Part shown: in pieces, positions 1-64,000 of the stretch | Layout: the number at the start of each line of letters is the position of its first letter | Position numbering within the stretch: the first letter of the stretch is position 1 | NCBI GenBank assembly: GCA_038496445.1 | Contig: JALMLS010000199.1 | Location: forward strand, 1 to 64,000 | Source: Trichosphaerium sp. ATCC 40318 | Taxonomy: Eukaryota > Protista > Tubulinea | DNA length: 64,000 bases | Direction: 5' to 3' | Position numbers and translations under genes: made by a program | The notes under the pieces: model-generated | The model's database searches: none | Told to the model about the DNA's origin: nothing | Seen by the model: the letters and a program-made list of their open reading frames with translations, nothing else

Positions 1-549
1 ACGGACTTCCACAGTACACTGAGGTGTCTCCCTGGGCAAGTAAAAACTAGAACTCAACGATTAGGTGTTTCCATTTTTGAAAACCTCTCAGTCCGTTTTC
101 GCAACTAAGGGTAATACATACATACTACGACGCGAAGGTAAACTTGCTGGTGGGTAATATATGCTCCTTGGCTTTCGTGGCTTGAATTCCGCTTTACTTT
201 CCGAAAATTCTCTGAATGCCAAACTAAGTCGCCCGCTTTAATTCTTGTTAGCCTACACCTCACTAGATCTCACCACATGTCCACCATCAATGTTTACCCT
301 TCTAAAACAAAGCGCGCGCTAGAGTTAAAACAATTTGGTAAGCTATAACGGTAAAATATAGTGAAATTCGTCTTGTTATACCAAAACAACGTTATTTAAC
401 CGATTTTTTTTGCTTTTTGTATTTTCTCTTGAATTATTTTATAAACTGGCCAAATCGACTAAAAAGTATTACCAAACTCTTTCCCACGCGAAAAAACCAT
501 ATATTCGACGTATTACGAGTTTTGGCGCAAAAATACTTGTAAAATCCGC

Positions 550-1121
550 AGAATTATTCCGCCGTCTCTTACATGCCCTAGAACAGCATAAAACACCATT
601 AAATATACTATCATTGCCTTTTGAGATCCAAATAGCCATCTGCGAGCAAGATCAGGAAGTTTTTTCAAAATTCCACGTGCTTTCTAGAAAAGCAGCTACA
701 AATACTCATTATACAAGTAATTTAAAAAAAGAGGAACTTGGATTATTTGGAGACCTACAGGAGAGATTTTTGAAAAAACTGAGTTTTCTAAAGGAAAACG
801 TGAAGGAAAGAGTAAATTTTGGCGTCGTTCTGGTTTGCTTCTAAAAGAATGTTATACCAAAGATGAACTTGATGGTATTTATCAGACTTATGATTATACT
901 GGTAATATCGAGGAACAATGTTTTTATAAGAGAGTAAATTAGATGGTGAACACAAGGCATGGAGGAATGGTGTCTTGAAGAAAAAAAGTTTTTATAAAGA
1001 AGGTAAACAACTTGGATTTAAAGGATGGAGAAATGATGGTGAAGTACTTGGTGGTGCTTGTGAGAGTGGTCGACAAACTGCTAAAGGTTTTAGATCTGTA
1101 GCAGAGCTATGTGCTATGTAG
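550..1121 (+). pseudogene. F-box-like + MORN-variant (YwqK-like) repeat gene, frameshifted
   Basis: ORF 410..844 contains ILSLPFEIQIAIC...LSRKAATNTHY, paralogous to the N-termini at 18.6 kb and 47.5 kb. After an A7 run (~725-731) another frame reads RGTWIIWRPTGEIFEKTEFSKGKREGKSKFWRRSGLL..., and after a second shift (~930) KLDGEHKAWRNGVLKKKSFYKEGKQLG...* (TAG 1119-1121). 5' end not resolved. Confidence 0.7.
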
Positions 1122-1391
1122 TATTTTTTTTTACAAAACAACAAATAAAAAAAAAAAAAATAGCATAAAACGAGAAAGTTTTTTTTTTACTCGCCTGTTA
1201 TCAGGATATGTATTTCGCAAAATGTTCTTCTATTCATGCCTCAAAATACTATATGAATTGTATCACGTTGGTATGTTTGTATAGAGTAAAACCAGTCAAG
1301 GAGTTAGCGTTGATTGTTCTTTTTTTTATTCGAAGATTTGGGAGAAATCGCTATCTTTTTGTTAAATTCTGTACATGATTATTTATTGTTT

Positions 1392-2986
1392 TTAATACAT
1401 TGGTGATCCCATTGGAACAGCTTGAGGACCAGGTTGGTTTACACTGACATTGATTTCATGTCCTTTCTGTGAACCAGCACCGCGGCAAAAATAAACGCCC
1501 ATAATGGTAGCTAGAACACCTATGATCACCAAGAGTATTGTAATGACGATAAGAGCGATTGCCCATGATGCCAAACCACTTGGTGGAGCGCCTACAGCAG
1601 CTGCTATTGTCGTTGGTTCAAGAGTAGGAGCATCTGTTGGTGGTAGTGTCGTTTCCAGAGGGTCTACAGGTGGCTCTGTTGTTGGAGGTAGTGTTGTTGG
1701 TGGATTTGTTGTAGGTGGAGTTGTCGTTGGAGGTTGTGTTGTAGGAGGTAGAGTAGGAGGCGGAAGCAATGATGAGATAGAGACACCAGCAAGTAAGGAT
1801 TCGTCTGAAGCGAATGAAACATGCATAAATCCAACAATGTTAGATGTATCAGCAGCGATAACGAGATCGTCTGTTATTCTTGTTCCAGTAAAAAGATCAA
1901 CGTCATCTGTTATTTCAAGTGTACTACAAGAAAAGAATGAGAAAAGAAAGGAATAAAAAGAAACCAAAAGAAAGGATAGTCGTACGTTTCATCTAGTTTT
2001 GCGAACTTGTATTGTTTTTCAGTTCCTAATTGGTCGTATGCAAGTACGTATACACCTTCGAATACCGAGAATGTACCAAATGGAGTATCTGTCAAGATAC
2101 TAGAGTCCAATAGCTGTACCTCTGATCCAGCGATACCAGCTCCGTCGACTTTACGAGCAGCAATTGGATTTCCTTTCCAAAGAACGAGAAACTCTTCTTT
2201 TGTTCCATGAGATATCACATTGGGTCTGGTTCCTGCTCCGAAACTTACTTCAAAGTCATTTATCCTTCCACTGTCGATGATGTGACTTCCTTGTATATTA
2301 TCTGCTTTCGTTTGCCAAACAGCAAAGAAACTTTTGGTAAATGTGTTGTAAGCTATTCTTGATCGCACTTGCCATTCGATATCATTGAAAATAGATACTC
2401 TGAATTGAGGAGATACATCACCAGTTACAGGGTCAACTGATGCTCCGAATATAGCGTATTCTTTTTCTCTGAGTACGATATCTTGAGTGGCCCATATTAC
2501 CATGTATTTGTTTGTATCACTATTGAAGGCGGCACTTGGTTTTGCGTTTTGGCTACTTGTTGATGATTGACTTATTGGAAATGTTGGTTTGATAATTAAC
2601 CCGTTTTGATCAAGAAGGATTCCTCTTACTCTTGTGGTTTGGCTTCCTCGCGATCTGAAGTAGTACAAGTACGATCCTGTACCAGTACCGACAATATCTG
2701 GAGATATTGGTACGTCCGCACCCAAAGAGAGAAAGAAAACATCAGTCAAAGCAGTGCCGTTTGGATCGTAGAATCTCGCTCTGAATAGATTGAATGTTCC
2801 TGAAGAGTCTCGTCCAGTTATTTTCCATGTTACCAAGTATCTGTTGGTGACTGCATCGAAAGCTACACCTTTTTCTTTGACCTCATTGAATCCAACTGGA
2901 TCTATCACGTTGAATTGCCTCACAGTTCCGAAAGATAGTACAGAAGGAAGAAGGCAGAGAAACAAGATGTACAGTAAAAGTGTCAT
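1392..2986 (-). CDS. Type I membrane protein: signal peptide, beta-propeller-like repeats, Pro/Thr stalk, TM helix, short tail (copy A, intact)
   Basis: Exon 1 2986-1986, GT-AG intron 1985-1924, exon 2 1923-1392. Hydrophobic N-terminus MTLLLYILFLCLLPSVLS; repeats of type PxxAFNxxxxxYxVxW; PPTT repeats; TM WAIALIVITILLVIIGVLATIMGVYF. Confidence 0.85.
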
Positions 2987-3509
2987 TAAACTACTAACTT
3001 TAGATTAGAATGATTATACGTTATTAGATCTATGGCTTACGTTGTTGTGTTCATTGTGTTGGGGATTATTAATTGTTCTCTCAAACTTTATGAAGCTTGT
3101 GAACTATTCTCTAAATTTATCCGGATCACGTGAACTTGTTTTGGAGAATGGAAGAATAAGGAGAATATTGGATCGTCATATCTCGCTTTCAAAAATACTG
3201 TAAAAACAGCTAGTTAACTACAAAGCAATAATAAGCTGCGGGTTTTGAGTTTTCCCGTCTCACAAATTGTGTTAAGTGGCGTTGTACGCTCGCTCCACAC
3301 TCGAAGTTTAAACGCCAGTATTCGCTTCAGTACCTAACATTTGCTTTGGGTACGCCATGTTTTCACGAAAACCCACGTGATTTTGTACTTATTAAAGTTC
3401 ACACAATTTTTTCACGAAGCACCACGAGATACCTTTTCTTGGTAAGGAAGGATATGTTGCCTGTTTGACGTTTCATACAAGTTTTATTGTGTTATTTCTA
3501 TTATACATT

Positions 3510-5011
3510 CTAGTTGTAGTACGGACGAGGTGGTATTGCTTCAAGAGGTGTTCCTACAGGAACACTCTGATGTGACGGTCCTTGAGGTTCTCCTTGAGGT
3601 ATTCCTTGGTGTACGTTGACGTTAACCTCAGTTCCTTTGTCTCCACCACAACGGAAATAAGCACCAGCAATCATTGCTAAAACAACAAGAATAAAAACTA
3701 ATACAGCTACTACGATAATAGCGATTGCCCATGATGCCAAACCACTCGGTGGAGCGTCTACAGCTTCTGCTATTGTTGTTGGTTCAAGAGTAGGAGCCTC
3801 TGTTGATGGTAGTGTCGTGGGAGGTTGAGTTGTAGGTGCTTCAGGTGTTGGCGGAATAGTAGTCGGAGGTTGAGTGCTCGGTGAAGGAATAAATGGATCA
3901 ATAGATACGCCAGCGAGTGCTGATTCAGTTTGAGCGAATGAAACAGGCATAAATCCAACAATGTTAGATGTATCAGCAGCGATAACGAGATCGTCTGTTA
4001 TTCTTGTTCCAGTAAAAATACTAACATCATCTATTGTTTCAAGTGTACTACAAGAAAGAGTAAGAAAAAGATTAAAATAAAGCCATACGTTTCATTTACT
4101 GTTGTAAACTTATAGTGTCTTTCGCCATTGTGTTGTTCATATGCAAGCACATATACGCCTTCGAATACAACGAATGCACTAAATGGAGTATCTGTCGAGA
4201 TGCTAGAATCCAATACCTGTACCTCTTCCTTTCCAAAGAACAAGAAACTCTTGTTTTGTTCCGTGAGATATCACATTGAGTCTGGTTCCTGCTCCTACGC
4301 TTACTTCAAAATCCTTTATCCTTCTGCTTTCTATGATATGACTTCCTTGTATATTGTCTGCTTTCGTTTGCCAAACAGCAAAGAACTTTTTGGTGAATGT
4401 GTTGTAAGCTATTCTTGCGATTCAATATCATTGAAAACAGAAACTCTGAATTGAGGAGGTACATCGCCAGTTACAGGGTCAACTGATGCTCCAAATATAC
4501 CAAAATCCCTATCATTACCAACGACTTCTTTAGAAGCACACACTACCATATATTTATTTGTATCGCTGTTGAAGGCAGCACTTGGGTTTGCGTTCTCGCT
4601 TTCATCAGAAGATTGACTTATTGGAAAAATACGAGCTGGACTATGTACTCCGTTTTCATCAAGTAGCATTCCACTTACTTATTGAATCAAATATTTGTGT
4701 TCTGAAGTAGTACATATAAGATCCTGATCCAGTACCAATAATATCAGGTGTTACGTTGTCTATCTTGCAAGAGAGGAAAGTCTTCAGTCACAGCAGTTCC
4801 ATTTATCTTGCTGCAGAAAATGTAAATGCTATACTGTTAGACTCTGTTCCAGAGACTTCATATGTTACCAAGTATCTCTCAGTAACAGCATCGTAAGCTA
4901 TTCCCTGCTCAACGTTATCAAAGTCAAGTGGATCTATAACATTGAATTGTCTGACATCTCCAACAGATAGTACAGAAGGAAGAAGGCAGAGATGTACAGT
5001 AAAAGGGTCAT
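3510..5011 (-). pseudogene. Degenerate copy B of the beta-propeller/PT-stalk receptor
   Basis: ATG at 5011 with signal-peptide homology but a 7-nt deletion relative to A. ~45-nt deletion near 4230 and further indels split it into ORFs 4409..4669, 4031..4243 and 3510..3950. Confidence 0.8.
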
Positions 5012-5193
5012 TGTGTTGAAGAGGATATGTACAATTGTTTTAAGTGTTACGTACGTTGTTGTGGTCATTGTAGGTGTTTATGTAAATGCATTAAGTTGCT
5101 AACGACAAAAAGTTTTTTTTCAAAAAAAAAACAATGCTAAGCATCGAGTACCGATATAAAACAGATGTCACTACGGGACAACTAAAATGCAGC

Positions 5194-5411
5194 AAAAAAA
5201 TGCGAATTTTCGACTTTGTGAGTGCTGTGTCTACTTTAATTAGTAAGATAGCTCTGCCACGCTGTATAGCGTTAGGAATGATTTCAGGTCTCATGAATAT
5301 TCGGTTCACGTGAAATCAATGATTTACTTTTCGCGAGCGTGTTGTCATACCCCACGTGTTTAACATGGTACCAGTACTAATTGTCGTGTACGACTGCCAT
5401 ACAGTGGCGTG
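5194..5411. repeat. Left non-coding inverted-repeat arm (partner 8689-8903)
   Basis: 5275-5373 is the reverse complement of 8721-8818 with about one mismatch and one indel. Flanks align with lower identity. Confidence 0.95.
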
Positions 5412-5720
5412 TTTACGGTAGTGTTTAACGTTGTTCCACGTTTACGACTACATCCGCCATAGAAGTTACAAACGCTTTTCAATTTCAAAATGTAGGCCTT
5501 TTAATCATGTGTAAACAAGGAACAATTTGGTTAATACTTCTCAATGAAAGGCTGCTCCTGTGGAGCGCAAAAACTGTATTTGATCACTGCTAGGCAGCGT
5601 AACACCATTGAGTTCGTTGATGGTTCGTGACGCTTGTCCAAAGAATGGCAGCCATCTGGGTTTTTTTAAAATTGTATGTTGGTATTGTGATCTGATTTCT
5701 GGCTTTAATCACGTTTTGAA

Positions 5721-6418
5721 TCATGAAGAAGGAGTCTCTTGTAACTTCAGTAATCCGTTCTTATCAAGACGATAAACAAGCCATGCTTTTGTTCTTGTGA
5801 TACCGAGATCAGTCCAAAATTTCTGTTGTTGTTCGTCCGTCTTCTCTACTTCAAGTTTAAGCCTAGAGAATGTGTCAAAGCGATAAAAAAAGCGACATTA
5901 AGCGTTTCAACAGTATTAGCACCTCTTGCAGTCCTTTTTACAAGCAATATCTGCTACATGCTTCATCAGCGCAGTAAGTACTCCTTTATCGTTGTCGCTA
6001 GCGTATATTTCCTCTAGCTGTAGTTCTTTTCCTTCCCAAGTTGAATACCTTTCTTGTGGTTATTAATTTGTTAAGTCGCTAGTTTAGAACCTGAAGTAGT
6101 ATAAAGCCAAACCTAGTGTTAGTTAGCGTTTTTGGGAATGACATTTTATAAATGAACGTGCCAACCGGTTTCGCCTCTATAAATGCTATTGCTACATGAA
6201 CACAATCCCCAAGATCTCGTTTAATAGCTTTAAGAAGTGTCAGTGGATGTTAGTGTATTTTTTCATACAATCAACCGTTAGATTCGTTTCACGCTCTCTA
6301 ACACCCAAGTAAGCCTAAAGGCCGTTATTTTAGTTTGTTTATGTGTTGAAACCTTCAACAGATCGAAAATAGTCCCAGCATCGTCTTTGGTAGCGTCTCT
6401 GACGAGACACAGCGCCAT
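5721..6418 (-). CDS. Diamine/thialysine N-acetyltransferase (SAT1/SAT2-like GNAT)
   Basis: Spliced translation MALCLVRDATKDDAGTIFDLLK...GLALYYFRYSTWEGKELQLEEIY...ALMKHVADIACKKDCKR...WLVYRLDKNGLLKL. YSTWEG is typical of the SSAT family. Confidence 0.8.
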
Positions 6419-6633
6419 GGTAACTCGTACAAACAGACGAAAGCCAAAATCCCAACTTAAGAACTTGTGCTAAGTTTTGCAATCAATCAAGAGCAACCCT
6501 ATGTTTTGATTCTCCGTTATCATTATCATTATGATGTTCGTACTGAAGGTTTTTTATCGCACGTGTTGACCACAGCGGAACAATTTTGAAAACTGGAAAC
6601 GAATTCGTGAGCAGACTCAACGTTTAAAGCAAG

Positions 6634-7332
6634 ATGAGTACAGAAAAAACGTTTGTTAAGGTAACAAAGAATGAATTGGTTCTCTTAGAGATAAATAAGC
6701 TTGTTAGCGATCCAAAGGCTGGTAAGTGAAGCTACAGACCCACAATTGCTTATTTTGGCGGAAAGGTGGCGTGTCATCGTTTTGTGGCGTCACAAGAAAT
6801 CATCACAACGGTAAAAAAGTGCTTAAACTAGAGTACGAAGCATACGTACCCATGGCCGAGAAGGAAATGATGAAAATATGTAAACAAATTCGGTACGCAA
6901 TAAAAACAAGCTAGTCGCGTATGCATACGCGCAAAAACTAGTTTAAAGCTATTTACTAACTTATTTGACTCCAGCGAAAAGTGGTCTGTTATTGGCGTAG
7001 CTATGTACCATCGAATAGGACAAGTAGATATTGAACAAGCGTCTGTACGCCTTTCGATCGCTTTGCGATTGTAATCAACTTTTCCTCATCAACAAAATAG
7101 GTAATAGTAGCAGTTTCATCTGTACACCGTAAAGAATGTATAGAGGCTATGCATTATGGTATAGATGAGTTAAAAAAGTGCGCAGATATAGCTAAAATCT
7201 ACTGTTTGTTTTTCGCTAATGGTGACAACCTACAGGTACGTTCCAGTGTGGAAAAAAGAGTATTATGAGGATGGTTCGGTATGGAAACAAAACCAAGAAG
7301 CAAAAGACGGACATCACCATTGCTGTAGCTAA
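6634..7332 (+). CDS. MOCS2: Molybdopterin synthase catalytic subunit (MoaE/MOCS2B)
   Basis: Spliced motifs GGVSSFCGVTRN, LEYEAYVPMA, HRIGQV, VAVSSVHRKE, IDELK, VPVWKKEYYEDG; four GT-AG introns. Confidence 0.92.
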
Positions 7333-7485
7333 CACAGAGACAACTTGTTTTGTTGTTGAAAAAAAATGCTTGTTAATAATATTCGGTATGGAAACAAAAC
7401 CAAGAAGCAAAAGACGGACATCACCATTGCTGTAGCTAACACAGAGACAACTTGTTTTGTTGTTGAATGCTTGTTAATAATATTC
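7275..7485. repeat. Tandem duplication (period ~107 bp) of the MOCS2B 3' end and UTR
   Basis: ttcggtatggaaacaaaacc...gttgttgaa(a)tgcttgttaataata occurs at 7275 and 7382, differing only in an A-run. Confidence 0.9.
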
Positions 7486-7729
7486 AACTCAAATTTAATC
7501 AACAGACACGTGATCGCACAGTGCATGGACAGCAAAGTAGTAGGAAGGATGAAACTTTTTTTTTACTGAACTTGTTGTGGAGAAACAATTCTCTCGAGAA
7601 ATTTTTTTGTTTTTTTTTTTTTTTTTCGGTTTGTGTTGTTACTGTGTCTTTTTAATCTGCATGCATACCTTTGTAAATACATAAAACAATTAGTTTAACA
7701 TGTTGTTATTAAAACTAAGTGATCTCTGT

Positions 7730-8530
7730 TTAACCAGTTGTTGGTGTCTTGATGTAAACGTGGTTTGCTTTTTCCCACTTGGTTTTTGACTTCCAAGGTT
7801 GTACTTTGTCCATCATTGGTATCAATTCCATTTCGTTCTTTGCTAGCTCGATGTAATTCTCCATTTGTATACCTATTAAGCGTATTAGAAGCGAGTTATG
7901 TATTTTTTTGTTTTTGTTACAAAGCAAACGTTTTTGAACAAAAAATTGTGCGGAGAGCGTAAGTGACGCTACAGTTAGAAGTTTGAGCGTATTATTTACC
8001 TTCTCCGAACACTTTTTCTATCTCAAAAACATCTTGTGTCTTTTCCATAACGCTGATACGCCATTTGTATACTTTTTCGAGCTGTGCTCTGTATGGCGAG
8101 CCCTAATACGGTTTTTGTTTGTATTTTAATTATTTTGATTTTATTGCTACCTCTTCCATGTTAGAGTCTCTTAACATAACAAGTGCTTTGCGGTAAAGCT
8201 TCATTAGGATTTCTCTTGCAAACGGCTCTACTTCGATACCAACTAATCCAGTTGTACGCTTATATCCCTCTATTTCATAATTAGCAAACGATTAGACAAA
8301 TGGCGCGTGCTTGGCTCTTCGTATGTATAATTTTGCTCAATAACGTTATTTGGTGAGCGGTATTTCATGTCTGTTACTTCTACGGCATTTTCACTAGCAA
8401 TGTCTGGAACATCTGTTTTTCGCCTCACGCTTCTTCTTATTGCTTGTTTATGATTGTATTTCCTGCTGTATGCTACATTACTGCGTGTGGAGCTCGCTAG
8501 AGATGATTTAGCCCAAAGCCGTAGTGCCAT
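7730..8530 (-). CDS. NDUFA5: NADH dehydrogenase 1 alpha subcomplex subunit 5, with long mitochondrial presequence
   Basis: Spliced KRTTGLVGIEVEPFAREILMKLYRKAL...SPYRAQLE...IEKVFGEGIQMENYIELAKNEMELIPMMDKVQPW. R/S-rich N-terminus. Confidence 0.88.
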
Positions 8531-8688
8531 TGTGTAATCTTTTTTTTTAAAAGGAAACTTAACGATAGATCATTAAGTGACTCCATTGCCTATGAACACG
8601 TTTTGGGTTCTATATCCTACTTCAACCAACTAGTTTAACGATAAGTAGCTTCTTTTGGTTTTGCACGTGAAACACCGTAGTGTCTGAC

Positions 8689-8903
8689 CACGCCATTGTA
8701 TGGCTGTTGTACGCAGGAAATGGTACCATGTTAAGCACGTGGGTATGACAACACGCTCGCGAAAAGTAAATCATTGATTTCACGTGAACCGAATATTCAT
8801 GAGACCTGAAATCATTCCTTAATGTTATACAACGTGGCAGAACTATTATCTACCTAATTAAAGTAGACACAGCACCTCACAAAGCGGAAAATTCGCATTT
8901 TTT
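8689..8903. repeat. Right non-coding inverted-repeat arm (partner 5194-5411)
   Basis: Reverse complement of 5194-5411; near-perfect core 8721-8818. Confidence 0.95.
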
Positions 8904-9071
8904 TCGTGGTGATTTAGATTGTCCCGTTTGTTGAAACACGCTGAAATAAAAAAAAACTATTTTACCTGATTCAGATTTCTTTAAGGCCTTGTGTTACTTT
9001 GATAACAAACGAAAACGCGCTAAAATATGTTGTTATGAAGTAATTGGATGTATCTAGAAAATTGTTGTTGA

Positions 9072-10546
9072 CAATTCAACGTGGAACATGCTATTGAAGC
9101 CGATGAGGTCAAAGATATTGGTATGGCTTTTGACGCTATCAAGAATAGATACTTTGTATCATTAGATGTACCAGAATCACCCAACTTGTTCAGAGGAGGA
9201 TTCTACGATCCAAATGGGACTTCTTTGCAAGACGTGTTGTTTGATTTGGAAAAATTTATACCAGTATCTCCAGATATTGTTGGTACTGGCACTGGTTTAT
9301 ATTTATACTACTTCATATCATTCTTAAGTGAAGATGGTACAAAAGTAAGAGCAACCATACTAGACACCACAGCAGGCTTCCTTAGGATCAACCCAGTTTT
9401 TTCAATAAGTGCTTCGAGCGGCCTAGAAAACCCAAGTGCCGCCTTCAATAGTGATACAAACAAATATATGGTGGTATGGGTTAATAGAGATATCGGCGCT
9501 ATATTCGGAGCATCAGTTGATGCTGTAACTGGTGATGTATCTCCTCAATTCAGAGTATCTATTTTCAATGATATCGAATCGCAAGTGAGACCAAGAATAG
9601 CTTACAATACAGTCACCAGAAATTTCTTTGTTGTTTGGCAGACGACACAAGGCAATATACAAGGAACTCATATCACTGATAGTGGAAGGATAAACGATGT
9701 TGAAATAGGGTTTGGAGCAGGCACTGTACCCAATGTGATATCTCATGGAACAGAAGAAGAGTTTCTTGTTCTTTGGAAAGGAAATCCAATCGCTGCTAGA
9801 AAAGTCAATGGCTTTGGGTTCGCTGGACCAAAGGTGGAGCTAGTGGATTCTAGTATCTCAACAGGCACCCCATTTGGTACATTCTCAGCTTCCGAGGATG
9901 TATACGTACTTGCATATGAACAACGCAATGGCGAAAGACAGTATAAGTTCGAAAAACTAAATGAAACGTATGCCATTATTTTAATCTCTTTTTCTTATTC
10001 TTTTCTTGTAGTACACTTGAAACAATAGATGATGTTGATCTTTTTACTGGAACAAGAACAACAGGCGATATCGTAATTGCTGCTGACACAACTGATATCG
10101 TTGGGCTTATGCCTGTATCATTTACACAAGGAGAAACCTTACTCGGCGGTGTTTCTATAAGCACCCTGCCACCTACAACTCAACCTCCAACAACACTACC
10201 ACCAACAACTCCACCAACAACCGAACCACCTACAACTCAATCTCCCACAACACTACCACCAATAGAGGCTCCCACTCTTGAACCAACAACAATAGCAGAA
10301 GCTGTAGACGCTCCACCAAGTGGTTTGGCATCATGGGCAATCGCTATTATCGTAGTAGCTGTATTATTAGTTTTTATTCTTGTTGTTTTAGCAATGATTG
10401 CTGGTGCTTATTTTCGTCGTGGTAGAGATAAAGGAACTGAGGTTAACGTCAACGTAAACCAAGGAGAACCTCATGGACCGTCACATCAGAGTGTTCCTGT
10501 AGGAACACCTCTTGAACCTGTACCACCTCTTCCGTACTACAACTAA
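9072..10546 (+). pseudogene. Copy C of the beta-propeller/PT-stalk receptor; 5'-truncated (no signal peptide, in-frame TGA) but otherwise open
   Basis: Homology starts at TGA-CAA-TTC-AAC (~9069), where A/D have AGG-CAA-TTC-AAC; upstream sequence is unrelated to the signal peptide. The remainder is open with the conserved intron, stalk, TM and PPLPYYN tail. Confidence 0.7.
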
Positions 10547-10942
10547 GAATAAAAGCCTGTATATATTATTGATTCATGTGTTTTATTCAAGTCTTGTAAG
10601 AACCGCTTTATGACGTAATCTAAGATTGCGTGGTTGTTCGGGACAGAGTCGATTTTGGATTCCCAAATAATTTACCGAGGCGAACTACCTTCAATAGGCG
10701 TACTATCGTATTCGCTTTATATTAAAAGGTGGCTCACACTCCGTTGTGTACGTGAGATATGACGATTCTCTTTATTCTTCCATTCTCCAAAACAAGTTCA
10801 CGTGATCATATAAATTAAAGGAATAGCTCACAAGCTTCATAAAGTTTGAGAGAACAATTAATAATCCCAACACAATGAACACAACAACGTAAGCCATTGA
10901 TCTAATAACGTATAATCATTCTAATCTAAAGTTAGTAGTTTA

Positions 10943-12600
10943 ATGACACTTTTACTGTACATCTCGTTTCTCTGCCTTCTTCCTTCTGTAATATCTTTCG
11001 GAACTGTGAGGCAATTCAACGTGATAGATCCAGTTGGATTCAATGAGGTCAAAGAAAAAGGTGTAGCTTTCGATGCAGTCACCAACAGATACTTGGTAAC
11101 ATGGAAAATAACTGGACGAGACTCTTCAGGAACATTCAATCTATTCAGAGCAAGATTCTACGATCCAAACGGCACTGCTTTGACTGATGTTTTCTTTTTT
11201 CCTTTGGGCAGTGAGGTGCCAATATCTCCAGATATTGTCGGTACTGGTACAGGATCGTACTTGTACTACTTCAGATCGCGAGGAAGCCAAACCACAAGAG
11301 TAAGAGGAATCCTTCTTGATCAAAACGGGTTAATTATCAAACCAACATTTCCAATAAGTCAATCATCAACAAGTAGCCAAAACGCAAAACCAAGTGCCGC
11401 CTTCAACAGTGATACAAACAAATATATGGTAATATGGGCCACTCAAGATATCGTACTCAGACAAAGAGAATACGCTATATTTGGAGCATCAGTTGACCCT
11501 GTAACTGGTGATGTATCTCCTCAATTCAGAGTATCTATTTTTAATGATATCGAATGGCAAGTGCGATCAAGAATAGCTTACAACACATTTACCAAAAGTT
11601 TCTTTGCTGTTTGGCAAACGAAAGCAGACAATATACAAGGAAGTCATATCATCGACAGTGGAAGAGTAAATGACTTTGAAGTAAGTTTCGGAGCAGGAAC
11701 CAGACCCAATGTGATATCTCATGGAACAAAAGAGGAGTTTCTTGTTCTTTGGAAAGGAAATCCGATCGCTGCTCGTAAAGTCGACGGAGCTGGTATCGCT
11801 GGATCAGAGGTACAGCTATTGGACCCTAGTATCTTGACAGACACTCCATTTGGTACATTCTCGGTGTTCGAAGGTGCATACGTACTTGCATACGACCAAT
11901 TAGGAACTGAAAAACAATACAAGTTCGCAAAACTAGATGAAACGTACGACTATCCTTTCTTTTAGTATCTTTTTATTCCTTTCGTTTCTTATTCTTTTCT
12001 TGTAGTACACTTGAAATAACAGATGATGTTGATCTTTTTACTGGAACAAGAATAACAGACGATCTCGTTATAGCTGCTGATACATCTAACATTGTTGGAT
12101 TTATGCATGTTTCATTCGCTTCAGATGAATCCTTACTTGCTGGTGTCTCTATCTCATCATTGCTTCCGCCGCCTACTCTACCTCCTACAACACAACCTCC
12201 AACGACAACTCCACCTACAACAAACCCACCAACAACACTACCTCCAACAACAGAGCCACCTGTTGAACCTTTGGCAACAACACTACCACCAACAGATGCT
12301 CCTACTCTTGAACCAAATACGATAGCGGCAGCTCTAGCTCCTCCACCAAGTGGTTTGGAATCATGGGCAATCGCTATTATCGTCATTGTAGTACTTGTTG
12401 TTATTGCAGGTATTCTGGCAATCATTTTGGGCGCCTACTTTTGTCGCCGTGGTGGTACAATAGAGAAAGGACATGAAATCAATGTCAGTGTAAATCAACC
12501 TAATCCTCAACCCGTACCTCAACCCGTACCTCAAGTATCAACTCATCAAGCTGTTCCAATGGGATTACCTCTTCATCCACAATACAAGCAAACTGTATAA
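10943..12600 (+). CDS. Beta-propeller/PT-stalk type I membrane protein (copy D, intact)
   Basis: Exon 1 10943-11943, intron 11944-12005, exon 2 12006-12600. Ectodomain nearly identical to copy A; TM and tail diverged. Confidence 0.87.
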
Positions 12601-12658
12601 AAAAAATTTTCTGTTCAATAAAACTGTTTCTATCTTCCACCTTTATTAAAAGTTTATG

Positions 12659-15600
12659 TCAAAGGTATATAGCTATACGCTGATATATTGTCTGAACTAA
12701 GCCACGAATGAACATATCATCAGTTTCGTTTTCTTTGTCAAGAAAAATCTTCAGCTAAAAAGGCAAGAGTGTAAGCACAAAGGTAGTGCGAGTCAAAACA
12801 CTGAAAAAAATTTTAAAATTCAAAGATTTCACAAAAAGTTTTTTTGCCTTGTGATGGCCGATACGTGGTTAAAAGTTGAATGATAATTATGTCAATTACC
12901 TTTGGTAATGCTTCCGACCATTCTTCTCGGTCATACTTTAATTCAACATGAGCCATCAGTACCAAACCAAAAAGTTGTAAACTAGCTTCCTTTACTCTGA
13001 AAATCCATTCAAAATCATGAGGTCTGAACCCTTCACCATCAAAGTAATCTGTATTACTATTTAGGTCGTTTTCATAACTTATACTACATACCAGATGAAT
13101 CATTGTTCATATCAAGTGCAATTTCTTTAATCTTTGACAAGAGAGATTCATCAAGAGTTTTATCTATTTTAGACATTAACTGTTTTTCGTCAGAAACTCA
13201 GCTTACTGTAACTTGCTGCCACTCTTGAAATTATTAACACCAATTGTAAAATATGATGTTTTGAACTACTTGGATCATCTAATAAACCAACCAGCTTTGG
13301 TAATTGTGGACCAAGCGCCTCACCAACTGAAGAATAAAATTAAAGGAATTAGCGCAAAACAAACCTCACCTTCTTTTGCTAAAGATAAGTTGGAGAGTAC
13401 GAAGATGCTGTCATTTTTCATTTCAGTGGTGCCTAAATAACAGCTAAATAAGAAGAAATCCACTGTCAAGAAAACGATGGTTACCTGAGATGGCCATAGT
13501 CACAATCAAAGAAACAAGTTCTGCTCTCTAAGAAAAAACTAAGAAAAAAATCACGTGCTTAAAATTTTCTATAGTCCTAACCTGTAACACGTGTACTCTT
13601 AGATCAGGTATATGATCACAATAGTTTCCCACACAATGAAGCAAATGACATCTAGGAGAGCTGAAACCCTCGTCTTCTTCTTCTTTCTCCTTCTTTACAT
13701 CAATCTTTAATAATTCTTTAAAAATAATTTCTCTTAATTCATCATCATGCAGCCAATAAGCATCTGTCTTATCTCCACCACCTAGACCAAATATTTAGTA
13801 AGAACATACAAAAAGTGTGAACATGTGACTAAAGGTCAGAGCTCAAATGCGAAAGAAAAAACATAGGCGAAGCGTTTTGAAGTGAATTGCAATTGCAGCT
13901 GTTTTAGCGAACTGAGGTTGTATCAACATTTACTACTTACTATATCCAGCGTTGTCTAGTATAACACATAGTTTTTTATATAACTTAGGCTCAACTCCAT
14001 CAATATTAGGAAGTAATGCAATTATTCCTGTCCATCCTTTTCTCTTATCAATAATTTTAGTACACTCAGCTAGAAATTGAGTGGTAAGTATCAAGCACAT
14101 ACTCTCTTTGATGTACGTACTATAACCGCAAATACTACCCATCAATGATGCACCTGATTCCAGATAGGCGTGATCAAGTGGCAAAGCAACAAAGTCACAA
14201 ATAATACCGATGAGTTTAATAGAGATTTGCTTATGTAATTGATTACTTTCCATTGTATCATCATGTTCAAGCCTTCGCAGAGTAGTACCAACGATCACAA
14301 CACAGTCGATTAGGAATGTATCATTCCCGTTTTGCATTTCTACGATAGCGCTTATCTTTCCACGACCTGGAAACAAAGGCGTGAGGAAAACCTTCGGCAC
14401 GTGATATCAAGATAATTTCCAAATTCAATTAAAACAATACTTAGAGGACGATTGCACAAGTATTCATAGAAATGTAGGTTTTTAACAAAAGACACAAGTA
14501 TGAGCTTTGATAATGTTTGTGCACGAAAAAAGATAAAATGAAATGAGAAGAAAGACAAAGAGTTGTACCTGTGTACTTGGGCATTTCGATCCTCATTTTA
14601 TCAACTATTGAAAACAATAAATCTTTATCATTTGACAGATCACAGTAAGTTAAAATACGGGCAGCACTGCAACGAAGGTGAGGTTTGTCTAGCCAAATTT
14701 TAACACATTTCATAATTCTCTTCGTTCTCATCTTTTCAGCCATCTCTAGATACTCCTCTCCCTCCAACGCTTTACACAAATGTACATAAGCATAAACACA
14801 GTTTTAAGAAAAAAAGAAGAATAGAATTGTTCCACTGAAATGCTGAACAATGAACGTACGTTGAAGCTGCCCGAAAATATACCTTATAGCTTCAACTATT
14901 CCTTCTTCAGCTTCAAGATTCTCTTTCCAATCTTCAACTCTATCAAGTAACTTATCAAGTAAACCAACAGCGTGAGCACGCCTAGCTACATTCTTTGTAA
15001 CCTCAGAATCTTCTTCACCACAAATAAAAGTCGCAAGCGCCTGAAATGAAATGATGGTTAAGAAACGTAGAGAGTCTTTCGGTATACACATACATAAGCC
15101 AATATTGTACTTGCTACTTCTATGGCAGAAGAAAATACACCAAAGTAACCGATAGGATCCTTACTGCCGTCTTTAGATAAATCAGCCAAACAGTTCAAAA
15201 CGAAAATTACTTCTTCAACACGATCGGCGCGTATACATAAATCAATACAGCTTGTGTATGTATCCATTAGCTCAGGGTGTTTAGTGCCATACATAACAGC
15301 TATATCCTCATCCTGTGTAAGAAAACCTGTCAGCAAAAGGAATAGGTGTAGTGCTAAGCCCAGAACTAAAGAGATACTTTGCTAACAACAGAAACTTGTT
15401 GCACACCACTGGGGCTTTCGAGAAATGTATAAACGTACAATAGCAAGTTTTAGATTTGGGTCATAAAAGCCAGTAGCTTGTGCATCCTCAAAAAAGAGTT
15501 AATTGGTTGCCATTAAAGGTGAAGTACTCTCTCTTTGTTTGACCTTAGCCAATCACGTGTACAACTTAAAAAGATTCGTGCATAACAAAAATGACAACTT

Positions 15601-16082
15601 TGTCACGTGACGAATCAGGAGAAATTTTTTTAGACGAATTCGTACCTCGTAGAGCTCTGCAAACATGACACGTTCCTTTTTGACACGGTCAACATACATT
15701 TTGAACCAATCTCTTAAAACTTGTCAAAATCAATTATTAGCGTTTATATTACCTTGGTTGTGCGTCTTGGAACTGTATAGCTAGTTCTAATTCGTTTAAA
15801 TACCATTTTCGCGCGTACAATCGGCGGTAAAAATGAACGTTGGTGGCAAGGCAGATATCAGCGAATCTAAGGCCATATGAGGTTTGTTTTAGGGTTAAAG
15901 TACCTTTTACAAGTAATAATAATATTTGTAAAGTCAGCAAGCGCTGTTATTTCTGAGAATACGTTTACAAGAAGCTCGTTAGGTATATCGTCAAATGAGA
16001 GCGTCAAAGATTCTTGTAATACAGAATCAGGTATAGCACGTTTTGCAGCACTGCTATCTTCGGTAGAGCTAAGCGCACTCAT
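12659..16082 (-). CDS. F-box protein with ARM/HEAT-like helical repeats
   Basis: N-terminal SFDDIPNELLVNVFSEI...IIITCKR (F-box), then DWFKMY and multi-exon helical repeats (VIFVLNCLADLS, SIFVLSNLS, ASLQLFGLVLM). Confidence 0.7.
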
Positions 16083-16190
16083 GAAGCCTCTTATAACCGA
16101 CGTTTTCTTTAAACTTAAGACAGTTGACTTCAAGTTCTGCCAGTTTTTTGTTTCAAATTTCCTCTACTTGCAGTACAAGGCTTCAATTTA

Positions 16191-17595
16191 ATGCTTAACT
16201 CTATTTCTCGCGTTCACCGTTGTTCTACTGCTACTGTAAATAGACGAAGAAGTGCTAGAACTATTAAAGTTCAAAAGAGATTTAATAGCACGGAAAATGG
16301 TTCCATTGGTGGTAAAAACGCGTTAGTTACTGGTTCTACATCTGGCATAGGTAGTTCAACTTTGTTTTGTTTAAATGACATTTTGTAGGCCTTGGTATCG
16401 CTAAAGAACTCGCTAAAAACGGTATAACAGACGTCAAACAAATAACGTTTAACAGCTTTTAATCAAAAGGATGTAATATCGTTTTAAACGGCTTTGGTGA
16501 TATCAATGATATCAATAAGATTGTCAGCGATATTAAAGAATCACACGGAGTGAAGGTGTCATACTCAGCCGCTGACTTGTCAAAAGTACGCCAGAGATAG
16601 TCCAGCCACTCTTAAGCATGTCAATGTAGCCTGACATGATCACTGATATGATGAAAGAAGCTAAAGATAACCTTGGTGGCATTGACATTCTTGTGCGTCT
16701 TTTCACCAGAAAACATGGACAAACTGTTCGTTTCGGTATCACCGCATTTGCTTCTCTACGATTTTAATTGAACATGCATAGGTAAACAATGGAGGGATAC
16801 AACATGTTTCTCCTATTGAGAGCTTTCCAGGGAACATGTGGGAGAAGGTTTGTCAACAACAATAAAAAAAAGAAAATAAAAACTGTTGTATCTTACTCTT
16901 CGCTTGTAGGTCATTAGCATAAATTTGAGTGCTGTATTCTACGCCACAAAAGCTGCAATACCACATATGAAGTACGAGAAATAACTTTGTAATTTTACAG
17001 CTACCCACGTGGTAGCTTTTTACTTTTTTTTTGGTTTTCCTGACATTACTGTTAGGGAGAAAGGATGGGGTCGTATCATCAACACTGCTTCTGTACATGG
17101 TCTTGTTGCATCTGCAAATAAGGTATGTGCTAAAATTATATTATTCTTCTTCCTAACAGATTGCAATAAGTCTGCTTATACTGCAGCAAAACATGGCGTT
17201 GTTGGTATGACTAAAGTTGTAGGCTTGGAGCTTGCAGGATCGGGTATGAGTGTCTGTGTACTTCTACTTTTTATTGTGATGTAGGTGTTACAGCTAATTG
17301 TATCAATCCTGGTTGGGTTCATACTGAGTTGGTTGAAAAACAAATAAGAGCGAAAGCAAGTGAACAAGGTAACAATCTTTCGCTTGCAAGTGGCTTGGTT
17401 TTTTCTTAAGCTTTGTATTCTATAGGTATACCTTATGAAGCGGCTGTTGAACAATTGCTTGGAGAGAAACAACCTTCAAAGCAGTTTGTTACAGTCGAGC
17501 AAATAGGACAGACAGCTGTGTTTTTATGCAGTCCTGCAGCTAATCAAATGACTGGTACTTGTCTTACAGTAGATGGAGGATGGACGGCAAACTAG
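16191..17595 (+). CDS. 3-hydroxybutyrate dehydrogenase (bacterial-type SDR) with mitochondrial presequence
   Basis: ALVTGSTSGIG, VLNGFGD, NNGGIQHVSPIESFP, WGRIINTASVHGLVASANKSAYTAAKHG, LLGEKQPSKQFVT, TVDGGWTAN. Confidence 0.9.
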
Positions 17596-17776
17596 AAATG
17601 TGTTGGTTTTTCAGTAAATGAAAAAGTGTTTTAACATAGCAAAGTTTATTGTCTTTACACTTCTTTTTTTATACTATGCTCACTGCCATTGCAGCCCTGT
17701 TGTTAAATGTTCCAGTTTAAACAAAGCACTACTTCAGTACGAAAAATGAGAGAGGAGCCACACTTGACATGTTTGT

Positions 17777-18750
17777 CTATTGTTTGATTGTACTGTAGGC
17801 TTTTTGCAGATGCCCTGATATATAATATTCTTTCTTTTGTATTTGCCCTTGACGTGACCACACTGTGTGTTCTCCTTCGAGTTTGCTATTGACGTAATGC
17901 CATTGTTCGCATAATTTACCATTATCATGCCATACCTTTGACTCCCCTGTTTGTTTACCAGCAACAAAATGAAACTCCTTCCATAGCACACCATTGCGAT
18001 GCCATTTTCTATAAACTCCTTCAAAATTACCATTAACATATTTATATTGACTCTCCAACTGCCCATTGTAATACCACTCTTTGAAGTTGCCCTCTGGTTC
18101 ATCGTTGTGATATTCACCAATACGTTTTACTTGACCATTTGAATGCCACCTCTTTGTAACACCTTCACGGCAATCATTGACATATTGGCGCCTTTCTACT
18201 TTACAGCCACTACAATTCCATGCCATGTAAACTCCTTCTTGTTTACCATTAACATAGTTAGTCTTAAGTTTCAGTTTACCATTGTAAAACCACATCTTGT
18301 AAACACCATGTATCTCTCCTTTGTCGTAATTATACTTCTCCATTATTCTACCATTAGAATGATACTTCCTGTACTCACCTTGTTGTACACCATCAACATA
18401 TTGACAAGTCTCAGATAATCTACCAGCAGCCCATTTTTTATACATTCCTTCTTGTTTATTTCTGAAATAGTTATGTTCTTTGTACAAGTTGTACTTTTTC
18501 TTAAATCCAAGAGTTTTTTTTACCCATTTTCCTTGTTTATTTAGTTCGGCATCAAACCTTGTGTTGATTGCTGCTTGTTTTGATAGTAATGGCCATTTTA
18601 TATACAAATTGTAGTCTATATCTATTATATCAAGTTGTAGCTCCAAAGGAAGGCGAAATAGATGGCAGACATGCGATTTTAGCGTATTAATCTACACAAT
18701 TATTGTAAGTAAGCGCACTGTATAAACTGTGTTACCTCAGTTGTTGTCAT
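17777..18750 (-). CDS. F-box-like + MORN-variant repeat protein (intact)
   Basis: Exon MTTTE (18750-18736), GT-AG intron, then INTLKSHVCHLFRLPLELQLDII...LLSKQAAINTRF, followed by about 9 24-aa repeats GxYxxWxxNGxL. Confidence 0.8.
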
Positions 18751-19149
18751 CAAAACTAAGTACAATGGATGGTCGCAGAAGAACACTGACTTCATTTCTC
18801 ATTTTCTTCGCTTGGGAGTCTGAGGGTCAGGAACACTAGAACCACCAAGACAGAGACGGAATTAGCTTATTTTAAAATCAGGCGAATGAAGACACGCGAT
18901 CTACAAACAAAAGAAAAGAAATCTTTTCGCTGGCACTTGTAGGCAGACTTTCGCCCGTTAATTGTTTTTATTACCCAAGTGTCACAATGTGAATAGAGGT
19001 GGTATACAGTGCGCCGTACACAACATTGTGGCGAATAATGGTGTCTAAAATAAAATAATTTGGAAAATCCCTAATCAGCTGCTATCAGTACCGTGTTACA
19101 TGCCTCGAGTATGTTATGTCAATTTACGCCATTACATTCCATTTTAAAG

Positions 19150-19497
19150 CTACTTGTATCTTCTATACCTTGCTTTTCGTTTATCCATCCTGTTACTCAT
19201 CGCAACGCGTGCTGCAAGGTTTTTTTGATGTTTTCTGCCAACTGTATGCGCCAAGTAATTATCTTCAGATTTATGATATGTGGTGCATAGTTTACAAACA
19301 AAGCGACCCTGACGGTCCTTAATAAGGTATGGATCTTTAGATAAATCAGTTGTAGATCGAGCAATTTCAGCCATTTTCTCTAGCCGCCCGCGCATGCCTG
19401 CATTATTACCCTTATTGCCTGATTTCTTAATACCACCAGATTTGACGCTGGGCGTCGTAGGCTTTTTCGCTGGTTTACCTTTGCTGGTAGAAGACAT
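19150..19497 (-). CDS. SF3A2/Prp11-like matrin-type zinc-finger protein (ZnF region only)
   Basis: DLSKDPYLIKDRQGRFVCKLCTTYHKSEDNYLAHTVGRKHQKNLAAR matches the SF3a66 U1C-type finger. No C-terminal SF3A2 beta-sandwich recognised. Confidence 0.7.
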   Translation of the reverse strand: MSSTSKGKPAKKPTTPSVKSGGIKKSGNKGNNAGMRGRLEKMAEIARSTTDLSKDPYLIKDRQGRFVCKLCTTYHKSEDNYLAHTVGRKHQKNLAARVAMSNRMDKRKARYRRYK

Positions 19498-19605
19498 ACG
19501 CACAAGCTCCGATAACAACAGTAAAGCAGTAACAATAAAAACCGTCAAACTAAATTCAACAATCAATCTTGTTAAAAACGGAAAGTAAGTCAAAAAACTG
19601 CAATT

Positions 19606-22600
19606 ATGGTAAGTGTATATTCTTTGATTTTATACAATGTGAGTGCCAGATAGAACAACAAAGACTCAAATATTGCTACTAGAAAGTCTAAACAATGGTG
19701 GTCAATCTACTGGTCACTCTGATAAGTAATGCTTTGGCTTGTAAGCTATTTCCCGCTTGGTGTTTTCTACGGATACTCAGGTCCACTGAATACATGCGGG
19801 CTTTAGGGGATTGTTGGGTCCTTTAAGTTGCGTCTACTTATTTACACCAGCATTGTATAGAACGACAATTAGCTGTGATGCACAAGTCGTACTCAGTGCC
19901 TGTTTCATCGCGTAACTCTAACAAAGCGTTGGAAATAGCGGGTTGGACTAACAAATCCTCTATATGGTATTAATTCTGCTTAGTAATGGAGGCGGCGGGT
20001 TTGAAGAGCTATGATATAACTGGGGCTTCAGATCCGTACTGCAAAGTTTACTACAACAATCAAAAGCGTGCGTATAGACACTAAAAGCGTACAGTAACCT
20101 TTGTGTTAGGTAAAACACGAACTGCTCACAATACGCTATTTCCGGTACATCAAATACCGTCAACTTGTACTAAATGCGCATAGGCGTACGCTGAGACATT
20201 TGTGTTTAAAAAGGGGAAAATAGTCGATAGCGTGCTGATTAAACTCAAGGATAAAGATCTAGGGCCTAAGAAGGACGATAAAGTACAATAAACGAAGTTT
20301 TCGCGTTTATGTTCTAACTCATACCCCAGATGGGCTCCATTACTATTCCTGCTTCAGAACTATCACAAAAGACCTCAAACGACAAGTGGTACGTACTATC
20401 AAAGAAGGACAAGCAAAAACACGGAAAATTACGAGTCAAATGGCGCTGGGTGTCTGTGATACCTGTACGTATCCATTTAAAGCGTAAAATCAACAATTTG
20501 ATGGGTTTAAAAGCTTGGTATAGCTTTTTCTGACTTTGTGTCCGTAAAATAGGGTGTACCGCCAAAACCTTTTCTTGATATAATGATGCAAGGGTTCTTG
20601 AGTATTAAAGCCTCTGGATTACACGTTCACAAGAAGATAAAATGGTTTGAGTTTAAAGATCATATACTACTTTGGAAGAACGTTTCTGAAGCCCGTTCAG
20701 GTTCATTACATAGGCTTACAGTACGTTAAAACTATTTAGATACCAAATACTTTATTTTCTTGAGGGGCAGTTTATATATATTACATTAGACCCAAGTGTC
20801 ACATTTTCTTATTTTATTCTGTATTTTGACTAGTTTTCTTCGTTTTTTTGTTTTTCTTTGTGTTCATATTGTTTTTATAGGATGGAGTTATAGCTGGGGC
20901 TATTAGTGTTCTTGATTGTACACTTTTAAGGAGAAGCAGTACTGCTCTTGCTATAATATCGCCTCACAAGACAGTAAAGAATATTGAACTAGTAGCTAAT
21001 ACAGAGGCTGATTTGAATGTATGGTATCACTTACTATGTGTTGCTGTAACAGGTACATACTAAAGAGCGTATTTACGACAAACTTGCATCTCATAATAAG
21101 CGTACTAACTCAGGAGTAAAGGTAACAAAAATCCTACATCTTCAGTTGAAGGAACACTGAGTGTAACTATTCACCAAGCTACTGGTCTTAAACATACTGA
21201 AAGATTGCGTATGTGACAAGTAAATAACATTGCACTCTTTTTAAACATAATATAGGAAAATCTGATCCGTATGTGGCGTTCTTAGTTGGTAGCAAACAAG
21301 ACAACACGGAACCTCAAAAAAATACCCTAACACCAGTATGGGATCATAAAATAGAATTGTACGTGATGACCAGCTGCCCTCCATCAACTTTTTTACCTAT
21401 GTGTTATTGATGTTTGACTAATATTATTGCTTGTGTTAGTACCACAAGAAGCCACGAGGTTGCCAATGTATTGGTTGTCGATGACAATACACACGAAATA
21501 TTCGGTCAGTCTTTTTTTCTCCTTAGTACATACTTGTGATTGTTAATTATTTTCAGGTCGATGTGTTATTCCTTTAGATCAATATACCAACAGTCCACCT
21601 ACTAAGAAAAAATGGTTTCCTTTGACTAATGTCAAAGGAGCTGTAGCAAAAAATGAAAAAAAAGGAAGGCTACAGATTTCTTTGATGTATACAACTACTC
21701 AGGTTGTTACAAAGTACTCTGCTACAAGAGTTTTTGGAGCACCTTTGACTTCATTATTCAAGAAGCATGGTGGTGTTCCACCAGTTTTAAACACATGCAT
21801 TGAACACCTTAAAACGTGCGTCCTTTTTTGAAAACAAGTCTGACGCCTTTGCTCATTTTATGATGAAATTAACATGTGAGTATAGATGTGGCTTGGAGCA
21901 AGTAGGTCTTTTTAGATTAGCTGGAAGTCGTAGTGATATGAGACAGCTTCAGGTGTCCATTGATAAAGGTACAGAAGAGAATTGTTTAGAAAAGTTGTTT
22001 TGGCCTTTTTTTTCGGGATGAAGATTACGCTCTAGAACGGATAGATGAACACTCCTCTTTGTATGCTTTAAGAGTGATACAAATAAGCTTTCTTTCAACA
22101 CCAGCTTGTATCACTCTTTTATCACTCAGAGACTTCTGTGATCACAACCAATTGCACCTTAAAAAAACCTCATTAGTTTAAGTCTGACCTTATTCCTTTT
22201 TAAATCTCTTTTGTTTCTCTTTAGTTGGTTCATACTGACTTGTTTTCAAGGGAAGAAAATAGATCTAACTACTGTAAAGAGCGTTCATACTGTAGCTTCA
22301 TTAATGAAGCATTTCTTCCACGACCTACCTTGTCCGCTGTGTACCTTTGATTTGTATCAAGATTTTCTTGGACTTCATGGTACGCCCCTTTATTCAACGC
22401 CTTCACCATCCTGTTCCACTTTTTCAGTCCCAATCCTTTATTGCACTCGGTTCTTCTTTGTTTCTAATTCATTTTTTGCGTAGCTCTTCCTACTAAAGAA
22501 GAAAAACTTAAGCAAGCAAAAAAAGCAATATCATCTCTTCCTAAATGTAATAGAGAAACACTATTGTTTCTTCTTTCATTTTTAAATCAAGTTTCTTCAC

Positions 22601-22854
22601 ATAGTGATCAAAATAAGATGACATATGCAAATCTTGCAATTGTTTTTGGTCCTAACCTCCTAAGAGCAAAGTACGTACCGCCAACAAAGACAAGTTGGTT
22701 TTGTTTTTGTTGCTTTATTGATTTTCGTCATTGTTTTGCTATGTTGTTATACTCACTTTACTTTAGAGGAGATAGTCTTAATGTATTAGATGTAGTAAAT
22801 GTCAATACATCTATTGCATTTCTCATTGAATTTGTTGATGAGTGTAAAGCATAG
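19606..22854 (+). CDS. C2-PH-C2-RhoGAP protein
   Basis: C2 (EAAGLKSYDITGASDPYCKV; GKSDPYVAF...KNTLTPVWD), PH-like (KRRFLKL...EADLNVWY), RhoGAP (VFGAPL, GLFRLAGS, VHTVASLMKHFFHDLPCPL, NKMTYANLAIVFGPNLLR). Start uncertain. Confidence 0.85.
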
Positions 22855-23307
22855 CGAAAAAAATAAGAAAAAATTATCTAAGTTGACGAAAAAAAAAAAG
22901 TAAATTAATGTATTTTATTCATCCTGTTTTCATTTAGCCTAGCATTTCAAACCATTCGTTTGAAATAGTGTTCAATAGGTCAGCCTCAAACATATTATTT
23001 GGCAGTGAGCCACCCAAAGTCAGATTGTCGTCCAATAGTTGAAGCGACACCAGGACGTTGCATTTCCATCTATGTGCTATTTGCTAGGCAAACCTAGATC
23101 ATGTACTATAGGCTCCAATCTTTACTATTGTTGCCATACATCTTTTTATAAGTTTTAGAGTGCGGAAGAGATATTTTAATCATCAAAAAGAAGCAATTAA
23201 GCCACTTTGTGTCAATCAATGAATTAAGTGAACGAGTTATTTTTGTGTATTCTTCGATATCAAGCTTACCTAGTCTAAAATGGGTAATAAAAAGGAGCAA
23301 GCATGCG

Positions 23308-26281
23308 ATGGACAAGATAGATAGGGCTAAACAACTGAAGCACATCAACAGAATGTTAGAAGAGGAAAGACAAATGCAGGAAGATGAAATTAACATTGTG
23401 CTACTTGGTAGGCGCTATACCTGTATTAATTTGAACTAATACAGCGTAAGGATCACTACGTAGTGGTTAGCGCGCAATAACAGCGGTTATTAGCTCATTC
23501 CGTTCATGTAAATAGGGAAATCAACGTTTCGTAAGCAATTTGACGGACATTTGCTCAAAGAACGTGCAGTACAATATTACAATGATTGTATAATGAACCA
23601 AATACAGTTTTGTATAAGCGACTTTCAAGAGAGTAATTATTTTAAACGGTGTAAAAAGACGACTACCTATTTTACAAAGACCTGGCCTTTGCTTTACATT
23701 AACTCATTGTCTAGGGCACTCAGTCTGTTATTCTTGGTATGCCTAATTGCCACGATTATGATCATAAAGGTGATGACTTTGACTTTGAGCAATTCTTTGA
23801 TGGTGTCAAAAAGTAAGTGAAAGAATTTTCAGAGAAACAAGTTAAAAAAGTGTATTTTTATAGGCTTGTCCATTCAGATTTCATGGTTGAATGTGCTGCG
23901 TTCATGGAAAATCGAGTATCCCAAGTCCATATGGAAAATTTATCAATGTATGTGGACGTATAACGTTTTTTGAATAACAGAAAATGATTGACCATTAACT
24001 TTCATGCTAAACTTTTTTTTTTCTTTCAGTTTAATGCACGCTGTTTCAAAAAGAACTAAAGGATGGGAAATAACAATACCTGAAATTATGAATATATGCA
24101 TGAGGTCAACAGGTATAATAGAAAGAGAGCACACAGGCCGTGATGGTCAACAGTTAAGACTTATTGATGTTGGTGGTATGTTTTTTTTAGACTATCAAAA
24201 TATTTTGTTCGCTTGGAGCAGGCTTATTGCATTTATACCAAAGTTCTATTCACAATTTCTTTTAGTACACCAAAAACCTTAAATTATATTAGGTCTCTCT
24301 AAAAGCTGCAAAGTATTTTTGTGTTGAGAGCTTATGCTCTTTTATTGTTTTTTTTCATGTTTTTATGTTGTATAATTTGTTTATTAAGGTCCTCGAAGTG
24401 AGCGGAAAAAATGGCCCTGTACCTTTTCTTATGTAAATTATGTTTGCTACATGGTGTCACTAACAGGGTATTCTTTTTTTATTCCAGTAAATGGTGTCAC
24501 ATAAGGTTTTGTTGTTGTACAATTTCTTGTTTTGTTTGCTGTTGTGTTGGATTTAACTCTCAAGCTTCATGCATGTATTATATGAAGATCCGCACATAAA
24601 TGCATATACAGAAGAGAAATGTTTATTTACAGAAGTAATTAACAGCAAGTGGTTAGAACATGCTAGTGTAATTGTAGTTTTATCAAAATACGATCTTCTC
24701 AAAAGGACAATGCCAGAGAACTTTGGTAAATTCCAAACAATATTTCCAAACTACAAAGGTACAGAATACAATGCTTTAAAGCCATACAGAAGACCTAAAA
24801 GAGTTTAATTTGCTGGCAGTGCAAATGCAAGAATGAATTCCTATTTTTTTCTTTCTTTTTGGCAATTGATTGTTTTAATTAATTTCTTTTCGGGTCACCT
24901 GATCTTGATGAAATTGTCTTACACGTGATTGAAGATTTGAAAACGGCCATTAAAAAAGCAAGATATAATGTCGTGTTCATTTGCAGTACACTGACAGAGT
25001 TCGATTTGTACTTTCCTGTGGAACCCTTAATTGAGAAAATTGCTTATAAAACAAGACGTGTAGGTTCGTCACTACTAATTTCAATAAACACTCATAATAT
25101 GAAAGATGAGACAGGGAAGAGTAAAGTAAAGGATAAAACTCGATTTGGGAAGTCAATTAAATCTTACTTGTTTCCTGATTTAAGCGATGCTACTAAAATT
25201 CCATCAGAGTTTAATAGGCTCAGAGAAGATAAATATGATGTATTTAATGACTTTGAGTTTGAACTCAATCAAGGGTCATCACTTAAGATCAGTAGGGTAA
25301 GAAAAATCACAAAATAACAGTAGCTTACTTTTTCCAAGGTATTAGTGGAGAGCCAAGTGCCTGAACTGTTTGTAGATGTTGGAGCAAGTGATACTATACT
25401 GAAGCTTGCCCATTCTTCTAGAGCGTTCAATACTTTTGTTTCATGTATTTACGGTATCCCAGTTAAACACTATGATCTGGTGGAACCGTCATTTGCCAAA
25501 CTGTTGGATTCATTTCACCAAAATAAGCTTGCAAAAGAAATCCAAACGATTGAGCCTGGATGCCACTTTAACAATTCTATGGGTATCTTAAGAGGTTTAA
25601 AGAGTCTGTACAAAAACGAGCAATCAAAGAACCTAATTCTAAAGACTGGTGATGACAACGAACTTACGTGTCACAAAGTATGTTTATTTCTATTTTACGT
25701 TTCTTTCTTTGTATGTGTTTAATGCTTCAGCGTTCTTTTTTTATCAATCGCCAACACTTCAACTATGTCATAGTAATTTAATATCTAATTGCATTATTTT
25801 TAGGTTATTTTAGTAGCACGCATACCATTCTTTGAACAAATTCTGTTATCAAATCAATCAAATGATAAGAATGCTAGTGTCCTCAAAATTGGTGAACCTC
25901 TTCACGTTGTTAAACTTCTATTGGAGTATGTACAAAGATAAGATTCCTATCGATGATGTAGACACTCTTTGGATGCTTTACAAGTTAAGTGATAAGTACC
26001 AAATAGAAAGAATGAAAGGATTTGTTTTATCAGGGTTTATAAAACATCTATGTGGTATTGAGTGCCTTGATGTCTTTTTACAGATACTAGAATACACAAT
26101 TTACATGGAAGACGAGCTTATAGGAATGATGTGTCATGACTGGTTTGTACGTCATGCTTGTAACGGACATGATTTCGTTTTAAACAAAGGAACAAGCGAA
26201 GAAGTTGTTGCTTACATAAAAACACTTCACCCTGTTTTAAGAGATACAGTTACCATTACTGATAACAATACAAGTTTTTAA
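23308..26281 (+). CDS. Atypical G-alpha-like domain fused to two BTB/POZ-like domains (possibly pseudogenised)
   Basis: Spliced G1 IVLLGSLRSGKSTF, switch I CMRSTGIIE, G3 LIDVGGPRSERKKW, VLYED, G4 VLSKYDLL; then BTB motifs (ELTCHKVILVARIPFF...LLEY/MYKD...LSDKYQIERMK). Apparent lesions at ~24890 and ~25928. Confidence 0.7.
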
Positions 26282-26372
26282 GACCAAGAAGGATGCTACA
26301 ATTATAAACAATAAAGCGGTTATAAATATGTTCATGAAGTTTGAAGGGTTGTACAAAGTCATTTTATACCAA

Positions 26373-27295
26373 TTACTTTACTGGCTTGATTGACTTATAA
26401 AGCACTGTTTACTTGTTTTTCATACACCAACAAGTCACCACCATTTTCATTCGCTCGCTGAAATCTTTTAGGCCATTGTGTAAATCCAACGTGTTTGTAG
26501 CCAAGTTTCTGTGTCATAGTTAAAACAACAATAACAACATTAGAAGGAAATGTTGTGCCTGGTAATAAGTCTTCATCTCAGGAGTCATAGGATTTACTGT
26601 ACATTGTATGCGGGTGCAACCTCGATTTATTGCACGTCTATGAACTTCTTGCATCATTGCAAATCCATAACCTGTTTGGTGCCGTTAGGTTGTATCATTC
26701 AAGTGGAAGAATTAGATTCCAAGATACCAAGAACTCCAGAAAGAGTCCATATCTTGTCAAATTGAAGCCCAGTAAAAAATGTGGTTGGTCGCTCACGCGA
26801 AATGTCAAGAAGTTCTTGGTAAATCCAGTTTTGACAACTTTAAAGTACAATACAATGAAAAAAAATCACGTGTTCTCAAAAGGTATTTTACCTTTTTTGT
26901 GAAATCTAGGCCATACTGCAAAACAGCCTTTAGAATGTGGATCAGCTCTTTACAACCCAATTTTAATGAATGTACCGAAGTATAGAACATTATTGGTTTG
27001 TTTTTCTGTCGTCATGCATCCAATAAGTTCGCTATCGCCTAGGGTATGTAAACTTAGCGTCAAAGTAGCGTACTAACTACTATACGCCAGAATAACAGTT
27101 ATTTTTTTACTATGAACAAGCTGTCTAAGCTCAGAGTGCGTAATACGACATCTGCCATGTACTTCTACTGTAAACGAGAAAGCAGCATTTACAAGCCTGC
27201 ATATCTCTTCAGCACGCCCATCTACGATCACAAATGAGGTACTATATAGTCACGTTATCATTACCATATAATTTGTAGATCTCGTATCGAAGCAT
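26373..27295 (-). CDS. GNAT-family N-acetyltransferase
   Basis: Spliced DGRAEEICRLVNAAF...ELIGCM...YFGCFAVWPRFHKKGYGFAMMQEVHRRAINRGCTRIQCTV...YYQKLGYKHVG (acetyl-CoA motif A and YxKLGY). Confidence 0.8.
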
Positions 27296-27335
27296 GTTTT
27301 GTTCTGAAAACGGACAAGGTTGGCAATCAATTGAC

Positions 27336-29487
27336 TTAAGTGTAACCAGCTAAGTTTGAGAAAGCACCAAAGGTCACTGCTTGCCTTTCTTCAGTTACCC
27401 GAGCTTTGGCGTTTTAGTTTACAATAGATAGTCCTGACACAAACGATAACTACAGGACTACACAATTTATTAGTTGATTTATTGGTTTTTAGTTTGGTTT
27501 GCCTTTGGCGAATTTACATAAGTGTTGCAAAGAATACAAGTACTATTAACACGTTTGGCACCAATAGTTGTGTTACTCCGCTTCTGCACTGGTAAAATAT
27601 TACAGCAAGCATCTGATTCTGTCGTAAAGAAGCGGCATAGTCATCAACACACTCAGTAGGTGCCATTTGGATTGTCGGCGTAGCTACTTCACAATTTTGT
27701 TGTTGAGAGATAAGCATTGTAATATTCTAGGGTTGTTAGCATTCATATAGCTCATTCAGGACAATTTAAGCGTACCAGTTCGGACCCTTGCTAGTAATAA
27801 ATATGAGAATAAAAAAGGAAAAGACTTCTTTAGTTTGAATTCGAAACGCACCCTTGAGTTTCTGGAGTCAAGTGAGAAATCTCCATCAATACAGCCTGTA
27901 ACATCTACAATACTATACGTATCTTCAAGTACAAGTACTGTATTATCAAGACTCAAATCTCCTATTAAAAATAAGTCTCGTTGAATCTTACTAGAGTTTT
28001 ACAATCAAAACGTTACTGCAAGATTACATAGACAGAAAATAAAAGAAAGCGTTTATGGAAACGCAACTAGTTTTAACTGCATTTTTGAGGTGTTAGATAC
28101 ACCGCTTACCATTAACATAAACATTATCTGCAAGCGACAGAATAGGCTCAACAATAGACACATCAGCTAGCGAAAATGATGTTAATTCCCCACCCCAAAG
28201 ATCATTTTAAGTCTTAACGGGTTGGAGACGTGCCTTTCTCCCTTATATTAATATCTCGTTCACAAATAACGTTTGTTTTGTGCTCTGAACACCACACATC
28301 TATCCAATAAGGACCACCAACTTCACCGCTTGATATTGTAACACAATGCTCTTGTATCCTGTAGTCAATTAAAAGAGGTTCCTTCGGTCCCCACGGAAAC
28401 TCTCTGAAAGTTGCACCAAAATCACGTGTTTCGTTCGTGATTGCCTGTTAGTTTGAGGAAAAAAATAAGACTATCGACGATTGTATTTATCAGCTCTATT
28501 TGATCATTCTCGTACCCATTGCCAGTCTAAGTGTCCTCGCAGTCCTGTCGTCAATCCAGTCCACAAAAAGCTTTGCTCTTCACCAAATAGATCTTCAGCA
28601 AACTGAAGTACAGCATCAAATTCTTCTCGTGATGTTGTAGTTACCAAATATGCACCATCACGCATGCACAACCCTACACAATTGTCACAAAACGTTTACA
28701 AAACAAGTTAATCATTCATTTCACCTTGTGCTGTAACCCAATTCACTTTTCGCTGTATTCCGTGGTAGCAATGACCTACAATGCAACTTTATGTCAAGGC
28801 TTTAAAAAATAAGATCGAAGTGCAGGCAACTTACCTGCTAACACGTGAGGGCAAGAAACATTTTGGTTTACCTCCAAACATGGCGTTGACACATTTGACA
28901 TACTCGCAGGAGTATCAGACTCGCATACATAGTGTTCAGCAACGCACTCACCGCGTATTTCCTGTGTAGTGTTTTAATAAAAAACCTCCGCCTGTAATTC
29001 TGCTTTTGTTGACTTACGCCGCCTATGAAATGCGTGCAAGTGCCAGCATCGTGAGGTGTATTTCTTATAAAGTTTATATCAAACAGTCTTGTTTCCGCCC
29101 TACTACCATCGTACCAAACGTAATCTGTACCATTGGGTCGCAAATACAATCTTAGAGACTGTAATACAAAAAAGGTCAAAAAAAAGTGAAACGCTTCGAA
29201 TTGACTTGTTGCGAGCTCTTACGGGAAAGTGAGTCATTAATGACACTTCTAGTATGGTAGTATCCATTATTAGCGGGTGTGATCCTGTAATATAAATGAA
29301 ATGGGAGAGTTGGGGAAATTAAAGTGGGTTCTTTTAATTGCTCTTACGGACCTACTTCGCATTCATCAGCCGTTCCATTTACTGTTTTATGTAAGTGGTA
29401 AATAGTATCTTCCCAATAACATGAAGATAATAAAGTACAGTGATATCCTGCAGCACACAGAAGCAATATAAATAAAGCGTGCGACAT
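27336..29487 (-). CDS. Type I membrane protein with two C-type lectin-like domains
   Basis: Signal peptide MSHALFILLLCAAG; CTLD motifs GHCYHG...NWVTAQ.LCMRDGAYLVT...LWTGL...WQW...WGPKEP...EHCVTI...WIDVWC...VICE; TM near 27480-27420; short tail. Confidence 0.75.
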
Positions 29488-30004
29488 TTAATTATACGCG
29501 TTCTGGAAGCGAAAAATAGCAAGAAATCTAACGACTGTTGTAAGTTAGTAAAATAAAATCACGTGATAATAAAAAGAAGAAAACTCCGTTTTTCCACGCA
29601 CACAATGTACTTATGGGGTTGCAGTATTTGAAGTCCACAAAATGACTTGCTAAAACCTGTTGCGACATTGTGGTACAAATAAGGGCAACTTAGACCAACA
29701 GGTGTAATAAGTGGTTAATTGGTGCTAAACTCACGTAGATATTGGAAGCTACTGCAGACGATGAGAATCTTTTTCAAAGGAAGGTGTTTGATTGCAGATT
29801 ATCCACATACTTTCACTTGCAGGTGTATTTATCTCCAAAAACGCTCACATTCCTTTAATTATCACTGACAACTTTCAAATAAAGGCGGATCGCGGTCTTC
29901 ACTTTTATGACAAAAAAAACCAGAATAACATACTTTCTTGTTTTTCAAGTTCTTGGTGTATTACTAGATAAAAAGTTTTTGCAGTACAACAAAAATAATT
30001 TTTG

Positions 30005-32122
30005 TTAGTGTCTTCCACGACGTCTGTCTCTGCTACTACTCCTTCGCCTACTTTCATACCGACGTTTATCTCTTCTATAATCACCATCTCTTCCTCGTCT
30101 ACCTCTATCATCCCTTCGTCTATCTCTACTGTACCTACTATCACTTCGTGAAGACCTATACCTCTTTCGTCTGAAAAGAAAAAAAAAGTAAGTAAACAAG
30201 AAAACAGGTAACAAAAAACCACCTTGAAAAAATATCGCATGCAGCATAGCTGCTAAACCGATTCTTTGGAAACTTAAGTTTAATAGAGTGCAATGATGTA
30301 ATACACAAAAAAATCAAACAGTTGAAACATAAAGCAGTGAGATACACTCAAAAAAACGGATGGATAAGAAATTGTAAAAAAAACTAATTAAGTTAAACTA
30401 ACCTGTCACGTGATCGTGAATGGCTTCTACGGCGTTTACGTCTACGTCTACTATCACTTGAACTTGAAGAAGACCTAGATCTAGATCTTGAAGAGTAAGA
30501 AGAACGAGATGAATCATCATCACTATCAGAATTATCATCATCGCCTTCTTTTTTTTTCTTATCATCACTTTTTTTAGAAGAAGACTCTTTTTTATCACCA
30601 GAAGCACCATCCTTTCCTCTTATCTCCTGAAAAGGTAGTACTTTATCTTCCTCCTCTTGTAGCTTCTTTTGTGCTGCAAGGTCACCCATCATTGCCTTCT
30701 GTTTCTCCCACTGTTCTTCGATTCTTTGTCGCTCAAGTTCGTCTTTTATTTTTTTCTGTTCTTCCTGTTCTTGTTTTTTTTTCTGTGCTTCTATTTCTTT
30801 AAAGTTTATTGTAATCACCTCATCCTTTGATTTTTTCTTCTTTCTACGTTTTTTTTCGTTAAATGTTTTCCAACTATCAACACGAACAGTACTAAAAGTT
30901 AAACATGTGAGACATCAAGACATCAAATTGAAGTAAATAAAATAATTCAAAAAAAAACATAGATATAGTCTTACCGTTGTTCAAGCCATGTCTTCTCGTG
31001 AGCTCTCTCAGCTGCTTTCTTCCTCAACAACTCTTGTCTCAACTCTCGCTTCTTCATATCTTCTTTAGCTTGAACTTTAACAAGCGTTTCCTTTGCACAA
31101 ACCATTAACAAACATGTCACAAAAAAAAAAAAGAAGGAAAAACAAATAACAGAGTCAAAAATCCGAGAAAGAATAACACGTGATTTTTTTGAAACAATTA
31201 GATTCATCAATTTAGATTCTATCATATTTTAAAATAGAAAGTGCAAGTGCCGTAGCACACCACCAAAAAAAAAAAGTTATTTTCGGAACTCTAAAAAAAA
31301 TCGTACCTGACGTTGTTGTAGCTCTACAAATATCTTACATAACTCTTTCCTAACTTCACGCTCGTAGTCATCATTGGTAGGTTCACTATATACCTCTCTA
31401 TTGACTATACACTGAGTTTTTCTCTTCTCCTCCCTCTTGTCTATTCTCTCTTTAGCCTAAAAAAAAAGGACATTTTTAAACAAATTGCTCCATTCAAGCG
31501 AAAAAAAAAGCGCTAAACGTTGTATTTTGCCAAGTTCATCTTCCTGCGCATGGCAAGGAAGGTTGTTTTTCGTTTTAGTTGTTTTTCAAAATGTTTGAAT
31601 TAAAAGCGGGTTTTTGTCTTTGATACTACTTTAAAGGCCTGTATAGGCTTATACATACCTGTTCTATAACACGTTTGCAATATTCAAGCTGTTCTGTGTC
31701 TGTTAATGTTTTGTAAGCATTACTATCATGTGTTAGCAATGTGTCGTATAATTCTATGTGATTTGTTGCGTTAGAAGGGCTTGACGTACTTTAAAACAGA
31801 AAATGCTTTTTTGGACCTATCAGAGCCCTCATTCCTATCTAAATAGCGTTAAAATCATGATCGTGAGCGTGTTACCATACCTGGATGTAATTTTCGTGAC
31901 AATACTTTGTAAACGCGTTTAACATAGGTAGGTTCAAGGTTTAACCCTACTCCGAGCACTTCCATTGGGTTGTAGTTCCAATACTTGGCGCCTAGAGAAA
32001 TTTTAACGTTACATTGTGTATTTAAAGCGCGTAATGGTTAACGCACCTTGTCTGTCAAGCAAGCGCGTGAAATGTTGCTCAGAGCTGAGAGTGAGGATGT
32101 CATCATCAGTCCACGTAGTCAT
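30005..32122 (-). CDS. DNAJC8/Spf31-like J-domain protein with C-terminal RS/RD-rich extension
   Basis: LSSEQHFTRLLDRQGAKYWNYNPMEVLG...YKVLSRKLHPD...AYKTLTD; HEKTWLEQR...VDSWKTF; then long SR/RD tracts. Confidence 0.8.
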
Positions 32123-32427
32123 GGTAGCGGCTATTACACACTACAGCGCCAATGAAAATGGCTTTGCGTTTTTGTGAAAGTCAGGCGCTAGTCATTTTCC
32201 CAGTTATTATTCCACAGGTAAAAAAAACTGCTGGGAGCTTGTGGTAATCCTGGTTCATTGTAGTAGCTTTTTCGAATACATTATGCTTCGGAGTACGGTA
32301 CCGTAGTATAATTAGAACTAAAATGGAGCTGTAAGGGAATTATCTTGCCAACCGCGGAATAACCACATCAATACCTGTAGTAGATAACCGCGCGCGCATA
32401 GACACCGATACGAAGAGTAAACGATTC

Positions 32428-33626
32428 GTGTCATTCATAAGTTGTGACACAAGGCGCCAGTACGCTCCAGTTTCTAGAATACGTAGTTTGAGAGTACTTC
32501 GTCATCTTAGTACAAAAAGTATTACCTTCTGGCAACGCGAGAAAGTGTTTTGTACGGTTGTTTTTTTTGAATTTGAAATTACAATCTCACCTAAAACGCA
32601 ATGTAGCGCAAACACGTGGATTTAAAACTTCCTCAAATTTACTTTGTGGCACCGAATCATCCAGTAGTAGCAAACTTGAAGTCATTGAGGCACGTGCATA
32701 GTTAGAAAACATGAGATAGCTAACCTAAAAAGGAATTCCATGAAAATGGTAAGTTGTCCGCTAGATACCACCAACGAGATGGAAAGACAGAAGGACCATT
32801 TACCCAATACTATCCGAACGGAAACAAAGAATCAGAAGGCATTGTAGTAGATGGAAAGATGGATGGACTAATGAAACAATACTATGATACAGGAGAACTA
32901 GAAATGGAAATTAGTTTATCACGTGATGAGAGACATGGTGAAACAAAAGATTACTATCGTAATGGACAACTGAAAGTTTCTAGTATATTTGTAAATGGTA
33001 AAGAAGAAGGGAAACGTACAAGATGGCATGAGAATGGGAAGATAATGACTTACTCAAACTACAAACAAGGTATACTTCATGGAAAACTAAAACAATACAA
33101 CGACAAGGGTACAATGAGTATCTATGCTAACTACGAAAACGGTGTACAAAACGGACCTTATACTACATGGTATGATAACGGTAAGATGCATACGTATGGA
33201 AGCAAGAGAAATGGTAAGTATCATGGTGAGTATAAACAATATCTCGAAAATGGAAAGATGGATGTCCATGCTTTTTATAAAGATGGAAATATTGTTGATA
33301 CATATAAACAATGGCATCATCCTGAGTGTGAACATTTATCTTTTCTTATACAAGACAGATTTATGGGTAGAGAGTTTAAACACTTTTATCAAGATGGTAC
33401 ACTACAGATTCGTGGATATCGTGAGAACAATATGTTTGATGGCTTATATGAAGAGTATTATCCTTCTTCTAAGTTGAAGTTAAAATGCAATATGAAGCAA
33501 GGCAAGATTGATGGTAAATGTGAAATGTGGACACCAGATGGGGCAGTTATTGACGAGAATTCAGATAATGGCATCGAAATGATGAAGATAGCAAACAATA
33601 GAGACCATAAAGAGGCTCTGTTTTAA
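32428..33626 (+). CDS. MORN-variant (YwqK-like) repeat protein, probably with an N-terminal mitochondrial-like presequence
   Basis: ORF 32754..33626 has about 10 GxxxxYYxNGxL repeats. Upstream exons give RIRSLRVLRHLSTK...RGFKTSS...LEVIE|EFHENGKL via a GC-AG intron 32690-32732. Start codon unresolved. Confidence 0.72.
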
Positions 33627-34007
33627 GTAACAAAAGTAAACATTCGTAAACCTTCTTTTTTTTTTTTGATATGAAACCATTTTCTGCGTGCACCTGCCAA
33701 TAACTTGACCCTCGTGTATTATTCCTGTAACATTACTTAAAGTGATGGTATAACAGACGGAGGTGTTGGTTTGATTATGGTCCCCGTAGAGGTGCAGTAT
33801 ACTGTAGCCTATTATACGGAGATCTTGAAGACTGTACATTTTACATCAGCAACACAATAAAACAATACAGTACATATGTTGTACTTCAAACTAAAAACAT
33901 CTCTTCTCTCCTGTTGTTTTTAGCATGAGCGCTTCACTACAAGTCTATGAGCGACACTTTATGCACTAAGTTACGAGGAAGTGGACCGTCTACTAGTATG
34001 GTATTAT

Positions 34008-34100
34008 TAGAGATGCAGAAATACTAGTCCGGACCGGATACGGACCGAAAACCGAAATCTTGAAACCGGACCGGTATCGGTCCGGTATTTGCCACCTCTA
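34008..34100. mobile_element. 93-bp hAT-like MITE, nested in an outer inverted repeat (33962-34135)
   Basis: Termini TAGAGATGCAGAAATAC / GTATTTGCCACCTCTA; internal CCGGAC/GGACCG repeats in both orientations; flanking 12-bp near-direct repeat gtatggtattat / gtacggtactat. Confidence 0.6.
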
Positions 34101-35372
34101 GTACGGTACTATAATCCACTTCCCTGTAATGTGCACAGCAGTCAAACGACTCCTCAGAATTGGAGGGCTGCCATAGTGAATCAAGAAACAAGGTGTCAAG
34201 CACAGATTAAATAAAGGGGCATACCTTAGACTATTAACCTAGTATATCATCGCGCCAACGAAACATTTTGAAAATAGGCTGTTCAAAGAATAAAACGATC
34301 TTGTGTTGATTTTCTTGAGTAGGGTTTTGCCTGTAAAACTCATTATCAAAAAACCCAGAAAACAAGACAACAAATGACTTCAAGACAATGCCGTTCGTTA
34401 AATCATAGTGGAATTATTAAAGTTGCAAAGAATATGTCGCTCAAAGCTACTAGCATGTCAACAACCTCTAATACAAATCTTATGCAAAAGTACCTAAAAT
34501 AGCTCTTTTGTTTTCTTACATAACTTTTTACAAAGGGCTTTGAGGAAAGCCAAGGCACATCACATTCAATTCAAATGTGATCAACGCTCCATTTTGAAAC
34601 ATTATAAACTAAATAAGCCGATGAAAGACGCTACAAATGTTTCATGTGCTTCCACAAAGACAACCTTTCAGGAAGAGTACAAAGGAAACAACTATATTTC
34701 TTTGTCGAAGAAAAAAAACATAGAAGTTGTCAAAAGAACATGTCACGATTGAAATACTTGTAGCTGTAATCGACTTTTTTAATAAAAATACTACCTCATT
34801 TGTACTACACATGTATTGCAACTTACAAGTTGGCTTTAATTGCTCGCAGTGTTGAAACAGTCAAAAAAAATAATTCTAGAAGAACGACTGAATAGTTCCA
34901 AAAACAACTCCTGAAGAAGTAGCTGAAGTAGATATACTGACAATCAAAGAAGGTAATAACAATACCACTAGCACGTGAACCTGTTAAAGCATTAGCTAGT
35001 TTTCATATGATTTATCTTGACAGATGAAGGTGTCAAGGCGTAGCTGAAAGAACTGTAAACAACGAAAACACGGTTTCAAAAATCTAGATCAACTTAAAAG
35101 AAAATACACGGATACTGAGAAAAAAAACTGTATGAACATACGGACTTGCGTACATAGTGAGAGTACTAACTGTATAAAACAATGTGTGAGTTTCATATTT
35201 ATTTACATTAGACCAAGTGATAAATAACAGTCTCTTTAGTCATTAACAACACTACAAATAGCGGAGAGTATCTTCCAAGATTTTTGAATCTAGGACTATT
35301 TTTCTATTCACATTGATGGCGTAGCATTCGTTCTACTTTTTCTTCGCCTGTTTAGCTTTAATGTTATTAATT

Positions 35373-38300
35373 CTACTCCACAGTAAAGGTCGTCTGTTCG
35401 CTATAAAAAAAAGAAACAACAGTCAGTCGAGAAGAAACAAAAAAAAATCACGTGATTTTTATAAGACGGTACGTACAACGAATGTGTAGTTTCTTTCTTT
35501 TTTAGTTGCTGAGTTTACTATTGCTATGTGATTGCAATTTTCTAAAGCATCTAAAATATCATTTTCCTAAAAGAATTGCCGGTAAGCTTCGATGAACAAC
35601 TTCATTATTTTTCGTACTTCTTTCCAGGTTGCAACAAATGATGCAATATGTTTTTCTAGTATATCACGATCGTTTGGACCAATTGCATTAACAACACGCT
35701 TAGTGACAGCCTATTTATAAGTTAATGGTTGAGTGGGAGCACAAACGTGACAAGTCCAAAGAAAAAAGAAAAGACTTGATCAAAGGGTAAAAAAGTCATA
35801 ATTGTAATGTTTCTTCCTTTTGGCTTACCTTTATTGTGCCCCGAGAATTAATGACAATCATAGGAGTCGACTCTTTTAGTAATGAACTGAATGTACTTCC
35901 CCAGTCAACTTCCTTGAACAAAAAGACATATTCCTTTTCTTTGTTAAAAACTTTTTCTGCCATTGTTATATCCACTAGTTTCTCTCTACCATTCTACGCA
36001 CCAAGTGAGATTTACGATTTTTTGAATATAATGAACGCATTGTTAAGACAGTATAGTATATTGTTAAGACAGTATAGTATCGACGTACATGACAGATAAC
36101 TTCATCACGGAATGTCAATGAATTCTTTCCTGATGAAAAAAATACATCATCTAAATTTTCTGGTAATTTCTCAAACTCTTTGTTGTTAACCAAAATCTTT
36201 GTTATACATCCTTGGAACAGATTCGACGCTATTATCCAAAGTTAATCACTTCATAAATAAAATAATATGTTTGGTAAGTACTTTTATATCCAAGGAACGA
36301 ATGAGCCTAATAGAAAATGTCAAGAGCTGCCAAAAAGTTCTTGGGGTAATACCTTTTTGTTTAAGAATTGAACTTTTCCATCCAAGGTTGTAATTAGTAA
36401 AGGGGTGCTTATTTTATCCACGTGATAATCTGGTGGCTCTTTCTTCCCTTCAACCATAACTTTACCGCTTTCATCACTAACATGTCTCAGCATTTCCGTA
36501 ACATCAGCTACGCCTTCAACCACTAAAAAAAAAATCAACACGTGTTTTGAAATAAATCGTTTATATATCTTACCTCGTAATGCTCCGCTACCGTCAGTGA
36601 ATTTTATTTGATTATCATCACTACTTAGTATTTGACGGAAAATGGAATGCGCGTTTTTCTTATCTACTTGTAGAGTAGAAGTGCCTTGCCTATAAAAAAA
36701 CAAGTCAATTTAACTCTCTGTTTTTGGCTATGATTCGCCAATGCCTTACATTGAAATTGCTCCGTTTGTACTCTTACGATCATCTGTATTCTGTTTAGGC
36801 TCCTTAGTAGTCTTACAAGGTAGCACTAGTGTTAAAACTAAGTTTCCAGGGTTGCCCATATTCCATTGAATTTTTCCACTCAAAGCATCCAATAGCGATC
36901 GCACTAACGCACTGGTTAATAAACTATTTTGGATATAAAGTGCACTCACAAGCATGAAGCGCAGCAAATGACCCCCTTCCTATAGGCTTATTTGCTTTCC
37001 GAGGCTCATCTTGAGCACGTGGAACGAAGTCAGTAATTTGAAGTTTAAGAGTGTTTTGCCTTGAGTAAAGATGTTAATATCAGGCTTGAGAGTTTAGTAC
37101 AGCCACGTACATTAACCACGGTGTTACAAGTATTTGAGTTGAGTTTGCATATTCCAGCAAACTCCACATTGCAACAACTAAGAGTAGTTTAAAGTTATCC
37201 GAATTACCAATAACAATGCTATGTTTTTGTCTAAAGAAACAACATTAGACAAGGCGCTTGATAGAACAAAAAAAGTACTTACTTCGGATAGTATGCAGTA
37301 ACAACTGTTCCTGCTCTCGCCAAGTGTTTGATGAGTTCGATTGATGAGTTGACAAGCTTATTTAGACGTGTAGGTTTTGGTGCAGTTGAACCCTTTATGC
37401 CTTTACTAGACAAGCTCCCGAGTAATTGAGTCATCAATGTTACCATTTGTTTTGAAACTACAAAATAAAACCATCAAAATCACGTGATAAAATCTATTAA
37501 AGACGAGAAAAAAGTGAGTTTTCATCTTTTTTTTCGTACTTGTTTTTCCTCTGTTATCGAGCACTTTCTTTTCTATTGTTTTACTCATAGCATGTGTCAT
37601 TTCTATTAGTTTTTCACGCGCTTTTGACATACGCATCTCTTCTCTCTAATGAGAAAAAGTCAGTTGTTTTTGTTCTTTTTTTTGATATATGTCCCTGTAA
37701 TAACATAAATTTTCTGAGCAACTGTTGTTGATTCTGCGACAATGCAAAATAAGCTCAAAATATTCATTTCATTTACATAGTATTAAAATAGGTTCATTCA
37801 AACACTTACCATGTCTTTTCCTCCACTTTGACGTCTCTTTTGATGAGATGGTTCTGGCACATGTTCTTCAGTTAACTCAACAGACTTGAGATGCATTTCT
37901 AAAGCAATCAGTAACGCATTAAAACAAAAAGTTGACCGCATTGGACACTGTCTAGTATGTCCTGAATCAACTTACCGTCAACTGTTAGTATAGTGCGCTT
38001 GTGCTTTATTTCTCTTAAGAACTCTAGGATATCATTCCTTGGTTTTATATCGTACAAAATTCTGTTTTGCATAATAAGTATTGAACCCATATAAAAATAG
38101 TTTTAGTTGTACCTCTGAGAATCTACTAGCAACTTGAAATTACGAGCTAATTCACGCATTTTAGTCCAATTCACATATTGCTTTTCCTTGTCCATGAATG
38201 TTGGAGCCTCCTCAGCATGAAAGCAATCGTGAAACAGCAAATCTGTTGAGAGAGAAAAAAGTAAGCAAACAGGCTGAGTATTACATCTGTGAAGTGCATC

Positions 38301-40622
38301 ACTTACCTAGAGCAGGAACACAAGGACCAGCACGTTTACGTTTCCATGCTGTACGATATCCTTTACTATTCTGTCTTGGGTCTATTATAGTCTCTAGTTT
38401 TTGATACATTTGCATCACCTGGCTCGGTACGCTTCGCCATTCTTTCTCAAGACGTTGAACGTTCGATACACTCAATGCACTGTATACTTGACGCATACCA
38501 TAAAAGTTATTCAAGTCCCTTAGTCTCTAATAAGGGTGTTATTTGGAGAAAGAGAAAAAAAAAGGAAGATAAAAAAAGCCTATTTTTAGTCTTGTCATCT
38601 CGTGCTTGCGCTTTAACAATTACTAAAAAAATTACTTGCCTGTAGAACATTAATAAATGCTACAATCAAACCCACACGAGCTTTTTTCGTTGGCGCTAGC
38701 AAAATCTCGCTTGAAATCCAATAGGTCATCTAATAAAAACACGTGTTAATTCAAAAAACAAAAGAATGAACGAAACATGTCAAGCAGGAGTTTTTGTGAA
38801 CAGTTAATGATGTTCACCTCACGGTATAGAATATAAAAATTATGTAAAACTGAACACGTGGTTTGCTTGGTTCCTAGAGGAAGGAAAAAGTCTTACGTTG
38901 TTGGAGTGTTCAACAGCTAATGTTGTAGTTTTCTTTGCATGTCCTTCATCTCTGTATCTCCCCTCAAATAGGTCGTCTAGTGATATGAGACAAATGAAAT
39001 CATGATCCAGAATTGTCATCTGATTCGCTAGTTCCATTGGGTCGTAATCGCATATCTTGAAACGCTTAGTCGAGGTTAATGTAATTTTGTGTTTTGGCTG
39101 CTTAGTAAAACTATTGAAAAAGAAAAAAGAAGAATGTCAGGACAAGACATTACGCTATGGTACAGAAGAAAACTCTCTACTTTGTCTTGAAAGTAGTGAA
39201 TGGATTCGTTCACTTGTGTCTTGTCCAGGCATACTTAAAAGCCTACATTTTCTCCGCGATGTCTCACGTTGAATGGTACACGAGCAGAACTGCGTTTGCT
39301 CTTTGTGTCAGTTGGCGTATCAAGTTCGTTGCTCTTCCTCGGAGGTGATGGGTTCTAAAAAGTTTATAAGACAAAATTTAGTGCAACAATAAAATAAAAA
39401 TTATCACGTGATTTTTTGTGTAACGTCAAAATAAGAAAAGACAGAAAAAGTAGAAAAAAATATTCTGAAATTGTATTTTGAAAAGTTGCTTACCATTTTC
39501 GATGTTATTATCTTTACAAACGGCGCACCATGCACATCCGTCTCTAAGAACTCCAAAAATTTATCAAGGATGTCTTGCCATTCAGTAATATGTTTAAGCG
39601 TTTGGTAGCGATACTCAAGAAGAGTAACAAGCACATTAATAACTCTGTATATAAAAATAAGGAAAGAACAAATTAATTATTGTAATACAAAGAATATAAA
39701 GAATGTGTACCTCACTCGTGCTACCTTTTGGTCTCTCTCAAACGTTATACTAGTTTTAGACAATGTAGGTGTCTGTTTATAACAGGTATTTGTCAAGGAA
39801 CATAAAAAATAAAGCAAAAAGTATGGAATAAAACTTCCACGCCTTATTCTTCTTGTACGACAAAATTATGATAGTACATACGCGTTTGCGCTTGCACTGC
39901 GCAGTATACAAATAGTTTTTAATAAAATGTTTCAAAAAGAATATTGGCGCTTTTGCAGTTTAGGGCGTAAGGATACTTCTTGATTAGGAGGCGTAGACAC
40001 TTTATAGGAGTTATGTAGTAGTCAAGAGTTAAAACAAATGTTTCTCTTGTTTCTTTATCTATAAAGGAGAAAATAAGTAAAGAGCTTCATGTTGTCTTTT
40101 AAAAACATAAAAAAATACATAGTGTTCGCTTATAAACTATCCACGTGATGCGAAACGACAGTTTCTATAAAAATACAAAAAAAAAAGAGACAGAAAAAAC
40201 TCTAAAGATGATTCTCTTACGTAACAACTCAAATACCTTTGTAGAAATAGAGTTGTTTTGAAAAGTAATCATATAATTATATTTGCCTGTTGTTTAAAAC
40301 AATGTTACGTACCTGCGTCTCCTTTAACACGAACAAGTGTCTTTACCATACCAGGTACAGTAGCTTTTGTAATACAACGCTTCATTTGAAAAGCCGTAGC
40401 GGTGCTATATTCAACTTCAGAAGCAGCACCGGAGCCTGAATCTGAAGCTCCATCCATTGTGTCGACTGATCTTCTCCTTCTCTTGCTGCGTGTTGGGTAA
40501 TTTTGAAGGTTGCTGGTGGATTTTTTTCTTGAAGCGACTCTTTGCTCCTTTTTACTTGGTAAACTCTCCAGTGAGCGATTTGTATGGAGCCTAGAAGTAC
40601 TCCGTGAGCCACCCTCCGACAT
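35373..40622 (-). CDS. RasGEF (REM + CDC25 domain) with long uncharacterised C-terminal region
   Basis: ITKATVPGMVKTL, TFVLTLDYYITPIKCLRLLI, DPMELANQMTILDH, LNNFYGMRQVYSALSVSNVQRLEKEW, NSKGYR, PCVPALG, YVNWTKMR. 3' end approximate. Confidence 0.85.
36039..36080. repeat. 21-bp tandem duplication within the RasGEF locus (probably intronic)
   Basis: attgttaagacagtatagtat x2. Confidence 0.85.
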
Positions 40623-41002
40623 CTACGTGCGCTCAAAGACCTCTAGAGAAAAATGACGTAAAATGTGAAACTGCACAAAGAAAAAAAGAAGCACAAAAAA
40701 TTCCTGTTGAGGAGCATTGGCAACTCTACTGCTTTTATTTTTTGAGTAGTACCTGTTTCTGTAGTGGGCGAAAATAGGAGTATGTGACACTTTAAAACAA
40801 AAGTCCTAAAGTCTGCGTGTGGGACTACCTTAGCCTTGTTAGTATTTTTATTCTATGCGCATGAGATATACGCAACCGCCTAGTGCTTTAGTTCAAGATT
40901 ATTAGGCGGCTCAGTGACGTGTAGCTTAACCCTTTGTTGCTTTAAGTTAGGCTCTCTGTTGTACAACTTTGTTTCGACAAAACTAAACGTGTTGATGATT
41001 GA

Positions 41003-44000
41003 ATGACCGAAACAAACCTAAACATTCGTGCAAAAGTACTCTACAAGTTCGACGCGCAAAATGAAGAAGAGTTAAACTTGGCAGAAGGTGATATTATCGT
41101 TATTAGTGAAAAACACGACGATGGGTGGTGGATAGGAACATTTAAGGGCACTTTGGGATACTTTCCGGGTAGTTATGTCGAGGAGCTGCCTGAAAAGGCT
41201 CCTGTTGAGGCTGTGAGGAAGCCTCCAACGAAGAAAGCACCGAAAGCTCCAACAGGTATACACTCATCGTTCTACACTCGATACTCACAATGTTGCTCTA
41301 TTTCAGCTTTGAAAGCCACAAGCAATGACAGCGCTACAAAACCGTTATCAAAGCGTCACACAACGAACAGTATAGCTGCTGAGGAAGTAAAGCCAAAACC
41401 CAACCCTAAACCCAAGCTACGAACAGCAGTAAGCGCGCGGTTTCCAAAAGGCAAACCTTTACCCAAAACGCCACCGAAGCCAGCAAAACTCAACTCTAGA
41501 AAGTCCACTAGCCCCTCAAGGATAAGACGCACTACAAGCACCCAGTCAATCCCAGGTACGCCTTAAAAATAAAAATCCGCTAGATAAACACTCTAAACAC
41601 TCTACTACGCCTTTAAATGACTACGTTATTGATATCAACCTCGTAGTTATTTTTTCCGTGTAAGTTTAGAGTCTCGAATGCAATTTTTTTATTTTTCTTC
41701 ACCAACGACCCTCTTAACCCTTTTGTTGTAGTGAAACTAGTGCGTAAAACGCAAGCAAAGAAACCAAAAAAAAGTACAGATAGTTCAAAGCCAAGAAAGC
41801 TGCCTGCTGACTGGGGTACGTATTTTTTTTCTGTTTTCTAGAGACTAGTTTATTTTGCTGTTATTTTTTTTTGTGGAATAAGGTGAAAGACGGACACATA
41901 ATCGGTTGTGACAGATTTTTATTTTATTCTTCATTTTTTTTTTTTGTTGTTTCAGATGTCATGTCGTCTGTTGTGAAGTAACCTCGGTTTTTTAGAGAAA
42001 AAGAGAGCTTATACTGCCAAAGAGATATTGGATACTGAAAATAATTATATTAAATCGCTTATGATGGCTGTTAATGTGCGTTTTGATTGATTTACTAAAA
42101 TATACAAAAATATTCATCCAGACGCAGAAAAAAACGCCAAAGCAACTTTTGGTCAACTGTTGCGACTATTTGTTTTCCCTCGTGCACGAATATTCATATG
42201 TCTCATATTTATTATAGAATTTCTACGAGCCGATAGCAAAAGCAGCGATTACAGACTCTAAAATTCCAATCAAGGATATTAATGTCATATTCTCTGATTT
42301 ACGTCAGATTTTACCTCTCAACTCTGATTTAGCCAAGCGTAAGTAACACCTTTGTAACCAGTTGTTTCCTTGTTTTTGTAGCGAGACTTTTTAATTAATT
42401 AAATGGCATGTAGAATTAAAGGTTAGAATGAAGAGTTGGACTAGTCAGGCTCGTATTGGTGATATTTTCGTAAAATTTGTACGCGTATTTAAAAACATTT
42501 TCTTGTGTTATCTATTTTTTATTTGGTTTCCAAAAATAGCAACTAATTTCGGCACTTTTTACATTTTTTTTTTCGCCTTCTGTTTGTATAAAGTCACGTA
42601 GCTTAGTATTTTTTGAAATATTGTTGTTTAAGTGCTGGCTTGGTTAACGTTTTACAAAGGCACCATTTTTAAAGATGTATACAAACTTTGGTAACAACTA
42701 TGATGCTGCCTTGGAGCTTTTGGGTCGTATTAAAGAAGAGAGGTGGTTCACGTCTTTATGTGGAATTAATGGTGCTCGTGATCTTGAGGCTTTGTTGATT
42801 ACACCTATACAAAGGATACCTCGTTATAATCTATTGATAAGTGTAAGTGTAATTCTTTTTTTTGACAATGTTTTTGAATTCATTTCAGCTCTTGAAGGGT
42901 ATCTTAAAGAAATTTAATTGGCCTTTAGGATATGATCAAGCTTACACCGGATGATCACCCTGATTTTGAAGATCTTACAAAAGCGTTGCAGACAACAGTG
43001 CGTTGATTTATTGGTTTTTTTTAATTTGATGAAGTTTTCTGGTTTTATTAATACAAAAGCGTAGCAAGAGGTGTCTCAACATATTAATGATTCTATAAAA
43101 TATTCAAAAAATACAGATAAACTAGCAGAAGCTGGACTCGGTGTACGTAATTCGCTAAATTTATTTTTTGTACGTTAATTTGTTTTTTGCTTTAGGAACT
43201 TATGGCACCTGCACGTGAACTTATCAGAGATGGTAGCTTGAATGTGCATTCAGATGAAAATGCTGGTAAAAAGAAAATAGGTATCATGCCTATAAAGAGA
43301 TCAAGAGCATTGCGTCTGTACGACATGAATTTTTTTTATTTTTACTAGTAAAATTTCTTTGAACCTAACACTGTCTTTAGAAATCACTTCCTATTGTTTA
43401 ATGATGTATTATCTATTGTCGATGAACCATTAGATAGTAGGATAAGGCGTTATAAGAAAGCTGATAGCAAGAAGAAGTTGAGTAAGCCAATTAATTGGCC
43501 TCTCTACCTCGTTTGGTTAAAAAATATTTGTATCCACTTTTTCACTGTTTTTTTTACCTTTTAATTTGTATTACCTTGACGACATTAAAGCAACATCAAG
43601 CTTTGAGTTGATTGGTCCAAACAAATCTGTTATAGTATACCCTGCAACAGCTACTGAAAAAGCTGCGTGGTGGGACTCTTTAAAGGAGTACATAGGTTCG
43701 TCGTTTTAACACATTCATAAGTATTTTATTAAGATTTTTTTTTATAGAAGCTGCTGTCCGCCTTCTTCCTGAACAGGAAGGTGCACCACAAGAAAATCGT
43801 GCTGAAAAATTAATGGCTCGTTATGGTAAGTATGAGTTTGCTACAGGAGAAGAGTACGAAGGATGGTGGTATCAAGGAAGGGTATGTTGTCGTTATGTAT
43901 TTTATTATATGGTTTCAGCTTGGTTAATTAAATTCGCTGTTTTTAGATGCATGGAGAGGGTATATTCACATCGTTTGGAAGTGTTTATGAAGGACAGTTT

Positions 44001-45328
44001 GAGAATAATAATAAATCAGGCATTGGATTGTTAACTTATACATCTGGCCAACAATATGATGGTAAGAGCTTTAGTAGTAGTCTTGGTTTGATAGTATTTG
44101 ATTGACTTTACTTCTAGGTGAGTGGAAGAACGGTAGACCACATGGTGTTGGTGCTATGTTGTTTGCACAAGGTGTTGAGTACTCTGGTGATTGGAAAGAA
44201 GGCAAACAATGTGGACATGGTGTTATGAAGTATGCCAATGGAGATGTATATGATGGTTCTTGGAAACTTGGTCAGCCTGATGGAAAAGGACACTTGAAAA
44301 TGACTAATGGATTCACTTATTTTGGTGATTTCGTTAATGGAGAAGTAAGAAATCAATTTGTGCCCACACAAAAAAGTTGTTCTGATGACGTTTTTGTTTT
44401 AAGTTTGAAGGAAATGGTACTGCTGTACGGCCTGACGGTTATACATATGCTGGGGACTTTGAAAAAGGTGTAGAGTCTGGAAAGGGTGTAGCCACGTACA
44501 CGACAGGAAAGTATACTGGTGATTTCAAAGAAGGAAAAGTACGTTTAAACGGTTTTTTTTTTTAGGTAAAGTACTCTCTGTTAATAACTTTTTTTAGCGC
44601 CACGGTCGAGGAATATGGGAAGGAAATGATAACTCACATTATGAAGGTGAATGGCGTGATGATATGAAAGAGGGTAGTGGATCTCTTACCAATGAAGATG
44701 GTAACACATACACTGGCATGTGGAGGTCAGGAAAGGTACTTTAGTTAGCTCCTTCTTTTTTTACTTCCCTTTTGTGTTTACGTTTTTTTTCTTTAGTTCT
44801 CTGGTCCTGGAACGTGGGAGTCTAAGACTGAGTTCTTATGTCATTATGATGGACACTTTGAAGATGGCTGTAGAGACGGAAAAGGCGTTGCTACGATGTC
44901 TAATGGAGATGTTTATGATGGAGAGTTTAAACTTGGAGTGTTTCACGGTCAGGGTATTTATACTTTTTCAAATGGTACCGTTATTGAAGGAAAGTGGAGT
45001 CAAGGTGTCAGGTATGAAAATAACAAAGATTCACAAATTGAGTTGGGTTTTTAAGTCAAAAAAAAATCACGTGACATGTTTCATTGTGTTGTTTTTTTTT
45101 TCTTTTTTTTTTTTTTTTGCACTGAAAAAAAGTGCGTTTGGGAGTTCCATTACTGTCATTCTCGCTTGGTATTTTTTGGCTTATGGGTTTGCTTGTAGGG
45201 AAGGAAAGTGTGTTGTTAAAAATAGTGATGGAAAGTCTCTTGTTATAGAAGCCAGTTATGAAGAACAAATTGGAACTTTTTATTGTCCACCATTTAATCC
45301 TCCTGTTTTCCAGTTTCCTTGGCCTTAA
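41003..45328 (+). CDS. SH3-RhoGEF(DH)-PH-MORN repeat protein (alsin-like architecture)
   Basis: SH3 (AKVLYKFDAQNEEELNL...GWWIG...GYFPGSYV), Pro-rich linker, DH (EILDTENNYIKSL, LLITPIQRIPRYNLL, TPDDHPD), PH, classical MORN repeats (YxGxWxxGxxxGxG). Confidence 0.9.
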
Positions 45329-46205
45329 GGAATTAGGAAAAAAAAAATGACATAAATGCATAGTGTACTTGTGTAAAGAATTTAATTAATTTGTAAATAA
45401 ACCCTTTGTCTTTGTCATACGTTTTAAGACAGCAAATATAAAAAAGGATAAAAACTATCATGTCAAAACATTATTACTACATAGCACTGGAACAAGTGGC
45501 CGCCACTTTAGTGTGGCATGCATGGAATGATGTAGGAACAGCAATAATGTAATAGCAAACTCATGAATGTGGCGTCAGGTCGGTGTAGCGTCACAATAGT
45601 TGTTGCTGATGGGTGCAATCAAAAAATATAATGTAAGGTTAGTAGCGCATCACCAATATCATATTGATGCTGTAGTTTTAAGCGGAGAAAGGCGATTGCT
45701 TTGGCAACTCTTACACTGTTTAAAGTTTTACAAATCGAATTAAAACACGTGATTTTTGAAATTCAAAAAAAAGCGGACGAAGGGTTTTACCAACCAAGGC
45801 CAATACTGTCTAGACAAGTATTTTAATGAATGAAGGTAGAATACTATTTAAATAAATATTTAAAGGAAAAATCTGGATTGTTGATGAAGCACGTGTTTGT
45901 AAATTTTCAATCAAAATAACGGCTTGCGGATGGACCTGATGCAGGAGTTGGTGTTTTTATCAGAAAGCTACTTTTGACATCACTTCGTTAAGCAATCCTT
46001 TTTGTTAGTTTAATTCAACCGTGATATTTACAAAGCCATGTTATTTTACTGTAGGAACAAACCATTTACCACTTTTTTTTATTATTCTGTCTTTAAGAAT
46101 TTACAGCTGTTGCTGTTTGTATGTTAAACAGAGTTGCAGTTAAATACTATCAAACCTACTGAGTGAATAGTCACAACCTTCACTGTAATCAATCAGTTTA
46201 CTTTT

Positions 46206-47620
46206 TTACCTCACCATCACATACATATGCTCTTTGACAAGTTTTCCGCCGCTTTGCCATTCTTTGAACTTGCCATGTTTTTTATTTTCAACAACAAAAT
46301 AGCATTGATATTTTAGCTGTCCATTAGCATGCCACCTTTTATACTCACCATTCTTCTTGCCATTAACATAAAAAGTCTGCATCTCAAGTTGTCCATTCTC
46401 ATACCAACTGCTATACTTTCCGTCATAATGCACCATTTATGAATCCAAAGTTGTCCATCGTCATACCATTGCTTATACTCACCATTTTGTGTACCATTGA
46501 TGTACCGTGTATGTGCACAAAGTTGTCCATTGCTGTGCCATCTTTTGAATTCTCCAATGATTTTACCTTCAACATACCAGCATTGCGTAGCAAGTTGTCC
46601 ATTGTCATGCCAAGTTTTGAACTCACCACATCTCTTACCATTAATATTATTGTACCGGCATCGTAATTGTCCATTGTCATGCCACTTCTTATACTTGCCA
46701 TTCTTCTTGTCATCGATATACCAAATTTTCTCTTTAAGCTGTCCATTTCTATACCACTCTTTATAAGCATGTTTCTTACCACCACGATTATTGTAATACC
46801 AACAGTGTATCAAAGGCTGCCCATTATCATACCATGTTTTAAACTCACCATCCTTTTTACCATTTACATACACACATTGCAGTTTAAGGTGCCCATTCTC
46901 GTGCCATTTCTTGTTGTCACCATGCTCTTTATTCTGAACAAACCACTTGTGACTTTTAATTTGTCCATCATACCAGCTTTGAAATTCACCGTTCACTTTG
47001 TCATCAGCATTCCAATATTGCATGTTAAATTGTCCATTTTTATGCCACTTTTTGTACTCACCTTCATTTTTACCCTCAACACACCGACAATGTATGTCAA
47101 GTTGTCCATTTTCATACCATTGTTTGTACTCACCATTTAATAGACCATTAGCATACCAACAATGTATTTCAAGTTGCCCGTTTTCATACCACTCTTTGTA
47201 TTCACCATCATCTTTTCCATCAACAAACCAACAATGCTTTGCAAGTTGCCCGTCTTCATACCACTGCGTGAACTCACCTTCTTGTTTACCATCAATATAC
47301 CAAGTGAGCACCTCAGGTTGTCCGTTTTCATGCCACTCTTTGTACTCACCATTTGTCTTGCCATCAACAAGATTGTGTTTGCACTGTAAGTTATTACTGC
47401 AAGTATACCATTCCATCCAAGTACCATGTTTCTCAAGTTTATGATTGTAGTGAGTGTTGATTGCAGCACGTTTTGATAGTTTATGGAATTTGCAAAATAA
47501 TTCCTTATCAAATGTGCATATATAACGTTGAATGTCACAAGGGATATCCAGCAAATAAGTTGGGTTGTAATCCCAGAAATATACTCCAGGCTTTGATGGC
47601 ATTAAAGTTTGTGTGGACAT
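46206..47620 (-). pseudogene. F-box-like + ~17 MORN-variant repeats, intronless, late frameshift
   Basis: YLLDIPCDIQRYICTF...LSKRAAINTHY, then 24-aa repeats GEYKEWYENGQL. A deletion near 46430 moves the last repeats into ORF 46206..46436. A truncated product may still be made. Confidence 0.75.
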
Positions 47621-47699
47621 ATCTAAAACTCATCAATATTACGAGATACTGAATGTACGACAAAAAAAAAGCCTAAGAAATGAGCACCGATATTGACCT

Positions 47700-48025
47700 A
47701 GATTTACTTAAAATTGGTTTCAGGGTATATGATTTCTAAATCATCAAACATTTCGTTGATTGGAAGCGTATTGATTCCTCTATTAAGAATGATTGTAAAC
47801 GTTGCGTGTTACTGATGCTGTGGTTATTAGAGTTGAAGTCGGAAGCGTGGTTGGAGGTAGAGTTGTTGGCATTAAAGTGAATGAGAAAACACCAGATGAA
47901 TCAATGTAAAAGATGATATTAGAAGTATTATCAACATACTAACTCTCTCTAGTTTGTACGTTTATTCACTCGGCGGTTCCTTGTTTATTCATTGCAACTG
48001 TATTGTTGGTGAAAAGGGTCTCCTA
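47700..48025 (-). pseudogene. Relic of another Pro/Thr-stalk surface protein gene
   Basis: Minus strand reads ...NIIFYIDSSGVFSFTLMPTTLPPTTLPTSTLITTASV... flanked by stops. No intact ORF. Confidence 0.4.
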
Positions 48026-48185
48026 AACACTGTGCCACTGTCCTAGTCGAAATTAAACTGCAAGTGCTTACAAATTTGGCGTTTATTTCCACGTGGAATT
48101 CAGGTGAAAATGTGAATTTGGCCTTCAAGCTACAGCTTTCGTCAAAGTTAGTCTTTTAGCGTTTGCAAGCAAGCAACGGGTAATA

Positions 48186-50340
48186 ATGCTACTCGCTATA
48201 GACGTAGGAACGTCCAATATAAAAGGTAAGGGCTTATAAGGATTTGGACAGCTTTTCTCTTACAAACGTAATAGTGGCGTTAATTACGCGTCAGGGAGAG
48301 ATTTTAACGTCTTCAGAAGTTCATTGCCCTTCGTTAACGTATCCTGGTGGTAAAGTTGAACAAAAGCCTGTACAATGGTGGGATGCTACTAAATACGCTG
48401 TCTTACAAGTACAAAAGCAATCAGCGCACATTCCAGTTCGTACGGCTTAACCTCATTAATTTTGCTCAAAACCAATCAAATCTTCTTTTATTATCCGTAT
48501 AGTGGGTCATGAGACGAGTGGTGATCCTTTTTTCGCATCACGTGTGCTGTGGTTTGCATATGTCTTAAATTAGGCTTTAGGTATTGACGGCGTAGCTGTA
48601 ACAGGTCAGATGCAAAGTTTGATTACTTTGGACGAAAGCGGTTGTATTCTACACTTACGCGCGTTATTACACTCTGATGTTAGAGCCACTGAAGAAGCAA
48701 AGGCTATAGAAGATAAAATAGGTATTGATAAGTTGAAACAGATCGTTGGAAACTGGAAAGGAGCAGCAAGGTAACTTTGTTTCGAACCTAGAAAAAAAAA
48801 AGATAGACACTTTTCTAAGTGCCTTCCGTAGTATACCATCAAAGTGGTTGTGGTTAAAAAAGCATCTGGAAGAGACTAAAGATGCACAATTCTTACATAA
48901 AGTACTTCTTGGTGCTCATGACTTTTTGTATTTCTTGATGACACGAAAGGCTGTTGTTGATTACACCAATGGTACTTTTTTTTTCTGCTGATGGCATGTT
49001 TTTTGCTGACTTTCTTGTTAGCTTCTACTACTGGTATGCTAAATATTAGAACCCGTGAATGGGCTACGGACATCTTAGATACTGTTGGTCTTGATACAAA
49101 AGCACTTCCCCCTTTATCACATGTCACAAGAGCTAAAATTAGAACAAGCGCTTATAAATTTTTATTCCCTGTTTCAAAGGCAAATAAATGTGCTTGGGAA
49201 GTATCTACAAGTGTACCTGTATTCCATTGTGGCGGTGACATAATGACAACAACTGTTGGTGCTAGCGCAGGACTAGCTGGTACCGTCTACGGGTACCTCG
49301 GAACAAGCGGTATGCAAGAAGAAATTTTTTTATTCTTAAACTTTCTCGCAGGTTGGATAGCAAATGTGGTCAATGGATTCCCACCACAAACACCTACTGA
49401 TGAATGTTTCACATTGTGCCATGCTTTGAAAGATAGTTATATTCGCGCATCATCAATGGTATAGCCCAAAAACATCAAAAAGTGCTCAGTATCCGAAAAA
49501 AAGTGTTGTATCTTCTACTGCGCTCTTTCTTACCTTATTATTAAATTGCTAATTGGATGTTTACTAATTCGTACTGCTAGGCAACAGTTGGAGGAAATCT
49601 AACATGGTACAGCGAGACATGTGGAATGGATCTCGACTCTTTCTGCTCTCTTGCTTCTACGGCTTCGCCAGGATGTGGTGGTGTAGTTTTCATGCCACAT
49701 TTGAGCGGAGAGAGATCACCTTTTATTGACCCAAATGCAAGGAGCTGTTTCATTGGTTTATCAGCATCCACATCAAAACCTGAAATGTGCAGGCAAGTTG
49801 TAATATTTCTCGTTCATCTAAGATTTCTCACTTTTATGATTGTTGCCTTACTTAAGTGTAGGAGCGTTTTGGAGGGTATTGCTTTTGGTGTAAAGAGCCT
49901 AATGGGTCCGCTTGGTGTAGATGTTAAGGAAATGATAATTGTTGGAGGCATGACAAAGTCTGATGTGTTTTTACAGATTCTGGCAGATGTTTTGGTACGA
50001 TTGGTTTTTTTTTGGTTTGACAAAAACTAACATGCTTGTTTAGGGTATAAATCTTGTTGTCCTTAAGTGTTCTGAGCACGTTGCCACACTTGGAGCTGCT
50101 ATACAAACAGGCGTTGAGCTTGGTTGGTACAAATCTTTGGTACCTACAGGCGGTGAACACTTTGCTGTGTTGAAGAAGGTTCAAACTGAGGAGGTACAAG
50201 ACATTATTCGAAAACTAGATTCTGATGAGTTTTAGGCGAATAAAGCTGTTTATGATAGTACCTACGGTGTATACAAATCTTTGTACCCCAGCCTTAAAGG
50301 CGCTTTTAGTAGTTTGGCGAGTATTCATACCTCAGACTAA
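48186..50340 (+). CDS. FGGY-family sugar kinase, bacterial XylB-like xylulokinase
   Basis: MLLAIDVGTSNIK, VEQKPVQWW, AVTGQMQSL, ASTTGMLNI...W, GGD, YLGTSG, PHLSGERSPFIDPNARSCFIGL, RSVLEGIAF, GGMTKS...QILADV. Confidence 0.88.
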
Positions 50341-50835
50341 TAAAATGTCATCAAAAAAATCAGATTGTTTGATATGCAAAAATTTTCTTTTAAACTAGCA
50401 TTTGCTTTATAGTTATGTGGGTGTAAGGTATTCATTACAGTCGGCATAAGTAAAGTTGAGCAAACAGCAATATGTGATCAGATTTACGAGAGGGGGATTT
50501 GGATCGTGATGGTACGCAGTTTAAAGGCAAACAAAATTTTTATAGACAACTTTCCATGCATGGTGCATAAACTAACTATCTTAGGTATGTTCGTATCAGA
50601 CGATTGTCGCAGTTTTAAATCTACCTTAGACTACAGACGGTTTATAGTTCTTCACTAAAGGATCAACAGTCAAGATAATTAATGACTGCCAGAATTATGT
50701 CTAAACCTTAATTGTATAACACTACAAGCTGGGAGTCAAATCTATGTAAACAATAACCTGTACTACGCTGTTAAAGTAGCAAAGGAAATGTTTAGTCTTT
50801 TCTATTTATTATTCTATTCTCTAAAGTTATAGGTA

Positions 50836-52180
50836 TCAACAACCTGTACATGCTAATTGTCCGGATGGTGTCATACAAAATCTTGTAGCCTCTAAAGGTG
50901 TACGACATTTGAAGCAATTAAAGCAGCTCAAGTGTACTTTTTTATCTGAAAATTGCAAGTACTTTCCACCATCAATATTTTGACGACATACGATGCATCC
51001 ACCAATATGACTGCCCTCTAACAGCGTAATACCCTACAAAATAAAAATAAACACGTGACCGTTTAATAAAAAAACGTGACAAGCTCAGCAGTTGTCATGT
51101 GGGTTTTTTTTGTATCATACCTGTTTCTGTTTAGCGCAAGGTACACAATATGGTTTTTGCTCAACGTTGGCATGCTGACCTTCGCCAAGGCTTTTGTTAC
51201 AGGATGTACATGTAAAACACTCGAAGTGCCAAACGCGATCCATGGCGAGTATTTGTCTGCTGTCTACTATTACATCGCATTTAGGGCAATACAAAGACTT
51301 GCAATTGAGGTGAGCCATTTTTCCATTACTAAATTTAATGTAATTGCCGACAATCCCTAAATAGAAATAAATACGCGGCGCCATTGCTGGAAAAAACTAA
51401 AACAATCACGAGAAAGGAAAACAGAAAATAGGAAAAACAAAAAAAAGTAAAAACTCTTTTGAAGTTTTCTTCCGACCTTCATGGCATCTGAAGCAGTTGA
51501 ATACTTTCGGAAGACAATCAACGCAGTAAGGTATTTTATTTGCTAAGTCCTCATAGTACTTCCCTAAATTATAATATCGTTAGGATCGGGGAAACGGAAT
51601 TGTAGTTTTTTTTTCTTTTTTGTTTCTCCTGTTTTTGTAGTAAACCACGTGATTAATTTCTACGTTACCTGATCCTATATTCAAGCGTTTACCGCAATGT
51701 CCACAACAAAAGCATTCTATATGAAAGAAAACACCCATAGATTCAATATGATCACCTATACAATCTACACAGAGGTCAGATAAAGAGAACTAGAGGATTA
51801 TTAAGTTTGTTATCGAATGTTACCTCTACCGCATTTTTTGCATTTATTGTAAACTATCTGCGACCCATATGCGCCTCCTCTTCCGCCGGGCAATCCTATA
51901 GAAGCGTAAATTTTTCATCCTGTAAAACTTTTTTGGGCAGTTTGTTCTGTTTTCGTACTAATCTGTTCCTTAGGCCCTCTGACCAGTTTGGCATTGCCTT
52001 CAGCAATTTTCAATATCATCTAACGAACATTACAAAACATCCAAACGAAAAGATCGTTGCTGTAAAGCACGCGCGAAAAGTAGACTAGAAAGGCAGAAAA
52101 CGAGCACTTACTTGTTCATAATCAGATATCATCTTTGGCACTTTTTCTCGGGTAGCCCGCGGTTGCCATTCATATGCCAT
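50836..52180 (-). CDS. Multi-LIM domain (paxillin-like) protein
   Basis: CKKCGR...FFHIECFCCGHCGKRL...YCVDC; CPKCDVIV...WHFECFTCTSCNKSL...YCVPC; CIVCRQNI...VHLSCFNCFKCRTPL...ACTGC*. Confidence 0.88.
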
Positions 52181-52499
52181 GTTTATTTATTGTATTTCTT
52201 TACAGGAAAATGAAAAAAACGGGCCTCTTTGTTGCGTTCTTGGGTGACCGCAAGCTTTTTGTGGAACACGTGCACTTTTTTAATATATTGAGAAAGGTAT
52301 CCCGAAAATAACAACCAATCTCAAAAAAAGTAATCACGTGACGTAGTACAGTCGATTTTTTTGAAAACAAAGTGCAGTTGTGTTCTTTTGTCAACGCGCG
52401 GTAAAATTACAGTGAAATGCAACTAGCGCGCTTTATGGTGGTCGCAAGTTTTTTATTTAAGCATAAGGAACAACCTTAGAACTTAGAGCGGTTTTTTTT

Positions 52500-55400
52500 C
52501 TAACGTCTTGGATTATTTCTCTTTGCGTACTTGCTAGCGTACTTTATCTTCCCGTGCCAAAGAGCTTTCTTCCTAGCTGTAAAATCTATAGCCTTTTGGT
52601 GTCGTTCTCTAGCCTCAAGAAGTTCTTTCGCTATTTCTGGGCCAAGGTCTTTGAATTCTGGCAACCCAACGAATTGAGTGTATTTCTCTACGAGAGCAAT
52701 GTTAGAGTATTCAGTGTATTAAAAGAACGCACTAGAGACAAATCGCTTGCATGCTGAACGAAGCATGTCGCAATCAAACATGTCTGCAGACCGGAAAAGA
52801 ACCAAGACGCTGTCGTCATTGATATACTTTAACATTTCATGCTCGCACCTAAGAAATGAGTTTAGTAGAAATTTTATCGGAGGATAGGACAAGGAGAAAG
52901 GCCTATGTTTTGTGAAGAACGGGGTACCTGTTCTTTAAGGACACAAGATCATAAAGTGTTGCTTGACACATGAGATCAAAAATTAATTGTACGTCATCAC
53001 GTGGTAGACTGTCAGAATAAATATATTCCATTAAAGCCAACAACACTGGAAATTCAATATCCTAAAGATTGTTAGGCCTTCTTCAAAGGAGCAAACAAAA
53101 AAAAACATTCATGTTTTTTTCCTACTAGTGAAGTCATGAATACGTACATGCAAAACAACAGCTACTTCTCTACTCTCTTTGAAGTATCCAGCAAACATGG
53201 TCTTGAAGTATGTAGACCTCGATGCGAGAATTCCTCTATGTCCAAAGAAGTTCTGTTCACCAACTCTAACAATGACATCTAGATTTTTGTTATTAGTGTA
53301 TGCAACCACTGAAAATTGTATTTCTAGGATATCAATAGTACCACAATAATAACGATGTTTGAAGGCCCACAGTAGATTTGCATTAAACGTAGAAGCTGGA
53401 ATAATAACACGCTTGTAAGTGGATTCACACAAAGAGGCGAGTTGATCTAATCCAAGAAGTCTAGCTATTGGTTCAACATGTTTCGCCTGGTATTGAGTTA
53501 GGTAAGAACACCTGAACGTATCCAAGCAAGAACGCATACCAATCTGGCTGTAATAGTTACAGCATCCTCATATATGTAGTTTAAGACTGTTCGAATAACA
53601 GGTTCATCAATGTCAGTCACATAAATATCTGAGTGTTTTTGTTTATAAAATTGTTGGTATTGTTCCTTGCGGTCATTGTTAGTTTTCAATGCGCAGTGAG
53701 GTATGTTTAGAACTACCTTTTCAGATAGAAATTCTTCTTCAACGTTGTGAAGCGGCTCTTCGTTCTTGGAATCAGAATTGTCATCTTTACTTTCTTTATT
53801 TTTATCTCCCTTTTCACCTTCTTCTGGTTTCTCAGTTGTGGTTTTCTCCTCTACAGCCTTAACTGGTACTACAGTTAATAAATTTGAGGTTCTACAAGGT
53901 GTATCATACCTGGTTTCGAAGATTTAGCTTCATCAGGGACAGCATCTTGAAGGAGAACAAGTTGTCCATTTGCAACAGCTGTAACTTTTCTAGGTCTTTT
54001 TAGTGTACATGCTTGGTTCCTATTGCGTACCCTGCAAACATGTTTCTAAAAGCCATACAACGACCAGCAAGGATAATTTTATGTGCTTGAATCTTTGTTG
54101 CGCCAACATGAAACGTAACATCTCCAGTTGCCTTATCATCAAGAATAGAAACAAGATCTTTTCCAAGCGTTGACAAAAATGAACCTAAGTACACGTAATA
54201 TAGTTAGTAAACTATATTCAGATATTCAATAACACTCACTTGTATCAAAAACGTTGTTAAGAACAAACAGCTATGAAGAAGCGAGTTAAGAAATTGTCAG
54301 AAAAACTCAAATAAAAACCCTAGCCAGCTTGTTTTGTTAATGTACCTCTTCTGTGTGCTGAACCTTATTGTGTCCACCAACCATTATAATCTTATCGTAC
54401 AAGCGTACCATACTCTGAAGGCCTCTAGGTTTTGGTACATCACCTCTAAAGAATTGTAATGAGGTACCATCATATAACAATGTTGTGAACTCATACCTTA
54501 CTGCTAGAGCTACAACGCTTAGCGTTTTAGTGTTAATAATAAACATGTTGTTAATTGGTACACCATCAGAGAAGCCTCCAAATACCAATATACTCGTTTG
54601 AATCACAGCACATGAATGATATGCAAGTGGAGGTAGTGCTTGTCCAGAAACTTTATGACAGTTAATTACTATTCTCACAAACAGATGCAAAAAAAAAAAA
54701 GTAATAACTTACGTTCCAAGCGCCTCCATGTAATTGTACGCATATCGAGACAATATACATCACTGAAAGCGCCTTTTTTGTTGACTCCACCAACAACGTA
54801 CATGTCGTTACGTATTAGCGCAGCTGTGTGAGAAGCTCTTGGTGAGGGTATATTACCTTGGGTTCTAACCTTTAGTGTCGTATTTGACTGTGCTTGCATA
54901 CCTTTAGCATGAGGGTATAGCCATTTGTAATACTGTCTTGTTGTTTTTTTATCGTTTTCCAAGCGCCTCAAGGTTAGGTTGACAGATCCTGGATTGGTAC
55001 TCAGTCCATAGAGGGTATTACTTACACAAATTAGTGATGGTAGGGAGAACTCTCGTACTTAAATTGTGTGGCTGAAAGACGACCTCCCCAGATATACACG
55101 ACGCCCCGGTACAAGACAGCAGAGTGATGAGATAGCTTAGGGACATGAGAGTCATTTTGAATAAGCGTAGGAACAATGTGTCGAGCACGAAAGCGCTGAA
55201 GCAAGATTGTCAGTACTTTCTCTTAAAAACTTGTATCGTGCCTTTTTACCAGAACTACCTGAAAACATATCTAATTTATCAGAACACCCACACCACTCCT
55301 TTTCTACGTCAACAAGAGAATCAACCCTGCCCTTACGTTTTCGTTCATTACGAGTTAGATTGCGTGCATTTTCATTAACCATAAACTGGTTTCCCTTGTG

Positions 55401-56572
55401 ATGTTCTCCCCAAACCATTTCATGATGTTCTCTGTTTGCTGAACAAAACAAAGTAAGCAATCTAGCTAACAAATTTTCTTCGTTTACCATTGTGCAAAAT
55501 GTGAACTGCATTTCTACGACCTTTCGAAGTAACCCCACCAATAACGAAAACTCTAGTACCATCACTACCTAATCACAGATATTATCAACACACAAAGGAC
55601 TTTCATGTATATCAAACCTTACTTAAAGTAGAAGTATGGCCCCATACTTTTCCGACATGCTCTTGGCCGGCAATGTGAACACGCTTTGAAGCAAATGTAC
55701 CCATATCAATAATATTAGCAGAAGCATCAATCTACAAAAACTGTTTGTATATTGATAACAAAACAATCGTTTTAGTTCCTCATACCTGAGTGCCTCCAGT
55801 AATCAACAACCTTTCATTTCCTTCTACGTTTGCCTGAGGTATAAGAGTGGCACTTTAGAGAATATTTAGTCGAGGTTCAATAAAGAAAATACTGTACCTA
55901 TGCGAGGAGCATCCATAATTCACATTCTCATCTTTGGATGTGTTAGTGCTAAATTACATTGCCTGGTTGATGGCTTGTTTTAACGTACACGATTCCCAAA
56001 ACATGTGGTTAGACATAAGACTTGGTCTGAATTTAATCTTTGCATCTGGATCAAGAATAACCTATTGACCAGTTCTTAGTTTTCACATCACGTGATACCC
56101 GTACCTTTGTGACTAGAAGCTCTTCGCGTACGCGCTCTTGTGATGAATGTAAGGACAGCTGGAGTTAGAGTCAACAACATCTGTGAAGAATGGTGGAACT
56201 GAACCTTTGACACATCAATTTTTTTGACATTAGAATAATCTGTTGGTATGAACAAGTCTTTGTCAATCTTATATAAAAACGTTACGCTTATTACTAAAAA
56301 AAGCATCATCAGGGCTTACGCTTGTTTTAAGAAGTTTAGATCCTGTAGCTTTGAAATACTCATCTAAAGTTAGTTTCTCATTGTCGCTATCGTCGTCATA
56401 AGCGCCGTATCTAACGTTCTAACAATATCGTTGGTATTTTGCTCAAAATGGACTACAAACCTCATCTCCAGAGCTTATGTACTCTTCTTCGTCGTACTAC
56501 GGCAGTTACAAGGTTAGAATACGCATTTTGAATTGATGGTAGCATAATAATGCTTACATAGTACTCAGCCAT
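52500..56572 (-). CDS. Kelch-repeat + tandem BTB protein (LZTR1-like)
   Basis: Kelch blades (PSPRASHTAA...MYVVGG; PPLAYHSC...LVFGG; PKPRGLQSM...VGG) and two BTBs (DVTFHVG...AHKIILAGRC; DVIVRVG...GHRGILASRSTYFKTMF). Confidence 0.87.
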
Positions 56573-56754
56573 GCGCTTTTTGCGTTTTAGGCGTCGGTTT
56601 ATTGAAAAACTCAGCTTAACGTCCGAAAACTTAAAAAGACAATGCAGTGAAAAGTGTCATTGTTTTCCCTGTATTAAGAATGCTGTATTACTGAAACACC
56701 ATTTTTTTTGTTTGATAACCGACGTGGGGTACTGATGTACATGAGTTTATCATT

Positions 56755-57860
56755 TTACGAAAGAGATACTGTGTTACACATGTTAGGGTTGTTCGTGAAA
56801 TCTTTAAAAAGTTTATCAACTACCCATGTGTTGTCAATGTTCTTGTTGTTCACCTCAAATAATGGAAGAGCAACGTATCCATCATGTCTTATATTTGGTA
56901 ATCCGTTTGGTTCCAAAAACAAGTTGTAATACACGTATCTGAGAAAAATATTAGATTAGAAAAGCCACGCGTCCAGTTCAGAACAAGTTGAAAGAACTTT
57001 GAAAAAAAAACCAAAATATCTTACCCTGAGAAATCCAATGAGTGGCTTAGGCACACTTTACCTTTGGCCCAGTTGTAAGATCCAGATGGATCATCTCCTT
57101 TCGACGACGTGATTTCTGTAACGTACTGCTTTCTAGGTTGAAATTGCTTAGTGTCAGCCAAGCTACCTCCGTAAAGGTGCCATCCAATAATGTCATTTTC
57201 TGATTGAGTGTTGTTTAGAACTTTCCACGCGTATGCAATACCCTCAGAGGTTGGATTGTGATCAAAGACTAAAACGTTGATTGTGGGATCAACTTTCGTA
57301 AGTTCATTTCTAAGAGATACTGCTCTATCTGCGTCCAAGTTGAAAGAAGGATAGCCATTCGTAGCGTACATTGGTTCGTTTTGCAAACTCAGATACGAGA
57401 TGTTAATGCCTGCTGTAGCGTAGGTTTTATGCCATCCAGCGAGCACTTGTGCGTACTTTGAGGGAAAACCCGAGTTATTTGGGATTTGGCAAGGGCTGTT
57501 TTGGTTGTTTTCGCACATGTGTTGCGGAGGAGACCAAGGAGAAGCCATGAATTGAACGTGAGGAGCCAATTTGATCAGGCGTTGTAGGAAAGGTATTTTA
57601 ACATTTCTGTCGAATACGGACCCATTGGCATCCCAGTCGTAGTTAGTTAGCGAATAATCGCAGGGGCCCACAGATAGACGTAGCCACGTAATGTCTACAA
57701 GCGCTTGCTGGAGTACACTGTCGTTTAACGTAGATCCAACAGAAATAGAGGAATCAGAGAGCATAGCTCCAAACAGCAAGGTGTTGGCGTTATTTGAGCG
57801 AACACCACTACAAACCGCAAGGAAGGAAATAAGAACCATGTAAAGTGTTAAACGATGCAT
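56755..57860 (-). CDS. Secreted glycoside hydrolase family 30 (glucosylceramidase-like), compact
   Basis: Signal peptide; WLRLSVGPCDYS, FMASPWSPP, SLQNEP (acid/base), VFDHN, GWHLYGG, YVTE (nucleophile), YNLFLEPNG. Confidence 0.85.
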
Positions 57861-58085
57861 TAGAGGGGAAATTTCTGTATCTGGTAACAGTCAACCTGTT
57901 TGTGGACAATTACACATTTCACTACCAAAACAACTCAGAATAGCCTGTCTACTAGAAGCATCATTTGTAATTTACGTCGTGAAGCGTAACTAGAGTCTTA
58001 GGCAGTACTGTAATCGCGTATCCGTTGTGTTTTTATATTTACATTTGAGGAGATTTTGTCAGCCTCTGTATCTCTCTAGGGCTAA

Positions 58086-58826
58086 CTAAACGTCTTGCAG
58101 TTCATATTTCATTATCCTGATCTGATCTAACACTTCATTAATTTCAGTTATAGACTCAGCGATATTCCTTTGAGCCTCTTCAATCCGTCTTTGCACTATT
58201 TATTATCAAGTCAGTAAGCAAGCAAAAGATTTAGATGGTCACGTCAACAAACGTACTGACTGCTTCCTCAAAACCTTCATAGTCATCTCTTTTTTTACTA
58301 TTCTCTTCTACTAGAAGCTGCATTTGTATAGTCTAGCAAATAAGCAAGTAAGCACAATGTTCTAACAGCTTTTTTTGAAAAGAAAAAAACACGTGCCCTT
58401 TGCAACTGAGTCTTTTCTTTTTGTTGTAACTCCTCTATGATTACTGTGGCAATGTCTGCGCCTTTAGTATCTTGTAGTTTTGATGCAATTTTTTTAATGT
58501 TATTAGATATCGTTGCAAAGTTATCTGTAGCAGCTTTGACGATAGTTTGGTATGTTTGAAGGTCTCCAGTTTTAAGATAAATGTTAAATGCTCTAAATGA
58601 TCGTTGATACGCCGTTTCAATTATTCAATAATACGTCGTACGTTTCCCAGTGCTTATACCTGCACATTGTTAGTCAATATATCACAAATCATACAAACAA
58701 GCACAAACACGGCCGTTACGCGTTAATTACGCGGTTAACGTACACTCGCGGTCTTAATTCTTGATTTCGCTCGAATTCAAACAATAATTCTGCTACTGTC
58801 TCTTCCTTCTTTTCTTCTATGCTCAT
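58086..58826 (-). CDS. REX1B-domain (required for excision 1-B) helical protein
   Basis: ELLFEFERNQELR...YQRSFRAFNIYLKTGDLQTYQTIVKAATDNFATISNNIKKI...IEELQQKEKTQLQRTIQMQL...ITEINEVLDQIR. Recognised from memory of the family pattern. Confidence 0.65.
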
Positions 58827-58942
58827 AGCGGCAAGATACTAATATTTAATAACAAACAAGCTTAAAAAGGTACAAATGCTGTAGTACATACTTGCGTGAT
58901 GCTATTCAATGGTGGTGGTCGTTTAACAAACATATTGCTTTA

Positions 58943-60595
58943 TTACTTGTACTTCACCGTGTTACTACGCTTCTTGATTTTGCGATGACTAATTCTGACT
59001 GTCACCACGTGATTTTACCAACGTTCTTTCTATCTTTGTACCGCCTAGGTTGTTTCCTTCGACCGTGCGTATTTATCTTAATACAGCTTGCTTGTGTTGC
59101 CAATGTACTTGAGCTTTTTTCTCAGTTGCATGTCTACACTTCCACAAATAGGCGACTTGTTCTAACAACCAGAGATCTGTGGTGTATTAGTGCTAGTCTA
59201 CCATTATTTTGGTATTACCTTTGAAGAGGGCGTCTGCGTTGGTTAGAAAATTGGTGCCACTCCCAATCGTAGTTGGCGTATGTTGATAATGCTCTGGGCC
59301 AATATCGCAATAACCCAGCTCCACCAAGGTAGGACAGTTGTGTTCGAGAAACGCGATACCAATCAGTAGGACGCTTTATACTCAAATTTCGTGCGACACC
59401 ATCAAGAAAGACATGTACATTTTCTTTTGATTGCCAATAGTTATTTAATCGTTGCCCTACACCGAACCCATCAGTTCAAAACGCAAACCCTCTTATCAAC
59501 CGTACTAAAGTCAGAGGTTGTCCACTGTTTTTCAGGGTAAAAATCTTGTAACATACTTTGAACAGAGCCATTATATTGACTAGCAAACATTAATGAACAA
59601 GATATCAAAAAAAAAAGCAACGTACTTTGTCACAAGCCCACGTCCGTTTTCCATTACCACACTTGCTGGAACTGTTAACCATTGATCCAATGACTTTATA
59701 TCATACTTTTCTTCTAACTACACAATAATGGTAAGTCATCAAAACAAAAAAAACCGTACGTGACAAATAAACTTTATTTTGTTTTCTTCATTCCTCCAAA
59801 ACGCAGCTGGTACAGTACCTACGAACATGTGTAAGCCTTTAATGAAATCCAACCAACAACACTCACTGAAATCCCACTCTTTCCACGTGAAATTAGGATA
59901 CACTGCACTCAAAAGCTTGCATAAGCTATCTCCTCTAATTTCAAGTCAAACAAGTTGGTTTTTGCAATTAAAAAAAGCAACCTTAGTATTGTAGCTCCTC
60001 CAGCTCGCTCGACATCATCACGTGCAATGTGATGCCAGTCATCTAGAGTCTTTATTTGTTTGGAAGCAGCTACCTACCATAGATAGGGTAAGTAAAGTCT
60101 TAGCGGACACTGTTTGCACGTGTTCTAGAAATCGCTTTTTATTTGCGATACCGTCCCAAGACCTTCGCGGAGCACGCTCTGTTTGAGACAATCAATGCAT
60201 CATGTTAACGTAGTGAGCGTACCAAACTTCCATGGCATCCATTCATGGTCAGTGTACACAAACTTCAACATGTCATAGATTGAATAGTTGAAATACCTTT
60301 TAGTACGTATAAGAGAGGCTAGTGACGCTCTATCGACGTACTCATTTAATAAACCGTAGCCGCCAATAGATTTTATGTTATCAGTACTTATTTTGTACCA
60401 ATCGTTCAAATCTTGTAGTTTGTACTTCTTTTCAGCCTGATAGCGCGTTATTGTGAGTATTGAATGTGTTTGCTCATGTACCTTTCTAATAAGCTCTGGA
60501 AGTCTATCAGGACGCTGCCAGAGGAAACTAGCTTGCGTGTCAGGTGATATATAGGGCTCATTAGCTTGAGCGAACCTATAAGGTAGCGCGCGCAT
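58943..60595 (-). CDS. Uncharacterised Trp-rich ~70-aa tandem repeat protein (4 units)
   Basis: Recurring W-x7-F-x8-I-x3-DWY-x8-GG-x2-LL-x2-Y-x2-S-x4-L-x2-YP-x3-W-x2-W-F over several exons. 3' end approximate. Confidence 0.7.
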
Positions 60596-60684
60596 TACAC
60601 TCGTACGCGTGATACTTAGCCACGATTATAATGTACGATTTTGGCTACCAAAGTTACAGTTGGTTGTAGCAGCTTCATTTTCAC

Positions 60685-62366
60685 ATGTTAAAGCAAGTAG
60701 CATCGTACTCGCGCCACAGAGCGTATGGGCGCACTCGAACACGCTTTTCGCGCAGAACAAAGGTTGCCAATACAAAAAAAGACCCAGTAACACGAACAGC
60801 GCCCAAAATCGCCTTAACTGTTGGTCTACTGGCAGGAGCCGCTTTGTTCTTTTCATCACAAGCCAGTGCCGAAGAAAAAGCTAACCACAGCGTAGATTTA
60901 GCGCCTATTGAACAGGTATGTAGCTATAATACTTTTATTTACACAATGCATCTCAAACGCCTCATAATTGTTCACCACGCTCACAGAATATTAGTCCAAG
61001 TTTGGTAGCAACAATGAGGTGGCAAATGTAACAGTTCGTGCTCCAGGCAAAATTATTCTACACGGAGAGCATGTTGTAGTACAAGGACGAACAGCCATCG
61101 CTGCTGCGATAGGTAAATATTGCTTGGCAGACTTTAAACGGTACAGTAACGTAATTCTGGTTGTAAAGCTTATTTTGGCAGTCCTGAATCCTCTGACACT
61201 TTCCAATTGACATACACACTACCAAACGAAGACGAGAAGACACTTAGGTGGCTCGTAAGCGATATTAAACGCGTGGGTAAGGTTCCTTCACAGGTTTTTA
61301 ATATCGCCTATTAATTTCTCACTGACGTTAGCTGACACGCTTGATATTGATGCTGCTGTTATCCAAGAACAACCAAAAAGAGTAATTGACGAACTAGAAG
61401 CCGCATTACAAACGTTATGCAGTGGAGACAAATCAGCAATTACTTTTACATCTATTTACATTATTATCAACAAATTATACAAAAAACCCTTCCTCCCAGT
61501 GTCTTGTACAGTAACATCTGAAGTACCTCTTGGTGGACTTGGCTCATCTGCAGCATATAATGTTGCTATTTGCGCTGGTATGGCTTTGATTAGTTATGTT
61601 CTGTCTAAGGTTTTCGTTAGGTATGAGCCTTTATTTGAAAGCAATCAAATCTATTGATAATAATAGACAGACAATCAATGATTTTGCCTTTTTAATGGAA
61701 CACTTAATGCATACAAAACCGTCTGGTATTGACAACTCTGTATCCACATATGGTGGCGCTATTGCCTATAGAAAATTCGAAAAGGAGCCACTATATAGAC
61801 TAAAAAATATGCCTAATTTGGATTTAATTATTGCCAACACATGCGTTGCAAGAGAAACAAAAAAAGCAGTTGAGCACACACTAGGAATGAACGAAAATTT
61901 TAAATGTATGGATCTAGTTGCAGATGCCATAGGTGCACTAAGTACTGAAGCACAAGATATTTTTGAAGGATCAAATGGAAAATGTTAGTGGTTTTTTTTG
62001 TGCCATTCTCATTTTCACTTTAGCCCTCACTCCAAAAGAAGCTTCTCACTTGGCTTCAATGATCACAATAAATCATCACCTCATGAATGCTTATGGTGTT
62101 GGTCACCCTAAGCTTGACGAGATTACAGAGATTGCACAACGCCATCAACTTCATGGTAAATTGACTGGTGCCGGATGGGGTGGTTCAGCGTATATTTTTG
62201 TTCCACCTGATCAACGTACGCTCAAAAAAATCAACATGAATCAAATTGTTTAACTGATTTAGTCGCTGGCACTGATGCTGTTGTAACTGACCTAGAACAA
62301 GCTGGTTTTCCATCATTTGTAGCAAATGTAGGTGCTAGAGGTGTACATGTTGTATCAGACCTATAA
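60685..62366 (+). CDS. MVK: Mevalonate kinase with N-terminal targeting extension
   Basis: APGKIILHGEHVVVQG, SEVPLGGLGSSAAY, MEHLMHTKPSGIDNSVSTYGG, INHHLMNAYGVGHPKLD, KLTGAGWGG. Confidence 0.9.
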
Positions 62367-62442
62367 TTTAACAAGCATAGGAAGATAACAATAAAAAAAA
62401 TAATGTTTTCTGTACAAAGGTTGGGGTATTTTTTATTTTCGT

Positions 62443-63765
62443 TTAAAATACAGGTTTTGCTGTGTAGCGCGGTTTCTTTTGTCTGGAGTTCTTGCCTTGT
62501 CGTCTTGGCTTTCTCTTTTGACCGCTTGATTGCCCACGCTTCTTGTAACGATCCTATATTAAGTTAGTAAAACAATACTTGCAAAAAAAGTGTCAAAAAA
62601 TTCATTATGTTGACGTACTCTGCTATCGTCTTTGTAACCTTCCATGTAACTCGAAAATGTATTGGTTTTATTCTTGACTCCCTTACCGCCATATTTTTTA
62701 TCTTTTCCTCTACGTTTCTTTGATCTAACAACCTCATCAGCCAAAGTTTCAAAATGTCAAAAAATGAAACAAAAATGTAATACCTCGTGTCAGCATTGAT
62801 GGCGTCTTCAAGGGCTTGCTTTGCGTCCCACTCTGATAAATCCTTGTTGAGACCCTTACGTTGTTGCTTGTACTGGTACAAAGCTTCATCATGTAATTTA
62901 CGCTTGGTACGCTTCTCACTCTCTACAGCACGTTGCATCTGAAATAAAGTGTCAAAAAACAGAGTGATTACACCTCATTTACAAACAAAAAAAGGAGCTT
63001 TGACAGCTTGGTTTGTTTCGTACCTGTTTACCGTATAATTTTTGTTGACGTTTCTTTTTACGCTCTTGTGCATCTGAAATACGACGTTGGGTGGCTAACA
63101 ACACATCCTTCACCTATCGTAGATGTTATTACAACGTTCAAAAGTAGCACAGAAATAGATGTTGTGTATTTTGAGCGGTTTTACGTACCTTTGCCATGTG
63201 CCAATCTGGTTTTACCATTTGAGCAAAGTAATCGTCCGGACGTTGCTACCAAGAGGTAAGGATTGAATTAACATGCGTTACAAGTACTTGTTTGATGCCA
63301 TTTTCTTCTAACATATCTCTGCCTTTTAAAAATGCATCCATAGCCTGCATGTAGCTTGTTGTGTTAAGGAAAAATAAAATAACGAAATATAAAATTGTAA
63401 AGTGTTGTTTACGCCATGTTTGTAGCGCAACATTATCAAACCCGCGTTGCAGGAGGATACAAAGCCATTTCGCGTTTTAAGTCGTCGTTGAAATCAACTT
63501 CGCTATTATCATTCTCAGCAACAATTTCTAGCGTATCAGGCCAGCACTCGCGGTCTACCCAGCATTTTCTCAGTTCTTCAATTTTCGTGCTTATTTCCGC
63601 ATCATTGTTGATTTGTTCCTCTAATTGCTCTGCAATTAACGTTTCCTTGTACTTGTCGAAGAAAGCTACTTCGTCCTCAATTTCAAGGTTTTCTTCTGCA
63701 ATTATATCTCTGGTCTTTTCTAGTACTTGAAGGTACTTGTATTTTGGTTTCTGTTGATCTGCCAT
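62443..63765 (-). CDS. EBP2: rRNA-processing protein EBP2
   Basis: WPDTL...NDDLKREMAFYMQA, RPDDYFAQMVKPDWHMAKVK, KLYGKQMQ, KRRGKDKKYGGKG, RQGKNSRQK. Confidence 0.88.
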
Positions 63766-64000
63766 TGTGGGCTATGACACTTTGGTGAAACTGAAATATT
63801 TTAGCTTGACGCTGTAGGACTGCTCTAGTTCCAAACCCACGCCTAAGGCACAGCAAAGGTGTTAGCCATTGTATAGATGAACCGACCGGCAAAGCGCGCT
63901 AAGATAGAAACATCAAAGAGGTTTCAGAGCTAGCAAAAGCTAAACATGCGCTAACTTACTTGTAGGCCGTTGTATTGGCGTGAATTGGTTCTATTTTGCC

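Follow-up and report, generated by a model that had tools for sequence, protein, structure and literature searches.

Inverted duplications around a unique spacer are known from the human FLNA-EMD inversion at Xq28 and from the sex-chromosome palindromes. In these structures, gene conversion occurs between the arms and neutral inversion polymorphism arises by non-allelic homologous recombination; the arms are >99% identical and much longer than those described here. Silent-cassette antigenic variation is carried out by the trypanosome VSG, Borrelia vlsE and Neisseria pilE/pilS systems. A "flip/flop" region has been described on chromosome XIV of Saccharomyces (Salzberg et al. 2022, PMC9731477). 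As in this region, two paralog pairs in the amoeba locus reported here make up an inverted repeat, about 4 kb long, at the two ends of a unique segment of ordinary genes (PMC9731477). Conversion between the arms is a further likeness, and inversion by arm crossover is proposed in both cases (PMC9731477).

The locus is located in a 64,000-nt stretch of Trichosphaerium sp. ATCC 40318 (contig JALMLS010000199.1, positions 1 to 64,000; hereafter the window), where positions 1392-12600 contain four related genes in the order <A <B [3.4-kb unique spacer] C> D>. A repeat search identified inverted arms at 1470-3063 and 10866-12459 (1594 nt, 95% identity, the A/D core) as well as numerous B/C and cross-pair matches; homologous inverted arms at about 1414-5360 and about 8735-12518 flank the spacer. 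The gene order and the mirror pairs A/D and B/C given in the initial annotation were recovered by this search and by sequence comparison (Table 1). The best explanation of the locus as a whole is probably an inverted segmental duplication of a tandem paralog pair, apparently old, whose arms enclose three housekeeping genes. The four copies would be held in patchwork concert by occasional short non-allelic gene conversion, within mirror pairs (A-D, B-C) as well as from one tandem neighbour into the other (A into B), and at least one conversion tract would still be segregating between the two assembled haplotypes. Crossover between A and D, made possible by their homology, might also invert the B-spacer-C segment from time to time, an event that would be nearly neutral in function.

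Table 1. Features of the locus (window positions; TM, transmembrane)
Feature	Position	Strand	Basis or remark
Gene A, intact	1392..3054	-	ORFs, sequence; introns placed as in the C129/C19 paralogs
A, proposed first exon (14 nt)	3041-3054	-	'MNTTT'; by analogy only
A, main exon, after short 5' intron	ends 1985	-	Signal peptide and propeller
A, phase-2 intron (60 nt)	1925-1984	-	
A, last exon	1392-1924	-	Final beta unit, Pro/Thr stalk, TM, short tail
A-to-D switch interval of C625, in A	1541..1553	.	A-D divergence climbs from about 4% to 23% here
A tract identical to B 3947-4018	1823..1894	-	72 nt; C differs at 13 sites, D at 1
Gene B, pseudogene	3510..5068	-	Exon 1 with >=6 frame-breaking indels and stops
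B recipient tract	3947..4018	-	Identical to A 1823-1894
Perfect 79-nt inverted repeat, left copy	5274..5352	.	Upstream of B; two CACGTG boxes
Unique spacer	5361..8734	.	Sequence, repeat search, Pfam
GNAT/SAT-like gene, putative	about 5724-6469	-	In spacer
MoaE/MOCS2B	6634 to about 7268	+	Pfam-confirmed
107-nt tandem repeat	7247-7498		In spacer
NDUFA5-like gene	about 7733-8530	-	Pfam weak, E 0.045, one exon piece
Perfect 79-nt inverted repeat, right copy	8741..8819	.	Upstream of C
Haplotype-variable tract upstream of C	8819..8832	.	3-4 sites
Gene C, 5'-truncated	9072..10546	+	Without start codon or signal peptide; splice sites intact
Gene D, intact on C217	10875..12600	+	Ectodomain 97% identical to A
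Matching switch interval of C625, in D	12376..12388	.	

Purifying selection maintains the function of the outer genes A and D (dS 0.082, dN 0.016 and dN/dS 0.2 in exon 1). The intron positions of A agree with those of transcript-supported paralogs on contigs C129 and C19. The exon-1 proteins of A and D differ at 11 of 334 residues (97% identity), and the two genes have a common upstream region from about 3190 and 10749 inward, respectively, which confirms the shared upstream region and almost identical ectodomains noticed earlier. The TM segment and tail of D differ from those of A and are longer, with 33 residues following the TM segment in A and 54 in D. The A gene is identical on both haplotypes; the D gene on contig C67 has its reading frame broken by two indels (11538 and 12027-12028). 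A cluster of nine substitutions at 2711-2731 falls in a propeller loop (residues 86-91), and none of the copies compared could serve as its donor.

Decay has set in at both inner copies, with B no longer functional and C deprived of its 5' end. Exon 1 of B contains six indels whose lengths (7, 10, 2, 2, 10 and 47 nt) shift the frame, in addition to stop codons, so that its earlier description as frameshifted holds, and the exon-2 open reading frame (3510-3950) is still open. Gene C had been called defective for want of a signal peptide and for an in-frame TGA. The former was verified: C lacks any homolog of the signal peptide. The TGA (9069-9071) is found where homology starts, immediately before the first homologous codon (QFNV...) and outside the body, which is open (296 + 177 codons) with intact splice signals. 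Judged from its reading frame, this body of about 470 codons, which has no start, could still be used via an unseen 5' exon. Comparison of C with A/D gave a dS of about 0.55 and a dN/dS of about 0.4. Among the spacer genes proposed earlier, MOCS2B was confirmed by Pfam and NDUFA5 received weak support (E 0.045), whereas no Pfam match was obtained with the exon pieces of "SAT", the proposed acetyltransferase.

The genome contains about 8 loci of this family; fragments lie on contigs C326 and C29. The gene products are predicted to be type-I membrane glycoproteins with a signal peptide, beta-propeller, Pro/Thr stalk, TM helix and tail. Exon 1 encodes five or six '..AYNxxxNxYLVVW..' motifs in blades of about 50 aa; the motif has an A-x-N-x3-N-x-Y-L-V-V-W-like form and is also carried by bacterial relatives. 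The AF2 model of the ectodomain is an all-beta propeller (pLDDT 72.5, pTM 0.76). Among PDB structures, VIA-align ranks the CylK propeller first (7RON, Z 24.9), with 6- and 7-bladed propellers at Z 20-25, and the matches of the model in the ESM Atlas are bacterial hypothetical secreted proteins (TM 0.78-0.82). A profile search recovered 5438 representatives at E <= 1e-3, with E-values down to 1e-84. Most are long bacterial repeat proteins named "hypothetical", and as full-length relatives this search gave only the C129 and C19 paralogs. The model of the full-length paralog P0001 consists of a signal helix, beta domain, disordered stalk, TM helix and tail. Searches and folds were carried out with single exons or with this natural full-length paralog. 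No Pfam or NCBIfam model was found for the ectodomain or the bacterial relatives, and a PDB sequence search returned nothing significant. A word-based protein search with exon 1 of A gave no match; since paralogs of 45% identity were missed too, this result excludes just a near-identical A/D protein in the collection searched. For the two paralogs of C129 and C19, the transcripts are 100% identical to the genome. Two scans of a metagenome/transcriptome contig collection were blank for transcripts of A, C and D, which is weak evidence of silence.

Divergence between the copies is strongly mosaic. Between A and D it is 1.5-7.9% from 3190 to 1554 and then 22.8% over the last 160 nt (1553 to 1392); between B and C, the upstream repeat has diverged by 6.7%, exon 1 by 18-39% and the 3' half of exon 2 by 7.8%. 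Each of these contrasts has a Fisher p of about 1e-15. The perfect 79-nt repeat of B and C adjoins sequence of 25% divergence. Within the 72-nt stretch in which A and B are identical, 13 sites separate B from C. By sequence comparison, this stretch is a clear candidate for A-type sequence copied into B, and it is the sole clear exchange between an intact and a defective copy. In the variable tract upstream of C, the C67 haplotype has the B-arm bases at 8823, 8825 and 8832, and the C217 variant occurs nowhere else in the genome. Since mosaic identity is combined with a haplotype-variable tract bearing B-arm bases, non-allelic gene conversion among the copies is well supported, the mechanism being deduced from these patterns. 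The arm-to-arm conversion envisaged in the initial annotation is supported by the data, and conversion between neighbours can be added to it. Identity of the arms lies below 99%, at 95-97% for A-D and 60-80% in exon 1 of B-C. A and C also share a perfect run of 57 nt, of marginal significance and located in the most conserved protein segment. A cluster of 13 allelic substitutions at 1248-1356 has no donor in the genome.

The alternative that the inverted duplication is itself an assembly artefact was considered, as the locus sits where two contigs end unmerged, and a small third contig maps to it too. The whole layout occurs twice in the assembly, once on C217 and again where C67 ends, with 99.4% identity and in the same orientation. 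The substitutions between these contigs are clustered, and allelic differences are found in the spacer and on both flanks; given the shared layout and orientation, C217 and C67 are taken as haplotypes. As the structure was built independently on two contigs, it was not made by the assembler, and the artefact that had been named as a possible refutation is not borne out. The arms have also diverged by 5% (A/D) and 20-40% (B/C), and their 3' ends and gene states differ, so that an artefact is extremely improbable. The small third contig, C625 (5.7 kb), bears on a different question. It corresponds to the reverse complement of window 5760..1553 joined in register to window 12388..13845 and therefore runs from the edge of the spacer through B and the 5' portion of A into the D tail and right flank. 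Its diagnostic sites are all A-type before the switch and all D-type after it, and its junction is exactly that predicted for inversion of the spacer. Derivation from a PacBio missed-adapter read was rejected, as such a read would continue as its own reverse complement, whereas C625 continues with the tail of D and the right flank. An A x D crossover may have left the B-spacer-C segment in both orientations in the sequenced culture, with C625 as the minority isomer; this reading is a real but rather doubtful possibility. In its favor, the hybrid gene on C625 is intact, the parts join at homologous positions as random ligation chimeras would not, and the right part agrees with the C217 haplotype at 6/6 discriminating sites. 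Private differences of C625 (1 in 4.2 kb on the left versus 5 in 1.46 kb on the right) fall where C67 and C217 also differ, and a near-identical layout flips in Saccharomyces (PMC9731477). However, the switch falls in the 12-nt interval in which A-D identity collapses; a read-overlap alignment would stop there, whereas a crossover would be free to occur across about 1.6 kb. The reciprocal junction was found on none of the assembly contigs, the left flank and D-type exon 1 each being present only on C217 and C67, and both long contigs share one orientation. The smallest contigs include C625, and the neighbouring C626 runs forward, then reverse, then forward again in a zig-zag that resembles a read artefact. 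The arms, at 95-97% identity and dS 0.08, are unlike continually homogenised repeats. C625 could equally be an assembly chimera; if it is genuine, the locus may be more dynamic than "occasional" implies. A stronger version, in which flip/flop is active, C625 is a real minority isomer and inversion switches the output wiring of the receptor but not its ligand specificity, is unlikely. Each inversion would then re-pair a promoter and ectodomain with the alternative TM half and tail, reciprocally between A and D, because the ectodomains of A and D are near-identical and their TM halves and tails very different.

The initial annotation had also suggested a silent-cassette or programmed diversification locus of the VSG/vlsE/pilS type, in which B and C are donors that rewrite A and D. 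Defective paralogs do adjoin intact ones, short conversion tracts are present among the copies, and the 57-nt run of A and C may represent an exchange, although its significance is marginal and it falls in the protein segment conserved most. Against this, none of the 60-odd differences between A and D forms a B/C-derived donor segment: at these sites the B and C states alternate between A-like and D-like and make up no tracts. The sole clear tract carries A/D-type sequence into B, whose exon 1 is badly decayed (deletions of 47 nt and 10 nt among its lesions). Apart from the two defective copies at the locus, two fragments exist elsewhere, and no archive of silent donors was seen genome-wide among the about 8 family loci of the assembly. 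Nor was diversifying selection detected in A/D (dN/dS 0.2), the cluster at residues 86-91 being unexplained, and the two haplotypes have the same A sequence. Since the tract runs from A to B, the A/D differences are not B/C-derived and the family is this small, the silent-cassette reading is unsupported and very unlikely. Nothing indicates programmed diversification of the surface protein, and the locus looks like an ordinary duplicated region, not a machine for varying the cell surface.

The inverted segmental duplication opens no new mechanism of surface variation. It is a small, clear case of patchwork concerted evolution in an amoeba that has received little study; conversion tracts can be seen on comparison of the haplotypes, and the locus is a directly testable candidate for inversion polymorphism. 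It also reveals a small family of predicted amoeba membrane glycoproteins whose ectodomain propeller is otherwise found almost only in unannotated bacterial proteins.

In comparison with the Saccharomyces flip/flop region, whose arms are almost identical and continually homogenised (PMC9731477), identity of the amoeba arms is 95-97% for A/D and far less for B/C. Both orientations are documented in many yeast strains and species (PMC9731477), whereas the second orientation in the amoeba would be represented by one small contig, and two of the four amoeba copies are defective. Relative to human Xq28 and the palindromes, homogenisation at the amoeba locus is patchy and older. The locus resembles VSG, vlsE and pilS in having defective paralogs near intact surface-protein genes and short tracts, but it differs from them in the lack of an archive and of donor mosaics in the intact genes, in purifying selection, and in the tract direction, which is from intact into defective. 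The bacterial "YLVVW"-repeat propellers and the amoeba proteins have a common motif and a common predicted propeller fold, whereas the amoeba proteins are distinguished by a single propeller, by a eukaryotic type-I membrane scaffold that includes a mucin-like stalk and a cytoplasmic tail, and by introns. Identity with CylK (7RON) is 14%, at which no function is transferable.

Contig C217, one of 642 in a 70-Mb assembly, begins with the window. Its GC content of 37% and sparse ORFs indicate eukaryotic DNA with short introns. A repeat search of the window identified inverted arms at 1470-3063 and 10866-12459 (1594 nt, 95%), many weaker matches connecting all four surface-protein gene copies (A-D), and an inverted pair of 79 nt whose two copies (5274-5352 and 8741-8819) are identical. 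The search and the gene coordinates bear out the order <A, <B, spacer, C>, D> claimed in the initial annotation. The 79-nt pair contains two CACGTG boxes, and its right copy, located between the divergent NDUFA5-like gene and C, is possibly a shared promoter element. Among the genes named earlier in the spacer, MOCS2B was recovered as MoaE (Pfam, E 4e-14), NDUFA5 is weakly supported and "SAT" was not confirmed. A 107-nt tandem repeat of two and a bit units (89%) lies at 7247-7498, directly after the MoaE gene. No recombinase was noticed among the ORFs flanking the locus, which are of ordinary look.

Features of the A-D locus and divergence between mirror partners (A/D and B/C)
Feature	Position	Strand	Substitutions
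Gene A	1392-3054	minus	
Gene B	3510-5068	minus	
Unique spacer	3.4 kb, between B and C		
Gene C	9072-10546	plus	
Gene D	10875-12600	plus	
A-D, promoter, introns and exons	3190 to 1554		1.5-7.9%
A-D, last 162 nt	1553-1392		22.8%, plus 39-nt indel
B-C, upstream repeat			6.7%, 79 perfect nt included
B-C, next segment upstream	5239-5070		25%
B-C, exon 1			18-39%
B-C, last exon, 3' half			7.8%

In each of the four genes, a phase-2 intron of about 60 nt (GTACGA...TTGTAG), placed after "...DET", separates a long exon from the last one. The transcript-supported paralogs on contigs C129 and C19 share this intron and carry in addition a tiny first exon coding for MNTTTT or MTST. A marine-protist transcriptome record (JGI 3300016894) contains two transcripts that agree at 100% over their exons with paralogs in the genome. 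The sequence ATGAACACAACAAC followed by GTAAG, which matches the tiny first exon of the paralogs, is present upstream in A, B and D as a putative first mini-exon.

On C217 both A and D are intact genes. Of the 334 residues encoded by exon 1, 11 differ between them, and the exon-1 ratio of 0.2 (dN 0.016, dS 0.082) indicates purifying selection on both since their last common sequence. The transmembrane halves and tails differ strongly; A ends in CRGAGSQKGHEINVSVNQPGPQAVPMGSPMY, and the tail of D is longer. A and D differ by 30 substitutions in exon 1, nine of which are packed into 21 nt (2711-2731 / 11198-11218), corresponding to a propeller loop at residues 86-91 (LS..AD versus FP..SE); this cluster matches neither B nor C. 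B is frameshifted, as previously claimed, with six frame-breaking indels (7, 10, 2, 2, 10 and 47 nt) plus stops in exon 1, and its last exon is still open. C was described as lacking a signal peptide and carrying an in-frame TGA. All sequence 5' of "QFNV" is indeed lost; the TGA, however, immediately precedes the QFNV codon, and 296 + 177 codons are open. With these open codons, intact splice sites and a dN/dS of about 0.4 against A/D (dS about 0.55), C is either recently disabled or used through a putative 5' exon.

Searches for relatives used single unspliced exons of A-D or P0001, a natural full-length paralog. Exon 1 of A is modelled as an all-beta propeller (AF2 pLDDT 72.5, pTM 0.76) and falls among 6- and 7-bladed propellers (Foldseek, VIA-align). 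The CylK propeller domain (7RON) ranks first, with Z 24.9, rmsd 3.1 over 290 aligned residues and 14% identity; bacterial lectins, sialidases and integrin alpha heads come next, and unnamed bacterial secreted proteins in the ESM Atlas reach TM 0.78-0.82. In the P0001 model, a signal helix is followed by a beta domain that extends to about residue 399, its final strands supplied by the beginning of the last exon; then come a Pro/Thr stalk, which is disordered, a TM helix at 467-493 and a tail that is likewise disordered. From this model and the propeller fold, the A-D family members are predicted type-I membrane glycoproteins with a propeller ectodomain, which, as a fold-based guess, might bind a ligand or glycan.

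No relatives by sequence were found in Pfam, NCBIfam or PDB. A six-paralog profile matched 5438 cluster representatives at E <= 1e-3. Beyond the organism's own two transcripts, the top matches are long proteins from bacteria, aligned in up to 15 stretches and carrying a repeat of about 48 aa (..P.VAYN...N.YLVVW.D.R....DIYGQR), named, where at all, only as hypothetical. Since the closest relatives are bacterial, the propeller domain could have reached the amoeba by horizontal transfer. This uncharacterised family, which may be of bacterial origin, is a more original side observation than the locus itself. The genome-wide search for further copies proposed in the initial annotation gave about eight family loci. 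Besides A-D, these are the intact genes of C129, C19 and C3 as well as fragments located on C326, C29 and perhaps C66. The C326 fragment (C326:5685-7870; L019:1685-3867) is a decayed, partial third copy of the A-D locus, in which the left spacer part (about 93%; window 7498-7204 and 6477-5195) is followed by the 5' half of B with its upstream region (82-93%), the MoaE region being deleted. Another putative secreted or surface protein is encoded beside the C129 paralog (L016:6034-7212); it has three repeats, each Cys-rich and about 130 aa long, with stalk-like Pro/Thr linkers between them.

A single inverted duplication with no later events would leave the neutral divergence of A-D and B-C similar and even along the arms. 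The observed divergence is uneven, and the main contrasts reach Fisher p ~1e-15 for both pairs. Coding constraint was rejected as a cause of the mosaic; coding sequence is the most diverged part of A-D and non-coding sequence the most similar part of B-C. A and B are identical over 72 nt (1823-1894 = 3947-4018). The same stretch shows 13 differences in C and one in D, which indicates placement of A/D-type sequence into B; by sequence comparison, the donor was probably A itself. At the A-D difference sites, the B and C states alternate without tracts, and no transfer from the defective copies into A or D was seen there.

The last 16.7 kb of contig C67 (255928-272662) is collinear with window 1-16833 and runs the same way, at about 99.4% identity; the assembly left this 16.8-kb overlap unmerged. 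Substitutions cluster at 67-139, 1248-1356, 8348-8832 and 14378-14505, with densities of 7% in 1248-1356, 3% in 8348-8832 and zero in 1357-7381. The contigs also differ by indels and by about one 107-nt unit, the tandem repeat at 7247-7498 being shorter by about 100 nt on C67. This clustering fits two haplotypes rather than noise, and suggests tracts of lost heterozygosity. Upstream of C, four differences fall within 14 nt (8819-8832); the C67 allele has the B-arm bases at 8823, 8825 and 8832, and the variant on C217 is unique in the genome. Such a tract would be expected of a short B-to-C conversion still segregating between the haplotypes. The mosaic and this allele support the earlier suggestion of gene conversion between the arms. 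The D copy on C67 carries a 1-nt deletion at 11538 and a 2-nt deletion at 12027-12028, which are either real or consensus errors.

Contig C625 (5674 nt) bears on the proposed flip-flop of the spacer. It starts in the spacer at 5760 and crosses B before entering A, where it covers the promoter, exon 1, the intron and the stalk. At all diagnostic sites down to 1553 it is A-type; from the position matching 12388 it is D-type at all sites and extends over 1.3 kb of the right flank. The two parts join in register and leave the hybrid gene open. This is exactly one of the two junctions expected from an A x D crossover inverting B-spacer-C. In favour of a genuine isomer are the in-register homologous join, unlike that of ligation chimeras, a right part agreeing with the C217 haplotype at 6/6 discriminating sites, and private differences located where the haplotypes also differ. 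The switch, however, occurs inside the 12-nt interval in which A-D identity collapses, the place at which a read of A overlapped with a read of D would stop aligning. The reciprocal junction is on no contig of the assembly, both long contigs (C217 and C67) have one common orientation, and the arms, at 95-97% identity and dS 0.08, are not continually homogenised. C625 is also among the smallest contigs, and its neighbour C626 has the look of a read artefact. A real second orientation is given somewhat under an even chance. If true, the inversion would yield nearly the same protein pair with tails swapped, so its effect would be close to neutral.

C626 (L027:1-5552) consists over its whole 5.5 kb of a sequence of about 1.8 kb repeated in forward-reverse-forward order as a zig-zag; 15-1842 and 2059-3888 are reverse complements at 100%, as are 222-1893 and 3883-5552. 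No further copy of this sequence was found in the assembly, and the contig has the appearance of either a read artefact (missed adapter or hairpin) or a small palindromic element.

The A-D locus fits best with a kind already known, the inverted segmental duplication in which gene conversion is patchy and NAHR inversion possible. The proposal of a receptor-diversifying locus with silent cassettes was not sustained. Compared with the VSG, vlsE and pilS systems, the locus lacks every testable defining feature: there is no archive, the intact genes carry no donor tracts, and they are under purifying selection. Human Xq28 FLNA-EMD and the sex-chromosome palindromes are of the same kind as the A-D locus and the flip/flop region of Saccharomyces chromosome XIV. 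The nearest described case is this yeast region, where a unique segment lies between the arms of a 4-kb inverted repeat made of two gene pairs, and recurrent inversion is driven by homogenisation (PMC9731477).
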